Source of the DNA: a virus
Taxonomy: Duplodnaviria; Heunggongvirae; Uroviricota; Caudoviricetes
Virus record (IMG/VR): IMGVR_UViG_2698536312_000012
Strand: one strand, 5' to 3'
Length of the DNA stretch: 12,391 nucleotides
In this document: positions 1 to 12,391 of the stretch, piece by piece
Numbering within the stretch: position 1 is the stretch's first letter
How the letters are laid out: each line of letters begins with the position of its first letter
Program-made: the position numbers and the translations under genes
The notes under the pieces: generated by a model
What the model saw: only the letters and a program-made list of their open reading frames with translations
The model's database searches: none
What the model was told of the DNA's origin: nothing

Positions 1-25
1 ACACTAAATCAGTAAGTTGGCAGCA

Positions 26-1231
26 TCACCCCGCCACAGAACAATTATTGCTTTTGCCGTTGATGACAATAAAGTTTTTATCGCAGGCGTACCNNNNNNN
101 NNNNNNNNNNNNNNNNNNNNNNNNNNNNNNNNNNNNNNNNNNNNNNNNNNNNNNNNNNNNNNNNNNNNNNNNNNNNNNNNNNNNNNNNNNNNNNNNNNNN
201 NNNNNNNNNNNNNNNNNNNNNNNNNNNNNNNNNNNNNNNNNNNNNNNNNNNNNNNNNNNNNNNNNNNNNNNNNNNNNNNNNNNNNNNNNNNNNNNNNNNN
301 NNNNNNNNNNNNNNNNNNNNNNNNNNNNNNNNNNNNNNNNNNNNNNNNNNNNNNNNNNNNNNNNNNNNNNNNNNNNNNNNNNNNNNNNNNNNNNNNNNNN
401 NNNNNNNNNNNNNNNNNNNNNNNNNNNNNNNNNNNNNNNNNNNNNNNNNNNNNNNNNNNNNNNNNNNNNNNNNNNNNNNNNNNNNNNNNNNNNNNNNNNN
501 NNNNNNNNNNNNNNNNNNNNNNNNNNNNNNNNNNNNNNNNNNNNNNNNNNNNNNNNNNNNNNNNNNNNNNNNNNNNNNNNNNNNNNNNNNNNNNNNNNNN
601 NNNNNNNNNNNNNNNNNNNNNNNNNNNNNNNNNNNNNNNNNNNNNNNNNNNNNNNNNNNNNNNNNNNNNNNNNNNNNNNNNNNNNNNNNNNNNNNNNNNN
701 NNNNNNNNNNNNNNNNNNNNNNNNNNNNNNNNNNNNNNNNNNNNNNNNNNNNNNNNNNNNNNNNNNNNNNNNNNNNNNNNNNNNNNNNNNNNNNNNNNNN
801 NNNNNNNNNNNNNNNNNNNNNNNNNNNNNNNNNNNNNNNNNNNNNNNNNNNNNNNNNNNNNNNNNNNNNNNNNNNNNNNNNNNNNNNNNNNNNNNNNNNN
901 NNNNNNNNNNNNNNNNNNNNNNNNNNNNNNNNNNNNNNNNNNNNNNNNNNNCATCAGCAGGCCTTATCTTTTGTTTAGAGAAAGTCATCTTTACCCAGCT
1001 TTCTCTGGACGCATCATCAGTAAGAGCAGCCTGCGAATCTCCCATACTTACAACCTGGCTGGGCCTTATCCATCGCCCCAGCCCCTCAACCGCACCAGCA
1101 TAAAACATGACAAAAATTGTTTTTGCAGCTATTTCCCGAATTAAATATCCACGATTCTCAGTCCCTTCAGGGAAAATTAATTGTAATCTTTCCCGGATAA
1201 CATTCAATGGGGGAACAACAGGCAGATTCAT
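26..1231 (-). CDS. Methyltransferase-coupled partner protein, candidate restriction endonuclease or other effector; most of the body is masked by N
   Basis: ATG at 1231-1229 overlaps the methyltransferase stop (ATGA), implying translational coupling. The visible N-terminal 93 aa (MNLPVVPPLNVIRERLQLIFPEGTENRGYLIREIAAKTIFV...) look protein-like. The frame is consistent with TGA at 28-26, but continuity through the 858-nt N-run cannot be verified and another frame also stays open to the window edge. Confidence 0.45.
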   Translation of the reverse strand: MNLPVVPPLNVIRERLQLIFPEGTENRGYLIREIAAKTIFVMFYAGAVEGLGRWIRPSQVVSMGDSQAALTDDASRESWVKMTFSKQKIRPADXXXXXXXXXXXXXXXXXXXXXXXXXXXXXXXXXXXXXXXXXXXXXXXXXXXXXXXXXXXXXXXXXXXXXXXXXXXXXXXXXXXXXXXXXXXXXXXXXXXXXXXXXXXXXXXXXXXXXXXXXXXXXXXXXXXXXXXXXXXXXXXXXXXXXXXXXXXXXXXXXXXXXXXXXXXXXXXXXXXXXXXXXXXXXXXXXXXXXXXXXXXXXXXXXXXXXXXXXXXXXXXXXXXXXXXXXXXXXXXXXXXXXXXXXXXXXXXXXXXXXXXXXXXXXXXXXXXXXXXXXXXXXXXYACDKNFIVINGKSNNCSVAG

Positions 1232-3060
1232 GCAATCATCACTCCATAGAAACCAGCGATAGTTCTCTCAATAATCCGTCTGTGGACGCCAGCATCAATT
1301 AACGATTGAATCTCCATCACCTGCTCCAGAGAAGGCAACGGGATTGAATTCAATTCATAGGCCGAAACAGCAACACTTCCGCTTATACACCTGAACGCCC
1401 GATCGACAACATGCGAATTAAGTAGCATATCAATAACATCAGGGCGAACCGCAGAGAACAATCCGTTTGAATATACAATATTAATATGGTTTTCAACTAC
1501 TACGCCACCAGTTTCATCTATAAATCCCTGAGGTAAAATTGCCGCTAAAATCCTTCTGTCCTGTTCCTTCGATGTTGTCCGCTGAACAAGCACACATTCA
1601 GATTTTGTCACAAGGAAACCCTGTTGTGGGGTTATATCGATATAGGGAACATGATTTTTTCTGTCTGCACTAAAACGAAAACCAGCTGAAGTTATTGATT
1701 CCGCCCAGACTAATGGGTAGCTATTTTTTCCTTTCGTCGTACGCAACTGCGACTTAAATCGATTCCAGACTAACTGACCTGTAGAGACTGAGTATCCCAG
1801 ATCAGCTAAACGCGTAGACATCTGTTTTAATACATTAAGAAAACAGGCATCATCTTTAACGCGTGGCAAAAGCCACGTTGCTCCACCTTTTTCTATATCA
1901 ACATTACCTATTTTCTCAATTTTTGCTTTGTTCAACCCCTTAGGGACAAGTGAGGATACCTGGGCCCGAACTTTATGTTCTCCCGCCTTGAATGCTGTCA
2001 ACATTGTTTCCTGGAGAACATCGTCAAAGACCCCATCCCTGTCAGTGACGAAATCAAGGGCATACGGAGTAGTTTTTTCGGTCAAAAGGGTTCGCAGCGC
2101 GGTGAAATACTGCCCACCAAGAAAAGAAGTTGGCGTAAGAAATGCAATAACTCCTGTTTTCTCTTTAACCATGCGAACAGCTAAGTCGGTGAACAATCCA
2201 TATAGATTTGCATGACCAAATAACGAACGAGAATATTTTTCTCTCGTTTTAATATCGAGAGTGACACGTCCGTAAGGCGGATTCCCTACCACAAGATCAT
2301 AACCAGAAAATTTATCTTGCTGAAGCGCATCAGCAACAATAATTGTATCTTCAGGCAATCTACGTTTTACCTTTACACATAGTGGCATTAGTACAGATTC
2401 GAGCAATACCAAACTCATCCAAGCCGCAAATGGATCGATTTCTATCCCCTTTAAACGACGACTGATTCTCCTCAACATCCATTCAGGGGAAGACCCCTTG
2501 TCTTTTTTTAACATTCGAATGGCTACTGGTGCCAAAAATGCACCGCCACCACACGCAGGATCAATAACCGATGCATGAGAAAAATCAACACCAGACTTTT
2601 CAGCCAGGTCCAAGAGACGCGCTACCAAAGGTGGGGGGGTATAGTAAGCCCCCAATTCCGAACGGTAAGCGGATGGCAGCATTACCGTATAAATTGACCC
2701 AATCAGATATCCAGCGTCCTCCGCCGGAAATTGAGCAATAAGCTCACCTGTTCGTTCAGCGAGCTCGCGTGCATCACATGGAATGTCTTCTATGTAAACA
2801 GTGTGCGGTACTGCCCTCATTTTAATGCTGCTTTTTTGCTTTTTTGCAAGGGTATCCCAATATGCAGCTACGATGCTGAAGCAGTATGAGCGGGCATGCA
2901 TCAACCTTGACTGCCCGGTTTTGTAATTGCCCGCATAACCTTTGGCCATGGCTTTACAAGTTTGATATCTTTCCAGATTAGAAAACTCATTATCTGTAAA
3001 AAAATCAAAATGTTGCACATTCATAATGTAAAATCCTAATGTATCAAACATGCGGGCCAT
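1228..3060 (-). CDS. N6-adenine DNA methyltransferase, gamma class (Eco57I/TaqI-like), with C-terminal target-recognition region
   Basis: 610-aa ORF with motif order GAYYTPPPLV (motif X-like), DPACGGGAFL (AdoMet motif I) and VVGNPPYGR (catalytic motif IV), then a ~300-aa C-terminal region with TaqI-C-like features (GQLVWNRF). Start could be ATG 3060 or 3051; both have a weak RBS. Confidence 0.9.
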   Translation of the reverse strand: MARMFDTLGFYIMNVQHFDFFTDNEFSNLERYQTCKAMAKGYAGNYKTGQSRLMHARSYCFSIVAAYWDTLAKKQKSSIKMRAVPHTVYIEDIPCDARELAERTGELIAQFPAEDAGYLIGSIYTVMLPSAYRSELGAYYTPPPLVARLLDLAEKSGVDFSHASVIDPACGGGAFLAPVAIRMLKKDKGSSPEWMLRRISRRLKGIEIDPFAAWMSLVLLESVLMPLCVKVKRRLPEDTIIVADALQQDKFSGYDLVVGNPPYGRVTLDIKTREKYSRSLFGHANLYGLFTDLAVRMVKEKTGVIAFLTPTSFLGGQYFTALRTLLTEKTTPYALDFVTDRDGVFDDVLQETMLTAFKAGEHKVRAQVSSLVPKGLNKAKIEKIGNVDIEKGGATWLLPRVKDDACFLNVLKQMSTRLADLGYSVSTGQLVWNRFKSQLRTTKGKNSYPLVWAESITSAGFRFSADRKNHVPYIDITPQQGFLVTKSECVLVQRTTSKEQDRRILAAILPQGFIDETGGVVVENHINIVYSNGLFSAVRPDVIDMLLNSHVVDRAFRCISGSVAVSAYELNSIPLPSLEQVMEIQSLIDAGVHRRIIERTIAGFYGVMIA

Positions 3061-3274
3061 AACATCTCATGGTGGCGCATAGCAAACTGGCCCGAAGAAT
3101 ATCACGCACCAAGTCGATCTCATAACCCGTTATGACAATAAATCTTTGTAGCTGAACTCACTTGGTGATTTGTCAATCATTCCTGGCCTCCAGTTCGTCC
3201 TGAATCTCTTTATCGAGTTCACCGTATTTGTTAGTCCTCATCACTCACGACTTGACTTCCAGAAATAACCTTGA

Positions 3275-3631
3275 TTATTCGGGGCTATATTTTGTCACCC
3301 TGCGTATCCGCGCTTTCGCATTACGCTCAATCTGGATTAGCTTTTCTATATTTTTTCGCCTTTCCCGCTCCTCCTGGCGCAAGAGCCTTACATCATCTGC
3401 CAGTCTGGTTTCTCTTTTCGCCACAGAGAGCATCCAGTCAAATGGCTCCACAACTGCACCGCAAATTTTACAGCGGACCTGACGCTCTTTTTCGTCAACC
3501 CGGACAGAAGCGTGATGGCAATATGGTCTTTCCGATGGCTCATAAAGAAAATTAACCTGATTACGAGGGTTATCCTCTTTTACCGGAAATAAAACAATAT
3601 TGCTTAACTCATCTTCTGGTTTTATTTCCAT
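3275..3631 (-). CDS. Hypothetical zinc-ribbon protein with basic, coiled-coil-like C-terminus
   Basis: ATG at 3631 preceded by a strong SD (AGGAGAGGAG). 118 aa with C-H-H ... C-x-x-C (YCHHASV...RCKICG) and an Arg/Lys/Glu-rich tail. The ORF track extends to a GTG at 3688 without an RBS. Confidence 0.6.
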   Translation of the reverse strand: MEIKPEDELSNIVLFPVKEDNPRNQVNFLYEPSERPYCHHASVRVDEKERQVRCKICGAVVEPFDWMLSVAKRETRLADDVRLLRQEERERRKNIEKLIQIERNAKARIRRVTKYSPE

Positions 3632-3771
3632 GCTCCTCTCCTTTGATGCGAATGCCAGCGGTAATTGAAGCCTGATAGCTAATTTCACTCACAGTACCGC
3701 CTCCTGAAAATCACCCTGATAGAAAGCCGGTACACGCTGCATAACTTCACTCTTCCGGCACTCGCGACAGA

Positions 3772-4095
3772 TTATGTTCTGATGTCTGTCGTAGCNNNNN
3801 NNNNNNNNNNNNNNNNNNNNNNNNNNNNNNNNNNNNNNNNNNNNNNNNNNNNNNNNNNNNNNNNNNNNNNNNNNNNNNNNNNNNNNNNNNNNNNNNNNNN
3901 NNNNNNNNNNNNNNNNNNNNNNNNNNNNNNNNNNNNNNNNNNNNNNNNNNNNNNNNNNNNNNNNNNNNNNNNNNNNNNNNNNNNNNNNNNNNNNNNNNNN
4001 NNNNNNNNNNNNNNNNNNNNNNNNNNNNNNNNNNNNNNNNNNNNNNNNNNNNCCTTAATTTTTTCCCGCTCTTCCTGTGTAAATACTTTTGCCAT
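3772..4095 (-). CDS. Hypothetical small protein (about 107 aa), mostly masked by N
   Basis: ATG at 4095 lies 17 nt after the stop of the upstream gene; visible N-terminus MAKVFTQEEREKIK and C-terminus ATTDIRT-stop are in one frame if the N-run length is true. The interior cannot be checked. Confidence 0.35.
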   Translation of the reverse strand: MAKVFTQEEREKIKXXXXXXXXXXXXXXXXXXXXXXXXXXXXXXXXXXXXXXXXXXXXXXXXXXXXXXXXXXXXXXXXXXXXXXXXXXXXXXXXXXXXXXATTDIRT

Positions 4096-4110
4096 AAGCG
4101 CCCCCGGCAA

Positions 4111-4836
4111 TCACTTTTCCGACACAATACGACCGGAGGAATCGACAATCTGTCGAACAATATCCCGGTGCTTGTTCAGCTCCCGCAACGCGGCGCAGAC
4201 ACGCTCCCACTTCTGGACATGACTTTTCGCCCGACGCAGTTCGCGGTTTGCCATATGCAGCGATGGTAAAACCAGGTCATCCGCTTGCGTTTCGGTGAAC
4301 GATGGCAACGACTGCACAATGTCCGCCACAGTTTCTGTTTTAATTTCTTCCTGTGTTGCAGCTTCCTGTACCGGTAACGCAACACCTGCTGGCTGAGGAA
4401 AGACTTTACCATCCGTTTCCGCTATGGATGCGGCTTTCGGCTCTGCCGGTAAATCAGCGCCCGGTATGCAGTACCGAAATTTACCGCCCTGATTCACGCG
4501 AATCAGACGCCCTTTGCTGATTGCCATGGCCAGCGATGAATTCGCCCGGCGGGAGGTAATCCCGAACATCAGTGCCAGCTCATCCGCCGTTTGTGGGCCA
4601 TGTTGTTCAATCGCCTCAGTCAGCATTTGCGCTGTCACTTTCGGTACCGGTGACACTGGTTCACTTTCACCAGCCTGAATCAGCCACCACATCGAACCCT
4701 TGTTATCCGCTTCACCACGGCGCTTCAGTTTCCACAGTTCGTTGACCGCATCTTCACGGCTGATTCCAAGGCGGGACGCCACCACATGTGAAGAGGCTCT
4801 TTTCAGTGCTTTCAGTGCGTCAAATACAGTTTCCAT
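4111..4836 (-). CDS. Hypothetical phage protein with two winged-helix-like segments
   Basis: ATG at 4836 preceded by GGAGG at about 9 nt, immediately after the DnaC-like stop (4858-4860). 241 aa, acidic central linker, protein-like composition. Confidence 0.6.
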
Positions 4837-4857
4837 TAAAACATCCTCCAACAAAAA

Positions 4858-5604
4858 TTACTTCACAACTCCCGGAAAGCTGACATTTGAACGCCAGCTA
4901 TCCCAGTTAAACGTCACCCACCGACAACCGTTCATGGTCATGCGGTCCATAATCCTCTCACCAAGAAGCGTGCTCATTGCGGCATGATTCAGGTTTGTTA
5001 ACATCCCGACACTGCACAGTGATGCTGTCCGGCGATCAATTATCTGGTGCAATACCACCTGCTCGTTTTTCGTCTCCCGCTGAATGCCTATTTCATCCAG
5101 GACCAGCAAATCAACCCCGCAAAGCTCCTGTAAAAATTTTTCACCGGATTTGCCGTTGTCGTAGCTGTCATGCAACACGCTCATGACATCAGACACGGTG
5201 ACGATAATCACGCTGCGCCCCTTCGCCATCAGCCAGTTACCCATCGCCGCTGCAAGGTGATTTTTCCCGGTGCCGGTTTTACCGCTGAACACAAAATTCG
5301 TGCACCCGGTCATCAGTTCGTCAGCTATGGATTTGGCCTGGCTCAGCGCGTATTTTTGCCCGTCGTTCTGCACCTGATAATTCGCAAACGAGCATTTGCT
5401 GTGCAGAGGCTGGATGCCCGAACGATTCAGGATTTTTTCCACCCGCAACTGGCGATTCTGGCGGTTAATCTCCTCGCTGCGTTTTCGTCCTTCAGCAAGT
5501 TGCCATTCCCGCCACTCCTCCACCGTCCGGTACGGTGGAACCGCCCCCTGTGGTGCAAGTCTGTGAATACGTTCAAGAACCCCGGCTGCCGCAATGTTTT
5601 TCAT
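4858..5604 (-). CDS. DnaC/IstB-like replication ATPase (helicase-loader analog, YdaV-like)
   Basis: Walker A GKTGTGKNHLA and Walker B LLVLDEIG; 248 aa; lies directly downstream of the O-like gene; RBS GGGGGTGA upstream of ATG 5604. Confidence 0.85.
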   Translation of the reverse strand: MKNIAAAGVLERIHRLAPQGAVPPYRTVEEWREWQLAEGRKRSEEINRQNRQLRVEKILNRSGIQPLHSKCSFANYQVQNDGQKYALSQAKSIADELMTGCTNFVFSGKTGTGKNHLAAAMGNWLMAKGRSVIIVTVSDVMSVLHDSYDNGKSGEKFLQELCGVDLLVLDEIGIQRETKNEQVVLHQIIDRRTASLCSVGMLTNLNHAAMSTLLGERIMDRMTMNGCRWVTFNWDSWRSNVSFPGVVK

Positions 5605-5610
5605 GCCACA

Positions 5611-6675
5611 TCACCCCCTGAATCCCGGCGGAATTTCGGTATCCGGTTCAGAAATATGATTCACACAACGCTGGTTGTTCGTGCCGCTTACCGGGAGCAA
5701 CCAGGGGTTTTCAAAATTCCGGTCCGGCCCAAAAAACGTCGTCGCTCGCTGAACAAATTCCGTTCCCGCTTTCCCGGTCGCCGCCAGGTATCTCGCGTAA
5801 CGCCTCACACCATCCAGCATGGTCTCTGGTGGCACCCCCTCGCGCAATCTGGCCTTCCAGGCACTGAATGCGGATTTCTTCGGGTTTGCCCCGGCACGCA
5901 ACGGGTATTCCCGCCAGACCTGTTCGAACACATCCGGATAATCCACTCGTCCCACAGGCTGCCCGGTGTTTTCCGGGGCTACCCGATCGGCTTCCCGCTG
6001 AATGGCGGAATCGGCTTCAGGCTGCTGCAGTTGGAGTGATTGCTCCGGCCTTGCGGTCATCACCTGCTGCACAGCGCCCGAATCGGCTTTCAGCGCATAC
6101 GCTGAATCGGCTTCCGGTGTCGAGCCTGCTGGCTGACCAGGATTGACGGTCTGAACATCCCCTGCCTGGTTCGTGGCGTTTTTTACGCCATGGACCATAG
6201 TGTTTTGATCTTCTTTATCTGTATCTTTATCTGTATCTGTCGTGACTCGTCGTGACATGTGCGTGACATTTCGTGACGCGCCGTGACAATCGCCATTTTG
6301 TTCCCGCTTTCTTTCCCTCTCTCGCTGCGCCCTCTTGCGCTCTGCAGGAGATTTTGCGGTTTGCGAAATATTGCCGTTGTCCTCTTTAAGCACCTGGCGT
6401 TTTTCCCATCCAGTGATTAAATCACCATCAAGTACCCGCCCCTGCATCGTCTGCAAAATTGAATCAATTACCTCTTCTGTCACGTCGAGCGCACTTGCCA
6501 AATCTTCTGTCGTGACATCAATGTGACCTCGCGTGACATTTCGTGACGCGCTCACCAGGAGGTGGATATACACTGCCATCACTGTTGCAATTGGCTGCCC
6601 TGACACCCTGGCAATTGTTCGCCACTTAGGGTCATTTGGCATGTCATGCCATAATCTGAGCCAGGCGTTAGCCAT
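5611..6675 (-). CDS. Replication initiation protein, O-like/YdaU-like, with DnaT-like C-terminal region
   Basis: ATG 6675 preceded by AGAGGTGA; 354 aa; N-terminal conserved segment WLRLWHDMPNDPKWRTIA, low-complexity acidic middle encoded by iteron repeats, C-terminal AGANPKKSAFSAWKARL...FGPDRNFENPW. Position between the CII-analog and the DnaC-like gene. Confidence 0.75.
   Translation of the reverse strand: MANAWLRLWHDMPNDPKWRTIARVSGQPIATVMAVYIHLLVSASRNVTRGHIDVTTEDLASALDVTEEVIDSILQTMQGRVLDGDLITGWEKRQVLKEDNGNISQTAKSPAERKRAQRERERKREQNGDCHGASRNVTHMSRRVTTDTDKDTDKEDQNTMVHGVKNATNQAGDVQTVNPGQPAGSTPEADSAYALKADSGAVQQVMTARPEQSLQLQQPEADSAIQREADRVAPENTGQPVGRVDYPDVFEQVWREYPLRAGANPKKSAFSAWKARLREGVPPETMLDGVRRYARYLAATGKAGTEFVQRATTFFGPDRNFENPWLLPVSGTNNQRCVNHISEPDTEIPPGFRG
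6241..6287. repeat. Iteron-like array A: five CGTGAC repeats at 10-11 bp phasing (candidate ori)
   Basis: CGTGAC at 6241, 6251, 6262, 6272, 6282; flanked on the left by tandem 12-bp tttatctgtatc x2 (6213-6236); lies inside the O-like gene as in lambda ori. Confidence 0.6.
6511..6551. repeat. Iteron-like array B: four (C/T)GTGAC repeats at 10-11 bp phasing, including a 21-bp exact copy of part of array A
   Basis: Repeats at 6511, 6522 (TGTGAC), 6532, 6542; 6531-6551 gcgtgacatttcgtgacgcgc is identical to 6261-6281. Confidence 0.6.
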
Positions 6676-6746
6676 ACTCACCTCTTCTGATACCGAATCT
6701 TTTTACTCACGAGTTGCCGGGAGCGATTCGATATGGCTATTGTCAG

Positions 6747-7172
6747 TCAATGTACTGCCACAGCATTTCCTGCCGGGCCACCACGGTTCATCTGATTGAA
6801 ACCGGCGATTGCCACTGCGACAAAATCATCAGCGTCTCTCACCAGTCGTTCATGCGTCTCCACCAGTTCCCGAAAATAAGCTGAACTGTGGCTGCGCATT
6901 CGAGCCACCAGCGGAGGTGGCATTGCCCTTTCGATCGCAGGTAACAACGCCTGAATTTTTTCAACAGCGTCAGGGGTGTCTTTATCCAGCCAACGGAAAA
7001 TCTTTTGGGTGTTGAGATAAAGCGTGTTGTGCTTGCTGTCGTTATGCAGAACCGGAAACGTCATTCCCAGTTCGAAATAAACCCTGGTTATTTCAGCTGC
7101 CGGAACTTTTTCACCGTCCGGATGCGCCCAGGCTTTCATCGCCATGCGGATGTGTTCATGCTTGATTTTCAT
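6747..7172 (-). CDS. ydaT: YdaT-like regulator (functional CII analog of Rac/CP-933P-type prophages)
   Basis: 141 aa; start ATG 7172 overlaps the upstream stop (ATGA); the sequence (MKIKHEHIRMAMKAWAHPDGEKVPAAEITRVYFELG...) matches my recollection of YdaT; position is immediately downstream of the Cro-like gene. Confidence 0.7.
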   Translation of the reverse strand: MKIKHEHIRMAMKAWAHPDGEKVPAAEITRVYFELGMTFPVLHNDSKHNTLYLNTQKIFRWLDKDTPDAVEKIQALLPAIERAMPPPLVARMRSHSSAYFRELVETHERLVRDADDFVAVAIAGFNQMNRGGPAGNAVAVH

Positions 7173-7432
7173 GAATCAACCCCCGCCGATGGTTGTGTGT
7201 TAGCCTGAAACTCAGCAGGCAAGCCGTCAGTTGGGTTGGGGTAGGTTTTACTGTCAATCTCATGTGGGGTCACCACCCATCCCGTTGCTTCACACCAACG
7301 TAATATTTTTTCTCCTGTAAGTTTTGCACGCCCCGTTATAACGTGGCTGACCATCCCTTGGGATGCGCCAACAATCTCAGCAAATGAACTCTGGGTTATA
7401 TGAAAATGATGCAAATATTCTCCAAGATTCAT
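7169..7432 (-). CDS. ydaS: Cro-like HTH regulator (YdaS-like)
   Basis: HTH segment ITQSSFAEIVGASQGMVSHVITG; first gene of the leftward operon leaving the divergent operator region; ATG 7432 preferred over the TTG at 7459 used by the ORF track. Confidence 0.7.
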   Translation of the reverse strand: MNLGEYLHHFHITQSSFAEIVGASQGMVSHVITGRAKLTGEKILRWCEATGWVVTPHEIDSKTYPNPTDGLPAEFQANTQPSAGVDS

Positions 7433-7468
7433 AATCCGCCCTATGTGATGTGTTACCAATGCATAATT

Positions 7469-7533
7469 AATAGCACTGTTATTTTTAAAAGTAAATAGTG
7501 ATGCTATTTCAAAGTGATTAGCAATCTTATTAG
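7469..7533. promoter_or_regulatory. Divergent operator/promoter region with three related operator sites
   Basis: aATAGCactgTTATTt (7469-7484), aaATAGtgatgCTATTt (7493-7509), aTTAGCaatcTTATT (7518-7532); about 24-26 bp spacing; leftward promoter candidate TTTACT-17-TATTAA overlaps the sites. Confidence 0.55.
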
Positions 7534-7543
7534 AATTGGATGT

Positions 7544-8044
7544 ATGAAAAGAAAATCATTGTCAGACACCGACCTCAACGCCGCCAGAAGACTGAAAGAA
7601 ATCTGGATGGCAAAGAAATCTCAGTTGGGATTGACTCAGGAACGTGCGGCGGAAATTATGGGGTTTTCAACACAAGGGGCGGTAAGTCACTACCTAAATG
7701 GTCAAACCCCACTAAACCTTGAGGCTGTTCTAAAGTTTGCTGGCTTACTGAAAGTTCCCCCTGAGTCAATCAGGCCAGACATGGTAGATTTGCTGCAAAT
7801 TGCAAGGATGTATTGTCGAGAACCACAGCAAGATAACATAGTCGCATTACCAGCAGACACAGAACAAACAGAGGATGAACTACCGTTTGCCGTAGAGCCG
7901 ATGGAACGAGATTTAATCCATACGTTCAGAGCTTTTCCGAAAGAAGATCAAGAACACATGCTTCAGGAGATGAAAGATAAAAAAGAATCAATGGATCGTA
8001 CGGTTGCGCGGTGGTTAGCTGCACAAAAAGGCCGTCGCGCCTAA
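7544..8044 (+). CDS. paaR2: HTH (XRE-family) repressor, PaaR2-like regulator at the cI position
   Basis: HTH LTQERAAEIMGFSTQGAVSHYLNG; 166 aa from ATG 7544 (ORF track uses GTG 7514); first gene of a three-gene operon with antitoxin and ParE toxin; divergent from the Cro-like gene. Confidence 0.7.
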   Translation: MKRKSLSDTDLNAARRLKEIWMAKKSQLGLTQERAAEIMGFSTQGAVSHYLNGQTPLNLEAVLKFAGLLKVPPESIRPDMVDLLQIARMYCREPQQDNIVALPADTEQTEDELPFAVEPMERDLIHTFRAFPKEDQEHMLQEMKDKKESMDRTVARWLAAQKGRRA

Positions 8045-8063
8045 ATCAGAGGAGATATGTAAA

Positions 8064-8258
8064 ATGAGTACAGTCCTTTCCCCAATGGTTTCAGAATTTG
8101 AGACAGTTGAGCAAGAAAATAGTTACAACGAATGGCTGCGGGCCAAAGTAGCAGCAAGCCTCGCGGATCCCCGCCCGGCGATTCCGCATGATGAGGTAAT
8201 GGCGGAAATGGAACAAATTATTGCCCAAATTGCTGCTGCAACTCACAGAGGTGAATAA
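8064..8258 (+). CDS. paaA2: Small antitoxin (PaaA2-like) of the ParE toxin
   Basis: 64 aa; AGGAGA SD 9 nt upstream; stop overlaps the toxin start (TAATG); acidic, helix-prone sequence typical of antitoxins. Confidence 0.75.
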   Translation: MSTVLSPMVSEFETVEQENSYNEWLRAKVAASLADPRPAIPHDEVMAEMEQIIAQIAAATHRGE

Positions 8259-8548
8259 TGTTACCCGTTTTATGGCTACCATCTGCTCGTGATGATTTGC
8301 GCCAGATCGTAGCCTACATAGCTAAAGAAAATCCCGCGGCAGCACGCAGAATGAAAATTCGAATTGAAACATCCGTTTTGCCGCTCACAGAGCATCCTTA
8401 CCTGTATCCTCCAAGCGAGCGAGTTCTTGGTCTTCGTGAAATTGTAACTCATCCTAACTACATCATCCTTTACCGAGTAACAGCATCAAGCATAGAAGTA
8501 GTAAATATTGTGCATTCTCGAAGACAGTATCCAGGCAAAAACAGTTAA
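8258..8548 (+). CDS. parE2: ParE/RelE-superfamily toxin (ParE2-like)
   Basis: 96 aa; ParE-like segments WLPSARDDLRQIVAYIAKENPAAARRM and EVVNIVHSRRQYP; translationally coupled to the upstream antitoxin. Confidence 0.85.
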   Translation: MLPVLWLPSARDDLRQIVAYIAKENPAAARRMKIRIETSVLPLTEHPYLYPPSERVLGLREIVTHPNYIILYRVTASSIEVVNIVHSRRQYPGKNS

Positions 8549-8564
8549 TTATTCCCGCCGACAG

Positions 8565-8587
8565 AACCACCTTAGGGTGGTTTTTTC
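8565..8587 (+). terminator. Rho-independent terminator of the repressor-antitoxin-toxin operon
   Basis: 7-bp stem aaccacc / ggtggtt with loop ttag, followed by a T-run (tttttt). Confidence 0.7.
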
Positions 8588-8603
8588 TTGCCCCAACAAA
8601 AAC

Positions 8604-8647
8604 AATAGCGATGCTATTTACATCAAAAAATAATGATGCTATTTTTT
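8604..8647. promoter_or_regulatory. Second operator cluster (two sites) with candidate rightward promoter for the ydfA-dicF-dicB operon
   Basis: aATAGCgatgCTATTt (8604-8619) and aATAAtgatgCTATTt (8630-8645), same ATAG-N5-CTAT motif as at 7469-7533; TTTACA-17-TATTTT overlaps the second site. Confidence 0.5.
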
Positions 8648-8824
8648 CAGGCGTCAACCCACCCCGCCCCACAGAATGCAGGGCAATACTTCGAGTTACC
8701 AGACAGTGGTCAGGGGTTAAGTAGCCAGCCCGAGGCGTAAGAACATGACGGCAGGGTTCAATCTTTAACTATGCAGCAGGTTTTTTGTTCCGCCACCCCG
8801 GCGTTAAGGGGAAATGAGGTCAGC

Positions 8825-8977
8825 ATGGATACTATCGATCTTGGCAACAACGAATCTCTGGTGTGCGGCGTGTTCCCTAACCAGGATGGAACGTTTACCG
8901 CCATGACGTATACCAAAAGCAAAACGTTTAAAACCGAATCTGGCGCGCGTTGCTGGTTAGCCAGAAACACTGACTGA
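8825..8977 (+). CDS. ydfA: YdfA-like small protein (Qin-type dicB operon, first gene)
   Basis: ATG 8825 with GAGGT SD 5 nt upstream; 50 aa (MDTIDLGNNESLVCGVFPNQDGTFTAMTYTKSK...); the ORF track 5' extension from 8771 lacks an RBS. Confidence 0.6.
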   Translation: MDTIDLGNNESLVCGVFPNQDGTFTAMTYTKSKTFKTESGARCWLARNTD

Positions 8978-8988
8978 TGAGGCTGACG

Positions 8989-9354
8989 ATGGAATTTAAA
9001 GATTTACCGTCTGATGTACAGAAAACAGCAGCTCATACATTGCATTCTGTGCTGCGAGAAATCGGGAAAGATATTGCAAGCGAGCCAGCAAAAGATCTGG
9101 CCCGGAAAATCAAGACCGCTTTCGTTGAGCTTTATAATGTTGGCACTGACTCTGAAACTGTCGAGACCAAGACCGTAAGTTCACCAATATTCTCACTTGA
9201 GCCAAGCGTATTATCAGGTGAAATATGCACCGAGATTTCCAGCGAACTGCTTCCGGTAATACGAGAAGCAATTCGCCGTCGCGGTTTGGATGGAAGTTAT
9301 GATCATGACGTTCTGCAAGTTCTCAGGACAATGGTGACTTCACTGGGGATTTGA
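8989..9354 (+). CDS. Hypothetical protein (Qin ydfB/ydfC-region equivalent)
   Basis: ATG 8989 with GAGG SD; 121 aa; follows the ydfA-like gene by 12 nt; alternative start ATG 8977. Confidence 0.55.
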   Translation: MEFKDLPSDVQKTAAHTLHSVLREIGKDIASEPAKDLARKIKTAFVELYNVGTDSETVETKTVSSPIFSLEPSVLSGEICTEISSELLPVIREAIRRRGLDGSYDHDVLQVLRTMVTSLGI

Positions 9355-9523
9355 TCCCTGCGTCCTCTAAGCTTTTGATATAGCGGTCCTCCAAGAAGCG
9401 GTAAATTTTGTCGAAATCATCTTTTCCCTCTGGTTTATTCAGAGGATTACAGGACCCGTAAGTAGCGGCATACATTTCAACCGTTTTATCAAAAATATAA
9501 GAGACAAATTCTTCTTTAGTCAT
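9323..9523 (-). CDS. Candidate small protein (66 aa) convergent with and overlapping the upstream plus-strand gene
   Basis: ATG 9523 preceded by AAGGAAATCTAT (good SD); protein-like composition (MTKEEFVSYIFDKTVEMYAATYG...); overlaps 9323-9354 of the plus-strand gene, so it remains uncertain. Confidence 0.3.
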   Translation of the reverse strand: MTKEEFVSYIFDKTVEMYAATYGSCNPLNKPEGKDDFDKIYRFLEDRYIKSLEDAGIKSPVKSPLS

Positions 9524-9708
9524 ATAGATTTCCTTCTTGGTTATTCGGGATAAGAAGGATACCACCTCGCCTGACGTGGTTAAAAGCAGGCACACAACGC
9601 GAAATGACGCGGCGGTAAGTATGGCGGAGTTATTCCTTCCCCGTTGAGGACACCGGGTTGTCAGGTTGACCATACGCTTAAGTGACAACCACGCCACAAC
9701 ACTCCATG

Positions 9709-9764
9709 TTGATTGGTACCTTTGGCGGCATCAGTTTCATTGCTGGCTGATGTCCGCCCTTTTT
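9709..9764 (+). ncRNA. dicF: DicF-like small RNA with intrinsic terminator
   Basis: tttggcggcatcagtttcattgctggctgatgtccgccctttttaaagtgaattttgtgatg closely resembles my recollection of K-12 DicF and its 3' flank; hairpin GGCGGCATCAG / CTGATGtCCGCC followed by a T-run; located between the ydfA-like gene and dicB as in Qin. Confidence 0.7.
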
Positions 9765-10060
9765 AAAGTGAATTTTGTGATGCGGTGAATGCGGCTCAGC
9801 GCACGCGGCACAGTTAAAAAGCGATTAGTTCCCCCGTATCGGGTGGTTATGGGTTTCCCTGTATCCGGCGTTAATTGTTAACTGGTTAACGTCACCTGGA
9901 GGCACCAGGCACCGCATCAACAAAGTTCACTTCGGTGATGAAAGGAAAGAGAAAATGTTGAATGTAGCTATTGAAAACCAGAACGGGTGGAATTATAGTG
10001 CACCTGCACCTTATAAAACGGGTGCCGGGCGTGGAAACCCGAACGTTACTCGAGCGCATA

Positions 10061-10082
10061 GCCGCGCTGAAGCGGTTTTTTT
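10061..10082 (+). terminator. Candidate intrinsic terminator or attenuator hairpin in the Rha leader
   Basis: agCCGCgctgaaGCGG followed by seven T; additional flanking complementarity cgcata / tatgcg; short stem, so weak. Confidence 0.3.
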
Positions 10083-10251
10083 ATGCGTAATGCACAGCTC
10101 CATTCAAATTATGGTGGGATGTGCAGGGCAGTCGCAAGACTGGCCGGGTTCTCGAGTGACCGGTATTTCCACCCCTGTACGTCACACCACCCTTATGGTC
10201 GTGGAAAACCTCGGTGGTGAGTTAATTAACTTATCACTCGAGGATGCCATC

Positions 10252-10809
10252 ATGGCTACTATCCCTGCCCTTTCTCACCCTGACGTAACCATCGAAAATG
10301 GTCGCGCTGTCACTACGTCTATTGCGATCGCAGAGTTCTTTGGCAAGCGTCACGACAATGTGTTACGTGCCATCGCAAATACTGAATGCTCACCTGAATT
10401 TAACGCCCTCAATTTTGAGGACGTCACCTACACTGACGCCAAAGGCGAAAAACGCCCGATGTACCAAATCACCAAAAACGGCTTCGTTTTCCTGGTGATG
10501 GGATTCACTGGCAAAAAAGCCGCTGCATTTAAAGAAGCCTACATTGCTGAGTTCGATCGCATGGAGGCCGAACTGCGCCAGAATAACACCCCACCCACTG
10601 ACAAAATAATTCCAGGCGATGGCCGCACCCTGGTTGTTCACTTCGACGAACGCGGCAACATCAGATTCACCGAAACCGTTCCTGATGGCGCACGGGTCTG
10701 TACCATGGAGACTTTCCGGTTTTATCTGGAAGAACAGGGATGGACTCTTGTTAACCGGGGCGCAATTAAAAATATGACTGTAGAGCAATTACTCAAAATT
10801 CATTGTTGA
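10252..10809 (+). CDS. rha: Rha-family phage regulatory protein
   Basis: Rha-like segment AIAEFFGKRHDNVLRAIAN...MYQITKNGFVFLVMGFTGKKAAAFKEAYIAEFDRME; ATG 10252 with AGGA SD 7 nt upstream puts the domain near the N-terminus. The same frame is open back to an ATG at 9955 with a strong SD (AGGAAAGAG), so a 284-aa form is possible. Confidence 0.7.
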   Translation: MATIPALSHPDVTIENGRAVTTSIAIAEFFGKRHDNVLRAIANTECSPEFNALNFEDVTYTDAKGEKRPMYQITKNGFVFLVMGFTGKKAAAFKEAYIAEFDRMEAELRQNNTPPTDKIIPGDGRTLVVHFDERGNIRFTETVPDGARVCTMETFRFYLEEQGWTLVNRGAIKNMTVEQLLKIHC

Positions 10810-10819
10810 GGACGCGATA

Positions 10820-11008
10820 ATGGAAACGTTATTACCAAACGTTAATACGACTGAAGGTTGTTTTGAAATTGGTGTCACTATCAGTAACCCTGTATTTACT
10901 GAAGATGCCATTAACAAGAGAAAACACGAACGGGAGCTATTAAATAAAATATGCATTGTTTCAATGCTGGCTCGTTTGCGTCTGATGCAAAAAGGATGCT
11001 GGCGATGA
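10820..11008 (+). CDS. dicB: DicB cell-division inhibitor
   Basis: 62 aa (METLLPNVNTTEGCFEIGVTISNPVFTEDAINKRK...CIVSMLARLRLM) matching my recollection of DicB; GAGGA SD 7 nt upstream; stop overlaps the next start (ATGA). Confidence 0.8.
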   Translation: METLLPNVNTTEGCFEIGVTISNPVFTEDAINKRKHERELLNKICIVSMLARLRLMQKGCWR

Positions 11009-11196
11009 ATACAGCATTTGCACTCGTTCTGACCGTTATTCTTAATACGGGCGAACCAGCTGAACTGGTTACCGGAGTATACAACTCCATGAAAGAATGC
11101 GTGGCTGCTGCAGCTGAACAGAAAATTCCCGGTAACTGTTATCCGGTTGATAAAATCATTCACCAGGATAATAAAGAAGTCCCGGCAGGTCTTTAA
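11005..11196 (+). CDS. ydfD: YdfD-like small lysis-associated protein
   Basis: 63 aa with N-terminal hydrophobic segment (MNTAFALVLTVILNTGEP...) and conserved KIPGNCYPVDKIIHQDN; AAGGA SD 8 nt upstream; ATGA overlap with dicB. Confidence 0.75.
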   Translation: MNTAFALVLTVILNTGEPAELVTGVYNSMKECVAAAAEQKIPGNCYPVDKIIHQDNKEVPAGL

Positions 11197-11300
11197 AGCA
11201 GCCACGTAATAAATATCCGGTTTCATTTTTATATGCCAGCAATGGCAGGGATTTGTTCACCCTTAAATCTGTAATGAGGTTAAAACAAAATGAGTNNAAA

Positions 11301-12362
11301 ATGAGTAAAGTCTTTATTTGCGCCGCCATTCCGGACGAAAAGGCAACAAAAGAAGAAGGCGCTAAACCTGTAGCCACTGCCATTGAAGCCGGCGACGAAC
11401 GCCGCGCCCGCGCAAAATTTCACTGGCAATTCCTGGAACATTATCCGGCTGCTCAGGACTGCGCTTATAAATTTATTGTCTGCGAGGATAAACCTGGTAT
11501 ACCCCGCCCTGCCCTCGATTCCTGGGATGCTGAATATATGCAGGAAAACCGCTGGGATGAGGAGTCTGCTTCCTTTGTCCCGGTTGAGACTGAATCCGAA
11601 CCGATGAACGTCACTTTTGACAAGCTGGCCCCTGAAGTACAGAACGCTGTCATGGTTAAGTTCGACACATGTGAAAACATCACCGTTGATATGGTGATTA
11701 GCGCGCAGGAACTGTTGCAGGAAGACATGGCAACATTCGACGGACATATCGTTGAAGCGTTGATGAAAATGCCAGAAGTTAACGCCATGTGTCCGGAGAT
11801 TAAACTGCATGCCATCGGGTGGATTAAGCATAAATGTAAGCCTGGTGCAAAATGGCCAGAAATTCAGGCAGAGATGCGCATCTGGAAAAAATGTCGCGAA
11901 GGTGAACGCAAGGAAACCGGAAAATACACGTCTGTTGTTGATCTCGCCCGTGCCAGAGCCAATCAACAGCACACTGAAAATTCAACAGGAAAAATCAGCC
12001 CGGCCATTGCTGCCATTCATCGCGAATACAAGCAGACATGGAAAACACTGGATGACGAACTGGCCTACGCTCTCTGGCCTGGTGATGTGGATGCCGGAAA
12101 CATTGACGGCAGCATCCATCGCTGGGCAAAAAATGAAGTTATCGACAACGACCGCGAAGACTGGAAGCGTATCTCGGCATCAATGCGCAAACAGCCTGAT
12201 GCCCTTCGCTACGACCGCCAGACTATTTTTGGCCTTGTCCGTGAACGTCCGATCGACATTCACAAAGACCCTGTGGCACTGAACAAATACATTACTGAAT
12301 ACCTGACTACAAAGGGCGTGTTTGAAGATGAAGGAACAAATCAGAGCGCAACTGATACTTGA
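11301..12362 (+). CDS. Hypothetical 353-aa phage protein (YdfE-like, intact form)
   Basis: Long ORF with protein-like composition; start ATG 11301 (MSKVFICAAIPDEK) preferred; the upstream in-frame ATGs (11253, 11274) lack an RBS and the stretch contains two N bases (11296-11297). Confidence 0.65.
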   Translation: MSKVFICAAIPDEKATKEEGAKPVATAIEAGDERRARAKFHWQFLEHYPAAQDCAYKFIVCEDKPGIPRPALDSWDAEYMQENRWDEESASFVPVETESEPMNVTFDKLAPEVQNAVMVKFDTCENITVDMVISAQELLQEDMATFDGHIVEALMKMPEVNAMCPEIKLHAIGWIKHKCKPGAKWPEIQAEMRIWKKCREGERKETGKYTSVVDLARARANQQHTENSTGKISPAIAAIHREYKQTWKTLDDELAYALWPGDVDAGNIDGSIHRWAKNEVIDNDREDWKRISASMRKQPDALRYDRQTIFGLVRERPIDIHKDPVALNKYITEYLTTKGVFEDEGTNQSATDT

Positions 12363-12391
12363 GGTGTACTGGCAATAGCGGACACTACCAT

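Follow-up and report, generated by a model that had tools for sequence, protein, structure and literature searches.

A probable type II restriction-modification pair of the PstI family carried by an IS1-truncated lambdoid prophage of Shigella sonnei

Results

Two overlapping genes near the left end of the window (the whole stretch of 12,391 nucleotides that was analysed) very probably constitute an orthodox type II restriction-modification (R-M) system, carried as cargo (a moron) by a lambdoid prophage that was cut back by IS1. The locus corresponds to one in Shigella sonnei (e.g. Ss046), where it lies in a decayed lambda-like prophage. The genes are a PstI-family R-M pair that is already catalogued in RefSeq and PADLOC and is not new: the RefSeq annotation names both of them, and PADLOC type II R-M profiles match over the full length. 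A first-pass annotation, made from the letters of the window, had left two options, R-M or a methyltransferase-associated system of an undescribed kind. The R-M option holds, as a type II system, and the other, a novel effector, falls, since both Pfam domains of the endonuclease are present. The features of the locus are:

1..30, no strand assigned: IS1 terminal inverted repeat, equal to the reverse complement of Ss046 locus L007 from position 9065 on (GGTGATGCTGCCAACTTACTGATTTAGTGT)
31..93, plus strand: 3' remnant of a parE toxin gene, outside the endonuclease gene and running on into the mask
149..1231, minus strand: gene of a BsuBI/PstI-family restriction endonuclease of 360 aa (Pfam, PADLOC, SdaI match; full gene taken from matching public loci)
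1228..1231, minus strand: ATGA stop/start overlap leading from the methyltransferase to the endonuclease (read from the sequence)
1228..3060, minus strand: gene of a gamma-class N6-adenine DNA methyltransferase (ORF of 610 codons; Pfam, PADLOC, predicted fold)
3025..3135, minus strand: 5' leader that stays with the cassette, including the Shine-Dalgarno TAGGA, in S. sonnei, Klebsiella and Citrobacter despite differing upstream genes

The methyltransferase

The translation of the 610-codon frame displays, on direct reading, the motif order X, I, IV of the gamma class: motif X is YYTPPPLV (aa 139-146), the SAM-binding motif I is DPACGGGAF (aa 167-175) and motif IV is NPPY (aa 260-263). All three are invariant in the homologue alignment A5. 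Pfam assigns the protein to Eco57I (51.4 bits for a cut-off of 25.3, E = 1.7e-13) and N6_Mtase (37.6 bits for a cut-off of 20.4, E = 2.1e-9), and the PADLOC MTase_II profile PDLC03338 matches full-length at 1.8e-300. Searches with NCBIfam models gave sub-threshold matches only. The AlphaFold model (pLDDT 87.6) consists of a helical N-terminal region (residues ~20-130), a catalytic Rossmann domain (130-340) and a putative C-terminal target-recognition domain (350-604). Foldseek retrieved CamA, M.BseCI and M.TaqI with this model at E = 1e-17 to 1e-21, and its target-normalised TM score against the whole of M.TaqI is 0.72-0.76. The first-pass assignment to a gamma-class Eco57I/TaqI-like enzyme of 610 codons is therefore right at the level of domain and fold (Pfam, PDB matches, Foldseek). 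Of the two Pfam domains that it expected, Eco57I was found and TaqI_C was not detected by sequence: there is no TaqI_C match in the protein at E ≤ 1, yet the model superposes on the C-terminal domains of M.TaqI, CamA and M.BseCI.

The true start of the protein is most likely Met13 (window position 3024), which would give 598 aa. This start is favoured because nearly all homologues listed have ~590-600 aa, and because the Shine-Dalgarno TAGGA and the Met13 ATG are invariant in four genera, the upstream ATG being ATA in Citrobacter. The region is AT-rich, as proposed for the cargo at first pass, with a GC fraction of 0.42-0.46 over ~1000-3750 against 0.50-0.59 over 4250-7000.

The endonuclease partner

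Only codons 1-93 of the partner gene (952-1231) are visible, and its stop codon lies inside a run of N. About three quarters of the gene, with the entire catalytic domain, are masked in the window. The visible 93 aa match PF17728, the N-terminal HTH/winged-helix domain, with 38.6 bits for a cut-off of 27 (E = 1.2e-9), which turns the loose likeness to BsuBI/PstI-type N-domains noted at first pass into a domain match. On the complete protein of 360 aa, taken from public loci that match, the same domain scores 106.6 bits (1.2e-30). The C-terminal catalytic domain PF06616, whose region is masked in the window, was scored on public loci with visible flanks matching at ~99-100%; the 360-aa endonuclease of L001 and Ss046 reaches 152.2 bits (9.3e-45). 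In addition, the PADLOC REase_II profile PDLC03589 matches full-length at 2.8e-128; among NCBIfam models, there is no specific one for the endonuclease.

The structure of SdaI (2ixs) is the only significant match found by phmmer with the 360-aa sequence (1.8e-16) and is also the sole Foldseek match at E ≤ 0.001 (2ixs_A, E = 3.3e-15, probability 1.00). The model used is only moderately confident (pLDDT 77, pTM 0.53), with a global TM score to SdaI of 0.39-0.44. Residues P257-D258 and E279, with the Asp/Glu pair equivalent to D233/E248 of SdaI, do not vary in either of two alignments: A3, in which R.EcoGIII and SdaI are among the sequences, and A4, with 52 members of the subfamily. The pair represents the conserved catalytic acidic residues of the PD-(D/E)XK variant, one of the folds for which a check was suggested at first pass. 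Loss of a catalytic lysine was considered, as SdaI K251 aligns to an Ala, and was ruled out: R.EcoGIII, which has Thr at this position, is reported to be biochemically active (PMC3893438), so a lysine there is not a requirement of the family.

The partner had been given ~400 aa and a 3' end at position 26, which is wrong, since unmasked copies with ~99-100% flank identity encode 360 aa. The ORF 26-1231 is an artefact that arises only by translating N codons. In S. sonnei Ss046, the sequence behind the two N runs measures 892 and 273 nt, whereas the runs themselves have 858 and 257 N. With the runs thus 34 and 16 nt too short, frame and length are not transferable across them. A reading of the partner through the N run was accordingly rejected, the distal visible bases belonging to parE and IS1. 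In window numbering, the endonuclease stop falls between ~149 and 183, the N run being 34 nt too short.

Genomic context and spread of the cassette

The R-M pair lies downstream of the replication genes and on the same strand. Intact relatives have it between replication genes and either parDE/DUF968/RusA/Q or DinI/DUF968/RusA. The same-strand order and these relatives agree with its proposed placement as nin-region cargo, at the distal end of the replication operon. Beyond the pair, window positions 31-91 align to 11046-11106 of L001, within an annotated RelE/ParE toxin CDS (10846-11157). The IS1 copy truncates the prophage just past the pair, ~150 nt beyond the endonuclease stop, and the next gene called at the Ss046 locus has IS1 transposase Pfam domains.

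The same cassette, methyltransferase first and endonuclease second, occurs in S. sonnei, in E. coli, in Klebsiella and Citrobacter lambdoid prophages, in a Serratia P2-like prophage, at Burkholderia and Pseudomonas chromosomal loci and on Burkholderia, Xanthomonas and Pseudomonas plasmids. This pairing is present in all contexts examined, and over the range from Enterobacteriaceae to Burkholderia and Pseudomonas, identity stays >60% for the 360-aa endonuclease and the 598-aa methyltransferase. Among phage records, a DNA-level search gave no match, and at the protein level the sole matches were distant genes of EcoGIII type from Stx phages. Two profiles of fused proteins, PDLC03359 (840 positions) and phrog_1639 (838 positions), match the methyltransferase with their N-terminal part and the endonuclease with their C-terminal part, which argues for a functional link between the two. 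The genes studied here are two ORFs with a stop/start overlap and not a fused type IIC/IIG enzyme.

It is a distinct, if lesser, possibility that the enzymes are as described but serve mainly in selfish post-segregational killing that preserves the prophage stump, rather than in anti-phage defence. The pair survives right at the edge of the IS1-mediated truncation that took the late genes, toxin-antitoxin addiction modules flank it or lie nearby (a parDE remnant and a PaaA2-ParE pair), and the cassette is mobile among phages, plasmids and chromosomal loci. However, this role is compatible with defence, the two not being mutually exclusive. Moreover, S. sonnei is a young clone, so that identity across its isolates is no proof of selection; its clonal youth alone could account for the retention.

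Coupling, leader and expression

At 1228-1231, the methyltransferase ends in GCA TGA and the partner begins with ATG AAT, which bears out the ATGA overlap described at first pass. The identical 4-nt overlap is found in the Serratia, Klebsiella and Citrobacter copies. The conserved leader contains a candidate extended -10 element, TGnTATTCT, found by eye at 3104-3096, and may act as a promoter. The 213-nt gap upstream of the methyltransferase otherwise holds only a 22-codon ORF remnant.

No C-protein controller was identified next to the R-M genes: the ORF at 3275-3631 corresponds to phrog_1621, whose function is unassigned, and has no PADLOC match. This upstream 118-aa ORF was also rejected as a third component, as it is not kept beside the cassette in Citrobacter, Serratia and Burkholderia relatives. 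A 78-aa ORF with a weak HTH lies directly upstream of the methyltransferase in the Burkholderia relative only.

The pair sits in the repressor-controlled rightward operon, which counts against its presumed expression in the lysogen. Expression confined to the phage early rightward promoter after induction, with a role in the lytic cycle (modification of progeny DNA and/or degradation of host DNA), appears very improbable. The pair does share the strand and position of the replication operon, and a consensus scan of the 213-nt gap for sigma-70 promoters found nothing. Against this, the ~115-nt leader with its candidate extended -10 follows the cassette into unrelated upstream contexts, and on plasmids and at chromosomal loci the cassette apparently also works as a unit. 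Furthermore, the prophage-borne EcoGIII system methylates 98.8% of CTGCAG sites in the DNA of lysogen RM13514 (PMC3893438).

Integrity of the endonuclease gene

With the catalytic domain masked, the integrity of the endonuclease in this genome is assumed from nearly identical public loci. Eight public loci have the exact methyltransferase, and in each of them the gene (1083 nt) is called intact at 360 aa; five of the eight are complete chromosomes (including CP000038.1). The exact endonuclease and the exact methyltransferase are each present on at least 1000 contigs. The endonuclease cluster also contains frameshifted and partial variants, such as the 344-aa P0002, whose tail diverges after a run of A's; most of the partial entries are labelled so by their sources and probably reflect contig ends. 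The endonuclease gene has an A6 run near codon 324.

These data bear on a degenerate system, in which the methyltransferase would be active and the endonuclease inactivated here, so that this genome would keep a solitary prophage methyltransferase whose role would be epigenetic at most. The masked catalytic domain, the frameshift-like 344-aa variant and the many partial entries would fit such decay, as would the abundance of IS elements and pseudogenes in S. sonnei and the IS1 copy close to the endonuclease stop. The uniform calls at loci with the exact methyltransferase, the many contigs with an intact sequence and the conserved catalytic residues nonetheless make it very improbable. The idea of the partner as a novel effector outside restriction, belonging to a methyltransferase-associated defence system not yet described, draws on nothing beyond its being 70% masked and is extremely improbable given two BsuBI/PstI Pfam domains far above cut-off, a full-length PADLOC match and homology to SdaI.

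Proposed mechanism and significance

Taking together the gene identities, domains, conserved catalytic residues, fold, coupling and M-then-R pairing across hosts observed here, an orthodox type II system would operate as follows. The 598/610-aa methyltransferase, acting as a monomer, would use S-adenosylmethionine to methylate adenine at N6 within a specific, probably palindromic, site, for whose recognition it would rely on the target-recognition domain at its C-terminus. By ATGA coupling, the same mRNA would also yield the 360-aa endonuclease, which would contact the same site with its N-terminal winged helix and, where the DNA is unmethylated, cleave it with its C-terminal PD-(D/E)XK-type domain. 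The system would be expected to restrict DNA of phages or plasmids that enters the cell unmodified. Cells losing the cassette would die as a side effect, so that the remnant of the prophage would be stabilised. This scheme presumes that the enzymes are active in this strain and that the lysogen expresses them from a leader or promoter of the cassette's own.

The masked partner thus reads as a standard restriction endonuclease and the cassette as a type II R-M module that is already catalogued and moves widely, otherwise of little import. The system probably adds to the restriction barriers met by DNA or therapeutic phages entering S. sonnei, and provides a further case of R-M systems in the accessory slot of lambdoid prophages.

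Relation to known systems and recognition site

EcoGIII, a PstI isoschizomer (CTGCAG), is the R-M system of Stx2a-converting prophages of E. coli O104:H4 and O145:H28 RM13514. Like the present pair, it is a prophage-borne type II system in the M-then-R order with overlapping genes. Its gamma adenine methyltransferase is of the Eco57I type and its endonuclease belongs to the BsuBI/PstI family, and homology to the present pair extends across most of the length of each protein. However, the two endonucleases share only 27% and the two methyltransferases only 25% identity, and there is no similarity at the DNA level. In addition, EcoGIII encodes a shorter endonuclease (317 against 360 aa) and a shorter methyltransferase (489 against 598 aa), and its genes directly follow the cI repressor gene, whereas the present ones follow the replication genes.

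At 25-27% identity to EcoGIII, CTGCAG specificity is not transferable to the present system. No close similarity to a proven CTGCAG enzyme, as would place the pair among the PstI isoschizomers (PstI, BsuBI, EcoGIII), was found. PADLOC profiles of 317 and 494 positions, which from their lengths we infer to represent the PstI group, score only 2e-28 and 2e-50, PDLC03589 and PDLC03338 being the best. The papers covered on methylomes of S. sonnei and of the BsuBI/PstI family, and a preprint on that of the Burkholderia cepacia complex, assign no recognition motif to the present subfamily.

SdaI recognizes CCTGCAGG. It is conceivable, though rather unlikely, that the well-separated branch of the PstI family with a 360-aa endonuclease and a 598-aa methyltransferase recognizes a site other than CTGCAG or that of SdaI, so far unassigned to any enzyme. 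If so, a species-wide m6A mark would be added, as the cassette appears widespread in S. sonnei, and it could affect gene regulation as a side effect, in the way that Fang et al. reportedly described in 2012 for M.EcoGIII in E. coli O104:H4, in work cited by PMC3893438.

At the structural level, SdaI, the only solved structure matching the endonuclease (identity ~20-26%), has the same helical N-terminal domain, alpha/beta C-terminal nuclease domain and catalytic Asp/Glu pair as the predicted protein. The present endonuclease differs by ~45 extra N-terminal residues and by the Ala in place of K251, a position occupied by Thr in R.EcoGIII. M.TaqI, M.BseCI and CamA belong to the monomeric gamma-class N6-adenine methyltransferases whose recognition domain is C-terminal. 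The present methyltransferase shares with them the two-domain fold, NPPY and the motif order; its identity to them is 13-19%, and it carries an extra helical N-terminal region of ~110 aa.

Identity of the cassette

The methyltransferase and its partner are assigned to an ordinary type II restriction-modification (R-M) system of the BsuBI/PstI family. The system is already known, being annotated in RefSeq and covered by dedicated PADLOC profiles. As the first-pass annotation had read it, the methyltransferase gene is a minus-strand ORF (1228-3060) whose call and translation give 610 codons, and its stop codon TGA shares an ATGA (1228-1231) with the start codon of the minus-strand ORF that follows. 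Three motifs follow one another in its translation in the order of the gamma class:

aa 139-146, motif X, YYTPPPLV
aa 167-175, motif I, DPACGGGAF
aa 260-263, motif IV, NPPY

Of the two Pfam domains expected at first reading, Eco57I was found (1.7e-13, together with N6_Mtase at 2.1e-9), and the Pfam search returned no TaqI_C match in the methyltransferase. The PADLOC MTase_II profile PDLC03338 matches it over its full length (1.8e-300), and its best solved relative by sequence is M.TaqI. The AlphaFold model (pLDDT 87.6, pTM 0.86) superposes with CamA, M.BseCI and M.TaqI, the last with a target-normalised TM of 0.72-0.76. The enzyme is thus predicted to be a monomeric adenine methyltransferase, its recognition domain lying at the C-terminus and a helical region of ~110 aa at the N-terminus.

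Unmasking of the endonuclease gene

The window contains three N runs (94-951, 3796-4052 and 11296-11297), the first of which hides most of the partner. The ~400-aa ORF proposed for it (26-1231) was rejected, as it arises solely from translating across the N codons. Megablast of window 952-3300 matched 2 of 5426 complete E. coli genomes and none of the phage records. In both genomes, RefSeq labels the methyltransferase "HsdM family class I SAM-dependent methyltransferase" and its 360-aa partner "BsuBI/PstI family type II restriction endonuclease". The exact methyltransferase sequence occurs in 3929 blocks of public assemblies, including complete chromosomes such as CP000038.1, which we take to be Shigella sonnei Ss046. 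An intact 360-aa endonuclease call lies directly 3' of it in 8 of the 8 loci listed. Each of the two exact proteins is found on at least 1000 contigs, whose sources name Shigella sonnei.

Alignment of the window with the Ss046 locus showed that both mask flanks are identical. Both long N runs fall short of the Ss046 sequence they replace (858 vs 892 nt for 94-951, 257 vs 273 nt for 3796-4052), hence the frame and length of an ORF that spans one have no meaning. Alternatively, this shortfall could correspond to real deletions in the window's genome. Two features lie at the window edge:

1-30, IS1 terminal repeat, followed in Ss046 by the IS1 transposase gene
31-93, continuing into the mask, strand opposite the endonuclease, last ~37 codons of the parE toxin gene

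Because 1-30 is IS1 and 31-91 aligns within parE on the other strand, the endonuclease gene ends inside the mask, and not at 26. P0002, the representative of the endonuclease protein cluster, is a 344-aa variant that diverges after ...SALPFK, where the gene has an A6 run, owing either to a frameshifted allele or to a sequencing error at the homopolymer in a single assembly.

Family and catalytic residues of the endonuclease

By themselves, the 93 visible endonuclease residues score above the gathering threshold of PF17728 (BsuBI/PstI HTH domain). The complete protein from public loci matches PF17728 (1.2e-30) and PF06616 (9.3e-45), as well as the PADLOC REase_II profile PDLC03589 over its full length (2.8e-128). 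Its only solved relative is the restriction endonuclease SdaI (PDB 2ixs), detected both by sequence (1.8e-16) and by fold (Foldseek, 3.3e-15). These matches bear out the earlier R-M reading, including the BsuBI/PstI likeness it proposed, and exclude a novel effector as the partner. In addition, the fused-enzyme profiles PDLC03359 and phrog_1639, whose first half matches the methyltransferase and whose last third matches the endonuclease, give independent evidence that the two proteins function together.

The acidic catalytic residues D258 and E279 (equivalent to SdaI D233 and E248) are invariant in 52 subfamily members, R.EcoGIII and SdaI. At the position of SdaI K251, the endonuclease has Ala and R.EcoGIII has Thr. 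Since R.EcoGIII is reported to be biochemically active (PMC3893438), we rejected the idea that this Ala is a sign of inactivity.

EcoGIII, carried by Stx2a phages, is the best-known prophage member of the family and methylates CTGCAG in the lysogen (PMC3893438). It adjoins cI, whereas the window pair sits after the replication genes. Homology extends along most of the length, but identity is only 27% for the endonuclease and 25% for the methyltransferase, so that on sequence grounds the specificity of EcoGIII cannot be transferred to the window pair. A literature search covering S. sonnei, BsuBI/PstI-family and Burkholderia cepacia complex methylomes turned up no motif for the pair's subfamily.

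Start codon and leader

Nearly all methyltransferase homologues (best 120 of >3700) are ~590-600 aa long. Moreover, ~115 nt 5' of Met13 are kept among S. sonnei, Klebsiella and Citrobacter despite differing upstream genes, TAGGA and the Met13 ATG are invariant in these and also in Serratia, and the ATG upstream of Met13 is ATA in Citrobacter. Hence, translation most likely starts at window 3024 (Met13). A candidate extended -10 element, TGnTATTCT, lies in the leader at 3104-3096. As a consensus scan of the leader upstream of the methyltransferase found no promoter, we can only infer that the cassette is expressed in the lysogen. No controller (C) protein gene lies beside the cassette in the window; the upstream ORF is phrog_1621, of unassigned function in PHROG. 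In the gap 5' of the methyltransferase, a 22-codon ORF (3174-3242, minus strand) resembles the 3' end of a 119-aa gene located before the cassette in Klebsiella and is probably a recombination scar.

Prophage context

The host element is a lambdoid prophage of S. sonnei type, truncated by IS1. Its genes run from the repressor (7514-8044, plus strand) through cro-like, YdaT-like, replisome organizer, DnaC/IstB-like ATPase, DUF1627, DUF977 and phrog_1621 genes to the methyltransferase and endonuclease, all from the cro-like gene onwards on the minus strand. The DUF977 gene is partly masked, and its domain was read in matching public loci. In intact E. coli relatives, parDE, DUF968, RusA and Q come after the pair, in agreement with the proposed nin-type cargo placement at the distal end of the replication operon. 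The AT-richness noted earlier is also observed (GC 0.42-0.46 over ~1000-3750 vs 0.50-0.59 over 4250-7000). IS1 truncates the S. sonnei prophage ~150 nt past the endonuclease stop; host genes for mannitol dehydrogenase, YdfZ, a GntR regulator and a short-chain dehydrogenase lie beyond it. In S. sonnei genomes, this IS1 marks a deletion that has removed parD, the greater part of parE and every late gene of the prophage.

Directly 3' of the repressor gene, a 64-aa PaaA2-type antitoxin and a 96-aa ParE toxin at 8064-8548 (plus strand) form a second toxin-antitoxin module of the element. Rfam matches to isrK (61 bits) and C4 antisense RNA (71 bits) at 10006-10194 (plus strand) correspond to the 5' end of a 284-aa ORF (9955-10809) with Ash and Rha domains, a layout that we take to resemble the P1/P7 immI-type antirepressor control region. 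Direct repeats containing GTGAC are clustered inside the replisome-organizer gene (6249-6287 and 6509-6547) and are probably origin iterons.

Distribution of the cassette

Each protein has >3700 homologues; the best 120 of each come from several genera of Proteobacteria, with at least 63% (endonuclease) and 56% (methyltransferase) identity to the query. Klebsiella and Citrobacter lambdoid prophages carry the cassette in the same slot, and a Serratia P2-like prophage carries it between gpA and the portal gene. Chromosomal loci are found in Burkholderia and Pseudomonas, and the cassette-bearing plasmids, mostly conjugative, are chiefly from Xanthomonas, Burkholderia and Pseudomonas.

In three Burkholderia and Pseudomonas loci, a conserved ORF of 85-88 aa lies directly 3' of the endonuclease (L013, 6133-6390; L017, 6123-6389; L018, 4039-4305). 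It has no Pfam match, is 71% identical between L013 and L017, and does not occur in the cassettes of enterobacterial prophages. This ORF may represent a third, optional component. In the Burkholderia locus L013, a 78-aa ORF (2965-3201) located 4 nt 5' of the methyltransferase, and missing from the S. sonnei cassette, has weak sub-threshold similarity to HTH_3 and may encode a controller protein.

Follow-up and report, generated by a model that had tools for sequence, protein, structure and literature searches.

The window analysed here, meaning the whole stretch of 12,391 nucleotides of caudoviricete DNA, holds on its minus strand, at about positions 130-3270, what its genes and motifs predict, with high probability, to be a self-contained two-gene type II restriction-modification cassette. 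A leader of about 245 nt is followed by the gene for a 598-aa methyltransferase and then by that for a 360-aa endonuclease. In the lambdoid prophage that carries it, the cassette occupies the variable cargo slot 3' of the replication genes, flanked by parE and by a conserved gene encoding a 118-aa protein. Runs of N mask positions 94-951 and 3796-4052, and the long mechanical open reading frames at 4-1231 and 3747-4222 were rejected as artefacts of translation through these runs. The features are as follows.

1-30, minus strand: IS1 terminal inverted repeat, abutting and truncating parE (matches of the 30-mer)
31-93, plus strand: parE (toxin of a ParDE toxin-antitoxin module), 3' part only; it flanks the cassette on the left and runs on into the N mask
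952-1231, minus strand: BsuBI/PstI-family endonuclease gene, first 93 codons readable (Pfam); the remainder, about 149-951, is N-masked
1228-3024, minus strand: N6-adenine DNA methyltransferase gene, 598 aa (Pfam, motifs, M.TaqI match)
3025-3270, minus strand: non-coding leader or upstream region, part of the cassette (cross-genus alignment, BLAST extent)
3271-3275, no strand: right-hand cassette junction, coinciding with the stop codon of the 118-aa gene (start of homology in insert-lacking prophages)
3275-3631, minus strand: conserved backbone gene for the zinc-ribbon-like 118-aa protein
3688-4110, minus strand: DUF977 gene, mostly masked (annotation taken from the related E. coli locus L001)
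4086-7295, minus strand: replication block with DUF1627, DnaC-like loader, replisome organizer and YdaT genes (Pfam, GC segmentation)

The methyltransferase matches the Pfam families Eco57I (1.7e-13) and N6_Mtase (2.1e-9), carries motif I as DPACGGG at residue 155 and motif IV as NPPY at residue 248, and has a catalytic core resembling that of its PDB relative M.TaqI. Translation most likely begins at the ATG at 3024 and not at 3060, where the 610-aa mechanical, RefSeq-style open reading frame starts, because nearly all homologues are 598 aa long and, in Klebsiella and Citrobacter, indels disrupt the frame that begins at the upstream ATG. At 1231-1228 the tetranucleotide ATGA combines the start codon of the endonuclease gene with the overlapping methyltransferase stop. 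The readable part of the endonuclease matches Pfam BsuBI_PstI_RE_N (E = 1.2e-9), and the intact 360-aa endonuclease of L001 carries both the N-terminal HTH domain, BsuBI_PstI_RE_N (E = 1e-30), and the catalytic domain, BsuBI_PstI_RE (E = 9e-45). The locus thus combines what marks a BsuBI/PstI type II system: an endonuclease of this family, an N6-adenine methyltransferase with SAM-binding and NPPY motifs, and a conserved adjacent arrangement of the two. The sequence-only reading had described a methyltransferase region; the methyltransferase is indeed present, although as part of an operon with an endonuclease and not as a lone gene. The window offers no clue to specificity through site avoidance, since CTGCAG occurs three times against 2.7 expected and is not depleted.

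Because most of the endonuclease gene is masked, we considered that the methyltransferase might effectively be an orphan here, with the endonuclease inactivated and the methyltransferase serving phage self-protection against host restriction or acting as an epigenetic regulator. Compared with its counterparts in L001 and in the second related locus, L003, the masked stretch is shorter by 34 nt, which is not a multiple of three; an IS1 has inserted in parE about 100 nt away; and a related BsuBI-like endonuclease, that of phage ArgO145, carries a frameshift according to its annotation, so that decay of such genes does occur. However, the 93 readable codons are intact and encode residues identical to those of the intact L001 endonuclease, the readable remainder of the cassette differs from L001 at a single nucleotide in 2,319, and the 34-nt difference could fall in the 40-nt spacer between parE and the endonuclease gene or in the 3' end of parE. 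We therefore regard inactivation as unlikely and treat the locus as a restriction-modification pair.

Comparison with L001, whose copy is annotated in RefSeq, and with other E. coli prophages delimits the cassette. At the left end, the parE fragment is 98.4% identical to L001 9046-9106, within an annotated RelE/ParE toxin gene whose protein matches Pfam ParE_toxin. The parE genes of L001 and L003 align with window positions 31-91 and not with 1-30. These first 30 positions instead match, with 100% identity, about 56,600 sites across 4,308 E. coli genomes and at least 5,000 plasmids; in plasmid R100 the 30-mer lies 25 nt outside the IS1B transposase coding sequence. The window thus probably begins at a contig edge at an IS1 repeat. 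The left junction itself coincides with the parE stop codon (L001 9143/9144), the cassette adding four codons to parE. On the right, homology to insert-lacking prophages starts at window position 3271 in one (L002) and at L001 12324, equivalent to window 3275, in another (L015). The comparison with prophages lacking the insert, which the sequence-only reading had proposed as a way to define the junctions, accordingly put the right one at 3271-3275, at the stop of the 118-aa gene. The module limits of 952 and 3060 given in that reading do not hold: 952 is merely the end of a mask, the right edge is at 3270/3271 and the left edge lies under the mask.

Within the cassette, identity to L001 is 99.96%, and on the side of the 118-aa gene it continues with one mismatch through position 3687. 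Seventeen of the 19 mismatches to L001 are crowded into 3688-3785, near-identity collapsing within the DUF977 gene, and the replication block is only 90.9% identical to L001. Of 5,426 complete E. coli genomes, two have the restriction-modification part, 3,271 have the right flank and 369 have the parDE left flank. E. coli FDAARGOS_943 and VL7S7 are among the carriers of the cassette. The protein encoded by the conserved right-flank gene has a weak match to Zn_Ribbon_TF. Other cargo occupies the same position elsewhere: in CFSAN004176, parE and the 118-aa gene enclose an unrelated gene for a 129-aa protein, and hokD or small genes are found at the cassette position in other prophages. No clean empty site, with parE joined to the 118-aa gene, was found among the 5,426 genomes.

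The pair is also found well beyond E. coli. Klebsiella and Citrobacter carry it in lambdoid prophages, again in the post-replication slot, and the lambdoid-prophage copies across the three genera share 76-83% DNA identity. P2-like prophages of Serratia and Erwinia carry the pair in their gpA-portal slot; in Vibrio it adjoins a resolvase and a Gabija-like OLD-ATPase/UvrD pair, and in Burkholderia it adjoins an integrase. The methyltransferase-endonuclease pair was present at all nine loci examined, which come from seven other genera or contexts. Among phage records, none carried the cassette at the DNA level, the best phage protein matches being 26-28% identical; a search of GTDB genome contigs using methyltransferase peptides translated back into DNA gave a single, unrelated match of 24% identity, and a literature search on the RefSeq protein accessions found nothing.

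The presence of related copies in the same slot of three genera, at the identities given above, points to a long association with this type of phage, and could be read as a sign that the cassette goes back to the ancestor of the prophage lineage, almost all relatives having since lost or replaced it. We consider this highly improbable: only two E. coli genomes have the restriction-modification part, whereas its flanks are present in hundreds to thousands, the near-identity of copies whose replication modules are 9% apart argues for recent horizontal spread, and the pair is also present outside lambdoid phages. Separate acquisition, as the sequence-only reading had proposed, is instead favoured because the pair is rare relative to its flanks, its junctions fall at gene boundaries, alternative cargo occupies the slot, and the same pair recurs in other genera. 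The direction of the event, gain as against loss in the relatives, is something we infer solely from parsimony.

Base composition, on which the proposal of separate acquisition had been founded, gives a less direct picture. The GC contents counted by hand for two sample lines were exact, at 41.7% for 2221-2280 and 56.7% for 5221-5280, and the methyltransferase is, as claimed, compositionally distinct from the replication genes. The open reading frame at 1228-3060 has 43.1% GC (GC3 0.37) and the interval 952-3060 has 43.3%, against 52.5% (GC3 0.62) for the DnaC-like gene and 52.4% for the whole replication block (4053-7459), a contrast far beyond chance (z = -6.4). The methyltransferase is also the lowest-GC 1.8-kb stretch of the window, with none of 134 others as low and the next at 44.6%. 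There is, however, no step at the module boundaries. The interval 3061-3795 has 45.3% GC, with no step at 3060 (z = -1.0 against the methyltransferase), and segmentation of the window placed none at the true edge of the cassette, 3270/3271. A simple binary segmentation had placed no change point at all, being blind because the high-GC block sits mid-window, and was replaced by an optimal-partition segmentation, which produced no false change point when run on shuffled sequence. The latter divides the window into 1-4085 (43.7% GC), 4086-7295 (53.1%) and 7296-12367 (46.3%). Its change point at 4085/4086 lies directly past the second mask, within the DUF977 gene, so that the GC step falls some 0.7-1 kb beyond the right end of the module, within conserved backbone genes. 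Strictly speaking, this is the outcome that the sequence-only reading had named as counting against it; separate acquisition is supported by distribution, junctions, alternative cargo and other hosts, but not by the GC profile of the window.

These observations lend substance to the view that the GC contrast is mere lambdoid mosaic heterogeneity, in which the 53% GC replication module is the odd block and composition has no bearing on acquisition. Of three blocks, the replication block is high and the remainder has 44-46% GC, making the replication block as much a compositional outlier as the methyltransferase. The low-GC block also includes backbone genes present in thousands of genomes, the 118-aa gene having 44.5% GC. 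The genes on the immunity side have GC3 values of 0.33-0.40, near that of the methyltransferase. The replication block is, moreover, a different piece of DNA by its lower identity to L001. Since the AT-rich block takes in parE and the 118-aa gene as well, GC cannot delimit the cassette here. On the other hand, independent exchange of the cassette is shown by its presence and absence across genomes, its junctions at gene boundaries and the recurrence of the pair in unrelated mobile contexts, and in Klebsiella and Citrobacter the low-GC block begins within about 30 bp of the upstream edge of the cassette. In L001 the cassette has 43.9% GC against 49.2% elsewhere, and in every context compared the methyltransferase and endonuclease genes lie 4-10 GC points under their flanks. 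Mosaic heterogeneity is thus true as a caveat on the GC argument and not as a full account, and as the latter it is very unlikely. The low GC of the cassette is genuine but ordinary, and is no marker of the cassette edges in this window; taken alone, the GC contrast both mislocated and mislabelled the module.

Upstream of the methyltransferase, 3025-3270 is 100% identical to L001 and L003. Alignment shows a leader core of about 110 nt (3025 to about 3135) that is nearly invariant between E. coli, Klebsiella and Citrobacter; homology with Klebsiella reaches about 3191, and the cross-genus BLAST extent corresponds to L001 9205-12240. The leader holds a candidate extended -10 element, TGATATTCT, at 3104-3096, while a simple scan found no consensus sigma-70 promoter upstream of the methyltransferase. 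No intrinsic terminator was detected around the cassette, nor any terminator-like hairpin in the 40-nt spacer past the endonuclease stop in L001. A structured RNA in the leader was rejected (fold z-score -1.19, not significant, with no Rfam match there), as was a coding remnant of a pre-cassette Klebsiella or Citrobacter gene at 3192-3270, for which tblastn and blastp gave no significant match. It is conceivable, though rather unlikely, that the near-invariant leader is a timing or regulatory element independent of a controller protein and that the pair's recognition sequence differs from CTGCAG; such a leader element, if real, would allow safe establishment of the cassette in a new lysogen.

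Taken as a whole, the evidence makes it very probable that the cassette is optional defence cargo exchanged by lambdoid and P2-like prophages, operating as predicted from its sequence in the following way. The methyltransferase would methylate adenine in a CTGCAG-like palindrome in host and prophage DNA, and the endonuclease would cut incoming unmethylated DNA; this would shield the lysogen against other phages and penalise loss of the prophage. The methyltransferase-first order with coupled translation may favour methylation ahead of cleavage. Prophages would exchange the cassette by recombination at gene boundaries, and in any enterobacterial carrier it would keep its intrinsic AT-richness (42-45% GC, GC3 0.32-0.38), to which we attribute the contrast with the 53% GC replication genes. 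In more general terms, one AT-rich restriction-modification cassette appears to move among the cargo slots of two unrelated types of temperate phage, lambdoid and P2-like, and non-phage defence islands. The practical value of this finding is limited, and nothing in it would surprise a specialist.

The cassette can be set beside several known systems. A moron in the strict sense has its own promoter and its own terminator. The label had been applied to the module in the sequence-only reading and suits it in that its composition differs from that of its flanks in every host compared, although the immediate neighbours in this window are AT-rich too, but not with respect to a terminator of its own. 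Like morons and the defence hotspots of P2/P4 prophages (bioRxiv 10.1101/2021.01.21.427644), the cassette is optional, non-essential cargo in a fixed slot, with alternative cargos in relatives and a composition unlike its flanks. With regard to the strict moron, the cassette lacks a terminator hairpin in the L001 spacer; its leader holds a candidate extended -10 element but no consensus promoter in the scan, and no clean empty site was found among the genomes searched. Orphan phage methyltransferases, for example the Dam-like enzymes of Stx phages, share with the present system a phage-encoded m6A methyltransferase; here, unlike in those cases, an endonuclease gene overlaps the methyltransferase stop, and the enzyme is not an orphan by design. 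Among solved structures, SdaI (PDB 2ixs; E = 1.8e-16, residues 96-349) comes closest to the endonuclease; it belongs to the same BsuBI/PstI-type catalytic family, although the relationship is distant and consists of a phmmer match only. SdaI recognises CCTGCAGG, an 8-bp specificity that is not transferable to the present endonuclease.

The closest characterised case is EcoGIII, a PstI-like type II system of Stx2a prophages in E. coli O104:H4, O145 and O111, which methylates and cuts CTGCAG, protects against lambdoid phages and alters the methylome, and which has been described as a horizontally acquired cassette (PMC6602927, PMC3893438). Protein identity to the EcoGIII-type pair is only 26-28%, over part of the length, and the methyltransferase of the EcoGIII-type system in ArgO145 has 489 aa against 598 aa here. 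That pair belongs to the immunity region, where it directly follows the repressor gene, whereas the present pair occupies the post-replication slot. Both systems are nevertheless prophage-borne, with a methyltransferase gene followed by an endonuclease gene, a BsuBI/PstI-family endonuclease and an m6A methyltransferase. If the present pair is active, it would alter the methylome and phage susceptibility of its few E. coli carriers, as EcoGIII does in Stx2a lysogens.

The region at 952-3060 had been described, from hand counts on single 60-nt lines, as compositionally distinct from the neighbouring replication genes, and the counts proved exact on recounting (41.7% GC at 2221-2280 and 56.7% at 5221-5280), but the module boundaries attached to them did not hold. 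Position 952 is the mere edge of an N-masked stretch (94-951; 3796-4052 is likewise masked, with NN at 11296-11297), and the full-window GC profile has a genuine step at about 3800-4085 and none at 3060. The methyltransferase ORF (1228-3060), which is the lowest-GC 1.8-kb stretch in the window, has 43.1% GC and a GC3 of 0.37, compared with 52.5% and 0.62 for the DnaC-like gene, and its GC difference from the replication genes is large (z = -6.4; replication block 4053-7459, 52.4%). Its GC is only modestly lower than that of the right-hand 5 kb (46.5%; z = -2.5) and does not stand apart from that of the neighbouring 3061-3795 (45.3%; z = -1.0). Optimal-partition segmentation, with the penalty set to give no change points in shuffled sequence, yielded three segments, namely 1-4085 (43.7%), 4086-7295 (53.1%) and 7296-12367 (46.3%), and as a compositional outlier the high-GC replication block is on a par with the methyltransferase.

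Between 7459 and the left mask every gene lies on the minus strand, in the following order:
From 7459, minus strand, genes for a Cro-like protein, YdaT, a replisome organizer and a DnaC-like loader
4111-4854, minus strand, DUF1627 gene
Masked, minus strand, DUF977 gene
3631-3275, minus strand, 118-aa zinc-ribbon-like gene
Last, minus strand, the cassette of methyltransferase and endonuclease genes with its upstream leader

Pfam places the 610-aa ORF in the Eco57I and N6_Mtase families, and with its DPACGGG and NPPY motifs and an M.TaqI-like catalytic core it encodes an N6-adenine DNA methyltransferase. The RefSeq-style start, ATG 3060, probably adds 12 codons too many: nearly all homologues have a length of 598 aa and indels disrupt the upstream frame in Klebsiella and Citrobacter, so the true start is most likely the second ATG, at 3024. 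The methyltransferase stop overlaps the start of a second gene (ATGA, 1231-1228), of which 93 codons are visible, matching the N-terminal domain of BsuBI/PstI restriction endonucleases, and the rest is mostly under the mask. The same DNA occurs in two complete E. coli genomes, FDAARGOS_943 (locus L001) and VL7S7 (locus L003), where the second gene is intact and encodes a 360-aa endonuclease that has both BsuBI/PstI-family domains, its nearest solved structure being SdaI. Since 1 of the 2,319 visible cassette positions departs from L001 and the coupled gene is intact in both loci, the "methyltransferase region" reads as a complete type II restriction-modification operon, although the mask hides most of the endonuclease here. 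At 860 nt, that masked stretch is a net 34 nt shorter than L001 9107-10000 and its L003 counterpart (894 nt), a difference that falls within the 3' end of parE, the 40-nt spacer or the endonuclease gene. At the left end, window 1-30 is an IS1 terminal inverted repeat (reverse complement GGTGATGCTGCCAACTTACTGATTTAGTGT) joined to the parE 3' part at the position matching L001 9045/9046, so that an IS1 insertion disrupts parE in this genome; the window probably opens at the edge of a contig.

Of 5,426 complete E. coli genomes, 2 contain the restriction-modification part, 3,271 the stretch rightwards of window 3271, and 369 the left parDE module, whose match nearly always stops at L001 9143. In pairwise comparison both junctions fall on stop codons: on the left (L001 9143/9144) the canonical parE TAA is replaced and parE gains four codons, and the right junction is at the TAA that closes the 118-aa gene (window 3271-3275). 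These junctions delimit a cassette of about 3.18 kb, comprising the endonuclease, the methyltransferase and about 245 nt upstream. A joined-flank query found no clean empty site. One strain, CFSAN004176, has an unrelated 129-aa gene (48% GC) between the same two flanks, and in other prophages hokD or assorted small genes follow parDE or precede the 118-aa gene; the site is a cargo slot that takes different genes. Near-identity to L001 spans the 118-aa gene and breaks down at window 3688, the DUF977 stop codon, and identity is just 90.9% across the replication genes, which places the GC step close to a mosaic recombination boundary, one gene past the cassette. The DUF1627 gene, which lies between the DUF977 and DnaC-like genes, is absent at that position in L001 and so seems to mark a further mosaic insertion or replacement beside the step.

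In all contexts examined, methyltransferase homologues (60-89% identity) were followed by the same endonuclease. The pair occupies the same post-replication slot in lambdoid prophages of Klebsiella and Citrobacter, lies between gpA and the portal gene in P2-like prophages of Serratia and Erwinia, and adjoins an integrase in a Burkholderia island. In Vibrio mimicus (L013, 10900-14468) it forms a compact defence island, in which a resolvase gene overlapping the methyltransferase start precedes the pair and a Gabija-like OLD-type TOPRIM ATPase and UvrD helicase follow it. In every host the GC of the pair is 4-10 points under its flanks.

GC content of the pair and its flanks by host
E. coli, Klebsiella, Citrobacter, Vibrio: pair 42-45%
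Serratia: pair 39.5-41%, flanks 48-51%
Erwinia: pair about 42%, flanks 50-54%
Burkholderia: pair 57-59%, flanks 62-67%

In Klebsiella and Citrobacter, moreover, the start of the segmented low-GC block and the upstream edge of the cassette are no more than about 30 bp apart; in the E. coli relatives the block also covers parE and the 118-aa gene. Low GC is therefore an intrinsic, portable property of the cassette. The sequence-only reading of separate acquisition was right in substance on this comparative evidence, but the GC profile here does not show where the module begins and ends. That the cassette is a moron in the strict sense is unproven, as scans for consensus signals found neither a promoter ahead of the methyltransferase nor a terminator beyond the endonuclease. 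The leader of about 110 nt, nearly invariant in three genera and with no significant predicted RNA structure, holds what we read as a candidate extended -10 element, TGATATTCT (window 3104-3096). The upstream genes all point the same way as the cassette, so it may also be expressed by read-through from the early-right operon once the prophage is induced.

Further elements lie to the right, including a second toxin-antitoxin module (7514-8548) beside the immunity region and two RNAs (Rfam matches at gathering level) just upstream of a Rha-type regulator:
7514-8044, plus strand, HTH protein preceding PaaA2/ParE
8064-8258, plus strand, PaaA2 antitoxin (E = 3e-23)
8258-8548, plus strand, ParE toxin (E = 2e-17)
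10006-10082, plus strand, isrK Hfq-binding sRNA (61 bits)
10107-10194, plus strand, C4 antisense RNA (71 bits)
10255-10809, ORF part with the Phage_pRha domain

The HTH protein could be a PaaR2-type regulator instead of the phage repressor. A mechanical 284-aa ORF with an 'Ash' match probably over-extends across the isrK/C4 RNA genes, and the isrK/C4/Rha arrangement looks like the P1 c4/ant or Gifsy isrK-type antirepressor control module.

If the pair acts like characterised members of the family, the methyltransferase would methylate adenine in a palindrome resembling CTGCAG, and unmodified DNA would be cleaved by the endonuclease; the lysogen would thereby be shielded from other phages, and the prophage would gain an addiction function; the methyltransferase-first order and overlapping stop and start codons would favour methylation ahead of cleavage. 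CTGCAG was not depleted in the window. A characterised analogue of such a prophage-borne pair is EcoGIII on Stx2a prophages, which both methylates and cleaves CTGCAG, restricts lambdoid phages and changes the expression of host genes (PMC6602927, PMC3893438). The pair studied here shares only 26-28% identity with the EcoGIII-type pair and follows replication genes, whereas the latter adjoins the repressor gene, so that specificity and regulation are not transferable between them. The cassette, then, represents an ordinary lineage, annotated in RefSeq and uncharacterised, within a known class of prophage cargo.

Follow-up and report, generated by a model that had tools for sequence, protein, structure and literature searches.

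Positions 6198-6547 of the DNA analyzed here are most probably the replication origin of a lambdoid prophage, an origin of the iteron type found in lambda and SPP1 that would lie inside the gene for its own initiator. We analyzed this segment within a 12,391-nt stretch of viral DNA, referred to here as the window. A sequence-only reading had proposed a candidate prophage origin consisting of iterons in the initiator gene and an adjacent A/T-rich tract, and comparison with related sequences strongly supports that proposal. The architecture consists of two arrays of a helically phased hexamer and an A/T-rich tract that is the G+C minimum of the gene, and it is conserved across genera. Selection acts on the DNA of the hexamers rather than on the protein, the hexamer is switched for another in distant relatives, and the initiator joins a winged-helix-like N-terminal domain to a DnaT-like C-terminal domain.

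TABLE 1 Features in and around the putative origin (positions in the window)
Feature	Position	Strand	Remarks
DnaC-like helicase-loader gene	4858..5604	-	Immediately downstream of the initiator gene
Initiator gene (replisome-organizer type)	5611..6675	-	354 aa from the ATG at 6675
DnaT-like C-terminal domain	5614..5943	-	aa 245-354; ends ...IPPGFRG
Inverted repeat	6167..6197	.	13-nt arms, 5-nt loop; abuts the A/T tract; dG -8.7 kcal/mol, z -3.07
A-rich (gene strand) tract, putative DNA-unwinding element	6198..6240	-	(AGATAA/AGATAC)n; GATC at 6207-6210
Iteron array B	6241..6287	-	Gene-strand GTCACG five times, at + coordinates 6282, 6272, 6262, 6251, 6241; spacing 10, 10, 11, 10
N-terminal domain, winged-helix-like, putative origin-binding	6391..6675	-	aa 1-95
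Single inverted iteron copy	6479..6484	+	GTCACG on the + strand; ~30 bp past array A when read along the gene
Iteron array A, the one closer to the start of the gene	6511..6547	-	Gene-strand GTCACG at + coordinates 6542, 6532, 6511
YdaT/CII-like gene	6747..7172	-	Upstream of the initiator gene, same operon
Cro-like HTH gene	7169..7459	-	Upstream of the initiator gene, same rightward-type operon
CI-like repressor gene	7514..8044	+	Divergent from the operon

Together, the genes in Table 1 make up the module of a lambdoid prophage that governs immunity and replication. The list of open reading frames starts the initiator at a GTG at 6681; the ATG is preceded, at a distance of 5 nt, by a GAGGTG ribosome-binding site. 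The product of the downstream gene matches Pfam IstB_IS21 and Bac_DnaA, phrog_50 ("DnaC-like helicase loader"; E value, 1e-80) and the NCBIfam models PRK12377 (500 bits) and DnaC (300 bits). Transcription of the operon would cross the putative origin. Promoter and terminator scans gave results at the level of chance, and Rfam identified no RNA family in the region.

Reading the + strand directly, we found the five CGTGAC copies of array B at spacings of 10, 11, 10 and 10 bp, as had been claimed, and Tandem Repeats Finder, independently of this manual reading, reported a period-10 array at 6239-6288. The claim of four CGTGAC copies in array A held for the three exact copies and failed for the fourth, which is TGTGAC at 6522 (GTCACA on the gene strand), such that only the 5-mer GTGAC occurs four times; the spacing of this array is 10, 10 and 11. 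A 21-nt exact duplicate linking the two arrays (6261-6281 = 6531-6551; GCGTGACATTTCGTGACGCGC) was found as described. The single inverted copy is absent from the earlier description. Arrays A and B lie ~230 bp apart. Nine of the 10 CGTGAC copies in the 12.4-kb window, counting the inverted copy, fall within 307 bp (6241-6547). Since shuffled versions give 4.4 copies per whole window, ~0.11 copies are expected in 307 bp, and the Poisson probability of nine or more is ~6e-15. For an iteron, a core of 6 bp is unusually short, which counts against the origin reading.

Sequences matching positions 6150-6700 of the window are present in 2,256 of 5,426 complete Escherichia coli genomes, O157 prophages included, and relatives are widespread in the Proteobacteria. 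For comparison we used 35 usable genome loci from many genera that encode the N-terminal domain, together with phages such as Aeromonas phage pAEv1818 and Pseudomonas phage 5399, in which that domain is ~70% identical at the amino acid level. The layout of two arrays plus an A/T tract recurs in relatives from more than 20 genera (among them Aquitalea, Rahnella, Bordetella, Pseudomonas, Acidovorax, Gilvimarinus and Chromobacterium), being present in both of these phages, in one O157 prophage and in 23 of the 35 genome loci. In these relatives, GTCAC(G) occurs three to six times at about nucleotides 129 to 160 of the gene and three to six times at about nucleotides 387 to 450, followed by the A/T tract. 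The spacing is always 10 or 11, an inverted GTGAC sits at the equivalent position (around nucleotide 193) in most relatives, and GTCAC(G) is almost never found outside the two arrays in 5-kb loci. In the complete 46.4-kb genome of Escherichia phage Tritos, the sole hexamer cluster lies in the initiator gene, with nine copies in 350 bp; the next densest has two.

Comparison of repeat number across related initiator genes, which had been suggested as a check, showed that both arrays are kept while the number of copies in each varies from three to six, the protein gaining or losing residues accordingly. A scan of viral contigs yielded only copies 98 to 100% identical, which are informative just for this variation in copy number. 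Two Ventosimonas relatives (L030 and L036) have no recognizable periodic hexamer, an observation that also counts against the origin reading.

The tract that adjoins array B is the most A/T-rich stretch of the initiator gene, with a GC fraction of 0.30 to 0.35 (0.30 at 6200-6239) versus ~0.55 to 0.6 in its flanks. Inside it lies the exact 12-bp tandem CTTTATCTGTAT (two copies, 6213-6236) that the sequence-only reading had pointed out and that Tandem Repeats Finder reports as a 12-bp repeat of 2.2 copies (6 bp, 4.8 copies) at 6212-6240. No self-pairing of the tract was found in a DNA fold. The 45 nt that follow array B had, across 27 relatives, a mean GC of 0.32 versus 0.54 for the whole gene, and in 24 of these the gene-wide GC minimum begins where array B ends; of the three exceptions, at least two are artifacts of the count, produced by stray downstream hexamers.

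The arrays might instead be initiator sites that serve mainly for control, with the strands being opened elsewhere; possible roles are autorepression of the initiator-loader operon or a roadblock to its transcription, copy-number "handcuffing" and the titration or exclusion of related phages. In its favor, the split into two arrays, of which array A is ~270 bp away from the A/T tract, is reminiscent of control arrays in iteron replicons, transcription from the cro-side promoter has to pass the sites, and plasmid-borne iterons are known to inhibit phages that carry the lambda replication genes (PMC3349717). We nevertheless consider this reading unlikely. Array B is always joined to the GC minimum of the gene, which is the classic geometry of iterons plus an unwinding element, and the complete genome of the related phage Tritos holds no second hexamer cluster. 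Moreover, control and origin roles are not mutually exclusive.

Next to the tract lies the inverted repeat at 6167-6197, and whether this palindrome is part of the origin is uncertain. We rejected it as a conserved origin element with compensatory changes on finding an allele (L121) that shares the segment without the palindrome.

Array A encodes residues 43 to 57 (SASRNVTRGHIDVT). Array B encodes residues 130 to 147 of a linker predicted by AlphaFold2 to be disordered (pLDDT, 35 to 40), and together with the A-rich tract, which encodes TDTDKDTDKEDQN, it accounts for residues 130 to 157 of that linker. The hexamers occupy all three codon phases; those of array A start at codon positions 3, 1, 2 and 1 and are read as A-S-R, V-T, G-H and V-T. 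We compared synonymous-codon usage at conserved residues in 20 genes with less than 90% nucleotide identity, contrasting residues whose third codon position lies in a hexamer (n = 12) with those elsewhere (n = 77). Normalized synonymous-codon entropy was 0.086 in the hexamers versus 0.756 outside (Mann-Whitney p = 2.5e-7). Within the hexamers, Val was encoded by GTC in 20 of 20 cases, Thr by ACG in 20 of 20, Gly by GGT in 20 of 20 and His by CAC in 19 of 19; elsewhere in the same genes, all codons for these amino acids are used. Thus, with hexamers in all three frames whose synonymous positions stay fixed, unlike the spacers and the remainder of the gene, which drift, the constraint on the DNA is dominant over that on the protein. 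The earlier view that DNA and protein constraints coincide in the arrays has to be given up accordingly: the DNA constraint dominates, and the arrays sit in a loop and a linker in which the protein can accommodate them.

These results bear on the idea that the repeats are a by-product of peptide repeats, or of slippage or gene conversion, and have no function at the DNA level. The sequence-only reading had noted that the arrays encode repeated peptides (ASRNVT...RRVTT twice). ASRNVT is indeed encoded twice (residues 44 to 49 and 134 to 139), whereas RRVTT occurs once, the other copy being IDVTT. The linker is repetitive (DKDT, PEADSA) and polymorphic in length, and gene conversion could homogenize copies within one genome. 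Against this, the hexamers are read in three frames as different residues, synonymous sites within them stay fixed among the 20 diverged genes and a period of 10 or 11 bp is not a multiple of 3. The A/T tract points the same way, as AGATAA(A/G) repeats are retained even in relatives that translate the tract in another frame. The codon and frame evidence already disfavors this explanation, which we hold to be extremely improbable.

At both array positions, distant relatives have a different hexamer: GTAACG in four loci (Pantoea, Enterobacter, Marinobacter and Sphingomonas), CGAACG(C) in four and ACTACG in two. A GIY-YIG insertion considered for two loci (L037 and L039) was rejected, since Pfam finds nothing there and the "YVYYV" motif arises from the translation of ACTACG repeats. 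Erwinia has GTCACG where Pantoea and Enterobacter have GTAACG, at homologous positions and with synonymous differences, and the inverted copies in Enterobacter show the complementary switch, from CGTGAC to CGTTAC, which is again synonymous. That the hexamer changes in concert in both orientations and leaves the protein unchanged fits recognition of duplex DNA and not of mRNA or peptide; the complementary switching of inverted copies also speaks against repeats that lack a function in the DNA.

Array geometry by itself would also allow the hexamers to be bound by something other than the initiator, such as a host protein, the YdaT/CII-like or a Cro/CI regulator, or a centromere-binding protein. 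Two arrays of four to five helically phased short direct repeats are not specific to origins and recall parC of plasmid R1, and the window shares with the Aeromonas and Pseudomonas phages a CII-like gene that lies upstream. The differences in the hexamer (GTCACG, GTAACG, CGAACG) among related phages whose hosts are similar, however, speak against a conserved host factor. The cI-cro operator region lacks GTCACG, and just one stray copy is present elsewhere in the window. In addition, the hexamer is identical in the window and in phage 5399, even though their CII-like proteins fall into different PHROGs (163 and 101, respectively). Unlike R1 parC, the arrays have no adjacent partition genes: neither ParR/ParM nor ParA/ParB was found among the open reading frames of the window or in the annotation of Tritos. 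Binding by a noninitiator protein therefore appears highly improbable.

The putative initiator is assigned to phrog_3729 ("replication initiation protein"; E value, 3e-250), shares 97% identity with replication genes from the Escherichia phages Tritos and Evi and has relatives that PGAP names "phage replisome organizer." It had been called O-like, which is apt as an analogy and fails as homology. A Pfam search with the whole initiator gave no match at an E value of 0.01 or less and hence no Phage_rep_O; the N-terminal domain alone has a weak match to Phage_rep_org_N (PF09681; E value, 0.008) that aligns to positions 1 to 119 of 121 and at 16.6 bits lies below the gathering cutoff of 23.3, and the C-terminal domain is DnaT-like. 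Judged by these profile comparisons, the initiator is not a homologue of lambda O. Phage_rep_org_N and HTH_Crp_2 were the only Pfam matches of the N-terminal domain at E values up to 10, and its putative fold resembles a winged helix-turn-helix or the DnaD N-terminal domain. There was no match in the initiator to DUF1376 (PF07120), which YdaU of the Rac prophage matches at 2.7e-26. The C-terminal domain matches PDB profiles of DnaT (primosomal protein 1), namely, 6aep (E value, 1.9e-8), 2ru8 (3e-6) and 9zbt (1e-5), as well as 4ou6/4ou7. This domain composition and the loader gene beside it are in keeping with an initiator.

An AlphaFold2 model shows a confident N-terminal domain (residues 1 to 95), disorder over about residues 96 to 244 and a confident helical C-terminal domain; a Foldseek search of the PDB with the full-length model gave no significant hit (best E value, 0.33). 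In this model, the loop encoded by array A sits between helices 29-45 and 56-63, where pLDDT dips, and in relatives it carries insertions of 7 to 20 residues. As modeled, therefore, the arrays are placed in a surface loop and a disordered linker, spots where the protein is predicted to be tolerant.

Within the N-terminal domain, only residues of the array A-encoded loop vary with the hexamer class. Outside this loop we found none, such that no specificity determinant was identified, which is a further point against the origin reading. The confinement of class-tracking residues to this loop speaks for the idea that array A encodes the very part of the DNA-binding domain, a loop, with which the iteron is read, so that site and reader would change together. 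If this were true, the self-encoded loop would be a built-in route to new replication specificities, of which the GTCACG, GTAACG, CGAACG and ACTACG classes would be instances. The synonymous switch from GTCACG to GTAACG speaks against it, as do the lower model confidence of the loop and its tolerance of insertions, and we think it very unlikely. For the origin reading itself, the coinheritance of sites and N-terminal domain is not independent evidence of recognition, because the sites lie inside the gene and coinheritance is automatic.

The N-terminal domain and its arrays are found with different partners. They are paired with a DnaC-like loader in the window, with a lambda P-like loader in O157 and with a primase/helicase in Pseudomonas phage 5399, and the same N-terminal domain and arrays occur without an adjacent loader in SBF22 and Tritos. 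Conversely, unrelated N-terminal domains on the same linker and C-terminal domain bring their own repeats. One such locus (L121) has two arrays of AAGGGGCTT, and YdaU has TGTTCAA/TGTTGAA repeats, mostly in one cluster, followed by the same AGATAAAGAT tract. The point of exchange lies just past the A/T tract.

From this organization we infer how replication would start at the putative origin. The N-terminal domain would bind the 6-bp core GTCACG (gene strand) once per helical turn, its targets being the two same-orientation arrays, of four and five copies, and the one inverted copy between them. Initiators would thereby be placed on one face of the DNA, possibly bridging both arrays in the manner of the lambda O-some, and would destabilize the (AGATAA)n tract after array B. 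The DnaT-like C-terminal domain and the neighboring DnaC-like loader would then deliver the host DnaB helicase, and transcription from the cro-side promoter would cross the origin, as in lambda.

That an origin can lie inside the gene for its initiator has been a textbook principle since lambda. In the literature that we searched on GTCACG iterons, on replisome-organizer origins in lambdoid and O157 prophages and on DnaT-like phage initiators, we found nothing on this initiator family; the intragenic layout, though well known, is apparently undescribed for this very common family. A defined core, the two-array layout and the A/T element could be used to predict where these prophages have their origins and to which replication-specificity (incompatibility or exclusion) groups they belong, and the hexamer classes are natural specificity swaps that enable simple tests. 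The arrays also illustrate cleanly how a cis-acting DNA signal can be overprinted on coding sequence, here in all three frames and at a location where the protein can accommodate it.

The origin of lambda, with four 18-bp iterons and a 38-bp A/T tract within O (PMC3349717), and those of Stx phages, in which extra iterons add residues to O (PMC7466680), offer close parallels in layout. As in lambda, the putative origin described here lies inside the initiator gene of a pR-type operon, and transcription would pass first the repeats and then an A/T tract of ~40 bp in the part that codes for the linker; extra iterons likewise add residues to the protein, and a loader gene follows. Unlike in lambda, the initiator has no homology to O (no Phage_rep_O), and the site is a directly repeated 6-bp core with a 10- to 11-bp period and variable flanks, where lambda has 18- to 19-bp sites with internal dyad symmetry. 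There are also two arrays ~230 bp apart, the first within the part that codes for the DNA-binding domain. The DnaT-like C-terminal domain and a DnaC-like partner in place of P are further differences, although O157 alleles do pair with a P-like loader.

In SPP1, oriL lies inside gene 38, and gene 39 is adjacent. The replisome organizer G38P binds the origin, and the helicase loader G39P comes next in the assembly pathway (PMC5615212). SPP1 also has a distant second binding region, oriR, which is named in the title of a 1997 paper by Missich et al. cited there. The N-terminal domain of our initiator aligns end to end, though below threshold, with Phage_rep_org_N, the replisome-organizer family, and a helicase-loader gene lies directly downstream in both systems, the loader family differing from that of G39P. 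A DnaT-like C-terminal domain and a DnaC-like AAA+ loader set it apart from G38P and G39P, and, in contrast to the distant oriR, both arrays are in one gene, with no second cluster in Tritos.

The Rac prophage of E. coli K-12 has the same gene order (repressor, Cro-like YdaS, YdaT, initiator and DnaC-like YdaV). Its YdaU ends in the same ...IPPGFRG tail, and the TGTTCAA/TGTTGAA repeats precede AATAAAGATACAGATAAAGATC in a like manner. An active origin, oriJ, has been reported for Rac (PMC3945230); our literature search on oriJ returned indirect mentions only, without its map position relative to ydaU. YdaU differs in its repeats and in its N-terminal domain, DUF1376, which by Pfam is unrelated to that of the window. 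Finally, the last ~100 residues of the initiator match the C-terminal, single-stranded-DNA-binding domain of E. coli DnaT. It is not an orthologue, since its extreme C terminus scores 18 bits with NCBIfam DnaT against a cutoff of 201; rather, the domain is fused here to a putative origin-binding domain in a phage initiator.

Comparison of the window's initiator with two initiators that have unrelated N-domains, one from Escherichia coli PapRG-04-4 (locus L121) and the other Rac ydaU of E. coli K-12 (locus L122), placed the point of exchange between N-domain and C-domain just after the A/T tract. In both relatives, the initiator's own repeats adjoin an (AGATAA)-type tract, and the linker and C-terminal end are similar.

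Among loci from Erwinia, Pantoea and Enterobacter (L028, L024 and L026; about 2620-3010), homologous positions are occupied by GTCACG versus GTAACG, and a Pantoea locus is intermediate, in that its forward copies have switched while its inverted copies are still CGTGAC. The palindromic pairs GTCACGTGAC and GTAACGTTAC are also present in these loci. In Serratia and Pantoea loci L037 and L039 (about 2820-3200), an insertion of ~100 residues lies at the position of array B, the hexamer array adjoining the A/T tract. It opens with ACTACG(TA) repeats, which encode the peptide YVYYV, and a Pfam search of the insertion found no domain; L039 has a second set of repeats, CGTAGC, ~330 bp downstream. In two N-domain relatives from Ventosimonas metagenome-assembled genomes (L030 and L036), a periodic hexamer was not recognizable at either array position, although the L036 linker contains (GATAAA)x8.

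The disordered linker of the window's initiator carries the peptide PEADSA, the product of a repeat, GAAGCCGAT, whose four copies are spaced 24/72/24. Initiator length ranges from 302 to 374 amino acids among E. coli alleles.

Elsewhere in the window, isrK (61 bits) and C4 antisense RNA (71 bits) were identified back to back with Rfam at the start of an Ash/Rha-family open reading frame (ORF), an arrangement that looks like an antirepressor control module of the P1/P7 type. The endonuclease-type and methylase genes are likely to be a restriction-modification pair carried by the prophage.

Features of the window and of two related initiator loci
Feature	Position	Strand	Remarks
BsuBI/PstI-type endonuclease HTH domain protein	26-1231	-	
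Eco57I/N6-adenine methylase	1228-3060	-	
GAAGCCGAT x4	5986, 6010, 6082, 6106 (span 5986-6114)	-	one mismatch at 6082
Inverted repeat	6167-6197		arms 13 nt, loop 5 nt; immediately abuts A/T tract
GATCTTCTTTATC	6207-6219	+	within A/T tract
Small ORF preceding toxin gene	8064-8258	+	
ParE-family toxin gene	8258-8548	+	
Ash/Rha-family ORF	9955-10809		
isrK and C4	10006-10194	+	
Initiator, L121	1462-2571		repeats AAGGGGCTT
Initiator, L122	2120-2977		repeats TGTTCAA/TGTTGAA

The A/T tract element GATCTTCTTTATC includes a Dam site, and GATC is also found in the corresponding tract of several relatives. With three mismatches, the element loosely resembles GATCTnTTnTTTT, the oriC 13-mer consensus.

The inverted repeat beside the tract folds as DNA with a ΔG of -8.7 kcal/mol (z = -3.07) and was flagged as terminator-like on the plus strand, antisense to the initiator gene. 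It is not preserved in the related L121 allele. In lambda, a palindrome likewise adjoins the A/T tract.

Follow-up and report, generated by a model that had tools for sequence, protein, structure and literature searches.

The dicA-dicC/dicBp locus of prophage Qin in Escherichia coli K-12, reportedly described by Bejar et al. in 1988 and by Yun in 2012, and the paaR2-ydaS region of prophage CP-933P in E. coli O157:H7 are the closest described counterparts of the locus analyzed here. In CP-933P, PaaR2 and YdaS footprint the paaR2-ydaS intergenic region (OR), and both proteins repress PR, PRM, and PL (PMC8630535). The PL promoter, which lies downstream of parE2, is repressed approximately 100-fold by PaaR2 and by YdaS, and basal PaaR2 suffices for this repression; low PaaR2 activates PRM, the paaR2 mRNA is leaderless, and PaaR2 is an octamer (PMC8630535). 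The locus is addictive in plasmid stabilization, with ParE toxicity and its neutralization by PaaA2 having been shown; activation of ParE2 was detected in neither state of the switch, and the authors favor an addiction/stabilization role (PMC8630535). A third regulator, YdaT, footprints at TTGATT-N6-AATCAA (PMC9986795). In Qin, deletion of dicA derepresses dicBp 22-fold, and deletion of dicC is without effect (PMC10448788).

Positions 7169 to 8645 of the 12,391-nucleotide stretch of DNA analyzed in full (the window) are best explained as the lambdoid immunity (lysis-lysogeny switch) region of a DicA/PaaR2-lineage prophage, an explanation to which, taken as a whole, we give a probability of about 0.8. 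The region is an uncharacterized variant of a design already shown by experiment in CP-933P and Qin, and the prophage probably comes from Shigella sonnei or E. coli.

Genes of the region and their counterparts

The ydaT-like and Cro-like genes lie on the minus strand and the repressor, PaaA2, and ParE genes on the plus strand, followed by a terminator, a PL-like promoter, and the genes from ydfA to dicB. The features of this part of the map were as follows.

6747..7172, minus strand: ydaT-like gene, CII analogue, 141 aa (Pfam YdaT_toxin, E 5e-9; PHROG 163 CII-like activator, E 3e-40)
7162..7179, no strand: predicted YdaT operator (OM-type box), TTGATTTTCATGAATCAA, an exact TTGATT-N6-AATCAA (0.07 expected) at the cro/ydaT junction, in a PRE-like region
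7169..7432, minus strand: Cro-like HTH gene in the YdaS position, 87 aa (HTH_3, E 4e-4; PHROG 35)
7544..8044, plus strand: repressor gene, 166 aa (Pfam HTH_3; lambda-CI-like head, linker, DicA/PaaR2-type tail)
8064..8258, plus strand: PaaA2-family antitoxin gene, 64 aa (PF21217, E 3e-23; PDB 3zbe, E 1e-23)
8258..8548, plus strand: ParE-family toxin gene, 96 aa (PF05016; PDB 5cw7 ParE2, E 7e-37)
8563..8589, plus strand: intrinsic terminator of the repressor-toxin-antitoxin operon, AACCACC-TTAG-GGTGGTT followed by a T-run (fold of -15.1 kcal/mol, z -2.7)
8825..8977, plus strand: ydfA, first gene of the PL/dicB operon (Pfam DUF1391, E 3e-28; annotated ydfA in locus L001)
10820..11008, plus strand: dicB, cell division inhibitor gene in the PL operon (NCBIfam DicB, E 3e-39; Pfam DicB)

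An earlier note on this DNA had placed an HTH protein in the cI position at the head of an operon with a small antitoxin and ParE, and the Pfam and PDB searches agreed. Its description of the operon as PaaR2-PaaA2-ParE2-like holds for PaaA2 and ParE, but the repressor is PaaR2-like only in its C-terminal 44 aa (52% identity by BLASTP, E 5e-15), and its head is lambda-CI-like. Residues 2 to 81 make up the N-terminal HTH domain, which matched the lambda repressor structure PDB 1lmb (E 3e-9) and gave no BLASTP alignment with PaaR2. The C-terminal domain, at approximately residues 112 to 166, is of the DicA/PaaR2 type and 29% identical to that of DicA; the NCBIfam DicA model (PRK09706) scored 32.4 bits (cutoff, 101) and aligned over model positions 74 to 130 only, so that the protein is not a full-length DicA match. 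The fusion of a lambda-CI-like DNA-binding head to a DicA/PaaR2-type tail, as read from these alignments, sets the present allele apart from CP-933P and Qin. The Pfam search returned HTH_3 and HTH_31 and no S24/LexA-like autocleavage domain, and because the repressor lacks this domain, RecA-mediated cleavage would not be expected. Oligomerization through the C-terminal domain is suggested by the octameric state of PaaR2, the one ground for it; a search for a structure of this domain type found none. Residues E33 and E37 of the repressor align with lambda CI Glu34 and Asp38, which we take to be positive-control residues, and the acidic character is kept. A Shigella sonnei protein matches the repressor at 100% identity, and among the sequenced phages searched there was no carrier, the best match being lambda cI at 31% identity.

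The HTH_3 match of the Cro-like protein (20.8 bits) lies under the Pfam gathering score of 23, and the protein has no similarity to CP-933P YdaS. It is 44% identical to the repressor HTH over 36 aa, with recognition helices SQGMVSHVITG (Cro-like) and TQGAVSHYLNG (repressor), and by analogy it would be expected to bind and repress PL as well. A YdaT-family protein and a YdaT box at the cro/ydaT junction, the components of a YdaT/PRE module, are both present, and the sequence flanking the box is that of the PRE933P primer.

The antitoxin belongs to the PaaA2 family and is without a DNA-binding domain. Its gene is preceded by an AGGAG ribosome-binding site, and its stop overlaps the parE start by one nucleotide (ATAATG). 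The repressor, PaaA2, and ParE genes are arranged as a predicted cotranscribed unit, with ParE translationally coupled to PaaA2. The operon terminator claimed earlier was recovered by folding as a hairpin with a T-run, a consensus/pattern terminator scan did not report it, and relatives keep it, L002 and L003 having TTCG as the loop. The dicB operon that had been placed downstream was likewise found, ydfA (DUF1391) and dicB both being detected; no N gene was recognized after PL. An Rha/Ant-like protein, putatively controlled by a C4/IsrK-type RNA, maps to 10255-10809. The leader of approximately 115 nt after PL is conserved with CP-933P, and as a candidate RNA structure it gave no Rfam match and no covariation (1 of 17 pairs, with a positive covariation term).

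CP-933P/Sp12 has the same gene order and strands: ydaT, a Cro analogue, and OR are followed by repressor-PaaA2-ParE, then by a terminator and by PL, which serves dicB. The two YdaT proteins are 77% and the two PaaA2 proteins 67% identical, ParE resembles ParE2, the YdaT box is identical, and the arrangement fits a leaderless repressor mRNA. In contrast, CP-933P has a PaaR2-type head, an unrelated Cro analogue, GTTTAGT-type operator repeats instead of AATAGCA-N-TGCTATT, three OL sites instead of two, and a repressor of 123 aa instead of 166 aa. The present allele would therefore differ from CP-933P in immunity specificity, and because the heads and the Cro proteins are nonhomologous, the analogy with CP-933P is one of architecture and does not extend to a shared protein-DNA pair. 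It is in the homologues CP-933P and Qin that experiments have demonstrated binding, repression, leaderless translation, bistability, and addiction.

Qin resembles the window in its short CI-like repressor, which has no site for RecA cleavage, in its divergent cro-like gene, in the homologous C-terminal domain of its repressor, and in a single operator motif that serves both OR and the ydfA-dicF-dicB promoter. It differs in its DNA-binding head, its operators (TGTTAG-N6-CTAACA), its three OL sites rather than two, and the absence of any gene between dicA and dicBp, where PaaA2-ParE and a terminator are inserted here. The likeness to lambda lies in the homologous CI N-terminal domain, in accessory cargo cotranscribed behind the repressor with OL/PL beyond it, and in operator geometry, the OR3, OR2, and OR1 centers being at -19, -42, and -66 from the leaderless cI start in lambda and at -20, -43, and -68 here. 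Unlike the present locus, lambda has an S24/LexA-like domain in CI, RexAB cargo rather than a type II toxin-antitoxin pair, an OR-OL distance of 2.4 kb rather than approximately 1.1 kb, three OL sites rather than two, and CII where the present locus has YdaT as its analogue.

Predicted operator clusters and promoters and their conservation

All promoters and transcription starts given here are predictions, the starts being expected near 7544, 7460 (minus strand), and 8652. They are interleaved with the operators as follows.

7467..7495, minus strand: predicted PR, with -35 TTTACT (7495-7490), a 17-nt spacer, and -10 TATTAA (7472-7467), read from the sequence
7469..7483, no strand: OR1-like predicted operator, AATAGCACTGTTATT, center at -68 (counted from the ATG of the repressor), in overlap with the PR -10; position unchanged in every related locus
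7494..7508, no strand: OR2-like predicted operator, AATAGTGATGCTATT, center at -43, touching the -35 of PR and of PRM; exact match
7508..7536, plus strand: PRM-like predicted promoter, TTCAAA, 17 nt, TAGAAT (promoter scan)
7517..7531, no strand: OR3-like weak predicted operator, ATTAGCAATCTTATT, center at -20, between the PRM -35 and -10; two mismatches
8604..8618, no strand: OL predicted operator on the -35 side, AATAGCGATGCTATT; exact, its 3' arm entering the PL -35 TTTACA
8617..8645, plus strand: PL/dicBp-like predicted promoter, TTTACA, 17 nt, TG-n-TATTTT (promoter scan)
8629..8643, no strand: OL predicted operator on the -10 side, AATAATGATGCTATT; one mismatch, overlapping the extended -10 TGCTATTTT

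PR matches the consensus weakly and was not reported by a strict consensus promoter scan. It aligns with PL over approximately 50 bp as a paralogous promoter, with operators covering the -35 and -10 of both, and PL corresponds to PL933P and dicBp (PMC8630535, PMC10448788). With 7 nt between the end of the PRM -10 and the ATG at 7544, the repressor mRNA is probably leaderless; no Shine-Dalgarno sequence precedes this ATG.

The motif ATAG-N5-CTAT is the core of a 15- to 17-bp palindrome, AATAGCA-N-TGCTATT. The earlier note had counted three copies in the divergent region and two after the terminator; the two clusters stand, but the copies are not all exact. Exact copies start at 7495 and 8605 (0.08 expected in the window), one-mismatch copies at 7470 (ATAGCACTGTTAT) and 8630 (ATAATGATGCTAT), and the third divergent-region copy, at 7518-7530 (TTAGCAATCTTAT), carries two mismatches. 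The literal count was rejected as evidence, the number of window-wide matches at one mismatch (5, with 2.5 expected) not being significant, and was replaced by the extended pattern AATAG-N5-CTATT together with conservation across loci. A motif search had been named earlier as a check on the clusters; with the extended pattern at one mismatch or fewer it gave 4 matches, with 0.29 expected and none of 200 shuffles reaching 4, and all of them fell inside the two clusters. Matches with two mismatches were not enriched (8, with 4.4 expected); the OR3-like site, despite its two mismatches, keeps both its position and its sequence across 9 distinct loci. A search for LexA boxes returned 5 matches at three mismatches or fewer (2.8 expected), none of them convincing, and the match inside OR was without the CAG arm.

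In the divergent region the site centers lie at 7476, 7501, and 7524, with spacings of 25 and 23 bp; the downstream pair is centered on 8611 and 8636, again with a 25-bp spacing. The 111-bp intergenic region thus contains three phased palindromes over the predicted PR and PRM, as does the OR of a lambdoid immunity region, and a second operator cluster (8604 and 8629; conserved in 9 distinct loci) lies past the repressor operon, over the early-left promoter, again as in lambdoid immunity. The comparison set consisted of the window and 9 further loci with repressor heads 68 to 99% identical; L001 nearly duplicates the window, which leaves 9 distinct loci. All five sites recur across this set, the OR sites at -68/-43/-20 or -67/-42/-19 from the repressor ATG and the OL pair at a spacing of 25 to 26 bp, overlapping the PL -35 and -10. 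This recurrence bears out the OR/OL-like layout that had been claimed. Among the 36 strong sites of the 9 distinct loci (OR3-type sites excluded), the AATA and TATT arms never vary (2 bits), and conservation is lowest at the central base (0.3 bits). Invariant arms with a variable center are the pattern expected of a palindrome contacted by a dimer. The Salmonella locus L033 had been a candidate for a separate operator type; positional analysis ruled this out and placed it in the operator family of the window.

The same repressor head and the same operators at the same positions occur with HigB-HigA cargo in L033 and with HipA-like cargo in L037, and the OL pair tracks the cargo boundary, lying 49 to 124 bp past the ParE or HigA stop and 569 bp past the HipA-like cargo. 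Because the slot varies in its toxin modules while the operator architecture is fixed, the toxin-antitoxin pair appears to be cargo and not a part of the switch. In the heteroimmune type represented by L036, which has a 132-aa repressor, a motif of its own, ACACTTTTAAAGTTAGC, is found at both OR and PL (3 matches, with 0.03 expected), and CP-933P and Qin DicA each have their own motif, again at both OR and PL. OR and OL motifs therefore change jointly across four immunity types. The genes, motif statistics, site positions, conservation, and covariation of motifs are established for the present allele itself. The proposal that one repressor controls both the lytic and the dicB operons gains support from this joint change and from the CP-933P and Qin experiments.

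Alternative explanations

The repressor, paaA2, and parE genes are tightly packed, PaaA2 without a DNA-binding domain needs an outside regulator (PMC8630535), and the original description reportedly treated paaR2-paaA2-parE2 as a tripartite toxin-antitoxin system (Hallez 2010); all of this would suit a self-contained three-component system in which the HTH protein is a dedicated regulator (split antitoxin) of its own promoter only, and the downstream pair of sites is unrelated or belongs to another factor. Such a system would not, however, account for the retention of head, operators, and positions when HigB-HigA or HipA-like cargo replaces ParE, for an OL pair that moves with the cargo boundary, for the same C-terminal tail in DicA, which has no toxin-antitoxin partner, or for PaaA2-ParE relatives in Bartonella and Acetobacteraceae that have no such regulator nearby, and it is very unlikely. 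The PaaA2 search of genome representatives found only loci in Bartonella, Acetobacteraceae, and other alpha- and betaproteobacteria, none with a PaaR/DicA-type regulator; these loci were of no use for operator comparison.

A similarly small chance attaches to the downstream cluster being used solely by the Cro-like protein or another regulator, with the repressor confined to OR. The sites at OL are of the same type as those at OR, and Cro and repressor have the recognition helix in common, so that sequence alone cannot tell which protein occupies OL; it is the homologues that speak against exclusive use by Cro, since in CP-933P both PaaR2, even at its basal level, and YdaS repress PL approximately 100-fold, and in Qin it is the loss of dicA, and not of dicC, that derepresses dicBp. 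An unrepressed PL would, moreover, express DicB and DicF, which are toxic in a lysogen. Least probable of all is that the repeats arose by chance or are a by-product of an AT-rich promoter duplicated between PR and PL, with no role in protein binding. The paralogy of PR and PL over approximately 50 bp means that shared motifs could reflect common descent, and the number of two-mismatch matches is near chance, but neither point meets the excess of matches at one mismatch or fewer, the invariance of the arms around a variable center in loci that are approximately 80% identical overall, the 25- and 23-bp phasing with its lambda-matching geometry, or the fact that in heteroimmune relatives the motif is replaced jointly at both OR and OL.

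Proposed operation of the switch and its cargo

On the reading of the region as a lambdoid immunity switch, dimers of the 166-aa repressor would bind the 15- to 17-bp palindromes through the lambda-CI-like head. Occupancy of the -68 and -43 sites would cover the PR -10 and -35 and keep the Cro-like gene, ydaT, and the replication genes off. The -43 site abuts the PRM -35 and, because its geometry equals that of lambda OR2, would probably activate the leaderless repressor transcript, and the weak -20 site within PRM would allow autorepression at high repressor levels. Approximately 1.1 kb away, past the terminator, the two remaining sites would cover the PL -35 and -10 and silence ydfA, DicF, Rha, and dicB. 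The Cro-like protein, with its near-identical recognition helix, most likely competes for the same sites, and YdaT at its box would fire the PRE-like promoter, which points at the repressor gene. The short DicA/PaaR2-type domain, in place of the LexA-like domain of CI, would presumably provide oligomerization and cooperativity, possibly with OR-OL looping, and presumably renders the repressor RecA insensitive; PRM activation, oligomerization, and looping are features that we infer for the present allele.

PaaA2-ParE would take the place of rexAB, as cargo on the repressor transcript, and is most plausibly an addiction module for the immunity region. The earlier suggestion that the toxin-antitoxin module is tied to the lysogeny decision is sustained as cotranscription from PRM/PRE but not beyond that, ParE2 activation having been detected in neither state of CP-933P.

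The known design, in which a CI-like repressor is cotranscribed with a ParE toxin-antitoxin pair and controls PR, PRM, and PL/dicBp, would thereby extend to a second immunity specificity. Compared with CP-933P, in which the sequences bound by PaaR2 and YdaS have yet to be defined exactly, the present operators are a simple palindrome of 15 to 17 bp arranged much as in lambda, and this cleaner operator set could make the present allele a more tractable model for switching by S24-less repressors. For annotation, the pairs "helix-turn-helix protein" plus "toxin YdaT" and "RelB" plus "ParE" that PGAP and Pfam assign in Shigella and E. coli prophages would mark an immunity region with a toxin-antitoxin passenger.

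A more far-reaching and rather doubtful idea is that the DicA/PaaR2 tail is a portable oligomerization module whose swappable heads bridge OR and OL across an exchangeable cargo bay, so that cargo expression and loop length would be switch parameters and the toxin would enforce retention of the matching immunity cassette in heteroimmune recombination. If this were true, PaaA2-ParE, HigBA, or HipA-like kinase modules would all fill one cargo bay. The head types found with a DicA/PaaR2-type tail included the lambda-CI-like head of the window, the PaaR2-type head, a third type in L036, and two tandem heads in L037.

Gene order and operator motif

The window contained the following features around the repressor gene:

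6747-7172, minus strand: ydaT-family gene
7169-7432, minus strand: HTH gene (Cro-like), 87 aa
7544-8044, plus strand: HTH gene (repressor), 166 aa
8064-8258, plus strand: PaaA2-family antitoxin, 64 aa, starting 19 nt past the repressor gene
8258-8548, plus strand: ParE toxin, 96 aa, with its start codon overlapping the antitoxin stop
8563-8589: hairpin and T-run, 15 nt past the parE stop (folding, -15.1 kcal/mol, z -2.7)

Leftward of ydaT lay an O-like gene and a DnaC/IstB-like replication gene; L001, a near-copy of the window, has a DnaT-like ssDNA-binding domain protein annotated at the O-like position. Downstream of the hairpin were ydfA (DUF1391), a DicF-like RNA, RNAs of the IsrK/C4 type, a Rha-family gene, dicB, and DUF1482. 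Such gene content and order identify the window as a lambdoid early region, and the earlier note had correctly called the HTH repressor, antitoxin, ParE, and dicB operon. At its far end, the rightward operon encoded a 610-aa Eco57I/N6_Mtase-type DNA methyltransferase (1228-3060, minus strand), and masked N runs occupied 94-951 (858 bases), 3796-4052 (257), and 11296-11297 (2).

The motif ATAG-N5-CTAT had been described as occurring three times in the divergent region and twice after the operon terminator, upstream of the dicB operon. Both clusters were confirmed, but only the copies at 7495 and 8605 were exact (0.08 expected in the window); those at 7470 and 8630 had one mismatch, and the third divergent-region copy, at 7518, had two. 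With the arms lengthened by one base and at most one mismatch allowed, the motif search gave 4 matches against 0.29 expected, a number reached in 0 of 200 shuffles, and all four fell within the two clusters. Center-to-center distances were 25 and 23 bp within the divergent region and 25 bp past the terminator.

Promoters, repressor, and Cro-like protein

Predicted promoters accompanied both operator clusters:

7495-7467, reverse strand: PR (cro-like/lytic side), TTTACT-17-TATTAA, read by eye
7508-7536: PRM-like (repressor side), TTCAAA-17-TAGAAT, promoter scan
8617-8645: PL (ydfA to dicB side), TTTACA-17-TG-n-TATTTT, promoter scan

The -10 element of the PRM-like promoter ended 7 nt 5' of the ATG at 7544, with no Shine-Dalgarno sequence. 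PR and PL were paralogous upon alignment, with one operator running into the -35 element and another overlapping the -10 element. This geometry was essentially that of the lambda record, in which the OR3, OR2, and OR1 centers are located at -19, -42, and -66 from the leaderless cI start. Between OR1 and OR2 lay CACTGTTATTTTTAAAAGTA (7474-7493), a weak match to the LexA box with two mismatches and without the CAG arm; it is probably meaningless, because the number of such matches within the window was not above chance.

The repressor was a mosaic. Residues 2 to 81 were lambda CI-like, aligning with the CI N-terminal domain (E 3e-9), basic N-terminal arm included, and E33 and E37 aligned with CI Glu34 and Asp38, a region which we take to be the positive-control patch; these acidic residues make PRM activation from the site at -43 plausible. 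The last ~45 to 55 residues were homologous to the C termini of PaaR2 (52% identity) and DicA (29% identity), the C-terminal part matching positions 74 to 130 of the NCBIfam DicA model, and no S24 peptidase domain was found in the protein. The HTH of the Cro-like protein was 44% identical to that of the repressor, and their recognition helices were nearly the same, which would fit competition for the same sites.

Operator conservation, immunity types, and cargo

Related loci were collected from complete E. coli genomes and from contigs encoding repressor homologues; the collection covered E. coli, E. albertii, Salmonella diarizonae, and a metagenome. Ten loci had repressor heads 68 to 100% identical to that of the window, and nine were distinct (L001 being the near-copy). 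All ten carried sites at -68/-43/-20 (or -67/-42/-19) relative to the repressor ATG, together with a site pair 25 to 26 bp apart beyond the last gene cotranscribed with the repressor. The 36 strong sites of the nine distinct loci, with the OR3-type site left out, gave the palindrome (A)AATAGCA-N-TGCTATT(T), of which ATAG-N5-CTAT is the core; AATA and TATT were invariant (2 bits), and the center was least conserved (0.3 bits). Invariant arms and a variable center within DNA only about 80% identical bear the signature of a dimer-contacted operator.

Relatives with other heads carried other motifs, in every case at both OR and PL. L036, a locus of the 132-aa-repressor type whose C-terminal tail was 78% identical to that of the window repressor, had one copy of ACACTTTTAAAGTTAGC in OR and two past parE, against 0.03 expected; the OR repeat of CP-933P was shared with its PL, and in Qin TGTTAG-N6-CTAACA was present both in the dicA-dicC region and, in two copies, at dicBp. 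Conversely, window-type heads and operators were also found with other cargo downstream of the repressor, the OL pair then lying beyond that cargo:

L033 4612-5339: HigB-HigA (Salmonella diarizonae prophage)
L037 4787-6360: HipA_2 kinase (HipA-like) and DUF3037 (metagenomic contig)

These combinations argue that the operators belong to the repressor/Cro pair and not to the toxin-antitoxin module, and that the rexAB position, occupied here by PaaA2-ParE, takes exchangeable cargo; the slot looks like a bay for swappable toxin or defense genes. The L037 repressor (4001-4735, 244 aa) had two tandem HTH heads, the first of window type (75% identity) and the second of L036 type, followed by a DicA/PaaR tail; the operators found at L037 were all of window type. 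Close PaaA2 relatives (45 to 77% identity) occurred in Bartonella, Acetobacteraceae, and other alpha- and betaproteobacteria (loci L005-L032), where tblastn detected no PaaR/DicA-tail regulator within 3.5 kb.

For CP-933P, Jurenas et al. (PMC8630535) showed that the CI analogue is PaaR2, made from a leaderless mRNA, and that both PaaR2 and YdaS give footprints in the intergenic region and repress PR as well as PRM, PRM being activated at low PaaR2. They further showed that PaaR2 or YdaS represses, ~100-fold, a PL that lies downstream of parE2 and carries matching operators, that YdaT activates a PRE, and that the locus is bistable and addictive, with ParE2 activation absent from both switch states. 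In Qin, dicBp is the PL analogue, repressed by DicA, which has no RecA cleavage site and can be antagonized by the antirepressor Rem (PMC10448788). Conservation, covariation of the OR and PL motifs, and these experiments on homologues support the proposal that one repressor controls both the lytic and dicB operons; the CP-933P and Qin work has already established this model for immunity regions of the class. The window YdaT was 77% identical to that of CP-933P, and the footprinted YdaT box, TTGATT-N6-AATCAA (PMC9986795), was exact at the window cro/ydaT junction, whereas the Cro-like protein was unrelated to YdaS; head, Cro, and operators all differed from those of CP-933P, making this a different immunity specificity.

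A Shigella sonnei protein matched the window repressor at 100% identity. Near-identical alleles were present in only 2 of 5,426 complete E. coli genomes and absent among sequenced phages, and our literature search found no paper on this variant. At least 80% of a 2.3-kb query was found in 72 genomes, most of the matches listed being about 82% identical. Novelty here is limited to a further member with a domain-shuffled repressor, the class itself being already known.

PL operon RNAs and leader

In the 9993-10194 region of the PL operon, Rfam matches above the gathering score placed IsrK at 10006-10082 (61 bits) and C4 antisense RNA at 10107-10194 (71 bits), alongside a subthreshold match to the a1/b1 target. 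Directly 3' was the Rha-family ORF (10255-10809), which also matched PHROG antirepressor families. The arrangement resembles a P1 immI-type c4/ant cassette and, by analogy with Rem for DicA, could be a source of antirepressor for the S24-less repressor. A DicF-like small RNA match (9711-9759) fell short of the gathering score (38.8 against 48 bits). Its position, with the ydfA-side genes on one side and the Rha/dicB genes on the other, is that expected in a dicBF-type operon.

A leader of ~115 nt just 3' of PL (window 8655-8770; also L004 4985-5100 and L036 about 5005-5115) was ~95% conserved across heteroimmune prophages (window, CP-933P, and L036 type), among which the operators and promoter immediately upstream were replaced. 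RNAalifold detected no covariation and Rfam gave no match in the leader, which may act as a nut-like or processing site; its core, AAGTAGCC(A)GCCCGRGGC, was kept even in Salmonella.

Follow-up and report, generated by a model that had tools for sequence, protein, structure and literature searches.

The element at positions 9709-9764 of the DNA analysed here raises the question of whether it is a working DicF RNA and, if so, whether it acts on the same messages as the DicF of Escherichia coli K-12. DicF, a textbook example of a small RNA from a prophage, is known to arrest cell division, to control metabolism and to activate virulence in EHEC. The K-12 form, which is encoded in the Qin cryptic prophage (RF00039), is a 53-nt, Hfq-dependent RNA that represses ftsZ, xylR, pykA and manX. 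Its 3' region acts on ftsZ and its 5' end on xylR; the RNA also pairs with the ribosome-binding site of pykA, and all of these actions require Hfq (PMC5069750). Mutations in the 3' pairing region abolish or weaken the repression of ftsZ (PMC5069750). The RNA is made by termination together with processing by RNase E and RNase III (PMC9438474, PMC10448788). The published comparative analysis of DicF was confined to copies with over 99% identity to K-12 (PMC5069750), and our full-text literature search, outside of which the study on the four EHEC copies falls, returned no paper on DicF variants.

The window, i.e. the whole stretch of 12,391 nucleotides that was analysed, corresponds by its Pfam content and gene layout to the early region of a Qin/Rac-like lambdoid prophage. 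The minus strand carries replication and YdaT-like genes, which are followed by a cro-like and cI/DicA-like helix-turn-helix pair. A helix-turn-helix regulator (7514-8044) and a PaaA2-type antitoxin (8064-8258) with its ParE toxin (8258-8548) sit between these immunity genes and the ydfA-like gene. The features around the element are as follows, class B being the core type found in the window.

8617-8645, plus strand: candidate sigma-70 promoter upstream of the ydfA-like gene (TTTACA-17-TATTTT, extended TG), seen in the consensus scan only
8771-8977, plus strand: ydfA-like gene (DUF1391), upstream synteny marker (Pfam PF07151, E = 3e-28)
8977-9354: unassigned open reading frame
9323-9524, minus strand: 66-codon open reading frame (MTKEEFVSYIFDK...), no Pfam match
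9709-9723, plus strand: putative single-stranded 5' arm UUGAUUGGUACCUUU, which aligns with the K-12 DicF arm minus 8 nt
9724-9758, plus strand: DicF-family hairpin with class B core (fold; Rfam DicF, 38.8 bits, E = 4.7e-7)
9759-9764, plus strand: C and U5 tract, identical to K-12 (terminator scan, alignment)
9765-9924, plus strand: structured leader resembling Rfam STnc100, with closing helix GAUGCGGUG/CACCGCAUC (31.6 bits, below the gathering score of 47)
10006-10082: isrK RNA (61 bits, above the Rfam gathering score)
10107-10194: C4 antisense RNA (71 bits, above the Rfam gathering score)
ending at 10809: Rha-family gene
10820-11008, plus strand: dicB (cell-division inhibitor), downstream synteny marker (Pfam PF05358, E = 3e-38)
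11005-11196, plus strand: ydfD-like gene (DUF1482; Pfam PF07358), its start placed after the 4-nt overlap with dicB in K-12
11235-11245, plus strand: candidate site GCCAGCAAUGG in the spacer between ydfD and the exonuclease gene, complementary to the class B loop region by ten Watson-Crick pairs and one G-U pair

This order is that of K-12, ydfA-ydfB-ydfC-dicF-dicB-ydfD, with an extra cassette before dicB, and the ydfD-like gene is followed by the start of a recE-like exonuclease. Two ambiguous bases (NN, at about 11295-11296) adjoin the likely start codons of the exonuclease (ATG at 11289 or 11301). The element occupies the position of DicF in a dicBF-type operon, after a ydfA(BC)-like gene and before dicB-ydfD; dicB lies about 1.1 kb from it in the window because of the inserted isrK-C4-Rha cassette. 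For the larger stretch 8700-11300, no match better than 93% was obtained in complete E. coli genomes, and the window is therefore a mosaic absent from these genomes.

The sequence of 9709-9764 is ttgattggtacctttGGCGGcatcagtttcattgctggctgatgtCCGCCcttttt. It is predicted to fold into a single hairpin (9724-9758), in which GGCGGCAUCAGUU pairs with GGCUGAUG(U)CCGCC to form a 13-bp stem with one bulged U at 9753 and an 8-nt loop, UCAUUGCU, at 9737-9744. The energy of this hairpin is -21.0 kcal/mol (z = -3.6), and equally good folds were obtained in one of 200 shuffles. The hairpin is followed by a C and five U residues (9759-9764), so that the GGCGG...CCGCC hairpin and U tract of DicF are both present, and a terminator scan also picked the 9709-9764 element. 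As in an intrinsic terminator, the G+C-rich stem-loop directly precedes the U run on the transcribed strand, and this 3' portion has the appearance of a terminator as well as of a 3' end capable of Hfq binding. As the U run is only five residues long, as in K-12, partial read-through would be expected. An open reading frame overlapping the hairpin (9666-9788, 40 codons, TTG start) was considered and set aside, with no evidence in its support.

With regard to the relationship with K-12, the annotated K-12 dicF (L003:2883-2935) was used as the alignment reference. The flanks are almost identical, on the upstream side over about 55 nt (9649-9700) and on the downstream side over more than 60 nt (9759-9830), and the motifs TTTGGCGG and CCGCCCTTTTT are unchanged. 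The 33 aligned columns between these two motifs contain seven substitutions and two single-base indels (73% identity to K-12), and six of the substitutions as well as both indels fall within 9738-9753. The changes in the 3' half of the core (C to A, C to G and the loss of one G), combined with a U to C change at 9729, turn the imperfect K-12 stem UAUCAG/CUG-CUCUG into the perfect stem CAUCAG/CUGAUG, which accounts for the more stable fold of the window allele (-21.0 vs -15.9 kcal/mol in K-12). From the 5' arm, 8 nt that are present in K-12 (the UUUCUGGUG region) are missing, and the sequence there is UUGAUUGGUACC. Since this arm is shorter by 8 nt and not conserved, the 5' boundary at 9709 is only an analogy. 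The sequence found at the 5' end of the K-12 RNA (AAU/UUUC), where it is processed, is absent from the window, and a defined short RNA from the window is thus not assured.

No match to the Rfam DicF model (RF00039) was found in the window at the gathering score (48 bits). When 9500-9960 (461 nt) was searched under relaxed conditions, a full-length match was obtained at 9711-9759, which lies below this score (38.8 vs 48 bits, E = 4.7e-7). The homology is settled by the direct alignment with K-12, and the element is clearly a DicF homologue despite its sub-threshold score. The DicF-like identity proposed in the preliminary description is thereby borne out by the K-12-like flanks, the expected gene order and the sub-threshold match (E = 4.7e-7). 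The absence of an Rfam hit, which had been named there as the result that would speak against this identity, was found at the gathering score, and the 38.8-bit match was found below it. The internal segment that was said to differ from K-12 does so, with six substitutions and both indels in 9738-9753. The GGCGG stem, the terminator and the downstream flank described as conserved are indeed identical in frame and flank, but the 5' arm is changed and lacks 8 nt. Likewise, the divergence is central and 3', as described, but the core is homologous to that of K-12 and is no unrelated swap.

In order to place this allele, 228 copies framed by TTTGGCGG and CCGCCCTTTTTAAAGTGAA were assembled from two pattern scans of IMG/VR (loci L004-L227) and from reference loci; as the second scan was restricted to non-K-12 cores, the pooled class counts are not frequencies. 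The cores of the 228 copies fall into six discrete classes without intermediates. Class A is the K-12 type and class B that of the window, and the other four are C, D, E and F. About 80% of the copies from the first scan, which had no such restriction, belonged to class A and about 11% to class B. The exact core of the window is present in 34 of the 228 copies and close variants of it in 23 more. All six classes have the same AUC-N-GUUU block and outer stem. When 18 distinct alleles are compared across classes, 87% of the stem cells are paired, and compensatory change is seen at one stem pair (CG, UA, GC). Only class A passes the Rfam threshold (75 bits); class B scores 34-45, F 44.9, D 43.5 and E 36.4 bits, and C gives no match. 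Alleles like class B are therefore missed by threshold-based searches.

The class B hairpin is the most stable (-21.0 vs -15.9 to -18.8 kcal/mol in the other classes), and that of class A is the weakest of the six (-15.9 vs -17.3 to -21.0 kcal/mol). Class A is also the only one of the six with the anti-Shine-Dalgarno CUCCG in its loop, and a CAUC.G ... CUGAUG(U) stem is common to classes B, D, E and F. The weakest hairpin, the sole CUCCG and the stem shared by four of the five other classes suggest that the ftsZ-targeting form may be derived.

The surroundings of the six classes are similar. In all six classes a ydfA-like gene was seen upstream; it is present in half of the class D loci and in most of those of classes A, B, C and F. 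The dicB start follows DicF by about 215-230 nt in classes A-E, or by about 1,090 nt where the Rha cassette is present, and class F has no dicB nearby. In a genome collection with one genome per species, the exact flanks were found only in E. coli and E. albertii. As for the 5' arms, that of K-12 was joined to no cores other than A and D, the B core is found with at least eight different arms, and the C core is almost always joined to one arm that some B copies have as well. The combinations of the B core with at least eight arms and of the K-12 arm with both A and D indicate that arm and core reassort. The class D core CAUCUGUUUGCCCAUGAACUGAUGU is found with a K-12-type arm upstream of dicB in E. 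coli O157:H7 strain 2149 (NZ_CP017436.1; L232:1498-1552), at a place where no RNA is annotated, and a class D copy is also present in E. albertii. EHEC reportedly carries four dicF copies, and the class D core in O157:H7 implies that these may differ in core.

Within class B, 40 different haplotypes are 98% identical in the core, a figure with some circularity, since the search pattern or the class definition fixed 24 of the 36 core positions; 11 of the 12 free core positions are invariant. The identity is 68% in the 5' arm, 66% in the preceding 85 nt and 82% in the following 87 nt. Of 5,426 complete E. coli genomes, about 140 contain a B-like 62-mer, and two records have the exact sequence; there is no annotated RNA feature under any of the 60 B-like matches listed. 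The strains E. coli C5 (NZ_CP010122), P393-F10 (NZ_CP076274) and SE11 (NC_011415) carry this core. The B core was found in no sequenced phage of the phage collection, where the best match, covering about 90% of a 321-nt query, was 82% identical.

Pairing with the known targets was evaluated with a home-made score, which adds the duplex energy in 26-nt windows to the cost of opening the small RNA, and was compared with shuffles. Unrestricted duplex folding was discarded, as it gave unrealistic duplexes over the whole length. For the K-12 allele, the published sites were recovered in xylR (nt 4-16 with +10..+21, P = 0.03) and in pykA (nt 25-43 with -19..+1, 0 of 60 shuffles). The ftsZ site was weak (nt 31-53 with -29..-7, hybrid -22.9, P = 0.10), and that of manX was not recovered by this score. 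The window allele gave nothing above the shuffled background on the four genes ftsZ, xylR, pykA and manX (P = 0.33, 0.38, 0.97 and 0.35 for the four). The 3' complementarity to ftsZ that marks DicF was thus not found in silico in the window, where the -22.9 duplex of K-12 has no counterpart, and the same holds in silico for the 5' complementarity to xylR (and pykA). The core of the window has neither CUCCG nor the CUGCUCUG stretch, which pair with ftsZ and pykA in K-12.

When the ribosome-binding region of ftsZ (-18..+6) was considered alone, class B reached -9.4 kcal/mol (P = 0.19) and K-12 -12.9 kcal/mol (P = 0.04). On the same region, class E reached -12.8 kcal/mol (P = 0.015), and classes C, D and F remained at background. 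The CAU(C)AGUUUC of class B is complementary to GAAACU-AUG of ftsZ, yet it lies inside the 13-bp stem. The validated K-12/ftsZ pair ranks only 223rd among the 16,658 windows of a 50-kb K-12 segment, which means that the score has low specificity and that such a ranking cannot decide anything. The pairing results show the loss of the known pairings and say nothing of new targets. The shifted target range suggested earlier fits these results, in that none of ftsZ, xylR, pykA and manX gives the window allele a score above shuffled background. The element is diverged, as was supposed; it is, however, no isolated drift variant but a recurrent allele class, one of six.

Targets inside the prophage were searched for as well. 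Loci of each class were scanned for core complementarity over 3 kb upstream and 3 kb downstream of DicF, and nothing that varied with the class was found. Class-specific operon targets were rejected, as the best matches came from the G+C-rich stem arms or from exonuclease sequence conserved in all classes. The GCCAGCAAUGG site gives a hybrid of -19.3 and a total of -11.2 kcal/mol with the class B loop region, which is the second best in about 5 kb. It belongs to a small hairpin, UGCCA-GCAA-UGGCA (11234-11247), about 45-55 nt upstream of the exonuclease start, and the position of this hairpin is conserved in loci of every DicF class. Two more 10-mers, inside the exonuclease gene, match the B loop in other loci. 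The B-loop sites GAAACTGATG, GCCAGCAATG and ATCAGCCAGC amount to up to four per locus (P < 2e-4 in a shuffle test), with one site in the window (P = 0.085). This enrichment was rejected as evidence, because the sites occur whatever the DicF class and words complementary to loop B are 2.6-3.3 times over-represented in E. coli DNA. As a class B target, the GCCAGCAAUGG site is a weak lead.

The leader downstream of the element (9765-9924) folds as a closed multi-branch structure (-55.4 kcal/mol, z = -2.5). It is more conserved than DicF and near-identical to K-12 in the alignment, and the portion 9781-9916 is matched at 75-79% in the P1-like phages P7 and D6. It runs into the dicB start in K-12 and into the isrK-C4-Rha cassette in the window. 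The closing helix GAUGCGGUG/CACCGCAUC starts about 15-20 nt beyond the U tract, which probably corresponds to the 3' end expected for the 72-nt K-12 DicF species generated by RNase III. The cassette between this leader and dicB (9955-10809) is P1 immI-like. A promoter-like site at 9971-9999 is positioned to start isrK, and a single 284-codon open reading frame spans the whole 9955-10809 stretch. Sorted by DicF class, the cassette was found in 5 of 76 class A, 11 of 37 class B, 2 of 28 class C and 1 of 18 class D loci, and in both class E loci (2/2).

The reading that we consider the most likely, with a probability of roughly 55%, is that the window carries a functional DicF-family RNA allele, class B, with altered specificity. 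Transcription, processing, Hfq binding and any activity in trans of class B would follow by analogy with K-12. Transcription would occur within the early operon, starting upstream of the ydfA-like gene; the 3' end would form at the element's own GGCGG...CCGCC hairpin and U tract, and an endonucleolytic cut upstream would release the short RNA. As both pairing regions are altered and the hairpin is tighter, ftsZ, xylR and pykA are most likely not repressed in the manner of K-12. Class B would instead use its conserved 8-nt loop and upper stem to act on a different set of RNAs, and its hairpin may also be a stronger terminator ahead of the downstream genes.

Several observations weigh against this functional reading. 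The consensus scan found no sigma-70-like promoter directly upstream of the hairpin, the nearest plus-strand candidate being at 8617-8645. The minus-strand open reading frame 9323-9524, which is convergent with the upstream genes, intervenes between these and DicF, and an operon transcript reaching DicF would therefore be antisense to it; among class B loci only 4 of 37 contain this frame, and among class C loci 1 of 28. The K-12 5' processing-site sequence is missing. Hfq-dependent small RNAs usually have their seed in the 5' arm, and within class B this arm is not conserved; the conserved nucleotides are mostly in the 13-bp stem, which leaves only the eight loop bases free. Nor was a convincing target found.

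Several of these points speak at the same time for a purely cis-acting element, i.e. a terminator or attenuator between the ydfA-like genes and the leader, cassette and dicB, the class differences then being differences in terminator strength. The shape is that of a typical terminator, the class B hairpin is the most stable of the six, the stem pairs are mostly invariant, and a 5' arm that varies within class B and the lack of a found target are what such an element would show. Nevertheless, conservation of the loop is not needed for termination alone, but in 57 copies with very different flanks the loop and upper stem hardly vary, and the cores form discrete classes without intermediates. Furthermore, the U5 tract is the same as in K-12, where read-through occurs and where the element is a proven Hfq-dependent regulator (PMC9438474, PMC5069750). 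We therefore regard an action in cis only as less likely than the functional reading, but as the next most likely one.

A functional equivalence with K-12 DicF would require the CAU(C)AGUUUC of class B to block the translation of ftsZ through GAAACU-AUG, so that division would still be inhibited. The AUC-N-GUUU block is invariant in the six classes, class B matches the ftsZ start codon and spacer in nine Watson-Crick pairs interrupted by one bulge, and the partner division inhibitor dicB is kept downstream. The hybrid of -9.4 kcal/mol, however, is not above shuffles (P = 0.19) and is smaller than the -21 kcal/mol of the hairpin that sequesters most of the nucleotides concerned, and no outstanding site is seen near the ftsZ start when accessibility is included. 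Moreover, CUCCG and the stretch pairing further upstream are gone, and mutations of the 3' region in K-12 abolish or weaken the repression of ftsZ (PMC5069750). This makes a retained action on ftsZ quite improbable. That the element is a degenerating, functionless DicF copy in a defective prophage is disfavoured and most improbable: it scores below the Rfam gathering score and stands in a mosaic region that no complete E. coli genome matches closely over its full length, but its changes improve the hairpin, its core recurs in dozens of prophage contexts and about 140 complete genomes, and the neighbouring genes are intact.

Beyond the preferred reading of a functional class B allele, a broader picture can be drawn, which we put forward as a conjecture with the odds clearly against it. 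The DicF locus would be a polymorphic cassette of two modules, arm and core, that reassort, with at least six core classes having different targets. The K-12 form would be derived, and class B would act on other RNAs, possibly on the recE-like message via the hairpin that contains GCCAGCAAUGG in its 5' UTR (11197-11310). If the classes differ in their targets, the presence of dicF does not predict that ftsZ, xylR or pykA is regulated, and strains with several copies, such as O157:H7, may carry non-redundant regulators. The classes would also provide defined natural seed variants for studying how a horizontally spread small RNA changes its targets.

Compared with known systems, class B is a variant of a well-known small RNA and not a new kind of element, and natural variation of a seed is in itself unsurprising. 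It shares with the DicF of the K-12 Qin prophage the slot in the operon type, near-identical flanks, the TTTGGCGG ... CCGCCCTTTTT frame, the hairpin with its U5 tract, the AUC-N-GUUU block and the structured leader downstream. In contrast to the K-12 RNA, it has no anti-Shine-Dalgarno CUCCG, and its 5' arm is 8 nt shorter and has no xylR seed; the K-12-type copy reaches 75 bits in the Rfam DicF model, compared with 38.8 for the window. Classes C, D, E and F have the frame and the downstream leader in common with B, whereas the loop sequences are mutually unrelated. A further parallel is provided by SroC and CpxQ, small RNAs from the inside or the end of operons that arise by early termination and RNase E cutting (reviewed in PMC9438474). 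As proposed here for class B, a terminator hairpin inside an operon gives the 3' end and processing gives the 5' end. SroC and CpxQ, however, have conserved single-stranded seeds, whereas in class B it is the hairpin loop and stem that are conserved and the arm that varies.

Follow-up and report, generated by a model that had tools for sequence, protein, structure and literature searches.

The segment from about 9955 to 10809 of the window (the whole 12,391-nt stretch of DNA analysed, IMG/VR virus record IMGVR_UViG_2698536312_000012) is probably an inserted prophage module of the kind known from phage P4, P1 immI and Gifsy-1 isrK, that is, an antisense-RNA switch that silences a Rha-family antirepressor. 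The interval between the DicF-like sRNA and the Rha gene is made up of two known things side by side, the dicF-dicB spacer and this P4/P1/Gifsy-1-type RNA immunity switch. The locus is an additional case of the P1/P4/Gifsy-1 principle, which is itself unchanged. An earlier note, made from the sequence alone, had offered two alternatives for this interval, an N-terminal extension of Rha or an attenuator-type leader. The results support the view that each is partly right, and their combination has already been described for phage P4. The structured nature of the leader, also proposed there, is borne out by folding z-scores of −4.0 (9765-9954) and −6.2 (10006-10260), and by matches to two Rfam families whose scores exceed the gathering thresholds.

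The left part of the interval lies outside this module. The DicF-like sRNA scores 38.8 bits against Rfam RF00039 DicF (at 9711-9759), which is below the gathering score of 48, and the spacer that follows it scores 31.6 bits against RF02076 STnc100 (at 9771-9924), below the gathering score of 47, as this family does in every locus tested. The spacer has an MFE of −70.2 kcal/mol (z −4.0), and its predicted fold consists of a 22-bp closing helix (9766-9787 with 9910-9932) around small hairpins, which include a CCTGG/CCAGG hairpin (9895-9899 with 9905-9909) and a GGCGTTAATT/GGTTAACGTC hairpin (9867-9876 with 9884-9893, loop GTTAACT). The latter contains both GTTAAC sites of GTTAACtgGTTAAC, one in the loop and one in the 3′ arm. 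A DNA-binding role for the pair was considered and set aside, given its place in a predicted hairpin of this spacer, which K-12 shares. The earlier note had placed this element at 9876-9889 and had taken it as part of the Rha leader. It is present, one base further on (9877-9890), as part of GTTAATTGTTAACTGGTTAAC, and should be assigned to the conserved dicF-dicB spacer, which is a unit of its own. The element is invariant in five Qin-like prophages, including that of K-12, and the number of GTTAAC sites in the window is unremarkable, because five are seen and about three are expected.

The spacer is almost identical in the Qin prophage of E. coli K-12, including GTTAATTGTTAACTGGTTAAC and the CCTGG/CCAGG hairpin, and the homology is clear. 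In K-12, however, the spacer runs straight into the RBS of dicB, whereas in the window the isrK-C4-rha block lies between the two. This block, which extends from about 9933 to 10810 and holds the promoter-like site, isrK, C4 and the a2/b2 sites, is flanked by a direct repeat (CAAARTTCA). Only one copy of this repeat exists in K-12, immediately followed by the dicB RBS. K-12-type genomes match positions 9700-10900 of the window at the two ends only, and the block is absent from them. A leader of this sort is not unusual inside the dicF-dicB interval, as had been supposed, since 80% or more of window positions 9700-10900, which span the block, is present in 373 of the 5,426 complete genomes of E. 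coli, where the long ORF is also annotated by RefSeq. Homology to phages starts at 10003-10007, which is the 5′ end of isrK, and the isrK and C4 tandem is found in nine of ten related loci (the exception being K-12 Qin), as well as in P4 and Gifsy-1. One variant module (L105 type) had no match in the phage collection. A scan of genome contigs with a 14-base C4 pattern returned almost only chance matches, in high-GC genomes, and was discarded.

Table 1 Features of the DicF-Rha interval and the inserted module (window positions)
Feature	Position	Strand	Remarks
DicF-like sRNA	9711..9764	+	Terminator hairpin 9727-9754 and T-run; left neighbour, outside the module
Structured dicF-dicB spacer, STnc100-like	9766..9932	+	From fold, Rfam and comparison with K-12 Qin
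Direct repeat, left copy CAAAGTTCA	9921..9929	+	Right copy CAAAATTCA at 10794-10802; the pair flanks the isrK-C4-rha block
SD-like AAGGA and ATG 9955	9942..9957	+	Putative start of the long, eta-like ORF
Long ORF, 284 aa	9955..10809	+	Stop-free; upstream in-frame stop at 9826
Promoter-like site PisrK	9971..9999	+	TTGAAA, 17-nt spacer, TATAGT; inside the long ORF, ends 6 nt before the isrK 5′ end
isrK sRNA (equivalent of P4 seqA)	10006..10082	+	Rfam RF01394
a1 target site GTGGAAA	10031-10037	+	Loop of isrK hairpin 2
b1 target site TTACTCGAG	10046-10054	+	Within isrK
Predicted isrK terminator	10060-10077, T7 10076-10082	+	Terminator-like hairpin
C4-type antisense RNA (equivalent of P4 CI and Gifsy-1 STnc1160)	10107..10194	+	Rfam RF01695
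Conserved AUG, C4 5′ side	10111..10113	+	In the long-ORF frame; corresponds to the first orf45 start codon in Gifsy-1 (PMC4825925)
b′ element, loop GTTCTCGAGTGA	10148-10159	+	C4 recognition element
a′ element TTTCCAC	10166-10172	+	C4 recognition element
a2 target site GTGGAAA	10201..10207	+	Complementary to a′
b2 target site TCACTCGAGGAT	10234..10245	+	12/12 bases pairable with the b′ loop; covers SD GAGGA 10240-10244
Nested (kil-position) ATG and Rha-family antirepressor frame, 185 aa	10252..10809	+	SD GAGGA 10240-10244

Both RNA genes match their families over the full model, isrK with 61.2 bits to RF01394 (model 1-77 of 77, gathering score 50) and C4 with 70.9 bits to RF01695 (model 1-87 of 87, gathering score 45), and are separated by 24 nt. 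The −35/−10 pair of the promoter-like site is kept across unrelated upstream contexts as TTGAYW-17-TAYACT, and the Gifsy-1 homologue, TTGACA-17-TATATT, belongs to the isrK promoter that drives anrP transcription (PMC4825925). A promoter scan alone is not significant (4 sites versus 2.1 expected), and it is by homology and sequence that PisrK is likely to be active. The hairpin with its T7 run, already noticed in the earlier note, is confirmed (stem 10060-10065/10072-10077, T7 10076-10082), and it corresponds to the terminator of the IsrK sRNA, at which most transcripts would be expected to end. The leader is a regulatory RNA leader, as had been suggested, but not a classical attenuator, since control would be exerted by antisense pairing. 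The match to RF03163 c4-a1b1 (24.8 bits at 9993-10045) stays below the gathering score of 46.7; despite this, the complementarity of a1 and b1 to the C4 loops is present and co-varies.

The C4 RNA folds into a 17-bp closing helix and two hairpins, in which a′ is complementary to both a1 and a2, and b′ to both b1 and b2, which is the pairing of c4/CI-type immunity. The b′:b2 duplex is worth −18.2 kcal/mol. Among 40 distinct sequences, 95.2% pairing is seen in the internal helices, where both partners have changed in 11 pairs, and the a1-a′/b1-b′ interactions are 98.4% paired, 13 of their 16 pairs being compensatory. None of 500 shuffles reached the observed values, for the helices and for a1-a′/b1-b′ alike, and slid controls gave 33-52%. 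The a′-a2/b′-b2 interactions are only 64% paired when read at the fixed register of the window, since the positions of b2 and a2 shift by 1-3 columns from one specificity type to another. For these sites the fixed-register covariation was replaced by an alignment-free duplex test, in which cognate duplexes of b′ with the downstream site have a mean of −14.9 kcal/mol, compared with −7.7 kcal/mol for non-cognate ones. For each of the 21 distinct a′/b′ combinations, the site downstream of C4 with which b′ forms its best duplex covers the SD-type purine run (GAGG/GGGG/AAGG) directly before the start codon. At least 6 a-types and 12 b-types occur among the specificity cassettes. In the predicted fold of the whole read-through leader, a1/b1 pair with a′/b′ in cis and b2 lies inside a local hairpin, so that the exact active and inactive conformers are uncertain. 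In P1 and P4, the c4/CI-type small RNA is excised from the leader, with RNase P acting at its 5′ end, and accumulates stably. The C4 of the window has the conserved 3′ CACCACC and a long closing helix, which are compatible with a similar excision from the leader transcript, and it may be processed in the same way.

The b2-proximal ATG, 7 nt after the SD, opens the Rha frame directly, and no ORF, and hence no icd-like gene as in P1 immI, intervenes between b2 and the antirepressor. This ATG column is kept in 45 of 45 aligned modules, including those with a non-Rha gene downstream. The protein matches Pfam PF09669 Phage_pRha with 110.8 bits (E = 4.8e-32, cut-off 29.9) over aa 120-204 of the long frame, from nt ~10312, and variability typical of third codon positions is found only downstream of ATG 10252.

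The same frame is also open further upstream. As the earlier note reported, the ATG at 9955-9957 is preceded by an SD, AAGGA at 9942-9946 (8-nt spacing), and is in frame with the Rha domain; it may well serve as a start codon. Gene callers uniformly place the N-terminus in the 9955 frame, and the corresponding start is the one annotated by RefSeq in loci L001-L003. In other genomic contexts an in-frame SD and ATG, or an ATGA overlap, is found 51-57 nt before isrK +1. The stretch matches Pfam PF10554 Phage_ASH (aa 14-109, 60.4 bits, cut-off 26), and this match is the translation of the promoter, isrK, C4 and a2/b2. The uniform start that had been considered for the homologues exists at the level of annotation, while the conserved N-terminal residues coupled to it reflect conservation of nucleotides, in the promoter and the RNAs. 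Likewise, the extension of about 100 aa proposed in the note stands as an open frame from ATG 9955, but not as a sequence under constraint at the protein level: the codon-position entropy is flat over the extension (0.46/0.52/0.50), compared with 0.50/0.43/1.03 for the Rha control, and the extension shows radical amino-acid swaps and compensated local frameshifts.

This bears on whether Phage_ASH might be a genuine folded N-terminal domain of Rha/Bro-type regulators, the RNA family matches being secondary to coding sequence. The Pfam score is above the cut-off, the best 120 database homologues all combine PF10554 with PF09669 and measure 279-294 aa, bar one partial of 232 aa, and Phage_ASH has been treated among the domains of the 'Bro network' (PMC10111431). 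We nevertheless regard a folded domain as very improbable. Variability is spread equally over the three codon positions, unlike in the adjacent Rha domain, the substitutions are compensatory at the RNA level, in helices as well as intermolecular sites, and the stretch includes a promoter and the T-run of a terminator. Some members even read segments in a shifted frame (PVRLTT becomes PLYVSPP). The AlphaFold model gives aa 1-100 a pLDDT of 22-26 and no secondary structure, which is weak support only, because the whole model is poor (mean pLDDT 37.7, shallow alignment).

The same features, namely the missing third-position signature, amino acids that follow RNA covariation and tolerate local frameshifts, a promoter inside the ORF and the unstructured model, could also mean that the long ORF is a gene-caller artefact, with a purely non-coding leader, Rha made solely from ATG 10252 and an open frame that is an ancestral accident. 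In the Gifsy-1 subfamily there are indeed stops in frame, and AnrP begins there at the nested ATG. We consider this explanation unlikely. From isrK +1 to the nested ATG the frame is stop-free in 45 of 45 modules (one of them, L105, is out of phase with that ATG), whereas 17 and 19 stop columns are seen in the two alternative frames. There are no lineage-specific stop columns in the long-ORF frame, but about 16 in each other frame, and none of 162 variants of the variable segment has a stop in this frame, whereas 64 and 59 of them do in the two remaining frames. When the columns of the alignment are resampled, 56% of the sequences come out stop-free by chance, and the sampled sequences are phylogenetically related, so the stop-avoidance signal is real, but not overwhelming. 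In several independent, unrelated contexts there is again an upstream in-frame SD and ATG, or else an ATGA overlap with the gene before it, and for the eta ORF of P4, which is laid out in the same way, translation is documented. A classical transcription attenuator, in which the hairpin and T7 run (10060-10082) would be regulated by leader-peptide translation or antiterminator pairing, with no trans-acting RNA, is the least probable of the three. A terminator-like hairpin does lie between a promoter-like site and the gene, the ORF crosses it, and the equivalent Gifsy-1 terminator is read through by a fraction of transcripts (PMC4825925). However, the RNA that ends at the terminator belongs to a known sRNA family, and the constraint conserved most strongly is that loops and targets match and co-vary set by set, something an attenuator would not require. 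The SD lies within the second target site, which indicates translational control and not termination alone.

The stop-free extension of the window's subfamily, which lacks constraint at the amino-acid level, is not a universal part of the system, since up to 4 stops break the long frame in Gifsy-1 and in some 10 related cores. The eta/kil-like layout, a long ORF with an in-frame nested start, is present in the window and in 49 of the 86 distinct cores of a second sample. In a second, decayed copy (L102), a stop falls shortly before isrK +1, within the promoter region. ORF extensions of at least 1,000 nt further upstream in five loci (L096, L104, L126, L098 and L094) were rejected as true fusions, as their translations resemble shadow ORFs of opposite-strand genes.

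An antisense-RNA switch of this type could operate by two routes. Transcripts from the promoter within the long ORF would start at about 10006, and the hairpin and T7 run would end most of them, giving a 77-nt IsrK sRNA with a1 and b1. Read-through RNA would contain C4, whose exposed a′/b′ would pair with a2 and b2, and Rha would then stay untranslated, because b2 covers the SD of ATG 10252. IsrK could compete for a′/b′ and lift the block, because it bears the same two sites; such relief by IsrK was shown experimentally for Gifsy-1 (PMC4825925). By the other route, transcripts from upstream, that is, from the dicBF operon reading through DicF, could be translated from ATG 9955. The ribosomes would cross isrK, C4 and a2/b2 in frame into Rha, and the resulting long form of 284 aa would escape the RNA block, as described for P4 eta versus kil.

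The closest layout is that of P4 (PLE, seqA, cI RNA, seqC, eta/kil), which has an internal promoter, an IsrK-type seqA, a C4-type CI RNA and a downstream target at a nested start, in the same order. One long ORF runs over isrK and C4 in P4 as well, in frame with a shorter nested product, and also matches Phage_ASH; the start motif '..EAAIMAT..' is common to both. The two differ in the isrK-C4 gap (107 nt in P4, 24 nt in the window), in the nested product, which is the 65-aa Kil in P4 and a 185-aa Rha-family antirepressor in the window, and in the host element, P4 being a satellite and the window carrying a lambdoid Qin-like prophage. In P4 the switch acts mainly through premature termination of transcription. 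In the summary of the P4 mechanism given by PMC10111431, the long form is described as translated from the upstream promoter only, and its translation as overriding the RNA block.

In Gifsy-1 of Salmonella (isrK-orf45-anrP; Hershko-Shalev et al. 2016, PMC4825925), isrK and C4 (STnc1160) also precede an antirepressor-like gene, anrP, and IsrK activates translation in trans. The a1-a′ type pairing of the window corresponds to Gifsy-1 helix b-I (G28/G31 with C162/C159) (PMC4825925), and the conserved AUG at the 5′ side of C4 is the same. Upstream of this AUG the Gifsy-1 frame is interrupted, whereas that of the window is open from 9955. Moreover, orf45 ends in an ATGA overlap with anrP, a translational coupling, while in the window the frame of AUG 10111 enters Rha without a stop and is fused to it. 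A 45-aa ORF of the window (10083-10220) was rejected as the orf45 homologue, as it is in the wrong frame; it is AUG 10111 that matches orf45. In Gifsy-1 the module follows antQ and belongs to the late region, whereas that of the window is in the early-left operon.

The immI region of P1 and P7 (c4, icd, ant) has the same layout of a1 b1, c4 (a′ b′) and a2 b2, with b2 over the ribosome-binding site. In P1 and P7, specificity depends on loop sequences, which vary from one heteroimmune relative to another, and the equivalent covariation was computed among the homologues of the window. The window differs in having no icd-like gene after b2 and in an antirepressor of the Rha type instead of Ant1/2. 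Among the C4 loci of the scan that are without an IsrK-type flank, most have stops in the corresponding frame.

Beyond the module itself, we put forward tentatively, as an idea somewhat short of probable, that the Phage_ASH region of lambdoid Rha/Bro-type genes is a translated RNA-regulatory cassette (promoter, IsrK, C4 and targets) rather than a usual protein domain. Selection would act on the RNA pairings and on one stop-free frame, sparing the amino acids, and ribosomes from upstream could bypass the antisense block. Heteroimmune a/b cassettes would be swapped under this double constraint, and the frame would decay wherever the route of translation from upstream is missing, Gifsy-1-type loci being an example. 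There are quantitative grounds for caution with the Phage_ASH 'domain'. In RefSeq the locus is only a 284-aa 'Rha family phage regulatory protein', and the two RNA genes and the internal start are unannotated, so that studies of dicF/dicB toxicity or of prophage induction in such strains would miss the RNA switch, which probably gates the antirepressor and, through polarity, dicB. The large family of interchangeable specificity cassettes bears on cross-talk and heteroimmunity among co-resident prophages and satellites.

The DNA in the window belongs to a Qin-like lambdoid prophage and covers its immunity and early-left region; upstream of the Rha-domain ORF we identified a tandem of isrK and C4 antisense RNA genes, each scoring above its Rfam gathering score (see table). 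The same tandem occurs in P4, in Gifsy-1 and in 9 of 10 related loci, K-12 Qin being the one without it. The hairpin with a run of seven T residues described in the earlier note is there, as a 6-bp GC-rich hairpin (10060-10077) with T7 at 10076-10082, and is the predicted IsrK terminator. A promoter-like sequence stops 6 nt short of the IsrK 5′ end, and an equivalent −35/−10 pair is retained in unrelated upstream contexts. The module is securely identified; we infer that its promoter is active, that transcripts terminate, that C4 is processed and that ATG 9955 is used.

Positions of the features in the window and of the pairing elements of the isrK-C4 module
Feature	Position	Sequence	Remarks
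610-aa ORF	1228-3060		− strand; Eco57I/N6_Mtase-type DNA methyltransferase domains; far end, prophage replication region
DicA/cI-like HTH repressor gene	7514-8044
PaaA2-type antitoxin and ParE toxin pair	8064-8548		same strand as, and directly downstream of, the repressor gene
YdfA (DUF1391)			between the PaaA2/ParE pair and the DicF-like RNA
66-aa ORF	9326-9523	MTKEEFVSY... (protein)	− strand; convergent with the ydfA operon, shortly before dicF
DicF-like RNA	9711-9759		left of the 9765-10251 interval
Promoter-like sequence	9971-9999	TTGAAA-17-TATAGT
isrK	10006-10082		61.2 bits
a1, upstream target in IsrK	10031-10037	GTGGAAA	matches a′
b1, upstream target in IsrK	10046-10054	TTACTCGAG	matches b′
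C4 antisense RNA	10107-10194		70.9 bits
b′ loop of C4	10148-10159	GTTCTCGAGTGA	targets b1 and b2
a′ junction of C4	10166-10172	TTTCCAC	targets a1 and a2
a2, downstream target	10201-10207	GTGGAAA	matches a′
b2, downstream target	10234-10245	TCACTCGAGGAT	matches b′
Rha-domain ORF			right of the leader interval, before DicB
DicB	10820-11008		after the Rha-domain ORF
DUF1482/YdfD-like ORF			after DicB

The DicF homologue, which ends with its terminator at about 9764, has a divergent hairpin loop and scores 38.8 bits against a gathering score of 48 (76.7 bits for the K-12 copy). The 66-aa ORF gave no match in a Pfam search and is listed as hypothetical in RefSeq locus L001, which is 97% identical. 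Masked or unresolved bases (N) lie at 94-951, 3796-4052 and 11296-11297, the last, of two bases, just ahead of the ORF after ydfD.

The interval had been described as a long structured leader, and both of its halves fold far better than shuffled controls (z = −4.0 for 9765-9954; z = −6.2 for 10006-10260). The left unit is part of the dicB leader, not of the Rha module: in an alignment of five loci including K-12, 9765 to about 9930 is nearly invariant, with its GTTAAC pair and the hairpin CCTGG-AGGCA-CCAGG, and in K-12 this spacer continues directly into the dicB ribosome-binding site, so that the segment from about 9933 to about 10810 is an intercalated module. The double GTTAAC element GTTAACtgGTTAAC is present as noted earlier, one base away from its first placement, at 9877-9890; in the predicted fold one GTTAAC lies in the loop of the GGCGTTAATT/GGTTAACGTC hairpin and the second in its 3′ arm. 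A predicted 22-bp closing helix (9766-9787 with 9910-9932) encloses several hairpins. It lies immediately behind the DicF terminator and could be cut by an RNase III-type enzyme; its 3′ strand in K-12 sits just ahead of the dicB SD. The left unit matches Rfam STnc100 below threshold.

The inserted block is flanked by a short direct repeat, CAAAGTTCA (9921-9929) and CAAAATTCA (10794-10802), present as a single copy in K-12 Qin, which suggests that the block may have been gained or lost through recombination at short repeat homology. Either copy is predicted to be able to form the 3′ strand of the spacer closing helix with 9766-9778. Most complete E. coli genomes match 9700-10900 at its two ends only, and at least 80% of this segment, which spans the block, is carried by 373 of 5,426 E. 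coli genomes. Nucleotide homology to other phages starts exactly at 10003-10007.

Homologues were gathered from IMG/VR by nucleotide patterns, independently of any ORF call. In an alignment of 40 distinct modules, pairing stands at 95.2% in the internal helices, where 11 pairs have changed on both sides, and at 98.4% in the intermolecular a1-a′ and b1-b′ duplexes, where 13 of 16 pairs are compensatory; none of 500 shuffles reached the observed values, and slid controls gave 33-52%. The downstream sites change register between types and were therefore tested alignment-free: for each of the 21 distinct a′/b′ combinations, the strongest b′ pairing found 3′ of C4 lies over the SD-type purine run immediately before the start codon, and duplex energies average −14.9 kcal/mol for cognate versus −7.7 for non-cognate pairs. 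In the window, each of the two exposed C4 elements has one upstream and one downstream target, and b2 overlies the SD GAGGA (10240-10244) of ATG 10252. Among 45 aligned modules there are at least 6 a-types and at least 12 b-types, variously combined, which we take to be P1/P7-style specificity logic, and which, judged from sequence, implies that enterobacterial prophages carry a large set of putative heteroimmune RNA switches. When the entire read-through leader (10006-10260) is folded in silico, IsrK a1/b1 pair in cis with C4 a′/b′, and b2 and the SD fall within a local hairpin.

The earlier note had left the choice between an attenuator-type leader and an N-terminal extension of Rha. A regulatory RNA leader it is, but the Rfam matches and the pairing covariation point to an antisense-RNA switch instead of a classical attenuator. 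The extension also stands in part: ATG 9955 has an SD (AAGGA, 9942-9946) and is in frame with Rha, with 284 stop-free codons to 10809, and the open frame is conserved, but the flat codon-position entropy does not favour a folded domain. Gene callers, RefSeq included, consistently choose the long ORF, and all of the best 120 database clusters carry both Pfam domains, at 279-294 aa except for one partial sequence. Entropies at codon positions 1/2/3 are 0.46/0.52/0.50 in the extension and 0.50/0.43/1.03 in the Rha domain, taken as control; the strong variability at third positions that characterises coding sequence starts only at the nested ATG, a column (10252) kept in every aligned module, including those with a non-Rha downstream gene. 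The extension changes radically in amino acids wherever RNA loops change, and in some members a segment is read in a shifted frame before the original one resumes, as where PLYVSPP replaces PVRLTT. The Pfam Phage_ASH match (aa 14-109) is the translation of the promoter, IsrK, C4 and a2/b2, and AlphaFold gives this part a pLDDT of 22-26 with no secondary structure, in a model that is poor as a whole.

From the isrK +1 to the nested ATG, the long-ORF frame is stop-free in 45 of 45 distinct modules of a first sample, one of which (L105) nevertheless does not share the phase of the nested ATG; in L102, a decayed copy, a stop lies in the promoter region, just before this stretch. Stop columns number 17 and 19 in the two remaining frames, of which about 16 per frame are lineage-specific. 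Of 162 distinct variable-segment variants none carries a stop in the long-ORF frame, against 64 and 59 in the other two. In a conservative column-resampling control 56% of sequences were still stop-free; the stop-avoidance signal is real but moderate. In several unrelated contexts an in-frame SD and ATG lie 51-57 nt upstream of the IsrK start, and the ATG often overlaps the end of the gene before it (ATGA). In a second sample, built on a different anchor (86 distinct cores), 49 cores have the open frame in register with the nested ATG and 21 have a frame open in another phase; no frame is open across the module in 10, and the nested ATG was not recognised in 7. Two of the 10 closed cores were inspected and have a Gifsy-1-like arrangement, with 3-4 stops in the corresponding frame; such examples are a natural negative control and show that the frame can decay. 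In IMG/VR loci L256, L260, L263, L271 and relatives, the frame spanning isrK-C4 begins MTTYKNRL.. and differs in phase from the nested start, MANRKQ..; it overlaps the downstream gene out of frame for about 300 nt or more without a stop.

By analogy with P4, the open frame from 9955 is most likely a translational bypass rather than a folded domain. According to PMC10111431, the P4 CI RNA and a constitutive promoter lie within gene eta, a nested start gives the truncated product Kil, full-length Eta comes from an upstream promoter only, coupled to the upstream gene, and Eta translation overrides termination (citing Forti et al. 1999). In the P4 sequence one ORF (8168-8812) spans isrK (8615-8692) and C4 (8420-8507), and the product from the nested start (..EAAIMATTLT..) is 65 aa long; the architecture is that of the window, where Rha occupies the position of kil. 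P1 has the icd gene, which the window lacks.

In Gifsy-1, the isrK promoter was shown experimentally to give rise both to the short IsrK and to a read-through mRNA that is translationally silent, and IsrK in trans to activate translation of orf45 and the coupled antirepressor gene anrP (PMC4825925). STnc1160 is the counterpart of C4, helix b-I (G28/G31 with C162/C159; PMC4825925) that of a1-a′, and the window's predicted leader fold resembles the inactive 'structure A' reported there. Gifsy-1 orf45 uses the frame of the long ORF, from an AUG equivalent to 10111, with a stop closing the frame upstream and an ATGA overlap with anrP at its end. A 45-aa ORF at 10083-10220, just after the IsrK T-run, was rejected as an orf45 homologue because it is in a different frame; it has no family match, and the equal length is a coincidence.

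The module is common in E. coli, and its RNA genes are missing from current annotation. The one moderately new point is quantitative evidence on Phage_ASH evolution: this 'domain' may evolve under RNA constraints and stop avoidance, and not under amino-acid selection.
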